Under the pieces are notes generated by a model that was not told where the DNA came from, ran no database searches, and saw nothing but the letters and a program-made list of their open reading frames with translations. Both the position numbers and the translations under genes were made by a program. A stretch of 64,000 bases of DNA from Botryllus schlosseri (taxonomy: Eukaryota): contig CM119371.1 in the NCBI GenBank assembly GCA_051294905.1, positions 11,906,001 to 11,970,000 on the forward strand, read 5' to 3'. Positions 1 to 64,000 of this stretch are shown here, piece after piece. The stretch's first letter is position 1; every line of letters starts with the position of its first letter.

Positions 1-307
1 CTTATTCCAAAAATTTTGTATATTCCAATCTTAATCCTAATCCTAATCCAATATCAAGTTAGAATTCCTCTTGGAAAGCTTACATCTGATGCCTATAATT
101 CTTTTAAAAGAAATAAAACGCATAATTAGTGCCAAAGAACTTGATGTAACTTTGCCACATCACATTACTCTCCCCGAAAATCGGTAAATCCGATCCTAAT
201 CCGATTCCATTAAATAGATATTCTGAAATCCTAATCAAATCCTAATTCGACAAAGTCTCACAAATCCGGTTTTTCTAAATCCTAATCCTAATCCATGCTC
301 ATCTCTG
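1..307 (+). mobile_element. Diverged copy of the CAGAGATGAGC-TIR hAT MITE family, cut by the window start
   Basis: Ends in ...cctaatcctaatccatgctcatctctg (307), as do the copies at 22620, 23673 and 24480; same CCTAAT/CCAAAT subterminal repeats. Confidence 0.8.
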
Positions 308-1381
308 CTCCAAGCCAGCCTCGGCGATTCCCTGCAGGTCAAAACGTACACTCAACTCATACGTATTGTATTGTACAAATTGGCACAACACAGTGGAGCT
401 TATTGCCTTTTTAAGCCTTGTGCTCCACGACATAAAGTTCATGGGCAATGTTCCCCCTAAGCTGCTCACGTGCGCAATTGCGCAGTGCTGACACGGTCTA
501 TGCGCACAGAAAACCTAAGCTGCGCACAAAAAAACCGAAATGATGACCTTTTTTTAGTCGTTACGCACTGTTGTCCAAGGGACGACGCAGTGAGTTGGTG
601 GGTTGAATTTAAGCTTGAATTAGGGTAAGGCTTGGGGTTAGGATATATAGAGGGTAATTTCAGGGTTATGTTTCGGGTTAGGTATAGTTTTGGGGTTATA
701 AAGTTACATGCTGAAGTGAAGCATGCTAAAGTGTCCCATGCTCAACTGTCGTTTTCCATTGTGTTGCATGCTCATGTCGGGCCACCCTCGATAATGCCTA
801 GTTTCTGAAACCACCTATAGTTGAGTACTACTCAAACCTACATTTCTACTCCCCTAGAAGTATCCTAAACACGCCTTGCTGAGCTGATGATCATGATGAT
901 ATGAACGGGATTTGGAAATCATAAATCAGGTCATCATTCCTGTCGCAAATTTTAACAATTCCCTAAACCCCTGAAAATGCTTTACGGATCCCCAGTTTGG
1001 AACCGCTGGCTAGAACACGCCAAATTAAGCTACATTTGAAACCTATCTTGCGGCCATATACCATTCGAATTTGCCATCTCTTTGGAAAACCGATTGACCA
1101 TCGTCTCTGCTCTGTGTATGGAAGTGGTTCTTAACCTTTTCATCTTCTCGGATTTCTTTGGACCATCATGGACCCACGCGGACCCTCACAATTTTAGTTC
1201 AAATTTAGCTCCATTATGGTGCAGCCGTCATCAGTCTTGTGCGAAATTTAACTGTATACTGGTGATAAACAGCAACAAAAGGACTTTCCTTGAAAATGAC
1301 GACGGACTCTTACTAATTTGAATCGTACTCTGCAGCCGCATGTCTTGAAATACGTGACTGTCTGGATCTTGCCGCACCCCT

Positions 1382-1510
1382 CCATGCTGTCGCGTAAATA
1401 CTAAGCGCCAAGAAGGATACCAGCGTTACTAACCAGGTCTTTGGTCAGACCCGGCCGGGGATTGAACCCACGACCTACCGATCAAGAAGCAGGGCGCTTC
1501 ACCATTGGGA
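1382..1510 (-). mobile_element. tRNA-derived SINE fragment (family A)
   Basis: Minus strand has a B-box-like GGTTCAATCCC; aligns to 57211-57343. Confidence 0.6.
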
Positions 1511-1626
1511 TTACTCGCATTGGTTTTTGTCATTCCAAGTTATATACTTCGTTGAGAGGGTACTAGGAACTGCTAGACTTGCATGTAGATATACAGAGTA
1601 GGCCTAAGTGAACACATTTTATTCAG

Positions 1627-2583
1627 GCGTACGAATCCTACATTCAGATATCAATTTATTGAAAACCCAACTCAATCATTTATTGCAAGATCGCGGATTC
1701 AATGAGCATAGTTCTGTTCATTTCAGTTATATGGAATATATAATATTAGTCTCTCGGAAATAAAGAAAAGATTATGTACGCGCAGAAAGAAAGTTCGCCC
1801 GGCGATATTTTGGCAAAAGTAAGAATGTGTTTTGATTTTCGTAAACTACCTCAAATGTACTTATCTTCATCATCATCATGTTCCAAGCACTATCAATTGA
1901 ATATGCGGGTTTCAAATAGTGCAAATGTTTTATAAGTACTATTTTATTGCAGCGAGCCCATGCGGTTTGAGAACAGCGACTCGGAGCGAGCCCTGGCTGA
2001 GTTGTTGAGCAATTGGAGTCCGTTCGAAAAGAACGTAACTACAACGAAGACTAAAACATCACGTCCAAAGTGTCGTGACCCGTATCTTAGGGCAATGAGA
2101 AAAAGAATCCAACAGGTACATATTTTCGTGTTCGACGCGTAAACATTGACTCTGCTATAATTTTATACATACAGATGTAACTATTTACGCCAGTGAAATT
2201 TTACAGTTAATCACTTCACTGATTTACTCTACTTAGCATACAGGACTGGACTGTTCCTTTGTCCTATTTTATGCTAACGTATGTGGTTCACATTTGCTCA
2301 TACTGTGACTTCACGATGTACTTGTTCAATGTATCAGTTGATGCGGCCCTGACATGGCATTTGATTCAAATTTACACAACCAGTATGCTTTGCTACGTGA
2401 CGCTAATTCCGATGCATTCTTTCCTTTTTAGCGAAAAGGGGCAAAGTACAGCAAAGATATTTACTCACCCGACCGGACGAGGCAGTGATCAAGCAGTTCG
2501 GCCAACGAAATAGCAAATCTCGTTTCGACGAAAAATTAGGGGCGATACCGATTGACTTCAACGATAATGACGAGTCTTCTTGA
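1627..2583 (+). pseudogene. Copy 1 of an unidentified multi-exon gene, decayed
   Basis: AG/GT-bounded segments 1627-1818, 1953-2115 and 2432-2583 join in compatible phases (...EIKKRLCTRRKKVRPAIFWQN|EPMRFENSDSERALAELL...KRIQQ|RKGAKYSKDI...). Two in-frame stops in the first segment; 4-nt deletion in the last relative to copy 2. Confidence 0.55.
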
Positions 2584-2879
2584 AATATGGAGATGATATA
2601 TGATCCTTCAAAAGCCACTGGCATTACATCACCTTTTTCGTGCTGAACACTGTTTCCAATTTCATATTTCCAAGTATTTTATTGAATAAAGCGATGAAGA
2701 TAACTCGATTGCTATGTAGGCTAATTTATAATATAAAATTGCAATAGGCATTGTGTCATGAAATGCAAGACTGTCATAGGTAACTATATCGGCGCTGCTC
2801 AAATTATTTTCCTTTGCGACCTCATTTTAGAAGATAAATTATTCCGTAGCTGCCGACTTGCAGCACGGCCCAGGTATAG

Positions 2880-3032
2880 GCTTTTATATGACACCACCTA
2901 CATGGATGATTTGACGAGGAGGAGCACAGATAAACCCCCAACACTTAGGTAGGAATTCTGGATATGATTTCGGTCGGACTCGAGCCCGCAATCCATTGGT
3001 GTTGCAGCTGTGGATTATACCACTACGCTATC
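2880..3032 (-). mobile_element. tRNA-derived SINE (family B)
   Basis: Minus strand starts gatagcgtagtggt (A-box-like), then gggctcgagtcc (B-box-like); body shared with copies near 37400 and 47400. Confidence 0.55.
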
Positions 3033-3415
3033 TCGCCACTCAAATCTTAATCGAATTTTATTCTAATGTTTCAATACGAGAAGCGAGGGAAATACAATTA
3101 AATAGGAATTCTGCAGAAACGTCGGATTCTAGATTGATTGCAGTGCAAAGCTATTTGATAATATTGGTGGTTGAGTTTTAAACGGCCAGTAACGCCATTT
3201 CACCAGTGTGGGAGAAATAAGGAAAAAGTAGAACATACGAAACTTATACTTGGATATCAAACATGGCCTCGTCGAGAACAAATAGCCTACATTTCTGCGC
3301 ATTTTCCTCGCGGAACAAATCAAAAAGCAATAGATAGAGAATCCGATAAACTTCGAATATCCAAGAATGGAATCCCGGAACAAAATATTAAAGCCAAAAT
3401 TTTTTCCTGCTGTAT

Positions 3416-4310
3416 CAGGGGCGGCCAACATACGGCCCGCGGGCCGGAGCCGGCCCGCGACGGGATTCTGTGCGGCCCGCCGACAGTTTTCGGTCTTACA
3501 TTATGATGAGGCCCGCGTCGCCGTCTACAGGCATTTACGCGCAAACAATTTCGAGCATGAACATTAGCAAGACAAAGCGACGTTCTAATACAACTGATGC
3601 TCACCGCATTGACGTAGCCAGGGGCGAATGGGACCATACCATACTCAAATTTGTATATTCGTACTATTTATAAATAGTGGAATATTTTCGGGCAGATGGA
3701 TTCAAATTGAAAAATTTTAGCGCGCTTCGCGCGATTTAGTGTCTCTACGTTCATGTCTTGGTTAGGAGAATACAGTGTCATAGATACACTAGAATAGCCC
3801 AAGGCCGTGAGGTTGCAGGCGTTTTCAACAAGGTAATTGTTAACAATGAACCCGCCCGAAGTGAATAATCTGCGATAAGCTCATTAATGTATATTCTTAT
3901 TCCATGATCAATGTTAAAATTCGTAATTATACCTGCTGTAAATTTTCCAAGAAACCACTTGCTCATACACTCACCAATATCATTGATCAAATTCATTCAA
4001 TTAAGCAAAAAATATTTCGCGCTTGACGCGACTAGAAGCCAAATATACTCTGATTTTTGATCACATTCATATCACCGATTTGGGGTCACCCGTGAATCGG
4101 TCGCCCAATCCAGACATAGTTTGCAACTGCATGAATGTGTGCGTCTCTGAATTGTATGTAAAAGGGTAGTGCAGGGTAGGATGGACGGATTTGTGGCGCG
4201 TTCCCCGGGAGAGATTCCCTAAACTCATTAAAAAAAAATCAGGAATCCGGTCCACCTCATGTTCATGTTCCTCTATCCGGCCCGCCGGTTGGAGAAGTTG
4301 CCCGCCCCTG
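3416..4310. mobile_element. Non-autonomous hAT element (CAGGGGCGG termini), older copy
   Basis: caggggcggccaac ... gttgcccgcccctg termini with GGCCCGC subterminal repeats; flanks match only 5/8; related copy at 54271. Confidence 0.65.
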
Positions 4311-4728
4311 TTCTACATGGTGGCTTGGGAAAAAAGCTTTAAAGCTAGTATGCAGTGCAGAGTGTATGCCTGCCACTACACCCGCTTTGGAACCTGATTT
4401 TACCACGTAATAATAATCCTGGGCGAAAATATTCTTTCACTCCGGTTGATGTGAGACAAAATCACTGTAATAGCTACGATTAACAATGCGTCGAAAGTTC
4501 AAAAAGCTTTTACATATTCGTCGCAGTGACAGAAGTTAGGAAGCTACTATGCCTAATATGCTATTAATAAGTGCATTTGAATTATCCCATTCCTGGAACA
4601 GTAAGAAATATGCACACTTTTCAACCGCACTCAGTCGCACCACGTTGGTCATCCGCACTGTAATCTCTTTTATCCGTACATGTGCGTATACCATCCAACG
4701 CGTTGAAAGACACTGGTTTGGTCTATCG

Positions 4729-6017
4729 CAGTGGTTCCCAACGTGGGCGATATCGCCCCCCAGGGGGCGATTTGTCGGTCCAGGGGGGCGAAAATAGCCA
4801 AGGGGGCGATAGGGGGGCGAAAATGGACGAAGGGGGCGATAGGGGGGCGATTGCGCGTTGAAATGGCTATATTGGCGATCATGACCATAACTGCCACACC
4901 CAAACCCTCAATTGGGATGGGGGGCCCACAGTTTTTTCGCGAATTAACATTAATTAAATAATAAAGTATTATTCTGGAAATTAAGGCAACTTTTTCCAAA
5001 TAATTTCGCGCTACGCGCCATTTCATGGTCACATATTTATTGCTTATTGGTTACCCTTCCTCCAAGAAATAATACGCATGAGTTATAGAAATGGGCATCT
5101 CGGCGTCAGCCATTATCGCACCAATACATATAAAGTTTCAGGCCATGTAACATGCGACTCTGAGAAGTGTGCCAGAATGAGAAAACCTTGGCGGAAAAGG
5201 ACTGCCTTTATGCTGACCAACTTTGATATATATACTATATACATATACAGATTTAATTGTCCATGGGCGCCAAATGTTTCTGTCCTGGCAATCAAAACCC
5301 CACAAAAAATGCCATCTCGCAGAGAAAAATTAATTGCCAGTGCAGAAATACCAATTTGAAATCGTGAGCGTTTTTTAGTTTAGTACGTATGGGCGATTTT
5401 AATATCTTTTGACACAGCAGACAGGCCACGAAATGTCATTACGTAACGAAGTAATTATACCCACTGGCCCTACATTTTCCAAGACACCTCACTCAGCTTT
5501 ACCGGTAAATCTGAATACATGAGCCAAGAGAGGATAAAAAATTGACAGCAATATATATGCAATTCCCGATCATATTGACCGATTCAATCATGAATGATAG
5601 AAATTTTTCGCGCTTCGCGCGAATTAAGCTGACCAACTAAAGACAACAAAAATTTGTGCTGAGAAGTAGCGGTGAAGAGGTATCGGGGGAGTTGGGTCTG
5701 AGGGGTGCAGAAGTTTGCTTTATCGCCCTATGGAGGAGGTTCAAGACCAACGTATTGGGGTGGGGGATGACGAAGTGCCGTTGCGGTCCTATTGGAATCA
5801 AGTCGGAGAAATTACCTTTTCTGTTAGTCAACTCACCAAAATTTAGCTGGAAAAATGTAATTTCGAGGTCGAGCCGAAAAGTTGACCCTTTTTCTTAGTC
5901 AACTCGCCGGTTATTTCAGTCTGTATGCCCATTTTTCGGTTCCCAATATTTGGGGGGCGATGATCGGTCTGGATTTTGAAAAGGGGGCGATGAGTCGAAA
6001 AAGGTTGGGAACCACTG
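4729..6017. mobile_element. Non-autonomous Buster/Charlie-type hAT element
   Basis: TIR CAGTGGTTCCCAAC; perfect TSD GTCTATCG (4721-4728, 6018-6025); GGGGGCGA subterminal repeats. Confidence 0.92.
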
Positions 6018-6761
6018 GTCTATCGTATACCACTTTGAACAGAATTTGAAGAATTGCGATGAGGGATACCATTCTGGTCAAGTCTTGGTAATTACTTTCC
6101 TACAATGCGCAATGTTGACACGGGGCCTGCGATGTATCGATTCTGTAATCCCGCCCGTCAACCACTTCATTCTCCCATATTCGAACCACCGACGGGAAAA
6201 GTTGCACGCCCCTGAGTTAGAGAGATGTAGCCTACTGGTCAAGGTTTTTCCAGATCCGTATTCAATCCTGTCTGATAAAACGGAATACTGATAATATGCT
6301 GACATTTTTCTAATTATAGGCCTTCTTCGGCAATGCATTGATGTTTGCTATTAGGGATTCAGTGCTGAAATAAGCCGAGTCCAAGTTTATAGAAACAACA
6401 AACAGCAAGCCACGTTCATGCACGGTTTTTCTACTTTTGTACTGCGCATAAATAGATAATTGACTATGATAAACACTCATGTCGTTCTCAGTTATTCGAT
6501 CAATATCAACATGACCTGCTGCGAGAACTTTGTTTGTTAAAAAAGAAGTTTGTCAAGCCTAAAAATTGTACTTTTGCACAATGGAAATATAATTTCTCTT
6601 GTACCAATTGGTCATTCTACCAAGATGAACGAGGAGTATAAAGCTATCAAGTTTGTCCCTGGAAAGCTCAACTAAAATACACATATGCGTCTCATCTCAT
6701 TTCACTTGTAAATGGAGAATTTCCGAAAAGCCAACAAAATGGGTATACTTATTATCCATAT

Positions 6762-7016
6762 TGTTATGTTCGTGTATATACGTTGGTATCGTTTCACTCT
6801 ATTTTGTATAGGACTAGTAATTAGCGCCAATCATTATTTCCTCGTGTGCCTTGCGTTGTATTTATACCCTGTGTTCTGTTGTCTCGTGGTCTTTCGTTTA
6901 ACTGAACTCTGGATCGTGTCGCTTGTCTTGAATTCATACTGCTGTAAAATATACTGATTCCGTATTGCAACCTCGTCGTATTGAGTTATTGTTCAAACAA
7001 GATCAAGAACATAACA
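6762..7016. mobile_element. Solo LTR (255 bp)
   Basis: TGTTATGTTC...GAACATAACA (TG..CA, 10-bp inverted ends); 5-bp TSD CATAT (6757-6761, 7017-7021); empty site at 55631-55644. Confidence 0.8.
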
Positions 7017-7920
7017 CATATCAAACGCGAAACTTAAATCTGAAATCTTTGATGAATCTCAGATTCGAATACGGATTACAATTTCATATTAAGAAAGGTG
7101 CTCCCTACATGGAATCCTTTCTAGGATGTAGTAAATAAAACTTTTTGGAAGATCACAAAGCACCAAACTATAAACAATTGGTCCGAGAATTGGTATCTGC
7201 AGATGGAAACCTTGGAGCAAACATGAGCATTAGATGTCACTTCCTGTTCAGTTATCTTGACATATTTTCTGATAATATTGTTGATTAGAGGGAATTGAAA
7301 GGGGAAAGGTTCCACCGATAGATCAAAACAACAAAAGAAAGACATCAGTGCAGATGCGACGAACCTATTATGGCAGACTGTTGCTCGAACCTTTCGAAAA
7401 ACTGTACTAAATTGCGTATAACTGAAAATAGTACAATAAGCAATTTTGCTTTAAGATAAGTTAATAATATTATATTCCAACTGATTATTTTGAATTTAAA
7501 ATAGGTGGTTGACATAAAACTTATACAATTATCGCAACGTTATTTGGGTATTTAGGTAAATAGGCCTACTTATATACATGATTGAAGTTTATTTATGCAG
7601 GCTACGTGATATCCATGAAAGTCTCCAATTATCATAAATCTAATACCACGAAATATAATTCTGTTGATGTATTTTTATTTAAAACAGTCTTCAGCGTGTC
7701 AAAATAACAAATATATTGAATTTCTGAACTTCATAGTACGACTGAGCCAATTTTTATCTAGCGCGGCGAAAATATGAGATTTTAGTCAAACTAGCCCCAT
7801 GGAGAATGTCCCAAAATAGATCCAATTTGAAAAATAACTAAGGTAATATTCGAAATCAGTGCCCTTTAAAACCCCCAAAACCACTTACTTTGTCTGCCTA
7901 AAAATATGTGTTGACCAGTG
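7017..7920 (+). mobile_element. Chapaev3-like (CMC superfamily) transposon 3' remnant with decayed transposase, copy 1
   Basis: Degenerate translation gives HKAPNYKQLV..GANMSIxxHFLFSxLDIF..GERFH..MADCC; terminus tgttgaccagtg followed by TTA. Confidence 0.65.
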
Positions 7921-8985
7921 TTATTATCCGTCTAGACTTGCTCATTCAGCACAAGAACAAACCCCATACGTTAATTGCCTTGCTGAAACTCATTTCTACC
8001 ACTGGCAGGCGAGTGAACATCCTGGCCTGAGACCGTTTTCAAGTCCTAAAAGGGAACCGATGACAGAAGCGAATATAATAACTTGCCCAAATTGCATGGA
8101 CCAATTCATGAATAATTGCATATTCTGTGTAGCCCTGGGATATACATTGAGTTCCCTGGTGGTTTCAAGGATGTAAAAAATGTCTAGCGGTACAATATTT
8201 GAATTGAAAATGGTGTGACATCATAACGCTAAACTCTAATTTTGCATTGACATTCTTGCTTGCCAGAAGTGATTTGGCTTCGATGTTTTTATGTTCTTTT
8301 TTAAAATGTCCTTGTGTCGTGTGTATCGCTTACTCTGATCTGACTGTGGAAAAGCTGGAAACCACTCATTGGTATGTGAGTGTATGACGCTCCAACAATT
8401 TTTTTATCCCTAAATCGGAGTGTATTGAATGTAATGGACATATCTGTGCATATTCCCGAGAATCTGTTTTGGTTTAGAGCCGAAAAATATTTGAATTTGC
8501 TACAGCGGGAAATAAATGACTTTCAATTTTGTCTGATGTGAAAAAGATTGCAGAAAACGTGATGAATTTGTCATTTTGTCTTCTTGTAACTACTTTGGAG
8601 TTAATCATTGCACCCCATCATATATTATGATTTATACAATATATTTGCACGAAATTTAAAATAGTGTATTTTTAGCGATCTAGTGTTTTAGTTGCAAATC
8701 TCGTATTTTTCACGAACCTCGAGTAGCAACACTGTTGTGACTATCAGAGTGTGGTTATAACACAAAATTCTATCACACAAATCGAAGGGTATCTACTAAA
8801 TAAGACATGTGGCAACATAAACGGTAGTATTATCATATTAATGAAGCAACGGCGTATCCGGTTGGCGTATCCAAATTTTGACACTCGCATATGATGGAAC
8901 GTAGATGGAGCTCTGTCCACACCAATTCCATGCAGATCCGTCGCGGAAATGTGTCCAAAATAGACAACTATGATTTGGCGCATGT

Positions 8986-9258
8986 AAATTACGAACATAC
9001 ATCACCGGTTAACGATGCCACCACGTCTATTCTAGACAAGACCTGTACTTCTGAACTAGTTCACGAGTCGAACCATGATATGAACCACACTCGAACAGAA
9101 TATGAGCGAATTTCCATGTCCTGCTCAGCTCGAAGTTTGGGTTTACTTTCCGTAGATATTACGCAATTATCATATGGCCAATGTATTTCTAGAAATTACG
9201 AACATACATCACCGGTAACGATGCCACCGCGTCTATTCTAGACAAGACCTGTACTTCT
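8986..9258 (+). repeat. Local direct duplication of about 70 bp
   Basis: aaattacgaacatacatcaccggt...ctagacaagacctgtacttct occurs at ~8986 and ~9193. Confidence 0.8.
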
Positions 9259-9273
9259 AGACTAGACGTGTAC

Positions 9274-11326
9274 CAGTGGCGGCTCGTCCTATAGGGCAAC
9301 TGGGGCATTGCCCCACCTAAAATTCTGTTCAATAACAATTATTTACCATTTATAGACGCACAGCAATCAATATATACCGAAATCACAGCGAAACCCGCAT
9401 TATTCTTGTGCTTTCGCTTGTAAATGCCCATACCCAGCGAAGTCTCTGCGAAAATCGAATTCTCTTCTGTGTTTTCGCTTTGTGAATGCCTAGCCGGGGC
9501 TTGCCCCTGTAGCGCTCATAACAAGCTTTCACTGTCGGTTCTCTCAAAGCCGCGCACAATAAAGAAACGGGGATTTACTCTCTCCTATTCATAAAATTAC
9601 CGAGCAATTGCGGCAACCTTGCCTGGCTGCCCTTAAGGTGTGATGTAACAATTGTATCTATATCTGAACTTGGTTACCGTCATATGCGTTGAGTCGAGCT
9701 TTGCTGGTATAGGTCGATTTTGACGATGTTTCGCTCCACGATAATTCTTGAAACTTGGTATGTTATGTCGTGAAGGTCGTATTTAACACTGCTCCAAGTT
9801 TCAGGGTCGCTACTTAAAGTGTAGGGTAGTAATTTCGTTTCCAAAGTTGACTGTGTGCTGATCCGTCAAGTATCGCAAACAGATTTTACTCAAAAGCCGG
9901 TATTGGTCTCCATTTATTTTGACGATGTTCCATACCGAGATCGGTCATGACATTTGGCATAGTTGGTCTTAGTGTTAGTATCTATCGCCGTACCAAGTTT
10001 AAAGTGTATCACTGAACTATGTGGGTGGTAATTTCGTTTCCTAAGTCGAGTGAGAGCTGACTCGCCATTTATCACTAACAGATCTTACGCAATGCCGGTA
10101 TTGGTCTCTATCGATTTTAACGATGCTCCATACCTATATCCGTCTTGAGCTTTTGGACGGTATATCTTGATTTCAGTATCGAACGCTGTGCCAAGTCCCG
10201 AGGTTGACACTCAATGATTAGGGCAGTAATTTCATTATCGAGGTCGAGTATGGTAGGCCTAACGCTGACTACCGCATTGCGGATTTCGCGCAGAAGCCGG
10301 CGTTGGTCTGTGCTAATTTTAACTGTGTTTCATACTGAGATAGGTGATGAGATGATGATCTCATGAAACAGTTTACTAAGATTCTCGGTTTGCATTCAAA
10401 TATTTACTTTATTTTATATTCTCCAATGTCATTTTCACCGAGAAATTGTGGCCTTCAAGCTATTTGCCGACAACCCGATGTCAAGCGCGTTAGCTAGCTC
10501 GTTTTCGATCGACGGCTAACAGCTGATCAAATGATCAGCCTATTCCTCGATATATTTTACGCAAAATTCAGTGTTTTTAGGCAAGACTCGGCCCTTATCA
10601 GCCTGGAAATTGTCCATTGATCTAATCGTACACGGGAGGAAAGCGCACTCTTACCTTTTCCCAACGTATTGCGATAAAAAATGAAAGGCTGCCGTATAAG
10701 CGAGGATAATGACGCCTTGTTATACACTTTTACACTGCTGGTGCCAGTGGACAGTGTCTCTTGTTCGACCGAAATTGGGTATCGTGATCTGAAGCATGTT
10801 GCCTACTGCAAACGGCGTCTCGATATTACCCGATAGTCGACATTGCTCGGCTCGAGTTGACTTGTTTATATTCTAATACATCTTTTTCCGAAGTAGTAAC
10901 CATTAGTGAACCTTTAAAATTCCTATAGTTGAAAAATCGCTTTCTATCAACTTTGCTGCATTAATTAGGCTCGATGCGTTAGATGTGCTCCCGATTCTCA
11001 ACGCTCTCATTCTGGGTATTCCAGATTTCAATGAACTCGTCATTGAACATTTTGCAACTATGAAATCACGCCGCGCGCAATAGGCCTGCTGATACAAACG
11101 TTAAAATATGCAGGTATGAACAACTGTACTTGATAATTTCTTTCGAATAATTTGAAATACGTAAGTCTTGTTTACCATGCTTAATGTATATACCCCATAC
11201 AAACTGTGTGTGACCACCACGAAGTCACATTTTCACGTCGGAATACACCATTATGACGTCATTTAGACAATTAAAATCACGTACACCCCTTGCCCCACCA
11301 CCCGATATTATCATGAGCCGCCACTG
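9274..11326 (+). mobile_element. Internally deleted hAT-Tip100-like element
   Basis: TIR CAGTGGCGGCTC; TSD ACGTGTAC/ACTTGTAC (7/8); transposase scraps on + strand (RLGPYQP ~10587, GYRDLKH ~10778, IPDFNELVIEHFATMKSRRA ~11017). Confidence 0.8.
9705..10340 (+). repeat. Diverged tandem repeat, ~200-bp unit, about 3 copies, inside the Tip100-like element
   Basis: ccggtattggtct anchor recurs at ~9897 and ~10095, with a variant at ~10297. Confidence 0.7.
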
Positions 11327-11729
11327 ACTTGTACTGTCTAAGTGCCGCGGTGAATAATGTCGCTGTTGCATTACGAATGCTGTCATTAAACCAAACAACG
11401 CTACCAAGCTACCAGCACTGGTAAATGGAATATTTTTTTTGGTAAATCGATTCACTGGATATTGAAGACGAGGTATGCAGGCACGTCCGGGGCATAACTG
11501 GAAGTATCGGAAATCGGCGAGTGAGATGCACCGTGGAGACCAAAGTTTAAACCCGGTTAAAATGAAAGATCGCCATGGTCGCCAGGACCCATTCTTATCC
11601 AGAGAAATCGGTTGCCAGAAGCAGTTTTTTAGTATCCAGCTCCATAATCCATTCGTAATCGCGTCATCTCGTTCTTGCTTGTAATCGCCTTGTTTCTGGC
11701 AAGCTTTCTTGCTTCTCCATGTTTCGACT

Positions 11730-12255
11730 GTCTTGAAGCTACGATCCGTAGTTGCTCTGAAAAATAAATTGAGCGTGGCAGCACAATTTGTATGTGAAAG
11801 GTTATTGATAATAAGAAACGTATGTGCTTTATTATCGCAGGTGCTTAAAAGTTGTCTTGCTTTTCCATATGTACATGGTCTTGAAGCTACGATTAGTAGT
11901 TGGTCTGAAAAATAAATTGAGCAAGGCAGCACAATTTGTATGTGAAAGGTTATTGATAATAAGAAACGTACGTGTTGGTAACGCAGGTTCTTAAAAGTTG
12001 TCTTGCTTTTTCATATGTAGCCTACATGGTCTTGAAGCTACGATTAGTAGTTGCTCTGAAAAATAAATTGAGCGAGGCAGCACAATATGTATGTGAAAGG
12101 TTATTGATAATAAGAAACGTACGTGCTTTGGTATCCAGGTGCTCAAAAGTGTCTTGCTTTTCCATATGTCCACCGTCTTGAAGCTACGAATAGTAGTTGG
12201 TCTGAAAAATAAATTGAGCGAGTCAGCATGTGTGTGAAAGGTTATTGATAATAAC
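11730..12255 (+). repeat. Tandem repeat, ~149-bp unit, about 3.5 copies
   Basis: gtcttgaagctacga...tgaaaaataaattgagc...tgtgaaaggttattgataataa at ~11730, 11878, 12029 and 12176. Confidence 0.9.
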
Positions 12256-12719
12256 ACTCTTACGTAGCGTTGTGATTACGGTCTACCGAAAAAGGTTATT
12301 ATGTCGATCTATTAGCTGGTACCACAATTTTAGAATGGATCAGTACATCAATGACCAGAGATAAATTAGATGAAGTTAGACGAATCAAAACTAATCAGCT
12401 TCAGAAATGAAACGGGTGGAATTAGACCAAATTGATCAATGCATAAATTCTCAATACTAGTGATATGTATAAAATATATAATATACAAATGTAATCTTAT
12501 ATTTATAATAAATACATTAATAGATTTTAGATATAAATGTCGTAAATATGTAGAATGGAAGAAAATATAGTATATAAAGTAGGCCATAGTCAATGAATGA
12601 ATTTAAATAGCAAATTGGAGATGGTCGCAACTCAAGCACTGGGGTTGGGTTTTGACATTCAGAACAAAACCATAGAAAAGACGGATCACTCCAAACACCA
12701 TCCGAAATTGGGACAGGAT

Positions 12720-13050
12720 AGCAATAAGCATGCTACCATTTGTCACATTGATCACATTTCACCATTCAAGGTTGAGAATCACAATAAGGCAACTAGCACT
12801 AACAAAATAGTGACAGGTTTAACGTTGAGAAAGGGACTGGTTTTGGATCCACGACAGAGAATTCCACTAAATCGACATTTTCTACTGCAATCAGGGCGAG
12901 GCACATTTGTCGAAGTTGTTGCCTATAAACCACTGTTTCTGGATTTAACCCAAAACACAGGGTTATCGCATTGGTTATGGCGAAGACGCCGCAATCACTA
13001 CCGTTACCTTGCTGTTGGTCGAACACGGCCTACTCAGCATTCCGATTGAA
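12720..13050 (-). pseudogene. Decayed Ulp1/C48-like protease motif followed by a PHD finger (probable transposon cargo)
   Basis: QQQGNGSDCGVFAI catalytic-Cys motif, then LFC*C*LPYCDSQP*MVKCDQCDKW*HAYC with several stops. Confidence 0.65.
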
Positions 13051-14096
13051 CATAAGGTTTCATCGTTATATACCGAAGAATTGTAGGCTTGAATTGTTGA
13101 CTTAAGAGTAGCGCCTGTTCCCGGCACATCTATTTCAAATGCGGGATTTTGTGATTATCCGCAGGTCCACCTCTCCTTCTATTGTGGGACGGGAACAGCA
13201 TGTTCTGGGTGCCTCTGTTTACGTACCATTGACCGATTTTGTCATGGTCCACCTCACTGAGCATGGTTGGTTTTGTGGTTAAGAATTTTCTTTCGGTCCG
13301 TCCTTTATTATTGTAGTTTGGCAGGATGTTACAGGATTTTGCAGCAATTCGGATATATACGATACATGCCGGATATTTACCAAGTCCGAAATTTGAGAAA
13401 TGTAAGGCAATCAGGCATCATTGGATAGTAGCCTCCTTTCAGAGTATGGTTTAGTAAGAATACATCTGCAGATGAAAAGGTGCCTTTGTACGTTATCTAA
13501 TCTATAGCCGTTCTTCTGATACTCTTTAAATCCTCAATGCAATCGAATTACAATATGGCATCCTCTGTCGGGGGGCTGCCAATAAAACTGCACTCGAGCC
13601 ACTGCAAAAACTACAAAATAAGGTACTCCGTATCAGAGTTGGATCGATTACAATATTTCAGTTAAATTACAATTACAATTACAATTACTTCCTTGCATGT
13701 TTGAATTACATTACAATTATAGTTACTCAATGCTAAAAATATCAAATTACAATTACAATCACTGTTAAACATGTAATTAATTTCAACTACAAATACAATA
13801 CTGTTAAACATGTAATTGACTCGGTAGAGAGGTGTTCTCTGACGACCGTAGCGACGTAATTAGCAACAATCTCAAGCTATTCATGTTTCATTCGTGATAC
13901 GTAGAATACCCTTTAATTAAAAAAAAACTCGACCGTATTCGAACTATTCCTAATCATGAGTACTGAAAACTACAAACACAGAAAAATGTTTTATCCGACT
14001 GTTAACAACCTAAAGTTTGAGCAACTAACAGCGAATAGGCTACAGGAGTTTACTTGCTGGTCATCCATTTTTGAAATATTAAGATTTAGTTTAGCC

Positions 14097-14413
14097 CACT
14101 GGTTCTTTAACTTTTTTAGACACGCCCCTCTTTATGACAGTGAATTATTTCGTGCCCCCCCCCCCCTTATCGTCATATCACGCAATGAAACCAGAGCAAT
14201 CCCTACATATAGTTTGATAGTATGGAAGGTTAAGACTGTTGGTGAGAGAATTCTCCAATATGACATTCGGACTATACACAGAGCAATAACTATGAAATGA
14301 AGGTGAATCGCGCCAAGCGCGGAAAAAAATTCAGTTTACCGGAGCTTCTCGCCCCCCTTCAGATGCTTTCACGCCGCCCAAGGGGGGCACGTCCCCCAGT
14401 TTGAGAACCATTG
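14097..14413. mobile_element. Short Buster-type hAT MITE (nested)
   Basis: cactggttct ... agaaccattg termini; TSD GTTTAGCC (14089-14096, 14414-14421). Confidence 0.75.
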
Positions 14414-14426
14414 GTTTAGCCTATAT

Positions 14427-16425
14427 CAGTGGTTCCCAACCTTTTTCGGTGGCAGGGCCAAATTAAGAATTTCAGAGTACGGTCGGGGCCGCACAAATAC
14501 CAGGGCAATGAAAGGAACCCATAATAGTCACCAAAATATGGAAATTCCATTGTTCCGATCATTCGCTTGACGACATCGGCCATTGTGTTGTCGCGCTCCC
14601 GTTGTTCAAAACAATCAATCTTTGCTGGCTATTTCGGAGTAGTTTTATTGCCCTGGCCAGATTTCAATTCGTATTTTTAGAATCAGTGCGACACCTGCTT
14701 CGATAAACACCGACATATCAAATTATTCGGACGCTTGGGTCGCGAACTATAGGACTACCAATTATGCTGCTCTTTGCCGGCTAGGCAGTACGCATCTCGG
14801 CGTATTCAATCGTGGGTCAGTTGTTGCACATCTATCCGCAAAAAAAAATCCGTAAAGTTATCAATACCCAGGGCCGTAACAGCACTTCGTCACCCCCTCC
14901 CCCCAAACGTTGCTCTTGGGACCCCATTGGGTGATAAACCGAACTTCGAAGCCCCCAGACCCCCACCAGGCTAGATAGCTGTTTGCCGCTATTTATCATC
15001 TAAATCGGGTGTCCGTTTTAGGCAGCCTCTGTCGACTAATCGCGCGAGGCGCGAACAATTTCTATAATTCCTGCTTGAATCGGTCAATGTAATCGGGAAT
15101 TGCATATATATTGGTATCTATTTTTATCCTTTCTCTGCTCACGTAATCAGATTGACCGGTTGAGCCTAGTGAGTTGTGTTTGAAAAGGTAGGACCACTCA
15201 ATATTAATTAAACATCTTCGGGCGTATACCCGTTGGCGGGAACGAAACAGCACTTTGTCAGGCTTCTCAAAACACTTAGGTCTTGAGCTCCCATAGGGTG
15301 ATAAACCGATCACCCGTCCTGTTGTTCGCTTCTGCCACGAAATCAGGATCACCGTTTAGTGAGCCAGCGTGGAGCGCGAAAATTTTCGATAATTCAAAAT
15401 AAAATATGTCAATGAGATCGGGAATTGCGTACATGCTAACTTGTCCTCTCTGCTCACGTAATCAGATTTACCGGTAGAGCTGAGTGAGGTGTCTTGGAAA
15501 CTGTATAGGACCCGTAAATAATAATTAAATATATTCTGACAGGCGGACCCGTTGGTTCGACTTCGTTACATGATGTTATTTCGTGACCTCCAGTCTGCTA
15601 TATCAAAAAATATAGAATCGCCCAAACGTACTAACCTATAACATACACACGATTTCAAATTGGTAGTTCTTCACCGGCATATAATTCTTCCCTGCGGTAT
15701 GGTAGCCTATTTGTCTCGTGAGGTTCAGATTGTCATTTAGGCGCCTATGGTCAATTATACCTATATGTATTTTGTATATACATAACGAAGTTTATGGTCA
15801 GCGTAAGGGCAGTCCTTTTCGGCCAAGGTTTTCTCGCTGTCGATCGTTCTGGCACACTTCTTGGAGTCGCATGTTACATGACCTAAAACTTCATATGTCT
15901 TCGTGCGTCGTGGCGCGGTAATGGCCAACGACGATATGCCCACTTCTATAAATCTTGCGTATTTTATCTTGGTGGAAGAGTACCCAATAAGTAAGGTACT
16001 TGGAAACTTGAAATCGGGCGCAGGGCGACAATTGTTTGAAAAAGTTGCATAAAACTTCATAAAATACTCTATAATGTATGCTAATTCACTAAATAATTTT
16101 TGGCCCCCTTCGAGCTCGCTCCCCCCTATTGGGGGGCTCGAGGTGCGGCAGTTTCGGTCTTATCAATACCTATATCTATACCAATATCTGTAGGTACTGC
16201 TCGCTCAACTGGAAAGTTAGGGCACATTGCATTGAAACAGCAGTGACGTAACCTTAGCAGTCTACTCGCAACTTTCTTGCAATCCTAATTGAAAACTCCA
16301 ACCAAGCAAGAGTATTTTATAAATTTTCTTTTTCATAAATCGATTTTTCAATATTCTTGTGGGGGCCGCAAAAAGGCTTGCTGGGGGCCGCATGCGGCCC
16401 TCAGGGCCGCGGTTGGGAATCACTG
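14427..16425. mobile_element. Non-autonomous Buster-type hAT element (nested)
   Basis: CAGTGGTTCCCAACC ... GGTTGGGAATCACTG; perfect TSD GCCTATAT (14419-14426, 16426-16433). Confidence 0.9.
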
Positions 16426-18993
16426 GCCTATATAGTAATTCACAAAGTTTTCTATTGCTACTGAAGTGTGGAAAACGGTTTAGCATGGCTGAATTATCTA
16501 GTTATAACGCGGCACGCATAGAACACCGATGTAAATAGGCTAACTATTTAAGGTGGTGACTGTGTACTAAGGCCTTAAGGCCTTGCGGGTTGCGGCCCCT
16601 CGTCATCATCCTAGTCCGTACCGGATTTTCACTGGTGTGACGAATAAATGATTGATTGATTATTTTGTGTTGTGATTGTCAGGTTTCCATAGCAATGTAA
16701 TTGAAATTGTAATTGAGCAAAATGTTCATCAAATTACAATTACAATTACACAAAATAGAACTGCTTCAATTACAATTACAATTAAACTACATGAAAAATG
16801 TAATTTTTACATTCAGCTCAATTACAAATTACAATTGATCCAACTTTGCTCCGTATCATAGCAAGGGCCCCACAGGGGCCTGGTTGCCCATCCAACAAGT
16901 CGCTTCTGAAGAAATTCGGTGTGCTAAACATGCGGAAACTAGAAATCGCCAAGTTTATGAATCAGTTACACTGCGGTCGTTGTCCCAAATATTTCAATAA
17001 CTTTTTTTAGCTCGGTATCTAAAGCGCACAAGTAGCCTACAACACACACGCGTCCACGTCGTCCAACTATCATATGACGACCGAAAATGTGCCGGACCTG
17101 ATGTGTGGAACAGTATACCACTGGCCAGCCGACAGTCGACGAGCATGTCCACATTCAAGTCGAAATACAACCATTTACTACTAAATGCATACTAGTCTAT
17201 CCTCAAGATTACCGGACCACGACTGACCTATCGATCTCGCCTTCCATGACATGCCACCCCATTTCTTGTTGCTTGCTTTTTCTATACTATCTTCTTTACT
17301 TTTCATTCAGTGTGCATGCCTCCTCTTTACATCGCCTGGGCCAAGGTGGTTGTCTGATTCCATAGACTACTCCAAGTCGCTTCGACAACTTCCTATCTTT
17401 TCATTGTATCGCATTTTTGTGGTGTATTGAACTGGTAAAAATTGCTAATAAACCAATGATGATGATGATGATGATGCAAAATAAATCAATGAAATTATGT
17501 TTAAGACAATAATAAATTATGTTGATCTCACAAAAGAATGTGAAAGAGGCAAGATGAGTACAATATTCCCTATGCTGAAACTCATTTAAAGGTAACATGC
17601 TACTGCCAGAATTGTGTGTTCTGAAGTTTGACCAGAGGCAGAATCAACATAGCTATAAGCCGATCGTTGCTCACATATTCAAAATTACATCCTATTCTAA
17701 GAATCAGCGCAACCTTCATTCATCCCCTATTTTGACGAATTGATTCTGTATGGCCAGTTTATAAAATCTCAGTAAGGTTTCTAACGCCTGTGAGTGGATG
17801 TATCATAAAAATGTGCCGACCTATGTGTTGGTTTGAATCTACCATAAGATTAGTCCGACCATGGTTTCTCTGAAAAACACTGTCGGAGAGCGTTAGGATG
17901 CTTTAATGTAGGGGTGTGCAACAATCAGGTGCGGGACTATGACAGAAAAGACTTGTGAGGCCAACCCCTACGCGCCAGGATATATTATGTTTTGGGCAGC
18001 ATATCGATAGGCGAAGTACGGTGCCAAAAAATTGCCGGCGATGAAATCAAAATGACCGTCGCTGGTTGGCTAATACCTTCGATATTGATACGTCCATTCG
18101 TCAAAATGGTTGGTACGGAATAGTCAATAGTCTGAGTAGAAAGTCAGTACAAATGCGACCCGTGCCCAAATAACACACTTTAATTTGAAATCGCGTGAGT
18201 CAGACATGCTTCATAGAGCTGCATTGCGTACGACTGCTGTCTGCGCATTCTCTATATCGTATATACAATACGATTTATATAACGTATAGCCTACATGCCC
18301 GTAAAATGTAGCCTAGTTATTTTAAAAATGCATACGATTGGATGTGTGAGGCTTGGGTCGCGAGATGCCACTAAAACTCGGATTCGGGTCTCAGTCAAAA
18401 TGGTTTAAGAACGACGGATTCATATAATCGTATAAAAGCCTGCGTTTGACTTATAAGTACGGCCCGCGAATCAATTCAGATGTTGAATGCGACCCGCCAG
18501 CTGAAAAGTTTGCTGAAAAGTGCGCTGTACACCGGTAGGTAACTTGACGCTACAACTCTGAGTGAGTGTTCCAGATTTGCATTAGTGAGGGGTGTTCTGT
18601 GTTTGTTGTTGATGAAGTTGATGTCCGAAAGGCTGATTCACAACGTTAAGTTGAATCAAACACGCTTGCAACCTTTATAGCTGCTGCGCATGCGCATACA
18701 CCACTGTACTTTTCCGTGTCAACAAGGCACTAATACTTTGCTGAAGCCTGATGGGCTTTGAGGTGGAGGTCATTTTGCAACGTTACAATTTCAATCTCAC
18801 ACTGTTCAGCATCCAAATATGACAGATTCCATGATACCGGACAGCAGCAACGATTACAGAAAATTGGAAACATGGCACTAAACTGCGTTGAGTATAAGAG
18901 AAACAAACTGTGTCAAAAGATGCAATACGTAATGGACATAGAGATATTGAAAATTTGCTAGTACTTCACGGCTATATGCTACCGAATATAGTT

Positions 18994-20153
18994 TAGGGTT
19001 GCCATACGTCCGGAGTTTCTCGGACATGTCCGGAATTTCACTGTTCAAACTAGCGTCCGGGAGGAATTTCTAAAATATGCCAAATGTCCGGAATTTTGAA
19101 GACTTGACGTAGGCTCATAATTTTTTCGTAAATTAACATGAAAACATTATGTTTGGGAATATTTCTGCTGGTGTATGATATTTTTCTTCGCGCTGCGCGC
19201 GATTTACCATCACATTTATTGATTTTAATATGGGGATTACCACCCTCGCAAAAAGTGCAATAAAATATAAACAAAAACAACCTTTATTTACTGGAATAAG
19301 CCTAATTGTAATCGCAATTATAGGAGAACGGTATATTCCTAGAGATCTTTATGGCCGTTTAAATGGTTAATTCAATCATAGTCGTTTACAGCACTGTACA
19401 GTGCTGTAAACGACTATGATTCAATGATATATAGTGGTTCCAAACTTGGCGGTCGTTTGATTTTATTCTGGGGTTCGCGAATATGTTGAAATGCGAAATA
19501 GCCCGCGAGTAAGTCTGGGCGAAGGTGGTGACTTCTTTTAGTAATCAGCTCGTCAAATTTTGATCCGGGCCACGGAACATTTTCAAATTAGAGATTGAGT
19601 CGCGACCATAAAATGTTGGAAACCACTGGATGTGGGGTGCGCACCGGCGTAAGGCTGGTAAACAATCTTATCGGTGGGACAGGAACATGACTTAACGATG
19701 TATGTACAATGACGCTCCCTGTATTTTCGAACTCATCATCCTCCACCAGCTCTACCGCTAATTCTGGTCATGTGGGCGGATAGTATAGTAACTATTGTAA
19801 CTATATAGTAATATATGGAACAACCAATTTTATTGACAGAATTCATTCAAAAAGTTTTTCGACCAAATGCATATAGAAACCATATTCATATAGCCCCCCC
19901 CCCTTGAAAGTTGCATCGATTACCCTATGGAGGGCTCAAAATCATTGTTTATTTGGGTGGGAAGGGGCTGAAAAAGGGGGTTTCGGTCCCGGTTGCCCAA
20001 CACACAGTCACATGCATACTCCTGAACCGGATCGTAACCACCTCTGGTATATGAGCAAAGCTTTACTAGTGTGACGTCATAACTAATTTTGAAATCCTCT
20101 AGTGGGCGCTAAAGAATGTCCGGAATTTGTGTCACAGAAATATGGTAACCCTA
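18994..20153. mobile_element. Non-autonomous hAT element with Blackjack-like TAGGGTT termini
   Basis: tagggttgccata ... tatggtaacccta; perfect TSD ATATAGTT; GTCCGG subterminal repeats. Confidence 0.88.
19377..19418. mobile_element. 42-bp perfectly palindromic mini-element
   Basis: catagtcgtttacagcactgt|acagtgctgtaaacgactatg flanked by 7-bp direct repeat ATTCAAT (19370-19376, 19419-19425). Confidence 0.75.
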
Positions 20154-20758
20154 ATATAGTTATGTTGTTTACTACTTTGGCATTGTCCTGGACGTCGAGC
20201 TACCATGAAGTAACTCCCGTCGCTCGTTGGTCAAAACCGTGGACATTGATATGCCCGGTCGCCGAAATAGTCGGCATTGTTCCGTTCTTGCAATTTGAGA
20301 AGACAGTAGTACAAATGCAAAATAAATGTGACCCGCTGATGAAATTAACGCACTTCAATTTGAAATCACACGCGCCTGATATGCTTCATAGGCCTGGAGC
20401 TGAATTGCGCACCACTGTTATCTGGGCTTTCTCTATATCGTAGTCTATGTGCTCGTAAAATCGCAGCATATTAATCATAAAAATGCATTCTATTATGTGT
20501 CGCGAGATGCCACTACAGCTACACTCAGACTTGCGTCGAGGCTCAAGAACCACTGGCCTATACGTCATGTCACTCGCCCAGCCGATCATATCAGACTCGT
20601 TTACTAGGATTGTCTTCTAACTCTTCATTAGATTAAAACTAATTCACAGGTAATATAAAAGCACGGTAACGACTAATTGCCTACAGAGAACAATAAGATT
20701 AAAAGGTAAAGGTTTACAGCAAAAACCTGAAACTTGAATAAAGAACTAAACATACCCG

Positions 20759-23700
20759 TCAGTATTCGTGAATCCACGGATGGTTAATGATTTCATCGAT
20801 TGTAAGCCGCGATTTTTCGTCTTTGCATAACATTCCTGTTATAAGATCCATGTATGCATCGGACATATCGTACCCACGACGATGGCGAAGATCGCATCCC
20901 ATAATGTCTTCCGGACTTTCGAACGGGTCCGTACCTTCCACGATGATGTACAACAACACTCCTAGGCCCCATAGATCAGTGCTCTTCAACCGGGGTGGTC
21001 GTACACCCTAGGGTGTACCAGAATTTGCAAAGGGTGTACCACTCGGATGGGGTGTACAGGGGTGTACCAGATCCTAATTACAATGAGCCGATGGCTAGCT
21101 ATCTCAAAGGCAGGTCTATTCGTCAGTACAGGTTGACGCACAGGTTAATGAGCAATATGGTGCGATGTTTATCTCAAGTGTAAAACTGAGCACCGCTAGA
21201 TTGTGATGTCATAAGCAAATATTTCTCCTATTCATTTAGCCGTCTGCAATTCACCAATGGTTCCGTTCGGTGTTGGAAAGGATGTAGTTAACATGGGTTC
21301 AGCTAGCTAGAGATTTCTCTTTTAGTGATTCTTGGGGAAACCGCCGCGACAGCTCAGACTTCTTGAATCGGTGCGTCCTTCTCGACGTTAATAAATAGTG
21401 CAATGCACATTAGGGCTGTTCAAAAATAACTTTTTTCTTCGGATTCCAGCCATTCACTGATTAAATTGTCAGGTTACCCTAAAAAACGCTGCACACCAAA
21501 TTTGGTTCGATTCTAACAAGTATAGGACTCCGCAGATCCAATTAAAATTTTTAATTTATTATGGAAAATTAAAAAAAAAATTCCCAATTTTCCTGCCAAC
21601 CCCATGAAATTGTTGAGCTGTCTTCAAAGACGTTGCAAAACAAATTTGAGTCAATTCCGACCAGTAGAAGCGGAGTTATGAGAGTTTTTCGTTGATAAAT
21701 CGCGGATTATCCACCAATCAAGGATAATCCGAGAAATTTCAACGAAAAACTCCAATAACTCCGCTTCTACTGGTCGGAATTGACTCAAATTTGTTTTGCA
21801 ACGTCTTTTAAGACATCTCAACAATTTCATGGGGTTGGCAGAAAAATTTGGAAATTTTTTTTTTAAATTTTCCATAATAAATTAAATTTTTTAATTGGAT
21901 CTGCGGAGGCCTTTACTGGTTGGAATCGAGTGAAATTTGGTGAGCAAGGTTTTCTACTGCAACCTGACGATTTAAGAGGTGATCGGCTTGAATCGGGAAA
22001 AAAAAGTTATTTTTGAACAGCCCTAATGCACGTAAATGAACTGACGTAGCCAGCCAGGGTCGAGGCAGCTTCCTTGTTGAGATCGAAATCCTATTGTTTT
22101 AAAACGCCGATTTTATGTCCAATATTTCGCCATACATTTGCAATTTAGTATTTTGTTATTAGTGGTGCAAATTAGCGACAAACGACAGTGTATAGCGACA
22201 TGCGATCTGAGGTTACTGACATCTCTTGCAGCCCGTGTGCTACTGTCGACTTTGTGTGGGGCAGGCTTGATACGCAGTAGGCTGGTGTGCCTGCTATCTT
22301 CGCTGGTCTGAATTACCGCTTCTGCAGCTGGTAGCTTTACCTACTCTCTCATCGTTCGTAATGTCATGCTGTTTTGGGGCTGACACGAAATAAATTTTAA
22401 TTTGCGTGGCGGGCGTCCTAACTGGCTGCAAATAGACTCTGAATCCCGTACTTGATTTGAGCTATTAATAAAACATAGAGATCAGAATAGGTGTGTCAAG
22501 GGTCGAGATATCAAAATATGGGAAATATCTGAATCATCTGAAGTTGCCAGAATTGCAGATCAGACTCGGAAATTTTGATTCGTGAAAATAATCCGTCGTC
22601 GCGGAGGTGGTGTACCTATCAGAGATGAGCGGATTTGAAATTTCTATGTCCTAATCCAATCCAAATCCGAACCTTCAAATCCAAATCCAAATCCAAATCC
22701 AGACCTTTTTCATATTCAAGTCCATGTCCAATCCTAATCCGATTCCAACTGGTAATTCAGAAAAAATACTAATTTATGCAATGGAGGGATTCGAAAATTT
22801 TCTTTCACAACCAACGATTCACTTGATTCAATATAACTTAGTAACCATGAGTACATTAATAACTGATCTGAATAAAGTTTGTCGCCATTCGCCACACGAC
22901 ATTTCAATCTCCCAGAAAATAGGTAATTCCAATCCAAATCCTAATCCGTTCTGAAAAAAATGTCTAATCCAAATCCGACAAAATTTCATCAATCCTGTTT
23001 TTTCAAAACCTAATCCTAATCCATGCTCATCTCTGGTACCTATTCGTTCGCGAAATGGAGTGATTGACAGCCGCTAATGCCTGGCCAGGGCATTGGCGAA
23101 TAGTGAATACGTAGAGTATTACCCGGAGATCTCGAACTCGCGAATTAACAGCGCAGCGGAACTCGCTGAAATTTTATAATAGCGTTTGAATGTGGACGTT
23201 TTATAACGTCAGTTCTCCAACACGAGTAATATTGTGTGATCCAGGTATTGTCATGCTTTAGGCGTGTACTTAACTATATTGGTAAATTTGAAAGAGATTA
23301 CAGAGGTTACCGTGTTCACGTGGTTGTTTGCCCCAATTTAAATAAACATGGACATGCGTAAGTTCTTCACGAAGCCCAGCGTAAGTGAAAGTGATAATTC
23401 TATTGAATCACGCAAGCCAGGCAATGTTGGTGAAACATATACTGAGACAAATGCAGAACAGTGTCCTGAAAGTATCATCAGCAACTTGCAGCAGCAGAGA
23501 TCTGATTCAACGAAAACCATTCGAAAGAAAATGTCCGGTGCCGCCAAGAAACGCAAATGGAATGATGATTACATCCGGTATGGATTTTATCGCACAAAAG
23601 AAGAAATGCTGAACCCTTATCCGCCAGCACGCTGTTTGTTTTGTCCTGTCGTCCTTAGTAATAGTAACCTGGCAGAGATGAGCGGATTTGAAATTTCTAT

Positions 23701-26700
23701 GTCCTAATCCAATCCAAATCCGAACCTTCAAATCCAAATCCTAATCCATACCTTTTTCATATTCAAGTCCATGTCCAATCCTAATCCGATTCTAACTGAT
23801 AATTCAGAAAAAATACTAATTTATGCAATGGAGGGATTCGAAAATTTTCTTTCACAACCAACGATTCACTTGATTCAATATAACTTAGTAACCATGAGTA
23901 CATTAATAACTGATCTGAATAAAGTTTGTCGCCATTCGCCACACGACATTTCAATCTCCCAGAAAATAGGTAAATCCAATCCAAATCCTAATCCGTTCTG
24001 AAAAAAATGTCTAATCCAAATCCGACAAAATTTCACAAATCCTGTTTTTTCAAAACCTAATCCTAATCCATGCTCATCTCTGTAACCTGGCTCCGCGGCA
24101 TCTAAACAAACATTTAAAAACACAACATCCTAGTCACCAAAACAAATCAAATGCATTTTTTGAGGAATCTCTGCGTCATCAACAGAAGCAAGTTTCTTGC
24201 TTTGAAAACGAAGTAAAAGGAGTGAAAAAATAATTAGCGATCGTTTCCCTAAAAATGACTCATGTTCTACTGAAGAAAAAGCGGCCATACACAGAGTTGG
24301 AATCCGTAGTTCTTCCTTGTCTTGAAATCGCAGCTGACCATTTGCATGGAGGTGAAAAAGCTCTCAGGAAAGTAAGAGCCGTTCCATTATCAGACACTAC
24401 AGTTAAACGGAGAAGCGATGATATTTCTCAGGATTTGCTGAAACAACTAGTTGTAAAGCTTAAGGATGCCACTGCCTATCAGAGATGAGCGGATTTGAAA
24501 TTTCTATGTCCTAATCCAATCCAAATCCGAACCTTCAAATCCAAAACCTAATCCATAACTTTTTCATATTCAAGTCCATGTCCAATCCTAATCCGATTCC
24601 AACTGGAAATTCAGAAAAAATACTAATTTATGCAATGGAGGGATTCGAAAAATATCTTTCACAACCAACGATTCACTTGATTCAAGATAACTTAGTAACC
24701 ATAAGTACATTAATAACTGATCGGAATATAGTTTGTCGCCATTCGCCACACGACATTTCAATCTCCCAGAAAATAGGTAAATCCAATCCTAATCCGTTCC
24801 GAAAAAAATGTCTAATCCAAATCCAGTCCAAATCCGACAAAATTTCACAAATCCTGTTTTTTCAAAACCTAATCCTAATCCATGCTCATCTCTGCTGCCT
24901 ATGGCATACAGCTTGATGAAACGACAGATATTTCAGATGAAGCGCAATTGATTGTATATTGTAGGTTCGCTGATGCAGAAGCAGAAACTATTGTCGAACA
25001 TTTTTTGTGCTGTGTAAAAGTTGGAGTTCGTACCACAGCTCAAGCCATCTTTGGTACGTTGAATAAATTCGTTGTGGAACATACTCTCGATTGGAAAAAG
25101 TGTAGATCAGTCACTACTGACGGAGCAGCAGCCATGCAAGGTCGTACAAATGGAGTTGTTCAGAAAATTAAACAAGTCGCACCGGATTGTGTGTCAAATC
25201 ACTGCATGATACATCGAGAGGCACTTGTAGTAAAGAAATTAAACCAAGAAAAAAAGGTGGAATGTCCTCTGGAGATTGTTTTTCATGATGTTGTCAAAAT
25301 TGTAAATTTTATTCGTTCACATTCCAAGACACATAGAATGTTTTCAGATCTTTGCAAAGACATGGGAAAAGAAGTAATAAGGTTGTTATACCATACCGAG
25401 GTACGCTGGTTGTCCAGAGGAAAGGTCTTAAAGCGAGTATTTCAACTGCGGAAAGAGGTGCATTTTTTCCTGGTTCAAAAAGGGCATGTATTGGCTGCTA
25501 AATTTGAAGATATCTTTTGGGTTGCAAATCTGTCCTATTTAACTGCAATTTTAGAGACCACCAATCAGTTGAATTTATCAATGCAAGGCAGAGGATTTGA
25601 TGTATTTGAGGTTGCCAGCAAAGTTAAAGCTTTTAAATGTAAGTTGAAGTTATGGCAGAACAATGTTTCAAAATGTGATTATTCAGATTTTGAATGTTTG
25701 AACAATTTCATCAAGAACAGGAATTGGGAAACCGATAACCCAAGCCTTGAATTAAAAGTAAAGTCCACCGTACATCAGCATCTCGATGTGCTGCAGCAGA
25801 ATTTTGAAGCTTATTTTCCAGAGGACGAATATTTGGATCTTGACTCTCTATTGTGGATCGTGCAACCTTTCACAAATGAAAGGTTGGATTTGGGCAACTT
25901 GACCGGGGAAGTTATTGAACTACGATCAGATTTGGTTCAAAAGGCAAAGTTCAAACAGCTCAAAAGCTACACTGATTTCTGGGTATCACTTCTTAAAATT
26001 CCTGAGTATCAAAATCTGAGTCAAAAAGCGATTACGATTCTTGTTCGCATGCCTACGACATATCTTTGCGAGCAAGGATTTTCGGCACTAGTTCAAATTA
26101 AATCGAAAAAAAGAAATTGCATCAAGGATGTCGATATGCTTATGAGAGGAGCACTCGAAAAAAGGCTACTGCCTAACTTCGCGCAGCTGGCGTACGAAAT
26201 ACAGCAGCAACGGTCGCATTGAATGTCTGGCATTATTTTGTAATTTTGTATTTGAATGCACATTGGTCCATAAATTCGTTCGTTATATAATCATTTTCGT
26301 CAATTACAAACGCCACAAGATTGCGAGTAGTCTTTTAATGAGATCCTTTCGACTAGCTAGGCAATTTCGATAAAAAAAACATGTACAACAAATGTATTTA
26401 AAAGTGACATAACAGACATGTGTCGTTACGCTTTATCGATATATTAGATAATACGGTAATCTCGAGTCCTAATTAGTATTTAGCAGCTCCTATAGCTTGC
26501 TAATCCTTATGATAATTAGGCCCTTTACCGACTTGGGTGTTTTATATGAACAGGGGTGTACGAGTTTGGAGAAAACGTTAAAAGGGTGTACCACGTCAAA
26601 AAAGGTTGAAGAGCACTGCCATAGATCGAGGCGAGGTCCATGGTAGGAATGTTCCGTATACCATTCTGGAGGGTAATACATCAGTGTCCCGGAGTAATGA

Positions 26701-28982
26701 TGTTCCCGGGGTGTCTGAAATAGGGAATAACAATTGATTAATATACGATTCAATGTCAGAAGTGTCTATGGAAGTTAACAATTGAAGCCCGCGATAAAAT
26801 ACCAACGCTGGCGCGAGGTGTCTTCACGAAATATGGACATGATAACAAATTTATTCCTGGATTTTGAAATATCAAATTAGCTTTTGTTTGGCTTGATGAT
26901 AAATCGTCGGCCACGTACCTGCAACCTCATACCGCACCCAAAATCAATCAGCTTTGACGCAAAAGTGCGCGGATCCAGAAGTACATTTTCCGGCTTGATA
27001 TCACGATGGACTACCCCGGATTCGTGACAGTGTGAAACTGCTAGAGCGACCTGATGGAAGACGCTTCGTGCGGTATCCTCTGAGAATTCGCCGCAGTCGC
27101 ACTGCGACTGCCGAATATCGACAGCGCGGTTCGGTCTTTCCATCACGAGCACGAATTCGTCTTTTTCATCAAACCATTCAATCATACCGATGATTCCTGC
27201 AAAATTAGATGATAAGAATGGATCTGTAAGCAGTTACTTCAAGTTATTACTAGGACCTCTAGGCATAATCGAGAACCTTTAGTCATTCGATTTGAGTCGC
27301 GAGTATTAAGAAGAATAGTGTGACATTACCATGGAGTTGGTCAGTAAGCCGAACGAAGAACCGTTATTCTATCAAGTACTGAAGTAGGTTATTATTACTA
27401 CAACTAAACTCGAGCGGTACTTATTCACTTGTTCTTCTACTTCACAGTTTTGAGTTTTTTTCGGTTAAACTAGGCCGAGAAAACCTAGCTTTTCTCACTA
27501 CGTGTAAATCGGTTCTTTTATTTCTATTTTAGTCATAAATTACTTCAACTTGAGTACCAACTACGCATGCACATGCATGATCATTGATCACCTTCCTACA
27601 AGACGGTGATAAAGTTATTAGTAGCGCAATCTCGTTTATGTTGGTATCAAAAGATTCGGCACGAATCCAAGCGATAAAAATGTAGTAACGTACTTTCAAT
27701 ACGCAGTCTAGAGATCATCATAATTTACATATTGTTCCATATCGATCTCAGCTCAAGCGGCAAGTCATGAGAATCCTGGCTAATCATCAGATGGAACGTG
27801 ATCAAATCCAAATCCGTAAGATTTTCGTTATCTGCTTCCACTTGAAGTAGGTTTGACGTGTCTCGGAAATCGATTGGTCTATGATCGTAATCGAGTAAAA
27901 TGTACAACCGTACTTCTAGTAGAAGGGCTTCGCATAGACACATTGAAATACACCCGAGAATTTTCGGCTGACACTCGTCATAAGTTATCATCAGCATCTA
28001 GTAGAGAATTGGAAAGAACATGGTATATCAACAATCAACTTTTATTACTACACGAGTATGGCTACTCCTGTATACTCTGCTGAATAGGTAGGCTTACAAT
28101 CAAGGATATCCTCGCTATCACACGTATAACTGCAGCATATCGACCGTAATAAACATCAATAACTAACCTGGATGTTTCGACACAGACGCTTTGTGAAGAA
28201 GCTCGAATTCTATCGGTACCGTGCAGCCTGAAAATTGAACCCATTGAGGTACGTTGAACTTGGGTATAAATTTTAAGGCAACGGCCTTGCCGTCTGATTT
28301 CCGAGTCGCTGCAGAAATAAATGAGACGTTAGATTGATCAAATCATGTGTGAGATATTTCATTGTAAGATGTAAATTGTGAGATGCCGCAGTATTTATTG
28401 TGGGGATTCCTAGACGTACGGAACTTTGAACAATTGAATAAAAATTCATATTGTGATATATATCAATAGATTCGGCTGGATATCGTCAGGGTAATCGTCA
28501 GTAAGTAGCTGACTCTGGCAAGAGTATTGAAAGGAAAATCTTATGCATAAAAATTTGAGTCATTTAGGCGAATATTTTAAATTATTTACAAAGTCAAATA
28601 TTTCAAAATAACCGTACGCCAACACAAATGAATAATGCTCTGAAAGATAACCTAATTTCGTTAAATCGAATGTTGGAAAAGATAACTCACCAGCGTGGAC
28701 CGTGCCGCCCCCACCCGACCCAATTTCTTCTCTCTCGTCGTACAATGCCGTCCAAGGTACGCGTTCCAACATGACATCAGGTGGTATGACGGCAGGATTC
28801 AGCTCTACATGCGGCGTACGTAGTAGGCGCCTGGTGCGACGTACCACCTTTTTCTCCCTCTTCCGAACTGCCGGCGAATTTTCGCTATTCGAATCCTCAG
28901 AACTGCTGCTCATGATCAGCATTTTTCGGGGTCTGTTCACGTCGCGCGAATTACTGAGATCTGACGACAATTTCCTTTTCAT
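20759..28982 (-). CDS. PIM: PIM-family serine/threonine kinase, 4 exons; last exon interrupted by a hAT insertion (probably a null allele)
   Basis: Exons 28982-28691, 28308-28168, 27196-26919, then 26714-26619 + 20968-20759; GT-AG introns, phases 1,1,0; 338 aa when restored. Motifs IGSGGGGTV, VALK, VPIEFELL, PIM-type hinge LVMERP, HRDIKPEN, DFG, GTLMYYPPEW, DLW|GLGVLLY, HPW. Confidence 0.9.
21411..22025. mobile_element. Foldback-like palindromic MITE (arms ~300 bp) nested in the hAT element
   Basis: tagggctgttcaaaaataactttttt ... aaaaaagttatttttgaacagcccta; arms pair almost to the centre (~21715); TSD ATGCACAT/ATGCACGT (7/8). Confidence 0.88.
22620..23035 (+). mobile_element. hAT MITE, CAGAGATGAGC family, nested copy 1
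   Basis: 11-bp TIR; perfect TSD GTACCTAT. Confidence 0.95.
23673..24082 (+). mobile_element. hAT MITE, CAGAGATGAGC family, nested copy 2 (within the BED-finger codons)
   Basis: 11-bp TIR; perfect TSD TAACCTGG. Confidence 0.95.
24480..24894 (+). mobile_element. hAT MITE, CAGAGATGAGC family, nested copy 3 (just before the first catalytic Asp)
   Basis: 11-bp TIR; perfect TSD CTGCCTAT. Confidence 0.95.
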
Positions 28983-29122
28983 GACGCAAGTTTGTATAGT
29001 CAGTAAAACGATCTAATGGTGATTATGTCTGCAAACCACATAAATTTTGTTTCGATTAGCATATACGGCATATTCCTAATATTTAATAATCAGCGGTGCA
29101 ATTACCTTCATGCGCTCTAGAC

Positions 29123-31376
29123 CAGTGGTTCTCAACCTTTTTGAGCTCGCGGACCGGTAAAAATTTCAAAAAATAGTCGGCGGACCGGTGGATCTTCAAA
29201 AATTGAATAAACCCGAATTGCAATTGCGATAAAAGCATGCAACCATTTTTGGCAATGCTACTAGAGAGTGACATTTGAGGGATTAATTTGTGTTCATCAC
29301 GGCATTCATGAAATTCTGTGGTAGTGTGCCGAAGGCCTCGGATTAACCGAGTACACCAGGGGATCCCAACCCTTTTATGGTCGCAACCTCAAGACACCTA
29401 ATACCGTTTTGAAAATGTCCCGCGACCTCACCTCTCAATTTGGCGTGCTGACTACAAAAAATGGTGACCACTCCCCCCGCCCAAACCTACTCCTGGTCTA
29501 TACGGAAAGCTGACGACCATGTGCGTGTCAATCTCGTTCTCCGTCCCAGACTATATACCAATACATCGTTGTTTTGGAACTATTTCTATCTATATCGAAT
29601 CAAAGAAGTCGAATACTGCTACGTGAAATTCTGCGTCGCGCGAAATGCAGACAACAATCTATAAGTTGCTCGGCCACGCTCAAGGTTTGTTCTATTAACT
29701 CTGGTTCTGCAACTTTTACTAAAACTTCACGAAACGGTCGCTTCGCAATCTTTTGTATGACTCACGGCGCCTTACCAAATTAACGCAAACACCCATAAAC
29801 GGTGGTCTTGGTCGCCAAAGGGCGATCAATTTAATTTCTGGGAAAGAATTCTTCAGACCCCTCTTACCGCATTCGGTAATTTCAATACTACCCTTTCGCG
29901 AAGTCTTTCAGGGAGTACATTTTGTCAATAATACAGTAATTAATTTGTTGAAGCGTGTAGTTATTTCGTAAACCCAGGTAATGATTGTGGCTAATCGAAT
30001 AATATTGGAGTCGCTAACACGTACCAGACTGAAATAAAGAAAAAATCATTTTGCAATTCGCATTTTAACACTGGGAGAATTATTTCCCCCCGCGGATCGC
30101 ATTTACACCGTGCGCGGCTTAGATAAGGACTATTCCGTGACGACTATTTCAGTGCCTGAACAGATCAATACCGACGGTTCCGGCCAACATGCCGCCAGTG
30201 ATATTTTCCAGCGCACTTCTCGTGAAGTCGTTTGTTGGCAAAACCGCTCTATGTCGTAGTGTGTCGTGGCGCGGAAACGTTCAGCGCGGAAATGCCGATA
30301 ATGCAGTCACTCTTTACGCGTTCCTATAGATTAAAGTATTTCAACGGCCTTAAGCGATGCTCGCATAATTGCGAATGCAGGAAGATTCTTAAGATTTCAA
30401 TTCTGTAAATCTATGCGTATTTTGTTCCTGGGTGGGAATACGCACAATAAAATTGAGAAATGCGTAGTGAAACTAACGCGCGCAAGGCGAAACTCAAATT
30501 TAAAATTGAATAATTTAGCACTAAAATATTCTACTTTATCTTGATTAATGATATTATTTCGGCTCCCCTTGAGTTTGATTTAACAATAATTTGCCTGAAT
30601 TTTTTTAAATTCAAAAATTTAGTTTTTTTTTTCCGGATGGTTTGAATTTTTCGGAACATTTCTCGCAGACCCCAAACGAACCTCGGGACCCAGTTTGAGA
30701 ACCACTATGTTAACACATAGCACTATCGGTCACTTGTAAGGAAAACTACCATCCCATTGATTTCTAGCCTCACGACATTTGAATTTTAATAGAGGTGACC
30801 AGATGCCAACCTTACGTTAGAGTGAGTGGCGTTTTAGTATGACCCTTCGACTGAGCCGATACCTTGTTTGCCAAGTTCGCATTTTTCAGAGGTCGGTTTT
30901 TTCTATGTTGCAAAATGAACTAGAATATTCAGAAATGAACTGCCGATAGCACCCGGTTTAATGGCATTCTTGCAATGGTCATTGGTATTCAAATCCTGTC
31001 CCCGAGACTACGTAGAGTAGGTAAACGGACCCGTTGGGGTCGTGACCCCTAGGTGGGGAGCCCCGGGAATACCCAAGCTTGAATATTTTTCTTCGATTCG
31101 ATAATGTCGAGAGAAGAAGCGTTTCGGAGTCGGGACAAACACATTTGCTCATTTCCCACTACAACCAAACGTACTACGAAATGCGTAGTACGAATAAAAT
31201 GGGGATGTTTTTATTCAGTTTTAAATGTGATGTGTTGATCCTTTTATCCATTGATAAGCCGCCTTCTACTTATTTTATTTTGCAATTAAGTATAAAATTA
31301 CAAAATGTCTGGCGGACCAGCAGAATAGTCGTCGCGGACCGGCACCGGTCCGCGGACCGGCGGTTGAGAACCACTG
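29123..31376. mobile_element. Composite non-autonomous Buster-type hAT element immediately upstream of the kinase start codon
   Basis: TIR CAGTGGTTCTCAACC; perfect TSD CTCTAGAC; GCGGACCGG subterminal repeats; further hAT-like ends inside (~29357, ~30705). Confidence 0.9.
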
Positions 31377-33669
31377 CTCTAGACTAAAGCCAGTCTGACG
31401 ATCGATTGGCTGATATAATCGAGTCCATATCACACTTTGAAAGAACTATCGGTATCAGCCATTTGCGCAAAGGAAAAAGATCGTCAATTTTTCTGACTCT
31501 CAGAATGGTAGTAAGCAGTCGAATAACTATAATATGTGACCCCTAGGCTAGGGATATTGATCCATTTCATATAGCTCACGGGTGTCCAGATGAACTTTTT
31601 CGTATTTATATCAGGTCCGAGCATGGAAATGGCTGTAATGCTATTTAAATAGACTCTCTGGAGCTTTGGAAATTCATTATTATCTGGACATTATGTTTAA
31701 TATCAGCTGATCACATCGAGGAAGGTGCTGGATAATGGTTCTATCAGAATCGGTTCAAATATCCTAAATCGGTCAGGCAACGACCATGTGCGAACTATAA
31801 ATCCAACAACCTGCCCGTCCTCTATACCAATATTATTATATTAACGCCGAACATCAATATATTTAAGCCGGGACTCCAACCATATAGCAGTTGGTGCCAC
31901 AATTCGAGCAGGAGCCTGCAGATTGCGAATTGTGATACATAATTCTAGTTGCTGAGGTATAGTTTAGGAAGTCCTCAAATAACTGTGATTTGAAGTCTCA
32001 GCTCATCTTTTGAACCGCGATCGAAACCTCATGGTGACCAGATAAAGGACGTTTGGCCTATTAGATATCGACGTCAAACCTCCAAGTTCAGGGAGAGTTC
32101 GGCTCGGAAAAGTTGATGCCAATAACGTTTGGCTTTGCGTGGCGCATGACACGCTGATGTGACGATATATATATTCTCGATTTTACAACATCCTCATGTC
32201 GACAATCTAGTCTATCCTGTCCGACGTTGAACACGATTTGAGAATTGCAACCAGGTGGCGAGTGGTTGGATAATGAAAATGATTAATACCATTCTCGTTT
32301 AAGTCTCAATCATAAAATCCCTACATGCGCGATGTTGACAGTAATTCGCATAGTTTCAGGTTGTTGTCAATCGGAAGTTGAGCAGATTTTCAACCTCAAT
32401 CTTATTCAATTGAATCACCATTGCATCAATAGCCGTATAATATTATTTCAATGATCAGATGTCCAACTATTCGGACTATACGCGATTCGACTCCATGTTT
32501 TTGTCAGTGCGAGTCAACTTGGTAACAGCTTCACGAACCTCACGAACGCATATATGGACAATATTCAAGCGTATTTCATAATAATTCAACTCAGTTCATC
32601 GCTCCTCACTATGCGTAGTATTCTCAGACTGTTCGTCAGCACCAAAGTAACTGTGGGTTACTGCACACTCTACAGAAGAAATCTGATTTCTTCAGCGACA
32701 ACTCCACTCGAATCCTTTAGTTTAATAAATTTCTCCAACATTATCAAACGGTAATTACAATGGGACACGGCAGTCCCTATATGTTTATCTGAGGATGGTA
32801 TTTTAATCATCGCTCAACAAGCCCCATGCTGATTTATAGTAGACAGTTTGCGATATTGATGCGGATTATTGCGGTACTGTTATCAAAGTATAAACATTAC
32901 AGGACGTCTGCTCCGGTGTGTCTGTGAGTCTTATCAGATTTCGTTGATGTCTGAGCGCGGTCACTATTCAGAGGCGCATAAGACAGATACGACGGATTAC
33001 TTTAAAATTTCATCTCCATTGTCTGATTCAGACATCAGACTCAATTCATTTCAATTCTTATCGCTCCTGTCTCGTTGTGGGCCAGGACAATGCATATGGT
33101 ACCTCGCATCAGTAAGTCATAAGCTTGCCATTAAATTCAAAGGCGTTAAGTTGATATTATAAGTAGTTTCAAATAAATACTGAATTCGCTACTGGCCGAG
33201 TTGGACATCTAGAAAATTTCCAGCTATCCAAATTGGGATTAGAATTAAAATGATGTGAACTCAGTTTTTCTCTAGATTATATTAGAACTAGAATTGCTGA
33301 ATTTATAATATCTTTAAAATTGAATTCCATTCCGAATTACAAAGGAATACAAGAAAAAGCTCAATTCATTCAAATCAGAGTTCATTGTCACAGGCACGAG
33401 AAAGGAAAATGCTTGTACAGCAAGCTTGGCTCAATTTGCAAGATTCAGTCGTATTTTCAGTAAAACCAGAAACTTGATGAGAATTAAGAATTGAACATAA
33501 AAACATTTTAAAACTTATATTAGAATTAGATTATCGGCGTTCTGCTCGAATTTGTTTAATTATACCACTACAATGATCTAGGTTTTCGAGTTTGGATATT
33601 GTTATGACCGGTTGTCAATCATTATACGTGGGCACCGATTTGAAAGTGCCTCGCGCTATTTCTCTCATG

Positions 33670-33880
33670 ACTGCATGTCGTTCCGAAAGCATATAGGAAG
33701 GATTCGCTGTCACGAGGCACATCTTGTAAAATCTCACCTCCGGCCCTATGAATTTCGAACCCGTACCAGATAATATTGTCCTGGGTCCCACACTGTGAAT
33801 ATTTCACCACTAACAGCGCCCAAGTATACGTGAAACTTTTTCTGGAGATTTCAGCTTTAATACCGTGGTGTACATGCGAC
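33670..33880 (-). pseudogene. Possible decayed retroviral-type integrase core fragment
   Basis: Minus frame reads LKLKSPEKVSRIL...GPRTILSGTGSKF...NPSYMLSER with stops; resembles the GxPxxIxSDNGxxF and HPQxNGxxER integrase motifs. Confidence 0.3.
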
Positions 33881-34721
33881 GATGTAGCTATGTGATTTCC
33901 CCATGGCCCCAAAACAAGCATATTTGTAGCATTCCATGAAACCAAACTTCATCCCGCTGACCAAAGCATAACGCCATTTATGTACACTGTACGTGTACAC
34001 ATACCTAGTGACGACTCAGGCCACATTATACCACAATGCCGAAGTATATATATGCTGAGTTTTTAAACGTCACCAAATGTACAAAGTTGAACAATCAAAT
34101 GCTATATTAATCCCGTGAATTCAATATTTTTTTTCTCTTTCCCAACAATTTAGCCGACCACTGCGCTAGCTCGCCACGCACAAACATATTAAATGAAGAT
34201 AGATCCGCTGCGCCTGCTAGATTTTATACATCAGACAACAATGTATATGAATTTCATTGATTGGTTGAATATGCATAATCTGCTGACTACCTACAAGTAG
34301 TGTATTTCCTTCTCGATATTATGTGATTGCGGGTCAAGCTCACAGCAGAGAGTCACTAAATACTTACAAATGGAAAGCTGAATATTTCGAACAAACTTGT
34401 GACAAAGTAAAAGTTTTGAGATTAGCAAGGTGCATGCAGTTTAAGGTTGATTTGTATGCTGCCAACACCATGCAGGCTGGCCCGAAGTTGAAATGCAAAG
34501 AATTACAACCAAAGATGTTATAATGACGTGAAAATGGTAATATATGAAAAAGGTTCACAGTGCAGAACCTACCAAGGTTCGTTTGTTAACGTGAACCTCT
34601 GAATTTCTGAGGTTCGCACACAGAACGCGAACGTTAGCCTCACTTCACATCATTCCTTATACGTAGAGCACTGCTGATCCATTGTCAGGTTAAACTCCAC
34701 TCACGACGCGATCGATTAGGT

Positions 34722-36946
34722 CAGTGGTTCTCAACCTTTTTGATCCCGCGGCACCCTTTGAAAATGAAAAATAGTTCGCGGCACACGAGCACAGTGGTTC
34801 GCAACATTTTTGACTTACGGCAGCTTTAAACTACCAGAATGCTCAGTGGAACCCACAGTAGCAATGATAAAGTGATCTCTGACGAAACAATTCAGCCTTT
34901 TCGGAGCACTGAAATAGATTTTGCTTTTCTTCAAAGAAGAAATTACGGTATATTCTGTACCAGACATATCACAAATCAGTCTATGAATGTTATCATTAGA
35001 CATGAGAATCGTTTTCAATTCTAATTAGCCGCGGTCACAAAAACTGTTTTACAGTTTTAGTGCAAGCCGGAAGAATAACTTCGCTTCGCTGTGAAATATT
35101 GAATTTTTAGCTATTACCTCTGCTACAACATAACTTACCCGCTGCAATCTCGGTGAAACCTCGGGCTGCGCTGAGAGAGGGTTTTCATCCGACTCGGATG
35201 AGACACAGTGGCACGTACGGAGTCACAATGTACAATTGTACAAGTCGAAAAGGGGACGGGAAACGGCAGCTTTTGTCCCACGACTATGTCAACCTACGTC
35301 TAAAAGCAACGAAAATAATTTCGATTATGTAGTAACTGCAAGTTTATGCTGAAGTAACCAAATATTCCGGCGGCGTCATGTCGTTTGTCGTCTGCCGTGA
35401 AAAATGGTATTCATATAAACTCGGGCTGAAGTGTATCTGATGTAGATTTACGGTACTTGCGGCAGGTCCTGTTATTGTAACCCCAAACACACAGTGGGTG
35501 CGGGAGAATTGATATAATGATATTATTTGATCTAATTTACATCTCAATTCTTAAATTCGTCGCATGTGACATAACGTTACGCTCCGAGCCTACGGCAGTG
35601 CCGGCTGAGAACCCCTAATCTACGCGCACCATAAAGTTTCAACGAGATAGCAGTTCTGTTGAAGCGGAGGTAATAGCTAAAAATTCAAAAACTTACACGG
35701 AAACAGAGAATGTTGTTCTTCCGGCTTGCACTAGAACTGTAAAAAAATGTTTGTGACCACAGCTGTGGAAGAGTTGAAAACGATTCCCATGTCGAATGAT
35801 ACGATTTGCAGACTTATTTGTGATATGTCCGCCGATATAGAAGATACAGTAATTTCTACTCTGGAGCAGAGCAAATTCTACTTCAGTGCTCCGACAAGGC
35901 AGAAGTACTACATCAGAGACCACCCGGTATTGTTTGTAATTCGAATTTGTAAACGTGACCATCACTTCGAAAGGAGTTCATTTCTCGCTGGTGATTAGGA
36001 AGACGAGCTAGGGCCCAAAAGGGGCCTGGCTGCCCATCCAACAAGTCGCTGCTGAAGAGATACGGCGTGCTAAACCTAGAAGATATGCGGAAACTAGAAA
36101 TCGCCAAGTTTATGTATCAGTTCCACTGCGGTCGTTGCCCCGAGTATTTCAATGACTTCCTTACCTCGGAATCAAAAGCGCACAAGTCCAACACACGCGC
36201 GATCACGTCGTCCAAATATCATATGATCGACCGAAAAGATCATCGCTCTATCAAATATGCCGGACCTGATGTGTGGAACAGTATCCCGCCGGCCATCCGA
36301 CAGTCAACGAGGATGTCCACATTCAAGTCGAAATACAAGCAATTACTACTAAATAAATACAGTCCATCCTCAAGATTACCGGACCACGACTGACCTATCG
36401 ATCTCGCTTCCCATGACATGCCGCCCTATTTCTTGTCGCTTTCATCTTCTATACTATCTTCTTTACTTTCATTCAGTGTGCATGCCTCCTCTATACATCG
36501 CCCAGGCCTAGGCCAAGGTGGGTGTCAGATTCCATAGACTACTCCTGTCGCTTCGACATCTTCCTGTCTTTTCATTGTATCGCATTTTTTGTGGTGTATT
36601 GAACTGATAAAAATTGCTAATAAACCAATGATGATGATGAAAAGACCATGAAGATTAGAAAACTGCATTGCCACACAGGTGCCGCCATGTCGGCTCTTCT
36701 CTGCGATCAATAACGATGTTGCGTAAAACTGACTTCAGCCTTTAAAGATCGCGATGTCATGACAGTAATTTTGATTTGTCATATGTAAACTCTTCACGTC
36801 GAGTCTGATTTAGAATATTGGTCGTTTGCTACGTACTAGAATTATTTTGCACATAATTTCAAAATTTAGAAGAAATCTCTCGCGGCACACTTGGGAGAAG
36901 TAAATGGCACACTAGTGCGCCGCGGCACACCGGTTGAGAACCACTG
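34722..36946. mobile_element. Non-autonomous Buster-type hAT element carrying transposase scraps and a LINE fragment
   Basis: TIR CAGTGGTTCTCAACC; perfect TSD GATTAGGT; transposase-like ENVVLPAC..LKTIPMSNDTICRLICDMSADIE on + (~35700-35890) and an inverted homologue at ~34880-35125. Confidence 0.88.
36007..36639 (+). mobile_element. CR1/L2-group LINE 3' fragment
   Basis: ORF 36067-36393 (LEIAKFMY..HKSNTR..SIKYAGPDVWNSIP..FKSKYK) is typical of the post-RT C-terminus; AATAAA plus (ATG)n tail. Confidence 0.85.
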
Positions 36947-37399
36947 GATTAGGTGATTGCCAAACGTAACCGATGCACTTACATTGGCGATTCTATTTGT
37001 GACGGCAATTTTACGAAATCCATTTCCTGCACCTTTACCCTCTACACCTGATCTGGTGGCGAACCGCCACGCAAATAAAATATACAGTCACAGCATAGGA
37101 GATGGAAAACAGATTCGAAGGGTGTATATCACATTTTGATACTGCAAGAGTGAATGGATCGGTTACGCAGTTCGAAGAAAATGGATTACGTACAGGATCA
37201 ATTACAATATTAGGCCATTTGATCTAACGATGCTAATATAAGACGAGGAGATTCCTAATTGAATGATTTGCATGAGCTATCGAACGTTCACGATAGTATA
37301 TAACCATAACCCCGCACGCCACGCTTTCCAATATTATCCATACCTAGCTCCGTGCAGCATTTTACAGACAAATTACATAATGTGATTGTTATTGTTTGT

Positions 37400-37620
37400 G
37401 GTAGGCACCTATTCATGGTGCTTCGACTATACTATGGTCATTTACAGCATGCCGACGTTTCTCATGATTTGCCAACTTACCACACGACACACCTTCGTTC
37501 TGGCACCACATAATTTTGCTAAGATAAACCTTTAACACCTGAGTAGATATTCTGTGGTCGACCTCTTTCGGACTCTAGTTCGCGACCTATTGGCGTATGC
37601 AACTGTGGGGAATGAGACAA
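37400..37620 (-). mobile_element. SINE family B, degraded
   Basis: Shares tattcatggtg..tatggtcatttaca and agataaacc..ttctg blocks with the copy near 47400; the second block is also in the copy at 2880. Confidence 0.45.
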
Positions 37621-37675
37621 TAATTAAACCAGTGCGTTATCTATATATTCATTCAATCGGGTAATTGCTATAGTC

Positions 37676-38883
37676 CAGGGGTTCTCAAAGGGTGAGCCAC
37701 AGGAGCATTTGAGGTGGGCCACAAAGCTATTTAGAAAATTTTAGCATTAATTGAAGTTTAGTTATATTTGTTCTGTTAATCGCTAAAAATATATTCATAT
37801 TATCTAATTATACGTAAGCTACGTAAAGCTTTTCCTCCGACTCCGATGAGACGCAGTGGCACGCATGGAGTCAGCATGCACGAGCCGAAACGGGAAGGAG
37901 AAACGACGGCTTTTTCCACTGGCTATGAAAACCCACAGCCATCAGAAACCAAAACAATTCCGTGTATATGACAACTGAAGTAACCAAGTCATCCGGCGGG
38001 GTCATATGCCGTATGCAGTTGACAGGGGTGTGCAATAAACTCGGAATGAAGTGTAATTGATGCATAGATTTACTGTACTTAGGCAAGTCGTATCATTGCA
38101 AGACAAAAACAGCCACAATTGCAAATTATTATCAACTTATGGCGGAGGTACACTGCACCACCGCAACGAATCGCAATTGATTGAGGATCCAGCGGAGCGC
38201 ATTAATCTTTGTAGTCGGTTTAAAATGTCCGCCCTGGAAATCGTTGTACATAATGTAAGAGTCACATGAATTGATTGTATCATTGGATTGAATATCCTGA
38301 CATCGCAACTTCAGTTGGTTTGGTACAAGACATATACAATAGTGTGCATCGTACAGCATGCATATTACTTCTCTGTAGTACCCCATTCACCAATGAATTG
38401 TTTGAAGCTGACCCAGACTGATTATATCATTCCCCACAAAAGTGGAACTAAAATCCCAATCACACAGTGGATGCGTGGATTTGGTCATTGTGTTTCGCGT
38501 CGCGAATGAAGCAGCGGATGATCATAATAATATACACAGGAGTTTCAGCCTATGGACTACCAGGGCCGTGACTGTTGCACCCAAACCCCCCATTGCGCGA
38601 GCTCGAAGGGGCCCAAGATTATTTTGTTGGTCGTTTGTTAAAAAATATTTATTCGACTTGAAAATTTTTGTCGCGCTTGGTGCGATTTCATGGGCCGAAA
38701 GGTCTCCATTTAAATATCATCAGTAAATTGAAAGAAAAATGCGCATATTTAAGACAAATAGGCATATCGGCGCCGTCGATTATCACGCATTGAACAGGAT
38801 TATTACTCTATACAAGAGGTGGGCCACAGCACATTTTCAAACCGGAAAATGGGCCACGGCCAAGAAATGGCCGAGAACCCCTG
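37676..38883. mobile_element. Non-autonomous Buster-type hAT element
   Basis: caggggttctc ... gagaacccctg; perfect TSD CTATAGTC; GGGCCAC subterminal repeats. Confidence 0.88.
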
Positions 38884-39766
38884 CTATAGTCACTATATCG
38901 GTGGTTCTTAAACGGGGTTCCAGGGAATACCAGTAGTTTTCTAAATTCACCTGTCTTAGGGATTCCCTGGAGACCACACACACCAACTCATAGCTGCGAA
39001 TCGTGATGACACACTCGTCTCGGCCATCGTCGGTTTCAGGCAATTAGTGTATTTCATTGAAACGTGACTTCTGTGATGGCACGTCGCGTGCAGTGGCGTA
39101 CGCGGGGAGATTGGGGCTCGAAGTCCATTCTTCTAAAATGCCGCGAGAACGCGTGTTTAGCATCTTTGGCAAATGGAATGGAAGATTCTTCGTGACTCAC
39201 CTGAAATAGCTTCGCGATCCAGTGATTGGCTGCGAGCGACCGGTTGGGAAGCACTGTAGGCTACTATACACCGTCAGTTTGCGAATTCGATAGGCAGTGC
39301 TTTTCAACCTTTTGGAGTTCCATTCGAACTTTCTTTTTTGTAAAATATATTTCATTCGCTCAGACTAATCGAAAATTGTTAGACGAAGACACTTTTGGTT
39401 CAGATGTGCATCAAATTGGCTATGCTATGTAGCTTAAGCTATCACGTGTCTCATTAAAAAAGGCAATTGTTTCGTTCGTTTTGATTTCAACTATTTCACT
39501 ACAACCCTTCTCGGTCAAACAATATTGTCGTCTACTAGTGCTTGGATGGCCAGGTCTTAAAATCTGTTCTGCGCTTCTATCCAAAATACTGCGCCTTTTT
39601 CGCGAGTGAAAAATGCTTGCTGGCAGAAACCGTTTTTGAGAACTGACACAAAGGTCACGCGCGGAGGCTCCAGTTTGTCGACAGGGTGAAAAACTTACAT
39701 GTTTGTATTGAGGCTTTTGCCTTATGTCATGGAGCATACGGTGCAAAACGATCAAGGAGAGTATAG

Positions 39767-40139
39767 TAGGCTTACCATACGTCCTCTTTTAAGAGGATTT
39801 GTCCTCTTTTTTGACTTTTTTGAACGTGTCCTCGAAGGACACCCTTTTGTCCTCTTTTTTGAGATTTTGTCCTCTTTTTTGAAAATTTAGGCAGATTTAG
39901 AGCAAATTGAGAGTGATGTGCCGCATATTAGCACAGAAGTGAAGCTCCGGCGGGTATTTCGGAGTGAAAAACGGTGATTTTAGCTCTGAGCGAAAATATG
40001 ACCTTTTTTTTTTTTTTTAGTCAACCGATCACAAAGTGGGAAAAATTAACTGGTATTTGAGAATTTTACTCCGGTTTTGCAAGTTGCAAATTTCTAAAAA
40101 AGTGTCCTCTTTTTTGATTTCCAAAATATGGTAAGCCTA
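39767..40139. mobile_element. Blackjack-like hAT MITE
   Basis: TIR TAGGCTTACCATA; perfect TSD GAGTATAG; TGTCCTC repeats. Confidence 0.9.
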
Positions 40140-40199
40140 GAGTATAGGCACATTCGAGCTGGCTACCTTGTGATACGTTCCTCCGACATTTGTCTAGAG

Positions 40200-41709
40200 C
40201 AGAGGTCTCAAACACGCGGCCCGCAAGAGTATTTTGTGCGGCCCCCGACGGCATTTTGGAATTTCAAGTATTCAACAATATATTTCAGTGCCACATATCT
40301 TTTTAGATATAAGAACTTGAAGTTCACCCTAAAACTGCTTTGAAAACATTGAAATCTCAGCAAACTACACTATCACATCACTTGTAAAAGCTACCATGCG
40401 GTAGAAGATCAGCTATTACATCACATTTCTAGTTTATGATGATAAAACATGATCCGTTGAGGATTCGTGACTGGAAATTGTGAATTGATTTTGTGCGATC
40501 TTTCGTAAAATTAATCGATTTCGGATTGACTGGGTGAATAAATGAAAATTACTCGAGATGAGTCGAATCAAACGTTAAAATCGGAAACGGACTTGCGACT
40601 TGAACTGTGACTTGGCAATTCTACGGATGCAACAATCTATGCAACTGTCATGGGGAATAGTAATCTATCAAAAGGCCGTAGATTGCGTTGCGTAGGGTGT
40701 ATATAGCTATCTAATCAGGACAGTGTGGCAACCATCGGCAATATGTTACCCCCGCGACGCATAGTTGGTTACATACTGGGTGTTGTCCGATCTCTTTATG
40801 CTTGTTATCATTGGTGGCGAGTAAGGTAGTAGTACGCTCCACAGATGTAACACCAATGAATTCATCGGCGATTGGACATTTCTATTCCATGAGTTCTTAA
40901 TCAGGGTCCGCAGACCCCTTCGGGGTACGGAGCACCACCTCATGGGGTACGAGATGCATTGTGGGATTAGGCCTATATGCTGTGGAATATTTTCTTGACC
41001 GATTTATACATCTGGAAAATGGTCTTCGCGCTAGGCTTCTAATGAAATTGCGCTGAAAATTCGTATGTGCTACGATAAATGTCATTGGAAGCACGAGGGG
41101 TACGATCGCTAAGGTTAAGAAACATTGCTATTACTCTGGCTCAATAATGATTATATTCAAGTTGCTATTGATATGTTCCAATAATAATCGAAGGCAAAAT
41201 ATGACGCTGATTTAATTTGACTTCGGCAATGACAAAGTAACGATAGCCTACTTATCACGACTATATCATAGCCCGGATTAGGCTACACCGCTCAAATGCT
41301 CTGCTATCAGATCAATCTTCAGTATAGATTTTAGAATATTCTACATATATTTGTGGCACGTCAAAGGTCCACTAGCTGCAATATTATAACCCGAAAGTTT
41401 GACGATGTCATGATCATGATTCGTCTTCTCGCATGATGTCTATAACTCAATATTTGAACAAATAATGCCCGGCATAAAAACAATTTTATTCAAATATTTG
41501 AAAATATGATTTTTTCCGTGTCAAGGGTGAATAACACAATACTAAATTAAATTTTCATGAAGTCTGTGGAATGCCTGTCTCCAAGCTCCCGTCAAACAAG
41601 GCATACTTGAAAATTCTGCGTTGAATATCCCTATTATTGGTGGTGCGGCCCGCGGCGTCATCAAAACTAAGAAATTGGCCAGTGAGCACATTTGAGTTTG
41701 AGACCTCTG
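40200..41709. mobile_element. Non-autonomous Buster-type hAT element
   Basis: TIR CAGAGGTCTCAAAC; perfect TSD GTCTAGAG. Confidence 0.9.
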
Positions 41710-43621
41710 GTCTAGAGAGCACATGAGAAGAGCAAGTAAATTCACGATACTGTGTGTTCTGCTCTTTACCTCAATCTAACTTGAGAATTCATAACAGTTT
41801 AATAGGCCTGACGGTAAAGCAGCTTTTAGACTACCACCAAAATCTGAATTTTCGTGGCATCTCGCGACCCCAGCCTCAAACATGAAAATGAATTCATTTT
41901 TAATATTGCAGTTGTATATTTGCTACGATTTTACGGACATGTATGACGTTGCGCACACCACAACTCTACCGAACAAAGCTCTACAAAACATGTATGACGC
42001 ACGCGATTTCAAATGAGAGCGAATTAAATTCCTCTGCGTGTCGCAGTTGTACTATACTGTCTACCCGGATTGCAAGAACGGGACTATTCCGTGCCTACAA
42101 CGGAGCATATCCATATTAAAAGGCTTGGCCATCCAGCATCGGTCATTCTTAGACCAAGGTTTTGTCTCCGCTTATGTTTTTGGCACCGCATGTTATCAGC
42201 GGTTTGTTGGCCAAAACTTTACGTCTTCATGTGCCCCGACGCAGAATGGGGTTGGCCTCGAAAACTCGCGCATTGCACACCCCTACACTAGTTCACCCCA
42301 ACGGTCATAAACCATGTTTTACAGAAAACAACAGTTGGACAAATCTTATCATGAATTCTCATGATAAATCCATATTTTCTGCGTGTCTCGCTTATTGGCT
42401 ACAGTACCCGGCACAGTATCCTTGGATATTTAAAAACTATCGCAGAATTTTTTCCAAATTTTGACAATTTCGTCGCATCTACAAAAGCTACACAGAACTT
42501 AAATTTCCTATGAGGTTAATTTGAATTATTCCACGTCAGAAAAATTAACAATTATTCACGATTTTGATTCGCACTTGATCCAGATTTTCATTCGTACCAC
42601 CTTAGTCATTCGCACCACCTTAGTCATTCGCAGTGCAATTTTTTCATTCGCACAAGTGCGAACCGTCACACAGGTTGAACGGCACTGCTATAGAGCACGC
42701 TTTCACTGCACTGCCATTGCCGGATTATGAGCCAACAATCACCGAGGCAAATTAATCTGTGCTTTACTGGGATGTTGTTTTTCTGCGCCGAATTTCACAG
42801 TCCTTGCCGATTTCGAGGGATTTTGATGTTGCAGAACTATTAATACTCCGATTTCTGGAATCAGTGAGACGGTAGCATTCCATTAATACCATTTAATATA
42901 AATTCCGAATTTTATGATGAATTACACTGTCATAGGTGAGGCTTGCTTCCTATTTGTTTACTCCATGCCCACCTCTCCTTTACGCAATATGTAAGAAAAA
43001 TATCCAAATTCACTTTATATTGGGTGTACAAATGTTATTGATTCACGAACAATAGAAAATGCCAATCATTATCGGAGATCTCCGCAATTGTCAGTTACTC
43101 ATCCTGACGACGGATGAGGCCCTGCTTCACTTACATCCCCCAAACGCACATCACTGGAGCATTCAACGATCTAAGTGTCTGCCAAAGAATATACCACGCA
43201 GCTTTCGAAACGCACTGTCAGATTATGACCTTAGCAGTACAGAGACGGTTCTTCGATTTAGTTTTATAGTGCCAATATTCCGGTAGAATTAATATACTGG
43301 AAAATTGTCGTGCCTCGTATTGTCGAGACGAGTAAATCCGCGGGAATATCGAATGATACTGTTCACTAATCTTGATCTATTTCCTATATGGCCGCATAAT
43401 ATATCACGAAACGTGACAACTGTTTCGAAGCCATGCAACAGGTTCCAATAGGCGCAGAGTATCAAACAATTTCGTAAGATCGACCAGATCGCAGATCGCC
43501 AAAATATGACGTTCCTACGTGTGTGTAAAAGGAACATGGTATTAATTCGCACAGAGACACGATTTCTAACTTACATCTTCAATGATCTTTTCCGAATTGC
43601 CGCCACAATTCCCAATTTGGC

Positions 43622-43960
43622 TTTTTGAATATGTTTGAATAACTTTATTGTGCTGATAACTCTTGATAAGAAGCACCCAGAAAAAGTCTTTGAGTTATCA
43701 TAAAGGTGTTATTGCAATGGATGTTGTGATGAAAGCACCTTAATTGAATATGCTCCTCTGGATCAGACGATTGATACCTTGGACTAAGGGCCAATAATTT
43801 CGTTTTATTTTTGAATATGTTTGAATCCCTTTATTGTGCCGATTACTATTGAGAAGAAGCACCAAAGAGTCTTTGAGTTATCATAAATGTGTTATTGCAA
43901 TGGATGTTGTGATGATATCACCTTAATTGAATTTGTGTCGCTGGATGAGACCATTGATAT
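43622..43960 (+). repeat. Diverged tandem duplication, ~187-bp unit, upstream of the forkhead gene
   Basis: ttttgaatatgtttgaat..agaagcacc..gttattgcaatggatgttgtgatga at ~43622 and ~43808. Confidence 0.8.
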
Positions 43961-44204
43961 ACCTTCGCTTAATTGGCCACTAATCCAGAGAAAATATATA
44001 TCAGATATCACAGTAGACAGACCCTTATCTCCTAATTACAAGTTGTTGCAACAGCCAACAAAATGCATCGAACATTGTATGCAAGTGAGAGAAATTTCAA
44101 TAATCCAATCAAATTGACCCGCGATAAGGTGAATTTAAAACCCATTACATTTGTATTTGTGTCATTTGATTTTACATACTACTTGACGAAGGCAGCAGTG
44201 CAGT

Positions 44205-47055
44205 ATGAAACGCCAAAGATGTCCAGATATTCTTGAGCAAGTAGTGCGGGATTCCGAGGTAGGTCGTTATAAGATTTATCGGATTTGTCTTGACGAATAC
44301 CTCAGATATAAGCTCCACTATATCGCCGTAGTATAATTTGAAGAAATGAATTTCAGGACATTGCCGCATTGTGAACCTATCCCCCAAAGTAATGGAATAA
44401 TATCTATATTATCTGAGCCTATCGCCACATTGCGAAAGTTTATTTCGGGCCCAAAATTACGGAGCAAAGATCGTTGCCGATGCGCATGTGAGCAAACTAT
44501 CCCTAAGGGCATGTCACCCGAATTTGCACAGCAGAAAGTTATACGAATTCGAATTTAGAAATAGCACTGACATTGGAAATTTTAGTAAGGTCATTAACAA
44601 TATAGTAGCATTTGAATAGGAAACTTGAAGTAGATGTAATGTTCGCGTGAGTTTTCTTTATTTAAGCGTGGGAAAGACCACAGATTCTCCGAACAATATA
44701 AATATGTACTGAATTAACCCGAATTTAAATATAAAATGTCCTTACCATGGGGCATCAGTTATATAGGCTGTCTGGTGCATATTCATAACATAGTCCATAA
44801 TTTTACAGCAACGCAGCGGCTTTCATCAAAGAAACCGATTCTCCGACTCACAACACCCGACCACAGGTCGCTGGAGCGATGAAGATGCCGCGAAGTTTGT
44901 CAATGAACTTTACTCAGAAATTTTCACAAGCCCTTTGCCGACACCACCTCGCAAGAAGAGACATGTGGAAAACACCGAGCCACTGTCTAGTCGGCAAAAT
45001 ACAGCAACAAATTTCCGGTAAACAGTACAGAACTTTGTGTTTTCGATTTCTCTGGAACTCTCCGTAAAAACTAGTTTGTTTTCGTGTCACGCTGATTGAC
45101 TTTGTGCAATGAAATTTTTGTACTATGTTTTGAATGATGCTGTTCAGAGCATGAATCTTTATTTTTATATTCCAGATACTTCCATTCGGCAGGAGATCAC
45201 ATTCCCAGAAACTGCGATCCCGAGCGTGAAGTTGGAATGTCTGTCCCCGTACAAGCGCAATATTTGCAGAATGAACGTCATTTCATCGCCCCCAACCGAT
45301 TCCTACTCCAGGATCAAAACCATGATGTATCCTGTGCCGCGGCAGACGTCGAAATTGCGTACAATGTTTTTGAATCGCACCACGACGGCATCAGACGTAT
45401 TTTACATCCGGAAATCGGCCCCCAATCCCCCGAAAATTTGCGAATCCTCCTCGACAGGATTGGTTGGAACTCCTATTGTTTCTCGGATCTTCGACGAAAG
45501 GCGCTGGAGAGTATGAATTCCGGGACTAAGTAAGTTTGAATTGTTTGAACGTTTTGAAGGACAACGCAAGAAAAATCTTGTAAGATATATTTGATTAACA
45601 TTGACTTGCACAACGCTATAGACAAATGCATATGATTGGTGCGATCTAACAGTTTTCATTTCAACAAATTGTGTACATATGGAGCTTTGATACTGTCGGG
45701 GTGTCTGTCACAATTTTTAGTGAACTAATCTTGTAGCCACGATTCGTTACATTATACTCAATATCTGACTGTAATCACTCATATTTTTGTGTCTATACTT
45801 CTACTATCCTGTGCATATGTCTCTTCCATTATCGATAACTCACGTTTTTTGTTGTAGACGAGGAACGAAAAGAAGATACAAACGTCGTATTTCTGTGGAG
45901 TTGGACGAGAACAACATTCTCAACATCATTTTGGGGTCTGCAGCTGCGATGGCGGCAGTGAATCCTCTGTCTCGTCATCCTGGAAGTTACGATGTTGCCA
46001 TCTTTCTCGCGTTCAAAATGGCGAATTGCGCGGCACTACATAATAGCGAAATATATCACAATATTTCCATGATATTCCCCTATTATACCAGAGCGCACAA
46101 AAAGACCTTCCAGGTGAGTGCAACGCTGAACTTACAGTCGATTCAAACTACGATAGGTTCTATTTGAACGATTGGTCCTCCTCATATCCAGTAGTTTTAT
46201 TATAGTATAGCAAACAGCAGTTTTTGTATGCCGTTCTGTTTCGAAGAATAGATAAACTGTCGAAACGATAAGACCATACCTAGAGTCACAAATTGTGACG
46301 ATGTGGATTTATTTGATGCAAGATCATTTAACTTAGCGACTTACATGATACGTGCTATGTCAATACGAATCCGTATTAATTTAGAACGTATTCGCCCTCG
46401 TCGAACACTGGTTATCGTCATGTTTCAATATGTTCGAACTCTTTCCTTTTACAGAATAGCATACGACATCGCCTGGCAACCGCGGCCGATCCCGGAAAGG
46501 TAAATGTCGTACTGTACCGAAAGCTGGCGACGTTAGATGGGTGTGACGCGCAGTGGTCAATAATTGACAGAAATGCGTACGATGAATTAATGCGAGAATT
46601 TATCGTTGCAATCAGTTCTAACGAAGCATTTGAGCAGCTGAAGAGAGCAATCCACGATAACAGTAAGTGTTCTAAGGAAATGGAATTGGAAGCGTCTTGC
46701 ACCCTAGCCTAGACTATGCTTTGTGGCCGTATGGCACAACCCCCGGTTTAAACGCCACGCTAAGGTGTATATTAACTTTAGGTAGGGAAATGTTAGGTAT
46801 GAGTATTTCAAATGTTTCGTCTCGTGATATTTATTTTAAGTTTAATTTTCAGATAGAGTTCGGAGAATATTTGAATACGATCCGCAACTGCGACTGATGG
46901 GACGGAGACTGTTCACGGACTTGGGCCAACACAGCCGATGTCAGCGAGATTCCTCACGCCACATGACTCATTTATATGGGAGTGGGAGTGAACTTCACGC
47001 TACGCCATCACATCCGGTGGCAATTCAGAACCCATCTATATCACATAGTTATTAA
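44205..47055 (+). CDS. Divergent forkhead-box (winged-helix) transcription factor, FoxN/FoxR-like; 6 exons, 427 aa
   Basis: Exons 44205-44258, 44809-45017, 45176-45529, 45858-46113, 46455-46662, 46853-47055; all GT-AG, phases 0,2,2,0,1; no stops. Domain HPGSYDVAIFLAFKMANCAALHNSEIYHNISMIFPYYTRAHKKTFQ|NSIRHRLA...QWSII. Exon 1 is the least certain. Confidence 0.85.
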
Positions 47056-47256
47056 GGCGCTATGTCAATTGAAGAGGTGGCGGCGCGAGTAAAAGCGATG
47101 ATGCCACATTTACCAGTAATAGACTACGGCGCATTGAATGGGAAGACACATGTTATGGGGGTAGCATTAAATGTGGATTAGATTTATTCGACCACGTTTT
47201 CAATTTACAAAGAAATTGCTATCCATCTATATTGATGTTTATTATTTATGAACAAC

Positions 47257-47262
47257 AATAAA
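47257..47262 (+). promoter_or_regulatory. Candidate polyadenylation signal of the forkhead gene
   Basis: AATAAA about 200 nt downstream of the TAA stop. Confidence 0.5.
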
Positions 47263-47394
47263 CTTTTATTATGGACTTGACGTTATAGATCGGATCTATG
47301 TACTCCAATATACACGACGCTATAATGACGCTCTGCCATATTCTTCCTTAATTGGTAGATGTAGATTGAGTCCATTTACTAATTCATTTGGTTT

Positions 47395-47620
47395 GTTTGT
47401 TGTATTCATGGTGTTCGTCGACTTATATGGTCATTTACACCACGCTGCCTACTTGTAGCACGGCACACTCAGGCTTTTATAAGACACCGCTTACACGGAT
47501 GAGATGACGAGTAGGAGCCTAGATAAACCTCCAACAGTTAGGTAGAAATTCTGGAGGAATTCTCATTTGGTCGCATCCTCAACGCAGAGATTAGAGGTGA
47601 GGTTTGGAATCAGTCGTTAG
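47395..47620 (-). mobile_element. SINE family B, degraded
   Basis: Homologous to 2880-3032 (gacacc..tac..ggatga..tgacgag.aggagc..agataaacc.ccaaca.ttaggtag.aattctgga); TTTG repeats at its left edge. Confidence 0.5.
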
Positions 47621-48089
47621 CGTTCCTTTAGAAAGGCCGAGCTTGCTTCACGCAAGCACCAATGAAAAATTAGTATATTCAGGATGAAATATATTGGCTA
47701 GGTATGGGTGGCCGAGAATGAGTCCGACACAGGAAAAACTTAGCAGATTTCGTGAAGATGATATCTGTAGGTTAGTGACAAACAGCAACAAAATGACTTT
47801 TCTTGAAATCAACATCATCCTATTTATGTAGGAATTGGGTTTACTTTTATTATTTCAAAATGAATTTCGCAACTGCATTTCTTGACATACGTGGCCATGT
47901 CTTGAAATTCCACGCATTCGATTTGATATTAACGAGTACCACAAAGATAGGTGGTGGCGAATGTAATAATAACGCGTAACGCTTCTGACGAATCATTTGG
48001 CTATGATCGCAACAACAAATATGGCATTAAATTGACACACAATTTTTTAATGAACATATTACGTCAAGCCTGGTCATTTCTATCTAGCA

Positions 48090-48872
48090 CGGGAGCGGTC
48101 AAACCGTGGCGCGCGAGGTAATTCTCAAAACTAGTAACAATAAAAAAGTAGATTATGAACGTAATTTATTGTGAATTTGCAAGACCTGCTTGCAAGGGTT
48201 CTTGATGACTAACATATCAGTTCCAACGCATTGGCGTCGCCAGCGGTCGCCCACATTTTTCGCTGATCTTCGGATATGGCCAAAAATTAAATTATTTCGT
48301 AACAATGTTTTTGACCTGATCTATCTGTTAGAACTGCGCGTGGTTTATTGTCAGTAGATTCTTGCTATTAGTATTGGTAACCCTTCCCGAAAATTAAAAA
48401 TACGACCAATTAGAAGATTTGGGTCCGACTATATAATCGCAATTGTGGGAGAATGTGTCGTTCAACATAAGACTTCGCGTCTGCACTCGCAGAAACAAAG
48501 TCGGCGATGAAAGCATTGAACAATTTTATATAGGCCTACGCATCTTTTATATTTATATGTCCAAGCGCCGAATAATCCTGTCCTTGCCAAATGTGCCCAG
48601 CGGTATACAGAGGTCACCAGCAATATATGCAAGTGACATTATTATTGACCGAATTCAATTAACTTGGTGCGGTTACGTCAATGAGGCACACTGACTTGTC
48701 ATGACACATTTATCATCGATTTTATGCGTAGTGACAGAAGTCTTGTTTTCACCGGTACCCAATCCAGCTCACTCCTGTGGGACGACTAAAAAAGGTCATC
48801 ACCATCATATGGCCCGCACAATGGTTCGTAAACCTCATGTGGCCTTTCGGCCGAAAAGATTGGCCGCGCCTG
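48090..48872. mobile_element. Non-autonomous Buster-type hAT element, degenerate TIRs
   Basis: cgggagcggtcaa ... ttggccgcgcctg; perfect TSD ATCTAGCA. Confidence 0.75.
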
Positions 48873-50427
48873 ATCTAGCAGTTCATCTTAAAGTTATTGC
48901 GGAAAATGGTTATGAATATCACAGGAGAAAATGGATCTTTGTAAACATTTCGAAGTCACCGTGATTACTAATCCAACTCTCTATTTTTTCCACAATCCCA
49001 AACAAAATGTATCTAAACAGCAAAATATTTGTATCGGTCGGCTATTGGTAATATAGCAATTAAAATGCGTCTGCACGGTAGCATAATTCATCTCTGACAG
49101 CCATTCTGTTGATGGGAGTTCTGGAGTTATACTATAGTAAGAAAGCGAAACTGCCTCGTGATTTTCCTAATTTATAAAAATACAATTTTGGTTATTAACT
49201 ACTTTTTAAATTAGGAGGCTTCGCGGACCCCTGAGGGTCCGCGAACCCCCGGTTGAGAGCCACTGCACAAGAAGAAACTGTTGATCACGCACGTTGGGGA
49301 TGTCTATCCCGCCATTTTGTTTCACAACGCGAGTCGGGAAACGTCAGCGATCAACCAGCATGTGTTAATTTTGCGCCGGCGGAATCGAACGCAGTTAGCC
49401 AAATCAAGACACGCGACACTAGCTTAAAGCACGGAGTCTAAGACCTGCTCTATCCGAACACTAAAGTCAAATGCCATTAGGCGAGCGGCTGATCCAGCTC
49501 AAGCCCAACGCTCAGATAACACGATGGGATCCTGAAAATTCAATTCTGTATTTTGAGTCATCGAGATTTTCTTGAATGATCATGGATAGGTGACTTTTTG
49601 TCAGAGGTGGTTGATGTATACAGCGTTGCTACTGAAGTAGTGGAAGTTTTGCTACAATGATTTATTCAGGTTCAAATATAAGTAGCGAAAATATAAATCT
49701 GTAAAGTACTTTTAAAAAGTTCGAAAAGTAGATTTGGTTGTTGGCTCGCAGTTAGTTGGAAATAGTCACTTTTGAAATTGCAGGGTGAAGCTTTGTGACT
49801 ACGACAAAGTGACCATTGAACAATGAATATGTGGGTGCCATTTTCAAAGACATTCAAAACCCAGGGATATCCCTGACAAAAACTAAGTTGTGATGTTGTT
49901 GTTTAGTGAGTGGTAGGGAAACACAATCACCCTAGGAAGTAGGCAAACCTGCTCGAGTACTCAGAATAACTAGAATTACTTCTCTAAAAAATATCTCTGC
50001 TTGATATTTATTTATCTTTGATGTTATTGATGTATTAATATGATGGAAAAGCGACATCTCAAGTTGGAATGAAGGTTGTGTCACTTGCAACTATGTGAAT
50101 ATACGCCCCGTTGGTCGTCACAATGCTAGAGCACAGTGATTACGTATAATCGCGAGTCGCCAATGTGTGAATTGGATTTGCGAAACGCGCATGACGCGCG
50201 AAATTTAACTTGTGAACCGTGTGTACGTGAGCCCGCGTTTATATGGCAGTGGTCCGCTAGCCTAATCAGAAAAAATCCCAGACGCGAACCAGAAATGCGT
50301 TTCTAAAACTATTCAACACGTTAACGCTAGTCGTCACTTATAAAAATACCTAATGTATCATATATCGTTGCTAGTTCCTCAAATAAGTATTGCTGAGGAA
50401 GCTTTTGTTTACAGCACAACTGTGTAT

Positions 50428-50832
50428 TAGAGGTCTTCAAAAATGACCTTTTTTCTCAAATCGTACTGGCTACGTGATAAAATTGTTAGGTTACCTAATT
50501 TATGCCTGCACACCAAATTTGGTTCAATTCCGACCAGTAGCCGCATTGCTACAGGAGAAACAGTTTCTATTTATTATATAAAAATAAATAATATAATATA
50601 TAAAATTTGAAAATTTTCTGTTCACCAAATTTGGTTCAATTCCGACCAGTGGAAGCGGAGTTATTGCCGTCGAAAAATTTGGAATATGAATAAAATAGTA
50701 TTTACGGTGACCAATTCTTTAATTATCTATTATAGTGGTGCCCACCGTAAATACTATTTTATTCATAATCCAAATTTTTCGACTGCAATAACTCCGCTGC
50801 CACTGGTTGGAATAGAACCAAATTTGGTGAAC
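50428..50832. mobile_element. Partial palindromic MITE related to 21411-22025
   Basis: Shares ttcaaaaat.ac.ttttt and caccaaatttggttc.attc..ac.agt motifs; internal inverted repeat of ~90-bp arms (~50620-50710 and ~50742-50832). Confidence 0.7.
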
Positions 50833-50849
50833 ATCGTAGATCACGTAAA

Positions 50850-51668
50850 GCTCATAAAAAAATGACTGACAGAAAATCGAACTATTTCATGAAAACCAAA
50901 CAACCCAGTAAGCAAACTGGGATTAGCTCACCCTTGAGAAATCACGGATGAACCTTATACTAAAAAATGAAGAGAAAATTATCAATTTCAGATTAGCAAA
51001 TGAAGGATAGCTATTCGGCGAAGCAAAGAAAAAACGAAATTTACTGAAAATTAAAAATGGAAAAACAGAAACCCACAAATGCAGATTGTGTCAGATGGAA
51101 AATGACACAATCCAACATGTATTTGGGCGATGTAGATTTACACAAGACATCCTGAAAAAACAAGCAATAAAACTCGACATCAGACTCAGAGATCCGGAGC
51201 TCATATTGCAACATCAAGGCACAACGAGTGAAGCAGCCATAGCCCTGATTTCGATCTTCAAAAAAGTCATCCTGAAATACAAAAGGAACCTGGACATTGA
51301 AAACGAAAAACCCGAAAACGACAAAGAGGAAAAAAGAAACTTGACCCGAAATATCCTGCGGAAGTTGGCGACACGAATATGAAAATCGCCAACCTGGAGA
51401 CATATCGACACCCTGAAAAACATCGAAGAAAAAGCGGAAGAACACCTAATCTAAAAGGGAAAACAGACACCGAAAACACAAACCTGAAGAATCGAATGGA
51501 GGATGAGAATGAACGATGCTGGACGATGACGACGAAGGATCCAAAGGAAAGAAATTGAATTTACACCCTTTTTTTGTTTATGCAAATTTTACTCGACTTT
51601 ATTGTACTGAAATTTTGATATAAGAAATAAATATATAGGTGACCAAGGTCACCACGATAAAAAAAAAA
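50850..51668 (+). mobile_element. L1/Tx1-like non-LTR retrotransposon 3' fragment
   Basis: CCHC knuckle CRLCQMENDTIQHVFGRC; A-rich plus strand; AATAAA at ~51626 and an A-tail ending at 51668. Confidence 0.6.
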
Positions 51669-52567
51669 CTGTATGGTGTATGTAATGCGATGGTGGCTTG
51701 ACATCGGATTTCCCAGAGCGAGAGGGATATTCATGTTAACTCGCTGGTAAATGCCCCGGTCAAAGAGGCATTTTCAGGAAAACAAATTAGATTAGAATTA
51801 GAATTTGAGCATAGGAACATGTCACATATTAGATTAGGATTAGAATTAGAGCATAAAAACATTTCATAAATTATATTAAACTTACATTACTGGCATTTTG
51901 TTCTAATTTAGTGAAATTAGACAATTAGAATTTTCTAGTTGTCCAAGTCTGCCGTCAAACATGGTTGTAAACCGCGCGGTTCGTCAGATATCGAAAAATG
52001 GAAAATGCATATAAAATTTACAAATGGGCGTGGTCAGTGAGTGGTCATCAAGGTCAAGTGCATGATCAAGACTCAATCGGACCCCTACCGTCCGGTTTAT
52101 GGCATAAAACAACGCAATATGGTTCCTTTTGTCATATCCAAGCATTTGCAGGCAGAGCAAACCAGTTTATGACTCATATGCCGCCTGAATTTGCTCTTGA
52201 ACTTGACCTAGATCTTGAAAATCACTGAAGCGTGACCAAAATCAACAAATCTCCCTCAGAAAACTATCCAGAACACGTTTTGATGTTTGAAACGGTGACA
52301 ATTTATGCAGAATACCGTACATGTCGACTTCTGATGTTCTGGCAGATTTTCCGACAATATTTCCCACTCGGAAAATATCTGGAAATTTTAGGTGATAACC
52401 ATTTTTTCATTGTGTTTTATTTTTATTTTTATTTTTGCAAACCAAAATTTTTGAGTAAGGTACCAAATGCATCGGAAAAGTCTCAGCTTTTCCAAAAACG
52501 TAGTCCCCGATGTCTATGGCGTGTCAACATGGAAAAATCGGTGTCGGAGACATGCCATATCATATAT

Positions 52568-53950
52568 CAGTGGTCGGGAACCTATGGCTCGCGAGCCATG
52601 TATGGTTCTTTTGGGCATAAGATATGGCTCTTTGCGTAATTCCTATTTTTGTGCTTTATGTATCGATATTGCAGCAACTTGTTTTCAAATCTTCAGCACG
52701 ACCAGTATCATTATTCTTGTGGCAGTATGAACAATAAACATGTCTTTGAGAGTTTAATACAGTGGCGTATTCGGGGTTAGGGGTTCGGACCCCCTTTTCA
52801 AAAGTCCTCAAATTTAAGTTGCTGTCGCGCCGGCGTCCAATATCCGCCACGAAATCTTGGATTGCACGTTATGTTGATTGATCAAAGAGAGTAGGAGACG
52901 TTGTGGAACCTGTATCAGAAAGCAGTTTTCAAATTAACATTGTCTTCCTGATCTACTGCGAGAAATAAACTACCGTGGAAGTGACATTCACAATTACAAA
53001 TTCAAATTATAAACAGCGCCATAAGTATCAATGATCTTGATTGATAACCTAGCTTTGTAGTCGCTGTTCAAATGTAAGCGTGTGGCGCAACGTTATGTTA
53101 CCGCCGAAAACTTTTACAATTGAGAAGTCTAATCGGAATCAGTGCAACAATTACATTCGATTAATATCAGTAATTATAAATTCTATGGTATGTACGATGA
53201 ATTGCGCTGTCACAGGTAAGACACCGCCCTGTCGTGCCTCACCTATGCCATACCTCACCTTTCACGCTTTATTTTCAAACAATATATGGACAAGTTACAT
53301 GATTTTGGTGGTAAAAATGTTCCAATTCTAGTAGACAGGTGATGCACAGCATCCCCTGCCTCCCCTCACCCCATCACTGACACATCAGACACATCAGTGG
53401 GTACTGATGCAGAGTGATCATGTTCGGCTTCGACTACGAATGGGTCCTTGCATTTAAGATTAGCATCCAGACGAACATACGATCCCGTATGACCGAAGAA
53501 AGACTCAAATTTTGTATGAAGCTTAACCACGACAATTGTCAGCCAGACTATACAAAGTCATCAGGAGTGCCATGCAACACCAAAAGTCGCATTGACTGTA
53601 AAACCGTATGGTCTACGTCTGTATGAAATTTGAATGATTATTGTCTTAAGCTTCGAAAAATATCATTTGCTCCTCAGTGCAATACAATTAGAAATAGCCT
53701 AGATAACTTGCAAAAGATCTATATAACTCAAGTGTTGCATACTCATTATTTAAATAAAATAAACAGTATGATTAGGACGAGAAAATAAGGTGCACGAATC
53801 CCATGTAGTGATTTCTAATTTGCGCTACCATGACGTCACGATTTTTAAATGCGACGTAATAGTTCATTGACATGTATAGCTCTTTGGGAGTTCAAATGAA
53901 AAATATAGGGTTAATATGGCTCTTCGGACAAAAAAGGTTCCCGACCACTG
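52568..53950. mobile_element. Non-autonomous Buster-type hAT element
   Basis: TIR CAGTGGTCGGGAACC; TSD TCATATAT/CCATATAT (7/8). Confidence 0.85.
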
Positions 53951-53977
53951 CCATATATGATACACCCACCTCATGTT

Positions 53978-54268
53978 CTGTGGTCGGGAACCTTTTTCGT
54001 CCGCAGAGTCATATTGACCCTACATTTCCCATTTCAACTCATAAAGAGCCATACATGTCAACCAGCTATTACGTCACAATTGAAAAATCGTGACGTCATG
54101 GTCGCGCAAATTCGAAATCACTACATGAAATACGTCGTTTGCACCTATATTTCCTCTGTAAAAACTGGTACTAACCATGCTGATTGTCTTATTTGAGTAA
54201 TGAGTATGCGAGAATTGAGTAACATAGATATTTTGCAAGTTCTATATTTTCAAGTGTATTGCACTTAG
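53978..54268 (-). mobile_element. Inverted partial copy of the right end of the 52568-53950 element
   Basis: Diverged reverse complement of ~53675-53950, starting ctgtggtcgggaacctttt. Confidence 0.8.
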
Positions 54269-54270
54269 GG

Positions 54271-55033
54271 CACGGGCGGGCAACATACGGCCCGCGGGCT
54301 TGATCCAGCCCGCGATGGGATTTTGTCCGACCCGCGGACTGTTTCCCGTCTTGCATGATAATTTGGCCCGCGGCCCCAGTCTGCCGAGATTCCCCGCTAT
54401 TTGCTTAAACGTCACATATTAGTGACTACATATTATTATATACGTGTGTACGCAGTCTGGGAGAGTAGAGCTTAAGCGTAAGTTCGTCGAAGCGAGGAGA
54501 CTTGCATTATCGGCATTTACCATTTACTCAACCCTAATGAATTGGTATCTTGGTAAATTTTGGTACCGGCTTATCGAACGCATCGAAATCTTAATTAAGA
54601 ATTGCACCATAGTGTTACAATGAAACATTCGAGGATGATTTTGGGGGATTCCAGCGCCACGAGCAAAATAAAATTTATATTTTCGCAATCAGTACCGCGG
54701 TAGCTCTCGATTGATACCTGTTTTATTAAATTTCGCGCTCGGCAAGCCTCTCATTATAGGACACTATGATTGCACCGTGTGTTAATTGATGAGACAGAAG
54801 TAGACATGGCCGCGCCTGTATGACAATGACAATGCTTTCTCAAATCCACATTGGCTTCGTCATTATCGGCGAGAAATGGCTTTGAAGTGACATTGCTTTC
54901 GTTAAAATACATTCATTAAATACGATTTATTCCGTGTATATGTGGATAAATAGGCTAATAATGTATCGATTCAGCAATCCGGCCCGCCAAGTACCTAATT
55001 TTCCTATATCCGGCCCGCCGACTCGAGAAGTTG
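54271..55033. mobile_element. hAT element related to 3416-4310, right end truncated
   Basis: cacgggcgggcaacatacggcccgcgggc ... tatccggcccgccgactcgagaagttg. Confidence 0.6.
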
Positions 55034-55630
55034 TAGAAATTGTAGAAATTTCAATAAATTGCAGCTCCATTATGGTGGCGTTCTGAAGGAAATGGCCGCG
55101 GCCAAAAATTTTTGTTCGTTTTTACCTCGAATTTGAGACCATATCATTTTTAGAGCGCAGTGCCCCTTTAATGGGGCAATATCAGTAGCAAGTATATAGA
55201 AACCCGTTTGACACTCTGCTCAATATCAGCATAGCAATGCTCAGACGCCCAATACATTGCCCGGTCTGGCCTAGATCGTTAAGGCGTAAGCTTATACTCC
55301 CTTGCAAGTCGTCGTCGAAATAGTTGGCAAAGCGGCGGAAGATATTGATGTTATGCGATTATTATATTATTTGATTGCCCCAGTTGATACACTTGGCGAC
55401 GTTTCAAACGTCAATATGTACTTCAGCATTGTGGCATTAAGTGGCACGAGTCGTCCCTAGGTATCGTGTACATTATTATAGGCTATCACTTCACTGCAAT
55501 GTAGGGTTGGAATTAGCAATATGACGTCACGTGACGTCATGAAGTTCACGTTCGCGTTCACACAGAACCTTTCAGAAAGGTTCGCGTTCGCACGAACCTG
55601 AACCTTTCAGAGGTTCACACAATCCCTAGT

Positions 55631-57019
55631 ATCCATATCAAACGAGAAACTTGAAATCTTCGATGGATCTCAGATTCGAATACGGACTAATGATTAGAAT
55701 TTCATATTAAAAAAGGTGCTCACTGCATGGAATCCCTTCTAGGATGCAGTGTTGGCATCAAGTCAATACCTTCGAGTCACGAGTCATCTCGAGTCATTGC
55801 ATATTTTCACTCGAGTCAAGTCAAGTCACCCGTTTTTTGGAGGTGACTCGGGTCAAGTCGAGTCAAGTCAAGTCAAGTCACGAGTCAAGTCACAATTAAA
55901 GTCAAATTGAATTTCGAAGTATGAGTGATGATTCAAAGTCATTACATTTTGCTACTCGCACAAGTGACACCGGCGTATCTTGAACAATCCCAACATACAC
56001 AAGATACATTGATTTAATCAACACTGTTTCACTTATTGACTTGAAATTGACTCGTAAATGTTGCTCCGCGTCACGAGTCAATGCAGATTTCTGAAGCTCC
56101 GAGTCAAGTTAAGTCAAGTCATTTTTGCAAAGTCACTCGAGTCAAGTCAAGTCATACGAAAAAGTTGACTCGAGTCCGACTCGAGTCCGACTCGAGTCAA
56201 GTCATGACTCGAGTCACCTCAACACTGCTAGGATGTAGTAAATAAAACTTTTTGGAAAACCACAAAGCACCCAACTACAAACAGTCCGCCAAAGGATTGG
56301 TATCTCGATATGTAAACTTTGGAGCAAACATGAGCATTAAATCTAACTTCCTGTTCAGTCATCTTGGTATATTTTCTGATAATATGCTTCATTATAGGGA
56401 AAAGAAACGGGAAAGGTTCCACCAATACGTCAAAGCAACGAAAGAAATATATCAGTGCAGATGCAGCGAACATATTATGGGAGATTATTGCTGGAACTTT
56501 CCGAACGAAAGTGCTTACCACCGAAAATAGTACAAGAAACAATTTTGCTTTAAGATAAGTTATTATTATTATATTGCAACTGATTATTTTGAATTTAAAA
56601 TAGGTTGTTGACATAAAACTGATACAATTATTGCAATGTTATTTGAGTATTTAGGAATATACTTATATACAGGATTGAAGTTCATTTATGTACTTGTACA
56701 TGAAATCCGTGAAAGTCCCCAATTATCATAAATCTAATGCCCCGAATTATAATTCTGTTGTTGTATTTTGTTTTAAAACAGTCTGGAGCGTGCCAAAATA
56801 CCAATTAGATTGAATTTCTGAATTTTACAGTACGACTACGCCGATTTTTTATTTATTCCATACAGCGAAAATATGAGATTATAGTCAAAATAGCCCCATG
56901 GATAATCTCCAAAATTAGAGCCAATTTGAAATAACCAAGGTCATATTCGGAATAATCGCCTCGCAGAACCACCAAAACCATTATTACTTTATCTGCCTAA
57001 AAATATGTGTTGATCAGTG
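55631..57019 (+). mobile_element. Chapaev3-like transposon 3' remnant, copy 2
   Basis: Colinear with 7017-7920; ORF 56252-56530 has NHKAPNYKQ..GANMSIKSNFLFSHLGIF..ERFHQYVK..MGDYCW; terminus tgttgatcagtg plus TTA. Confidence 0.7.
55747..56227. mobile_element. hAT MITE rich in GACTCGAGTC/AGTCA repeats
   Basis: TIR CAGTGTTG; perfect TSD CTAGGATG; empty site at 7121-7128. Confidence 0.93.
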
Positions 57020-57159
57020 TTATCAAAGGAAAGATCGTTACGTATTTTAGTCATTGGTGTTTTCACGGCATATACACCGACTCATGATATACATACACAC
57101 GATCTGTGCATATGCATACCATAGTGCATGATGTGCATATGCTGCTGAACTAGGAAGGT

Positions 57160-57343
57160 ATATCATGGCATTGTAAGGCTTTCTAGGTCTTGCACCAGCC
57201 CCCTCACCAACCATGCTATAGCAGTAATGCTGAGCGCCAAGCGCGATACCAGCGTTACTGATCAGATCTCTGGTTCGTACCGGCCGGGTATTGAACCCAC
57301 GAACCCACGATCAACAATCAGGACGCTTCACCACTGCGCTATC
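57160..57343 (-). mobile_element. tRNA-derived SINE (family A)
   Basis: Minus strand has A-box-like tagcgcagtggt and B-box-like ggttcaatacc. Confidence 0.65.
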
Positions 57344-57708
57344 TTGTCGGCTAACTGCATTTGATAAAGCGGATACATAATTGGAACCACTACGGAAACG
57401 ACATATCTATATTTCTGTAACATTAATTGCTCCTGCGTGATAAAAACTGTTACGGGCATTGGCGCTTCTCTCTTTATCTCTGCCGCGCGGCGCTTCCCGG
57501 CCCTAATATAAAGTGCGTTTTATAAATCAGATAAATGAAACCATAATGCGTGAGCATCTTCAAATATAATCGATTCAGCTAACATAAATTAGTTGCCTGT
57601 GTCATAACAAATATCACGCGATTGGTGCTTCTCTCGTTATCTTTGCCCCTTTCGTATCGTCTGGCGCTTCCCGAACGGGCCCTGACGTCTAATATTTAAT
57701 TGCATACA

Positions 57709-58907
57709 ATGGAGCAGTCTTATCAATTCATCCGGCTCGTTACGTAAACAGACTTGAATCCACAGGATGTCTAGTCATCAGAAAGCGCTTGCATTTCTGG
57801 TATCTACGGGTAATAAGGTGACTACTATACTATATAAACCACCACTGGGATTACTCGCATCAGTTCTCATAATTCTTGGTTATATTCTTCGTAGAGAGAA
57901 ATAGGGTATTAGGAACTAATAGACTTGCATGTAGAATGTAGATATAGAGAGTGAGTGAATACATGTTATTCAGGCGTACCAATTCTACATTCAGATATCA
58001 ATTTATTGAGAACCCCATTTAATCATTTATTGCAAGATCGCGGATTTAATAAATATAATTTTTCTCATTTCAGTTTTATGAAATATATAATATTAGTCTC
58101 TCGGAAATAAAGAAAATATTATGAACGCGCAGAAAGAAACTCAAGTTTGCCCGGCGATATTTTGGCAAAAGTAAGAATGTATTTTGATTTTTGTAAATGA
58201 ACTCGAACGTACTTCTCTTCATCATCATCAATGGAACATGAGGGTTTCGAATAGTTCACTTTTTTATAAGTACTATTTTATTGCAGCGGGCCCATGCGGT
58301 TTGAGAACAGCGACTCGGAACGAGCTCTGGCTGAGTTGCTGAACAATTGGAGTCCGTTCGAAAAGACAGTTACTACGACGAAGACTAAAACATCACGTCC
58401 AAAATGTCGTGACCCGTATCTTGGGGCAATGAGAAAAAGAATCCAACAGGTACATGTTTTCGTGTTCGACGCGTGAAGATTGACTCTGCTATAATTTTAT
58501 ACATCCATATTTAACTATATACATTCAGTGAAATTTTTCAGTTATTTACTTCACTGATTTACTATACTTAGCCTACAGGATTGTTCCTTTGTCCTATTTT
58601 CTGCTAATACTGCCCCTTCCCGACGTACTTGTTCAGGTACGGCTTTTACATGGCACATGATTCATATTTACGCAACCAGTATGCTTCGCTACGTGACCTA
58701 TATCGCATGAAATCTGATGACGCTAATTCCTATGCATTCTTTCTTTTTTTGAGAAAAGGGGCAATGTTCAGCAAAGATATTTACTTACCCGACCGACCGG
58801 ACGAAGCAGGGATCAAGCAGTTCGGCCAACGAAATACCAAATCTCGTTACGACAAAAAACTGGGGGCGATACCGATCGACTTCAACGATGATGACGAGTG
58901 TTCTTGA
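57709..58907 (+). pseudogene. Copy 2 of the unidentified multi-exon gene, decayed
   Basis: Colinear with 1501-2845; extra upstream segment from ATG 57709 ending in a GTAA donor; multiple stops; last-exon acceptor altered. Confidence 0.55.
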
Positions 58908-60293
58908 GATATGGAGAGGATATTTGATTTCTTTGAATCCATCAAAAGCAACTGGCATTGAATAGCATTTTTCGTGATTAACACTGTTTCCAATTTCGTA
59001 TTTCTAAGTATTCTATCGAATAAAGCGATGAAGATAACGCTTTGTTATGTAATTTATAATATTCAAATTGCGATAGGCATTGTTTCATGGAATGCTAGAC
59101 TGTCGTAGCTCGTAAGTAACCATATCAGGGCTGCTTAAACTATTTTCCTTTGCGACAGTATTTTAGAAGATAAATTTCGACTAGACATCACCATGGGCAT
59201 GGGCAGTATATATATATGGTAATGTGGATGATATTCATCCGAAAAAAGTCCTAGAGCGAATTTTACAATGAGGTATGAACACATTGTCAGTCGATATGAC
59301 GTCACATTAGTGGAGTGGAACGTAGGTTTTGAATGAGGCCATATCTAATGCGGGCTTTAGTTATTAATTGGGTCTGCAACAGATTTCTTCACGGGCCGGA
59401 TGCAATCGTGTGCATGGTGGACGTCCCTGACTTCCCTGTTATACTGTTAGGTAGGAGCTGTTATCTGGTTGTGTGTTGGAACCAGGTCCGAAACATTATT
59501 TTTTCAGTCACCATCCTCCAAAAAATGCACTCATCTTGGGCCCACCATAGAGTAATCGATGCAAGTTCTTGCGGGCTTACTATAAGCATCTGCTTGTTAA
59601 AATTTGTGAATGATTTCTGTCAATGTTATTCGTTCTTCTATACTCCAGTAGGTTGCACATCCGGTGGTTTGCAAACTTTTATGGCTACGAGCTCATTTCC
59701 AATTTGAAAATGTTCCGTGGTCCAGCTCAAAAAATTATAGGCAGATTACAAAAAAATCAGCTTGCCCAGACTTACTTACAGCCGATTTTGGAAGCTTATG
59801 ACGTCCGGGTCCAGCATCTTCGCGATCCTCAGAATAAAGTCAAACGGTACCCAGGTTTAGAACAAATGTCTTTAACTAAACCAAAGCGTCCAAACGGCTT
59901 TAACCAATTCTAGCAACATGGCGTTATCTTATAATTGCGATTACAACTAGATTTATTTCAGTAAATGATGGTTATTTTTATTTATTTTTGATGGTATTTT
60001 TTTGCGAGAGCGGTGCACAGTCCCCATATTAACATCAATATAGGATGTATTAAATCGCACGCAGCGCGAAGAAAAATTTCAAATAGCATAAATCTGATTA
60101 AAAATAATATTATTTACGTTGATCTACGAATTATCTTTTAGCCTACTTCAAGATTTCTAAATGGCAACCCTAAACTAGCTATTAGCAACACAAGATATGA
60201 TAGTTATATAATATAATTGAAGAAGCCTGATGCGATGGATGTGCCTGATTCCGACGTAAAGAAGTCATAAATTCATGCTATACAGAACAATAC

Positions 60294-60713
60294 GTTGTAT
60301 CATTGAATACAGTAACGTCAATAACGACTATCCTCAACAGTTTTTAAAGAGGACTATTTGCGGGAGACATGTGTTGCTGAGTGGTTAAGCTATTCAGAAG
60401 ATTCAGAAGAATTAAAAATGTTCCTTGAATTTATCATAATAGTTAGTATACTTATGGTAATAAAATGGCTTTTTATCCGAAGGGAATCGTGTTTTCCGGA
60501 ACAGTTGTATCATTGAATACAGTAACGTCAATAACGACTATCCTCAACAGTTTTTAAAGAGGACTATTTGCGGGAGACATGTGTTGCTGAGTGGTTAAGC
60601 TATTTAGAAGATTCAGAAGAATTAAAAATGTTCCTTGAATTTATCATAATAGTTAGTATACTTATGGTAATAAAATGGCTTTTTATCCGAAGGGAATCGT
60701 GTTTTCCGGAACA
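60294..60713 (+). repeat. Near-perfect 210-bp tandem duplication
   Basis: 60294-60503 versus 60504-60713; one difference seen (tattcagaag vs tatttagaag). Confidence 0.95.
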
Positions 60714-61287
60714 TGAGTTTCATTTTTATTTTATATCTTGGAAACTATGTTTTTACCACTGCACCATAATCACAAAACGTAAATTGTAAGTTTTTTTTGT
60801 GACATTTTTTAATCGAATTCACAGTTTAAACCTCACCATCGATACATCTACAATATAGTGAAGTATATATCGTCTGGTTAACAATTCCGCCAATATCCTT
60901 AACCAGTACAGCAAGCTAGACCTTCAATAACGACGTTGAAATTGGAATTATTAGAACACGATTTTTGTAAGCCTCCATGTCATGACGGTCACAGCGAATA
61001 ACATTTAATCCCACAAGCCAACAGAAGTAGTGATGTCGAAAGTGCTGACAACGTTTCTATTTACCTGATTGATCACCGATTATATCAATGGCTTAGCTAA
61101 GCCTAGCTAGCCGTGACCCCCTTTGGGAAAGCGATAGATGACGTGGAAAGCCCTGCTGGTCCGTAATATAGGTGTGATGTTATGGACTCACTCTGGTTTT
61201 AAATTGAGTGCGTAAATTCTATCAACATTGTCCTACAAGCAAATGAAGCGTTTTTGTCGAAAAAATGCGACTTGACACACCGTACAG

Positions 61288-61731
61288 CAGTGGTTTCCAA
61301 CCGTTTTCCTCCCATACCATTACGAGGTGTTATGCAGTGATCGCGTACCACCTACATAAGTTACGCACACTGAAGATGGTCAAAAATGTTGCCATCAAGT
61401 TGAGCTGCCGAAGGCATCGAAGCAGAAAATAAACTGTCCATTTTAAGACGCTGTATGTGATTTCTGTGGTGGATCCATTTGGAATTCTTGTGGTCAAATA
61501 TATAATAAAATGGAATTTGGATAGGCAAGAATCCCAACACTTTACGACCAGATCCCTTCCCCGTAGGCTGTCATTGGTGGGATTGCATCTACCCACGACG
61601 ACGACCTTACCACGACAACGGCTTCAAAAAACTCAAAATCAACCCCATGTGAACTAATAACTCCCTTCGGTCGAAAAACATAGAATCTACTCGCATACCA
61701 CCTGGAATACCTTTGGGGTTGGGAACCAGTG
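61288..61731. mobile_element. Buster-type hAT MITE
   Basis: cagtggtttccaacc ... ggttgggaaccagtg; TSD CCGTACAG/CCATACAG (7/8). Confidence 0.8.
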
Positions 61732-63379
61732 CCATACAGTTATAGTGTCATTCGATGTTATTTAGCTAGATTCCTTTCATCAGCATAAATAAATCATCTT
61801 GTCTTCTAGTGCAGTGCTCTTCTTCGTCGTGGTAGACCCTTTTCACACTTACTCGAAAGTCGCACACCCCTGAGCACACTATATACCGATTCCGTAGCAA
61901 GCCTAATCCAGGGGTGTTCAACGTACTTCACGGTCGCAATTCGATTACATGCCGCATTCCAGTAGAGGGTCGTCATGGCCCACCTGGACGACGAATGCTC
62001 ATGTTAAATTAGCTACCGTGAACATTGGACTGCAAAGAGCCCGTGTGGTGTTCTGTGCCATCATTGTTTTCTTGCGACTTATCTTGCGTACAAAAGTTTC
62101 TCAATGTAGAAGAAGAACACCTCCGCAAATTTACTATGCAATAAAATCGCGAGTATTACTGTTAGGAAAAGTTATCGGGATTCGTTTTCTAGACGCGCGG
62201 GGCGCGAATATTATTAAACCTCGCATTATTTGTATTGAGTTTTTCCGCACCCTCGATGTACCTAATTGTTGCCCTGGTTTTCTTTTCTTCCGTTCTTGTC
62301 ATGTGGTAGTTGCCCCTCGAAAACGCGCGTGTGTATAGTAGTTGTGCGCTTTTGATTCTGAAGTGAAGTAGTCATTGAAAATCGTGGGACCGCCACCACA
62401 ATGAAACTGACTGATTGGCAATTTCTAGCATCCTCTTGTCTTCTATGTTTAGAAAACCAAATCTTCTGAGTAGCGATTCATCAGTTGCACATCTAGTCCA
62501 CTCGGTACCTTGGCAATGATACCGAGAATCCGATGCTGTAGTCCAGTGGTTCTCAATCGCGGGTCCGCGAAGCAATTTCATGGGGTCCGCGAGACCTCTA
62601 AATTTTTAAAATGATTTTTAACCTTTTTTGTAATTTTTTAATTTAGGGAAAGCATGAAGCAGTTTTCCTTCCACAACTGATAAAACCTAATTACTCACAT
62701 CATCAGAATAATCGTATGACACGAAATATCCTACTGTGCAAATTCCTTTCAATTGCCATATTGCTGATAACCTACTTATAAAAACATATTGCTCTTTCGA
62801 GACGTTTTGTTGAGGTTTGTATAAAAAATAAAAATAGTGACAAAGTAACATCAATCATGGTGACTTCTTAGTCGGTGTCATCAAATTAGTTAAGTCGTTT
62901 GAAATAAAAACTCCTAAAGTATTTTTACTAGTTTTCCCAATGAAGGAATTGAAACCTCGCCATGAAGTCCATTTTATCCTGCACTTGTTCATATCAAATC
63001 GAAGACGCGGATTTTCAAGACCACGTAGGCCTACTTTGAGAAATACAGCTGCAAAGTTGGCGTTGAAATAATAAAAGTCCACCTAATTTCAAAATAAATA
63101 GTATGATGTCATTATCAAGAAAAGTCATTTTGTTGCTGTTTATCACAAACCTAGAAAGGCTGCATCTGGACACTTTGAAACTGTATGCTATATGAAATAC
63201 AGCAATATACCCAATCTAGTGGTTAAGGATTGTAGTTTTCGGACTTCCTACTACCATGTTCTGACTTCACGAAAATTGCCGATATTTTTTCACCTCCAAT
63301 TGCCGATACGGATAATTCTTTCAAAGTGTGATATCAACTCGATATTATCGGCGAATTGATAATCGGCCAGGCTCTAATC

Positions 63380-64000
63380 ACAACAAATATTTCGCGATTG
63401 GAGCTTCTCTCTTTATCTTTGCCGCTTTCGTATCGTCTGGCGCTTGCTGGGCGGGCACTGATGTCTAATATTTAATTGCATACGCTGAAGGACTCTTATC
63501 AATCCATCCGGTCCGTTTCACAACCAGACTTGAATCCACAGGATGTCTATTGTCCATTCATCAGAAAGCCAACTTTATCAAAGCCATGCATTTCTGTTAT
63601 CTACGGGTAACGGAGCACTATACTATATAAACCACCTTATACATTGCGCCACCTCGCATTAATTCTTGTCATTCTTGGTTACACTTCGTGGAGAGTGATA
63701 GGATATCGGCAATTAGGGTAGGCTATTTGTCGTATTAGTTCTGGTAATTCTTGGTTATACTTCGTAAAGAGAGGAAGGGTATTATATTAGGAATTAATAG
63801 ACTGGCATGTAGATATACAGAATAAGTGAACACATGTATTTCATGCGTACGAATCCCACATTCTGTTATCAATTTATTGAGAACCTTATTTAAATATTTA
63901 TTGCAAGAACGCGGATTCAAAAAGTATTATTCTGTTCATTTCAGTTATATGAAATATATAATAGGCTATTATTCGCTCTGAAATAAAGAAAAGACTATGG
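63380..64000 (+). pseudogene. Copy 3 (5' part, runs off the window) of the unidentified gene
   Basis: Homologous to ~57606-58120 and ~1560-1775; first segment open (LKDSYQSIRSVSQPDLNPQDVYCPFIRKPTLSKPCISVIYG) but ATG absent and next acceptor mutated. Confidence 0.5.

Follow-up and report, generated by a model that had tools for sequence, protein, structure and literature searches.

The window described here is a 64,000-nucleotide stretch of the genome of Botryllus schlosseri. On its minus strand lies a four-exon gene for a Pim-like kinase, with GT-AG introns, whose last exon is split by a hAT transposon. Exon 1 (28691..28982) carries the ATG, a low-complexity N-terminus and the glycine-rich loop. 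Exon 2 (28168..28308) supplies the catalytic Lys and the alpha-C Glu, and exon 3 (26919..27196) the hinge and the HRD and DFG motifs; exon 3 matches the Pkinase profile with E 1.8e-21, and its best PDB matches are Pim-1 (E 6.6e-22). The 5' part of exon 4 (26619..26714) encodes subdomains VIII-IX and ends in the target-site duplication (TSD), and the 3' part (20759..20968) encodes the rest of subdomain IX to XI and the stop codon. The 69 amino acids of this 3' part, which are severed by the insertion, match Pkinase with E 4.2e-09. A separate element of 2,254 nt, with terminal inverted repeats (TIRs) and a perfect TA-centred TSD (29123..31376), lies upstream of the kinase gene, 141 nt from the ATG. 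No second kinase copy was found within the 64-kb window, and a scan for bacterial promoters and terminators, a type of scan irrelevant to animal DNA, returned nothing.

The inserted element occupies 20977..26618 on the plus strand, antisense to the kinase. It is 5,642 nt long (3,754 nt without the elements nested in it) and is bounded by perfect 15-nt TIRs (left, 20977..20991; right, 26604..26618). The TIRs adjoin two copies of CCATAGAT, at 20969..20976 and 26619..26626, which form a perfect 8-nt direct repeat with TA at positions 4-5. In the reading frame, the TSD takes in the second and third bases of codon 267 together with codons 268 and 269, where a D-L-W motif is encoded. When the element and one TSD are removed, the exons join into 1,017 nt encoding a kinase of 338 aa, with the terminal stop only. 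A perfect 8-nt direct repeat, an adjoining perfect 15-nt inverted repeat and a frame restored on removal are together far beyond chance. An assembly artefact was also considered, and is ruled out by the perfect TIR and TSD at both junctions.

With the insert kept, translation gives 269 kinase residues and a 42-aa element-derived tail that ends at a premature TAG inside the hAT element (26490..26492, minus strand, read 26492-26490). The initial annotation had described a hAT element splitting exon 4 of a Pim-like kinase, a TSD that duplicates the DLW codons, a 338-aa kinase restored by removing 20977-26618 plus one TSD, and a 269 + 42 aa product with its stop at 26490; all of this holds, coordinates included. 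The 69 residues beyond the insertion align with the last part of the Pkinase profile (positions 183-263). From what is established about the structure of kinases, loss of subdomains IX-XI should leave the truncated product inactive and the allele null.

It is conceivable that the element is instead spliced from the kinase transcript as a new intron, with a few extra residues before the re-created subdomain IX. Since the TSD re-creates the D-L-W start of subdomain IX, joining a cryptic donor to a cryptic acceptor near the two ends would yield a complete kinase enlarged by 5-43 residues in a single loop, and the intact state of the host gene would be accounted for. By analogy, maize Ds1 is reportedly spliced from exons. 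The kinase frame stays open at either end of the element, and 13 GT/AG pairs there would leave an in-frame product that has no stop and is longer by 5-43 residues. However, the best donor scores 0.3 against 4.6-5.9 for the gene's own donors and the best acceptor 0.7 against 2.3-5.6 (by a rough matrix). In addition, an AATAAA lies at 26339, 150 nt past the premature stop, and the RNA run X18 holds no kinase reads: depth was zero in the bins over kinase exons 1-3 among the 12.9 million reads compared, which make up 6% of the run; X18 is a single bulk RNA sample of unspecified tissue. We consider removal by splicing very improbable. PMC2921059 (in part) does not mention Ds being spliced out of host exons.

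The hAT element and its nested MITEs

Elements of the hAT type have an 8-bp TSD, TIRs of 10-25 bp and a length of 2.5-5 kb (PMC3942097, in part), and are defined by a BED finger and a DDE transposase (PMC2874221, in part). The element here has an 8-nt TSD, 15-nt TIRs and a length of 3,754 nt minus its nested elements. Its transposase gene (23348..26222, plus strand; segments 23348-23672, 24091-24479 and 24903-26222) is an ORF of 677 codons with one TAA, at 24231, once the nested elements B2 and B3 are removed. The BED Cys/His residues, three acidic motifs, a CxxH motif and a Trp match those of four close relatives, and we assume for these BED, acidic, CxxH and Trp motifs the roles usually given to them. 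One close relative carries a substitution adjoining the third acidic residue. The C-terminal dimerisation domain PF05699 is matched at E 0.0018 and 18.5 bits, under the cut-off of 21.4.

The closest relatives of the transposase are ENA proteins of 68-71% identity, which share its BED and catalytic motifs. Named relatives are ZBED5-, SCAND3- and FAM200-like proteins of about 37-53% identity, which we take to be Buster-derived. PMC3942097 and PMC3517528 (both in part) credit Arensburger et al. 2011 with defining the Buster family of hAT, whose TSD consensus is nnnTAnnn (PMC3517528, in part). The TA centre of CCATAGAT agrees with this consensus, at one site only and with a 1 in 16 probability by chance. 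An 8-nt TSD with central TA, short TIRs, a BED finger and a DDE transposase are features of the Buster family, and all are found in this element; the assignment to Buster is made from the TSD pattern and the named matches rather than from a tree of reference Buster elements. Unlike intact Buster elements, the copy here is non-autonomous owing to its nested MITEs and stop codon. Whereas an autonomous hAT has an uninterrupted ORF, the transposase here is broken by two MITEs and the TAA.

Four nested MITEs are present; these and the nonsense codon had likewise been reported from the outset. MITE A (21411..22025) is a palindromic element of 615 nt whose TSD matches at 7/8 positions. The other three belong to one family, B, and have 8/8 TSDs: B1 (22620..23035, 416 nt) lies upstream of the transposase, B2 (23673..24082, 410 nt) inside the BED finger, and B3 (24480..24894, 415 nt) just before the first catalytic Asp. 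A search of 20990-23350 for a fifth nested element with TIRs and TSD found only A and B1. The hairpin of MITE A gave one sub-threshold match to an Rfam RNA, which was taken as chance. Because of its TSD mismatch, and since no joint skipping it was found among 15 of 388 joints listed from other sequencing runs, MITE A may be older than the kinase insertion.

B1, B2 and B3 lie in one orientation within 2,275 nt, whereas elsewhere in the 64 kb there is one diverged partial copy. Three B copies in 2.3 kb exceed random arrival (P about 0.004, post hoc), and each of their TSDs reads CCT at positions 4-6. Between B1 and B2 the difference is 1.5%, and the two have in common a base that is rare in the B family, which fits a single sub-lineage and is consistent with a local hop. 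B3 differs by 3%, which is more than a local hop allows at the younger ages (P 0.0003-0.007) but not at the oldest (0.19); B3 looks like an independent arrival. Contigs of run X5 have B copies 12-23 nt apart at other places, and clustering therefore looks like a habit of the B family.

Comparable arrangements have been described. Clustered or nested plant MITEs of one family within an already inserted element are known as a 'safe haven' pattern (PMC3695323, in part), and several same-family MITEs in an inserted element also occur through local hopping (PMC2874221, in part); in contrast to those cases, the host of the nested MITEs here is the transposase gene of another hAT family. In maize, Ac/Ds-type exon alleles carry a hAT element that interrupts a coding exon and is flanked by an 8-nt duplication, as here, and DNA transposons nested inside another hAT are also described (PMC3260210, in part). 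The present case differs in its animal host and in nested elements that come from other hAT-like families. Excision and splicing belong to the maize Ac/Ds picture, whereas the element here is known from sequence alone.

Relationships and constraint of the kinase

In a PDB comparison of exon 3, the 42 best rows are Pim-1 or Pim-2 (E about 1e-21), followed by AMPK (7.5e-12). Among the named protein matches listed for this exon, most are pim-like. Protein searches with exon 3 gave no match above 55% identity among 120 listed and none above 57% among 150 listed. In a 30-row tree the kinase falls within an ascidian Pim-like clade with support 100/99, on a branch of 1.68 as compared with 0.015-0.084 for four long forms; long rows of this tree are placed without certainty. 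The kinase branch is thus more than 10 times longer than those of the long ascidian Pim-like kinases. These long forms measure 904-975 aa against 338 aa here, and two of them, Phallusia mammillata P0007 ('pim-3-like') and Ciona intestinalis P0024, are 45-50% identical to the kinase over the kinase domain. The Phallusia and Ciona proteins and vertebrate Pim-1 and Pim-3 have the GGGG loop and the subdomain IX Asp, as does the kinase.

Among 83 columns invariant in eight relatives, 68 are kept in the kinase and 15 are lost, and all catalytic motifs are kept; the gene has therefore been constrained in the past. The alignment also contains the hinge E-R-P motif, presumably PIM-specific. In contrast, the catalytic loop H-R-D-I-K-D-E-N, common to all eight aligned relatives, has in this kinase Pro for Asp at 213, and the D-L-F-D helix, also common to all eight, is replaced at residues 172-174. 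Since the catalytic-loop Asp and the D-L-F-D helix are absent, the sequence is best labelled 'Pim-like' and no orthodox PIM. The similarity of one relative, P0267, ends at the same point as kinase exon 3, which suggests an intron common to the two.

Some contigs (X1 records 5 and 7, X5 record 14) diverge from the gene by 7-9% in exons 1 and 3 and in intron 2; they suggest a further kinase copy, although they may represent a deep allele. Taken with the long branch and short length, the gene appears to be a short, fast-evolving duplicate of a conserved ascidian Pim-like kinase, and the duplicate is probably dispensable. The literature searched held nothing relevant on ascidian PIM kinases or on a tunicate PIM expansion.

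It might be argued that the kinase had fallen silent or become redundant by the time of the hAT insertion, for instance owing to the upstream element, and that the hAT only rides along in a gene that was dead. The presence of the 2,254-nt element 141 nt from the ATG, zero X18 RNA on exons 1-3, diverged second copies and the loss of 15/83 invariant columns would agree with this, but the reading frame, the splice sites and the catalytic motifs have all survived along a very long branch, and a long-dead gene would not keep these. Prior silencing is accordingly rated improbable.

Copies in other sequencing runs and the order of events

Four of 24 listed sequencing runs were compared, namely the contig sets X1 (perhaps the source sample), X5 and X7 and the raw RNA run X18. 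In each contig set there are joints that skip B1, B2 and B3. For example, a 1,684-nt X5 contig runs without gaps through the places of B2 and B3 and has neither MITE, with 7 differences in 1,591 nt. Position 24231, part of the TAA here, is G in the three contig sets at depths of 232.7/232.7, 386/386 and 13.1/13.1, and the TAA base and eight other ORF bases of this copy have zero depth in X1, X5 and X7. Over the stretches listed, these other copies are gap-free and stop-free. Differences between element and contigs number 3/398, 7/1591 and 20/1838, or 0.4-1.1%. A form of the element free of B MITEs and of the stop thus exists at 0.4-1.1% from this one. In X18, one read crosses a B2-free junction, under the listing threshold for reads.

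Polarity agrees that the copy here is the derived one: at 5/8 amino-acid differences the residue of the other runs is that of the 68-71%-identical relatives, 0/8 point the opposite way and 3/8 are unpolarised. The 12 ORF changes listed comprise 4 silent, 7 missense and 1 nonsense, which does not differ significantly from neutrality (P 0.24), the counts being drawn from a selected subset of 40 of 517 rows. In X5 the element contig has a depth of 386 against 125-153 for the kinase pieces. This ratio is suggestive of several element copies, depth being no copy number.

On the host side, six kinase coding sites, drawn from the same 40 of 517 rows, differ from all of X1, X5 and X7, three silent and three missense. 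The ratio pN/pS is 0.29 (P 0.13), so that release from selection is not evident, and the six differences are indistinguishable from ordinary polymorphism at a host divergence of 0.9-2.5%. The initial annotation had called the TIRs, TSD and host gene pristine, which is true of the TIRs, TSD, frame and splice sites and fails for the six coding differences and the TIR element 141 nt upstream. It had also reasoned that a damaged element beside such a host needs a special history. At 0.44-1.1% divergence, the TSD and TIRs, 46 nt in all, would be unchanged with a probability of 0.82-0.60, and at 0.44-1.0% the probability of a kinase without stop, frameshift or splice lesion is 0.77-0.28, by the indel rate assumed. 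The probability that four MITEs all miss the 1,017-nt kinase CDS is 0.38. Because the element has decayed by 0.4-1.1%, a perfect TSD, perfect TIRs and an open frame are unsurprising, and the contrast between element and host mostly dissolves.

One such special history is that the element decayed elsewhere and the crippled composite was then moved in trans into the kinase, the insertion being much younger than the decay. Near-identical, apparently open copies could have supplied the transposase, hAT ends can move large cargo, as in a maize macrotransposon (PMC3260210, in part), and the longer history would accommodate three MITE arrivals more easily. The perfect TIRs and TSD agree with recent movement, but are expected anyway at the element's divergence. 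Moreover, no composite copy is found elsewhere among the joints and pieces listed, and the three contig sets have no depth for the TAA base; these negatives are limited in that cut-and-paste may leave no donor and contig building drops rare forms, so that a second composite copy could be hidden. Differences per base are about equal in kinase and transposase, which argues against a much younger insertion, yet host polymorphism of 0.9-2.5% could explain those in the kinase. We regard movement in trans as unlikely. The proposal, made when the locus was first annotated, gains no support, given that contigs of three runs show a form free of B1-B3 and of the stop, with the proviso that a donor may leave no trace.

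An ordinary young gene knockout is most likely. In the course of events that we think probable, an intact, B-MITE-free copy of a Buster-type hAT would have inserted into the last kinase exon and severed the last 69 residues, and the element would then have gained three B MITEs and a stop codon in place, in a long-branch and probably dispensable ascidian Pim-like duplicate. Because the gene appears to be an extra, fast-evolving copy of a conserved ascidian Pim-like kinase, its loss would have been tolerated. The time elapsed would have been too short for damage to the kinase frame, TSD or TIRs. We infer the order, insertion and then decay, from the comparisons above. The three same-family MITEs within 2.3 kb remain an oddity under decay in place.

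The odds that the insertion is fixed or segregating, the latter being the other option of the initial annotation, are about even. No empty-site joint was found among 15 of 388 joints listed, and a weak protein search for an intact exon-4 ORF, made with the 69-aa piece, returned no candidate of 37-121 aa. Zero depth at the TAA and eight other bases, and contigs unbroken through the MITE sites, speak against an insertion-bearing copy in the other runs. Its presence is favoured by the loss of minority forms in contig building, by the X5 kinase contig outside the left TSD, which is deeper (152.8) than two listed joints, no empty-site joint being listed, and by the base common to B1 and B2 at 23879, which still has a depth of about 25 (X1) and 126 (X5), near that of the kinase pieces. 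The literature searched had nothing relevant on ascidian insertion polymorphism.

With insertion followed by decay in place, the locus would be a clean, ordinary case of gene loss by a transposon, usable as a datable young pseudogene. It would carry greater weight if the element were spliced out, or if B MITEs target the transposase gene of another hAT. It would also be a sign that this animal has a near-intact Buster family, along with Pim-like duplicates that are short and evolve fast.

Buster-type elements and other repeats

Two further elements with similar TIRs (4729-6017 and 34722-36946) are each flanked by a perfect TA-centred 8-nt TSD, so hAT elements of the Buster type are probably both common and young here. 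A relative of the right end of the hAT element that splits the kinase gene lies at 61805-61872 (75% identity). Long dispersed repeats pair 1382-2604 with 57211-58928, and 7121-7755 with 56228-56849 (79-93% identity across the dispersed repeats), and a perfect tandem duplication of 210 nt occupies 60294-60713.

Interior of the hAT element

In assembled contigs of other public runs, the depth over the non-coding 5' part of the hAT element (21084-22500) is hundreds of times that over the transposase, on both flanks of MITE A. Therefore, this part has sequence in common with high-copy repeats; a search for a TIR/TSD boundary here found none. The three B MITEs share one orientation and span 2.3 kb (22620-24894). 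TSD positions 4-6 read CCT in all three, and B1 and B2 have in common a base that is uncommon across the B family. Local hopping together with regional targeting is a possible origin of the cluster.

The kinase and its relatives

Upstream of the kinase gene, 141 nt from its ATG, lies a TIR element of 2,254 nt (29123-31376) with a perfect TSD, CTCTAGAC; an effect of this element on the promoter or 5' leader is possible. At 27035-27207, 27991-28185, and 28775-28976, contigs differ from the kinase locus by 7-9% and their depth is lower; they represent either a paralogue or a deep allele. In the kinase tree, the ascidian Pim-like clade has another short protein on a long branch, P0020 (287 aa), and thus the clade may have given rise more than once to duplicates that are short and evolve fast.

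Follow-up and report, generated by a model that had tools for sequence, protein, structure and literature searches.

Foxtun1, Foxtun2 and Foxtun4 of Ciona are forkhead (Fox) genes that, like the gene family described below, are restricted to tunicates and assignable to no Fox class. Two 2026 preprints report that Foxtun1 of Ciona is supplied maternally and is one of the earliest genes to be switched on in the zygote. Outside tunicates, two further sources report that foxQ2 and 'orphan' Fox genes expanded in annelids (PMC9539403) and that flatworms have lineage-specific Fox expansions (10.1101/2025.01.09.632129). These expansions follow the same pattern as the one reported here, that of many divergent one-lineage copies resisting class assignment, although they concern another phylum and another parent class, and in the present case the starting gene is itself tunicate-specific. 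Expansion of a transcription-factor family within one lineage is interesting, and not unprecedented. Styela clava, with 23 Fox genes, has the fewest among six tunicates in one survey (PMC8122590), and the literature searched on Fox expansions, Orphan Fox and Foxtun genes describes no stolidobranch expansion of Orphan Fox-1 or Foxtun genes, on which the count table of PMC8122590 may bear.

Here we describe a gene of an ascidian, Botryllus schlosseri, that is probably a member of a large lineage expansion of the tunicate-only forkhead gene known as Orphan Fox-1. It lies in a 64,000-nucleotide stretch of DNA, the whole of which was analysed and is hereafter called the window. The Orphan Fox-1 set used for comparison consisted of Styela clava LOC120342057, Phallusia mammillata Orphan Fox-1, Ciona savignyi H2Z827 and a Ciona intestinalis 'transcription factor protein'; we take Orphan Fox-1 to be the gene since renamed Foxtun1. 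With these proteins the window protein shares its C-terminal module: a basic KR[KR]Y patch, [K/H]PP..Y(D/N)..I(Y/F)LAFK in helix H1, FPYY, a helix H3 of IRH type, an extended wing that closes with W.I, and a helix after the domain, and with the Styela protein also a pre-domain stretch of the form ILG..AA..A.NP. It differs in length (427 residues vs 580-995) and in the N-terminal EKWKTDWFHE block, which is invariant in all four Orphan Fox-1 proteins and lies in a region that the window protein does not have. Helix H3 reads (S/N)SIR(H/N)RL in the window family rather than QNA(I/V)RHQLCC, which apart from its I/V position does not vary among the Orphan Fox-1 proteins, and the family has F where Orphan Fox-1 has an equally invariant W before it. 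Copy number also differs, with at least 23 loci here against one representative per species for Orphan Fox-1 in the searches run.

Gene model and copies in the genome

The gene occupies positions 44205-47055 on the + strand and has six exons, which join into 1284 nt: 427 codons, uninterrupted by stops, and a terminal TAA. All five introns run GT..AG with pyrimidine-rich acceptors, in phases 0, 2, 2, 0 and 1. Splicing the six exons bore out a preliminary description of this DNA, which had reported GT-AG exons in consistent phase, a stop-free 427-residue frame and a phase-0 intron dividing the domain between FQ and NSIRH: the exon 4/5 junction reads ...KKTFQ/NSIRH... in phase 0. The features are as follows.

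41713..44204, + strand: 5' flank, duplicated along with the gene; candidate promoter region
44205..44258, + strand: exon 1; ATG at 44205, 18 codons, phase-0 donor
44809..45017, + strand: exon 2, fast-evolving N-terminal region; 209 nt
45176..45529, + strand: exon 3; 354 nt
RRKALESMNSGT, + strand: end of exon 3, ~12 codons; here the part that aligns with Styela Orphan Fox-1 begins
45858..46113, + strand: exon 4; basic KRRYKRR patch, pre-domain extension and first forkhead half
45859-45969, + strand: family-specific pre-domain extension in exon 4, residues 207-243 (family alignment, 23 loci)
45970-46113, + strand: first forkhead half, helices H1-H2 to ...TFQ (Pfam Forkhead profile 2-48/88)
46114..46454, + strand: intron 4, ahead of helix H3; 341 nt, phase 0, cuts the domain
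46455..46662, + strand: exon 5 (Styela BLASTP alignment, family alignment)
46455..46457, + strand: codon AAT, Asn292; AGT (Ser) to AAT, private to the window copy
46455-46568, + strand: recognition helix NSIRHRL and divergent wing to WSIID, in exon 5
46569-46662, + strand: conserved post-domain helix AYDELMREF...EQLKRAI, in exon 5
46853..47055, + strand: exon 6 as used in the window copy, ending in the derived TAA 47053-47055
47056..47181, + strand: former C-terminal tail, cut off in the window copy; 41 codons still open, ancestral stop at 47179-47181
47257..47262, + strand: AATAAA, candidate polyadenylation signal, kept in 5/5 aligned copies

The preliminary description had presented the gene as a single hidden paralog. 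A search of the 495-Mb genome with exon 4 did not bear this out: there were 29 matches, 23 of them at E<=1e-12, and the window gene is one among at least 23 loci in a lineage-specific expansion. Contig C15 carries a tandem array (18 exon-4 matches, 12 of them strong). Four copies are close paralogs of the window copy, at 85-95% DNA identity, namely L003, L004, L005 and the sister copy L002 (C1:11833268-11836135), which lies 117 kb upstream.

The window locus is a protein-coding gene whose frame is conserved beyond chance, since splice sites and reading frame are preserved in paralogs elsewhere in the genome. All five splice-site pairs and the frame are kept in the full-length paralogs L002, L003 and L005; L004 has no exon 1 and keeps introns 2-5. 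Indels in exons 2-6 among the close copies measure 3, 6 and 93 nt, every one a multiple of 3. Identity between copies is 93-97% in exon 4 and 81-97% in the introns of the same copies. Exon 1 is identical at 54/54 positions in L002 and L003 and at 52/54 in L005; intron 1 has 80-94% identity, and 85-94% among the three copies that have exon 1 fully in common. The 5' flank is 84-95% identical to the sequence ahead of the copies on C3, on C13 and at C1:11.83 Mb.

The repeat-rich surroundings noted at first inspection were found to include one hAT and one zf-RVT remnant as well as three dispersed repeats. A gene borne by a transposable element was considered for the dispersed copies; segmental duplication fits better, because the copies have at least ~10 kb of flanking sequence in common and their repeat insertions are not the same. 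The gene would accordingly have spread to contigs C1, C3 and C13 by duplication of blocks of ~10 kb or larger.

The forkhead domain and helix H3

Exon 4 alone, scanned as an unspliced piece, matched the Pfam Forkhead profile PF00250 at 19.1 bits (E 0.0014, profile positions 2-48/88), against a gathering score of 27 bits; only unspliced pieces were scanned. Three other family loci exceeded 27 bits on the first domain half alone (30.6-31.4 bits), and 22 of the 23 family exon-4 translations matched PF00250 at E<=0.1, the best at 1.2e-7. The Styela relative LOC120342057 scored 70.5 bits on the same profile. When the spliced protein was compared with an HMM built from 10 canonical Fox domains found in the same genome it scored 30.6 bits (E 1.7e-11, Z=1), with residues 244-299 only aligned, and a PDB search with the family profile returned 31 matches at E<=1, of which 29 were named forkhead proteins (best FoxA1, E 5.9e-8). 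Homology of this kind identifies the window protein as forkhead-derived and highly divergent, as had been proposed. The H1-H2 half is recognisably homologous to the solved domains of canonical Fox classes (FoxA, FoxN1, FoxN3, FoxM1, FoxG1, FoxK), whereas the wing half of the family is not recognisable by sequence. Exon 5 by itself gave no Pfam forkhead match, and none of the five weak matches of the exon-5 family profile to PDB at E<=10 was a forkhead protein. Exons 2 and 3 matched no Pfam family, and a search for exon-4 homologues among longer proteins yielded 40 candidates, none at E<=0.01.

Structure prediction was also applied to the separate halves. An AF2 model of exon 4 (23 aligned sequences) had a mean pLDDT of 54.9, with helices at exon-4 residues 44-54 and 62-72, which fall, at low confidence, where H1 and H2 are expected. 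A two-chain complex prediction from the exon-4 and exon-5 translations scored 0.01, which speaks neither for nor against an association.

The H3 region reads F-Q-N-S-I-R-H-R-L-A-T in the window copy and F-(K/M/Q)-S-S-I-R-N-R-L in the family consensus. The motif N-S-(I/V)-R-H is present in the window copy by way of a private S-to-N change: the codon at 46455..46457 is AGT (Ser) in all four close paralogs, and contigs from three other sequencing runs (DNA-like, with introns covered evenly) all read G at 46456. Exon 5 starts with SS[IV]R in 19 of the 20 family loci that have this exon, followed by H, N or K. The forkhead signature NSIRH given in the preliminary description thus holds for the window copy and does not describe the state of the family.

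The intron ahead of H3 occupies a position common to 20 of the 23 family loci, and elsewhere in this genome 5 of the 9 Fox genes that are split have a phase-0 intron at this point, before N(S/A)(I/V)R: two FoxO-like genes, a FoxP-like one and two others (class names given from motifs). The earlier statement that an intron before NS(I/V)RH is typical of several Fox classes agrees with these five genes and fails for the gene of this genome that we take, on its motifs, to be FoxN1/4-like, in which one 86-residue open frame spans Pfam positions 7-67 and there is no intron before NSVRH.

The Asn of forkhead helix H3 is a base contact. The family would have exchanged this base-contacting Asn for Ser and, in most members, the His for Asn, and the window copy would have regained the Asn secondarily. 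Because the base-contacting residue of H3 is replaced, and the His too in most members, the family probably has a DNA specificity unlike that of canonical Fox proteins. We infer that the protein is most likely a nuclear DNA-binding regulator that touches DNA via helix H3, and the KRRYKRR patch is a likely nuclear localisation signal.

Kinship with Orphan Fox-1

Among 1.84 billion representative proteins, in collections that did not include the proteome of this species, the best true match was Styela clava LOC120342057 (E 1.2e-13), with the pre-domain extension included in the match; the named relatives of this Styela protein are Phallusia 'Orphan Fox-1' and Ciona proteins. The top row of that search, a repetitive protein of 3240 residues (111 bits, 0 stretches), was dropped as a summed-repeat artefact. 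The FoxA ORF of this genome, too, has Styela clava as its best named match, with 63% identity along its full length, in line with an ascidian source. BLASTP aligned the spliced protein with the Styela protein at 32% identity over 184 residues (E 2e-20; window residues 194-367 vs Styela 691-871), in an alignment that runs through the exon 3/4, 4/5 and 5/6 junctions. All 19 of the spliced family modules scored higher on an Orphan Fox-1 HMM (41-69 bits) than on the canonical HMM (22-36 bits). In two trees, which sampled 24 and 25 further Fox domains from this genome (one of them FoxN1/4-like) and otherwise only tunicate Orphan Fox-1 proteins, the family and Orphan Fox-1 formed a clade with support of 100/99, and the branch leading to the family measured 0.8-1.9 changes per column. 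As judged from these matches and trees, the closest outside kin of the family are the ascidian 'Orphan Fox-1' proteins rather than FoxN1/4, the affinity first suggested. BLASTP with the Styela protein gave no alignment of the N-terminal part of the window protein with Orphan Fox-1, and the Styela query, used to look for an orthodox Orphan Fox-1 gene in this genome, gave 39 matches that all fell within Styela residues 710-821, none of them N-terminal.

We considered whether the family could instead have diverged from FoxN1/4, or from some other canonical class with introns, and resemble Orphan Fox-1 through long-branch attraction. The best single-sequence PDB match of exon 4 is FoxN1 (weak, E 0.02), long branches do meet in the trees, and forcing the family together with the FoxN1/4-like gene cost 12.4 lnL with an AU p value of 0.06, so that formal rejection was not reached. 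However, the likeness to Orphan Fox-1 extends beyond the domain, to the pre-domain KR[KR]Y...ILG..AA..A.NP and the post-domain helix, and the clade support stood in both trees, where the FoxN1/4-like gene grouped among the other Fox genes. Nor is any canonical class favoured, since FoxA1, FoxA3, FoxN1, FoxN3, FoxM1 and FoxG1 score alike with the family profile (30-36 bits). Descent from FoxN1/4 or a similar class is therefore highly improbable.

Selection, decay and meaning of the family

Among close paralogs, dN/dS was 0.34-0.58 for the whole coding sequence, 0.37-0.90 for exons 2-3 and 0.15-0.31 for the forkhead part in pairs without L004 (0.46-0.80 in the domain for pairs with L004). The domain is under purifying selection across paralogs, and the view of this gene as a fast-evolving, lineage-specific Fox gene was borne out. 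Members of the family would share a module made up of the basic patch, the pre-domain extension, a divergent winged-helix domain split before H3 and the post-domain helix, whereas the N-terminal part of ~200 residues appears to evolve almost freely.

The C-terminal end of the window copy has changed recently. Its TAA at 47053-47055 is a derived stop, created by a 3-nt insertion; beyond it, the frame continues for another 36-41 codons in three paralogs, L003, L005 and, with an in-frame 15-nt deletion, L004. L002 has its own TGA, 10 codons into the tail. Premature stops that arose separately would have deprived the window copy and its sister of their final 31-41 codons in recent time. The gene had been called intact, which is right for its splice sites and 427-codon frame and needs qualifying at its end, 41 codons short of the ancestral one. 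Since its split from the sister, the window lineage has accumulated, besides the premature stop, codon changes of which 7 are non-synonymous and 3 synonymous, and on these counts it is no different from neutral drift.

These changes raise the possibility that the window copy arose lately and is decaying, either silent or turning into a pseudogene, with a frame still open only through its youth and with the function residing in other members. The derived stop, the independent nonsense codon in the sister and the 7:3 ratio of codon changes all fit such decay, as does the observation that the private substitutions of the window copy are absent from the contigs of the three other runs (33 of 40 listed variants carry the L002 base). 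Of 24 sequencing runs listed, 12 contain part of this stretch, none of these 12 being recorded as RNA, and the one raw RNA run that was aligned gave 0 reads on the locus, a count that weighs neither way. Against decay, the first 427 codons hold no frameshift or stop in either the window copy or the sister, every splice site is preserved, exon 1 matches that of the paralogs, and both disabling changes of the C1 pair fall within the last 42 of ~468 codons, the last 9% of the ancestral frame, for which the chance is ~0.008 if changes were evenly spread. We therefore regard decay as unlikely. The two copies of the C1 pair may also be questioned as separate loci, for they could represent two haplotypes of one locus assembled in tandem: they are in the same orientation and 95-96% identical over at least 20 kb, with the gene and no less than 7 kb to each side of it matching at that level. 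The species is highly polymorphic, and contigs of the other runs depart from the window sequence by 1-8% (3-4% in most cases), a level that allelic divergence may match. Yet both copies lie on one contig, the repeat insertions of the two blocks are unlike, each copy has its own premature stop, and L002 carries a 6-nt deletion, which makes the haplotype explanation quite improbable. If it were true, the close subfamily would have one locus fewer, and the gene and the family would remain.

Returning to the expansion of Orphan Fox-1 as the preferred reading, a bolder version is that the at least 23 loci descend from Orphan Fox-1 as a fast-evolving, multi-copy set of regulators, maternal or active early in the zygote, with H3 rebuilt, the window copy being a functional variant. 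Early embryonic transcription-factor genes in multiple copies are known from Ciona and mammals. We consider this version unlikely as it stands. Were it true, the proteins would recognise a novel DNA motif or act in competition with canonical Fox factors, and the regained Asn together with the loss of the C-terminal tail would mark a recent functional variant, not decay.

For the window copy itself, as one recent duplicate with an early stop, the stakes are modest. The family matters for annotation, as Fox counts based on profiles will miss it, because single exons of most members score under the Pfam cut-off and the wing half cannot be recognised by itself. Few transcription-factor genes are restricted to tunicates, and the orphan (Foxtun-type) Fox genes belong to these; two dozen loci form a natural experiment in which the DNA-reading helix has changed, the domain is constrained and the remainder drifts. 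The family may thus illustrate how the specificity of a DNA-binding domain changes after duplication.

A six-exon gene with a divergent forkhead domain

Window 43800–47500 was inspected and its open frames listed, and the six exons of the preliminary description splice as proposed into a 1,284-nt frame of 427 codons that is free of stops up to its final TAA. Each of the five introns is GT...AG, with the AG preceded by pyrimidine-rich tracts (donors of introns 1–5: GTAGGT, GTAAAC, GTAAGT, GTGAGT and GTAAGT), and the ATG at 44205 is the earliest in its own frame downstream of a stop. The phase-0 intron said to split the domain was confirmed at the exon 4/5 junction (...AHKKTFQ / NSIRHRL...).

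Exons of the window gene and downstream signal (window coordinates)
44205–44258, +, exon 1, ATG at 44205
44809–45017, +, exon 2, spliced frame
45176–45529, +, exon 3, spliced frame
45858–46113, +, exon 4, spliced frame
46455–46662, +, exon 5, spliced frame
46853–47055, +, exon 6, spliced frame, ends in TAA
47257–47262, +, AATAAA sequence

Scans of curated libraries were done exon by exon on unspliced translations. The expected match to Pfam Forkhead (PF00250) was obtained in part: exon 4 matched (19.1 bits, E = 0.0014, profile positions 2–48 of 88), but under the 27-bit cut-off and with no forkhead match in exon 5; exons 2, 3 and 6 had no Pfam matches. Against PDB sequences, exon 4 gave 10 weak matches, half of them named forkhead (best FoxN1, E = 0.02). 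A canonical HMM of this genome, built from 10 of its full-length forkhead domains, matched the spliced window protein at residues 244–299 (30.6 bits, E = 1.7e-11 for a single sequence), in an alignment that spans H1, H2 and H3 to ...SIRHRLA, with the wing outside it. Among 23 exon-4 translations of the gene family, 22 matched PF00250 at E ≤ 0.1 (best 1.2e-7), and a profile made from all 23 had matches to 31 PDB chains at E ≤ 1, 29 of them named forkhead and led by FoxA1 (5.9e-8) and followed by FoxA3, FoxN1, FoxN3 and FoxM1. At the level of sequence, this family context settles the forkhead homology of the window gene. A profile from 17 exon-5 translations had no forkhead chain among its five PDB matches at E ≤ 10, so only the position of the second half and its alignment with the tunicate Orphan Fox-1 proteins mark it as forkhead.

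Affinity with tunicate Orphan Fox-1

A full HMMER pass over 1.84 billion representative proteins returned 97 matches to the exon-4 profile. The top-ranked protein (P0001) was rejected, being a repetitive sequence of 3,240 residues that lacks any individual matching stretch; the best true match was P0002, 'uncharacterized protein LOC120342057 [Styela clava]' (E = 1.2e-13), which matched at profile positions 3–81 and therefore includes the pre-domain extension. Its relatives are Phallusia mammillata 'Orphan Fox-1', a Ciona savignyi forkhead protein and a Ciona intestinalis 'transcription factor protein'. In BLASTP, the spliced window protein matched these four Orphan Fox-1 proteins with E values of 2e-20, 3e-13, 8e-11 and 2e-9. 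The Styela alignment (184 residues, 32% identity, window protein 194–367) begins at the end of exon 3, takes in the basic patch, an ILG..AA..A.NP stretch, the forkhead domain and the post-domain helix, and reaches into exon 6; the exon 3/4, 4/5 and 5/6 joints are thereby supported as well.

Among the other matched proteins, several (P0003, P0004, P0005, P0006 and P0009–P0011) carry 2–6 forkhead-like stretches each (e.g., locust 'uncharacterized' proteins of 994–1,685 residues); either these proteins truly hold several forkheads, or gene prediction has merged tandem genes. P0008 (111 aa, from another organism) has an exon-sized frame with the pre-domain extension and ends in ...AWQ followed by V-S (GT...); this frame end suggests that the family's intron position is present in a relative beyond this genome.

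All 19 spliced family modules scored higher with an HMM of four Orphan Fox-1 modules (41–69 bits; 62–69 bits in the window's subfamily) than with the canonical HMM (22–36 bits). Maximum likelihood domain trees, comprising the Fox domains of this genome and the four tunicate proteins, placed the family in a single group (support 98–100). The branch separating the family plus Orphan Fox-1 from the genome's other Fox domains (24, then 25) had support of 100/99, and of 100/100 in a smaller tree with 10 canonical domains, values to be read with a long-branch warning, the branch to the family being 0.8–1.9 changes per column. The affinity with FoxN1/4 suggested earlier is disfavoured by this placement: the FoxN1/4-like gene of the genome (L026) fell among the other Fox genes, and constraining it with the family cost 12.4 log-likelihood units (AU p = 0.06). 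Orphan Fox-1, probably the gene now named Foxtun1, itself fits no clear Fox class, its profile scoring 72 bits against FoxG1, 65 against FoxK1, 62 against FoxA1 and 60 against FoxN1.

Three features set the family apart from Orphan Fox-1: it lacks the conserved N-terminal region of the latter, carries F instead of W before H3, and has a different H3 (SSIR(N/H)RL versus QNA(I/V)RHQLCC). Lineage-specific Fox expansions are already known, as are tunicate orphan Fox genes and Fox genes in general; in the literature searched we found no account of a stolidobranch ascidian in which Orphan Fox-1 has expanded.

Copies, intron position and spread in the genome

Searches of the 495.5-Mb genome (219 contigs), in which the window occupies C1:11906001–11970000, gave 17 matches to the DNA of the window gene. 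Its exon-4 protein had 29 matches at E ≤ 1 (23 at E ≤ 1e-12 and six weak fragments, three with stops), located on C1 (four), C3, C4, C13 (four), C14 and C15 (18, within 2.35–4.28 Mb).

Copies of the window gene and the C15 cluster
C1, 117 kb upstream: full-length copy, DNA match, 95% identity
C3: full-length copy, DNA match, 87% identity
C13: two copies, DNA match, 85–87% identity
C13: more distant pieces of the gene, DNA match
C15:2350026–4284646 (L049–L059, L065–L071): 18 exon-4 matches in 1.9 Mb, 12 at E ≤ 1e-12

Members on C15 have SSIRNRL as helix H3 and a wing insert five residues longer; three of them (2.83, 2.97 and 3.35 Mb) share an identical domain, and several C15 fragments contain stops.

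The 23 exon-4 translations align over 85 columns, 12 of them invariant. A GT donor lies right behind ...TF(K/Q/M) at 20 of these 23 loci, followed after 179–349 nt by an AG and a frame opening with (S/N)S(I/V)R, so the intron position is a family trait; the downstream frames stay open for ~68 codons in 19 of these 20. Nine further split Fox genes of the genome were spliced by HMM score; in five of them, presumably two FoxO-like, one FoxP-like and two others judging by their motifs, an intron occupies the identical place, before N(S/A)(I/V)R. At C12:10.22 and 10.26 Mb (L035/L036/L082), a pair of FoxO-like genes separated by 40 kb has nearly identical forkhead domains, one with L for W before NSIRH. 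A 518-codon FoxA ORF of the same genome had Styela clava 'forkhead box protein A2-like' as best named match (63% identity, full coverage); further assemblies matched at 76–79% and none at 100%, in collections that do not include this genome's own proteome. By this match the genome belongs to an ascidian whose closest named species are stolidobranchs.

The 2.5 kb 5' of the window gene's ATG recur at 84–95% identity at the C13, C3 and C1 copies, with matching blocks further upstream, and the C1 sister is 96% identical over at least 7 kb downstream. Dispersed repeats break these duplicated blocks differently copy by copy. Long shared flanks with copy-specific interruptions disfavour carriage by a mobile element, and the pattern fits a spread of the gene by segmental duplication. 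Other features of the neighbourhood are as follows.

Other features in the window
24879–26219, +, hAT-type transposase remnant; 447-codon frame, weak DUF4371 (28.5 bits) and hAT dimerisation (18.5 bits)
26880–27233, −, kinase gene exon; open frame, Pkinase 79.5 bits, profile 56–149 of 263
36006–36641, dispersed repeat; ~630 nt, at least 30 copies, 95–96% identity
40196–41718, dispersed repeat; ~1.5 kb, at least 7 copies, 88–94%
51951–52567, dispersed repeat; ~615 nt, at least 35 copies, 90–94%
50619–50833 and 53672–54269, palindromic elements; match their own reverse complement at 87% and 77% identity, respectively, and are also self-complementary in the C1 sister block
51011–51379, +, likely retroelement remnant; open frame, weak zf-RVT (23 bits, E = 1.3e-4)

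Selection, state of the window copy and predicted function

Projected on four close paralogs, the gene model retained all splice sites, with open frames in L002 (the C1 sister), L003 and L005, and indels in exons 2–6 of 3, 6 and 93 nt. The 93-nt indel is an in-frame internal duplication in exon 2 of L005 (C13:23240738–23242966, −), which repeats ...RWSDEDAVKFVD.LYSEIV.SPL... and brings the projected length to 457 codons. L004 comprises exons 2–6 (C13:23551745–23554051), with exon 1 missing from the vicinity; a further segment that holds the 5' flank and exon 1 at 89–93% identity lies 120 kb off (L010, C13:23429340–23431993), so that either the first intron spans 120 kb or a rearrangement has broken the copy. 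Between the window and C3 copies, identity is 100% in exon 1, 95.7% in exon 4 and 92.3% in exon 5, 87–92% in exons 2, 3 and 6, and 85.6–90.5% in introns.

dN/dS (Nei-Gojobori) for pairs among the close paralogs
Whole CDS: 0.34–0.58
84-codon forkhead part, six pairs without L004: 0.15–0.31
84-codon forkhead part, pairs with L004: 0.46–0.80
Exons 2–3: 0.37–0.90

By these values, purifying selection acts on the domain throughout the subfamily and leaves the N-terminal half nearly free. The branch to the window copy alone has seven non-synonymous and three synonymous codon changes and is uninformative on selection. Contigs from three other sequencing runs (X5, X6 and X7) cover exons and introns equally and are therefore DNA; they differ from the window by 1–8% (mostly 3–4%), with about 3–6 contigs over most listed places in X6. 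At the 40 best-supported differences, the contig base equals that of L002 in 33, L003 in 31, L004 in 32 and L005 in 33, so the contigs represent paralogs, or alleles without the private changes of the window copy, and are unusable as population evidence for it.

Near 47050 the window has 3 nt that are absent from the paralogs, whose frame continues beyond the window's TAA (by 41 codons in L003 and L005, and by 36 in L004 through an in-frame 15-nt deletion). The 41 codons behind the stop remain open in the window (47056–47181), and in L002 this tail is interrupted after ten codons by a TGA of its own; with separate stops, the tail was lost independently in the two C1 copies. The main rival reading is that the C1 pair is in early decay, as two separate truncations might indicate. 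The first 427 codons carry no disabling change in either copy, and we read the tail as dispensable on genes still under selection.

By homology, a product of the window gene would enter the nucleus via the basic KRRYKRR patch directly N-terminal of the domain, and would use helix H3 of the putative winged helix to bind DNA. The post-domain helix, common to Orphan Fox-1 and conserved through the family, may serve in partner binding or dimerisation. In forkhead-DNA complexes, bases are contacted by the Asn and His of NSIRH. The family's Ser for Asn, together with Asn for His in most members, is predicted to have changed or weakened specificity, and the Asn of the window copy, which arose on its own branch by AGT to AAT (SSIRH to NSIRH), would be a reversal.
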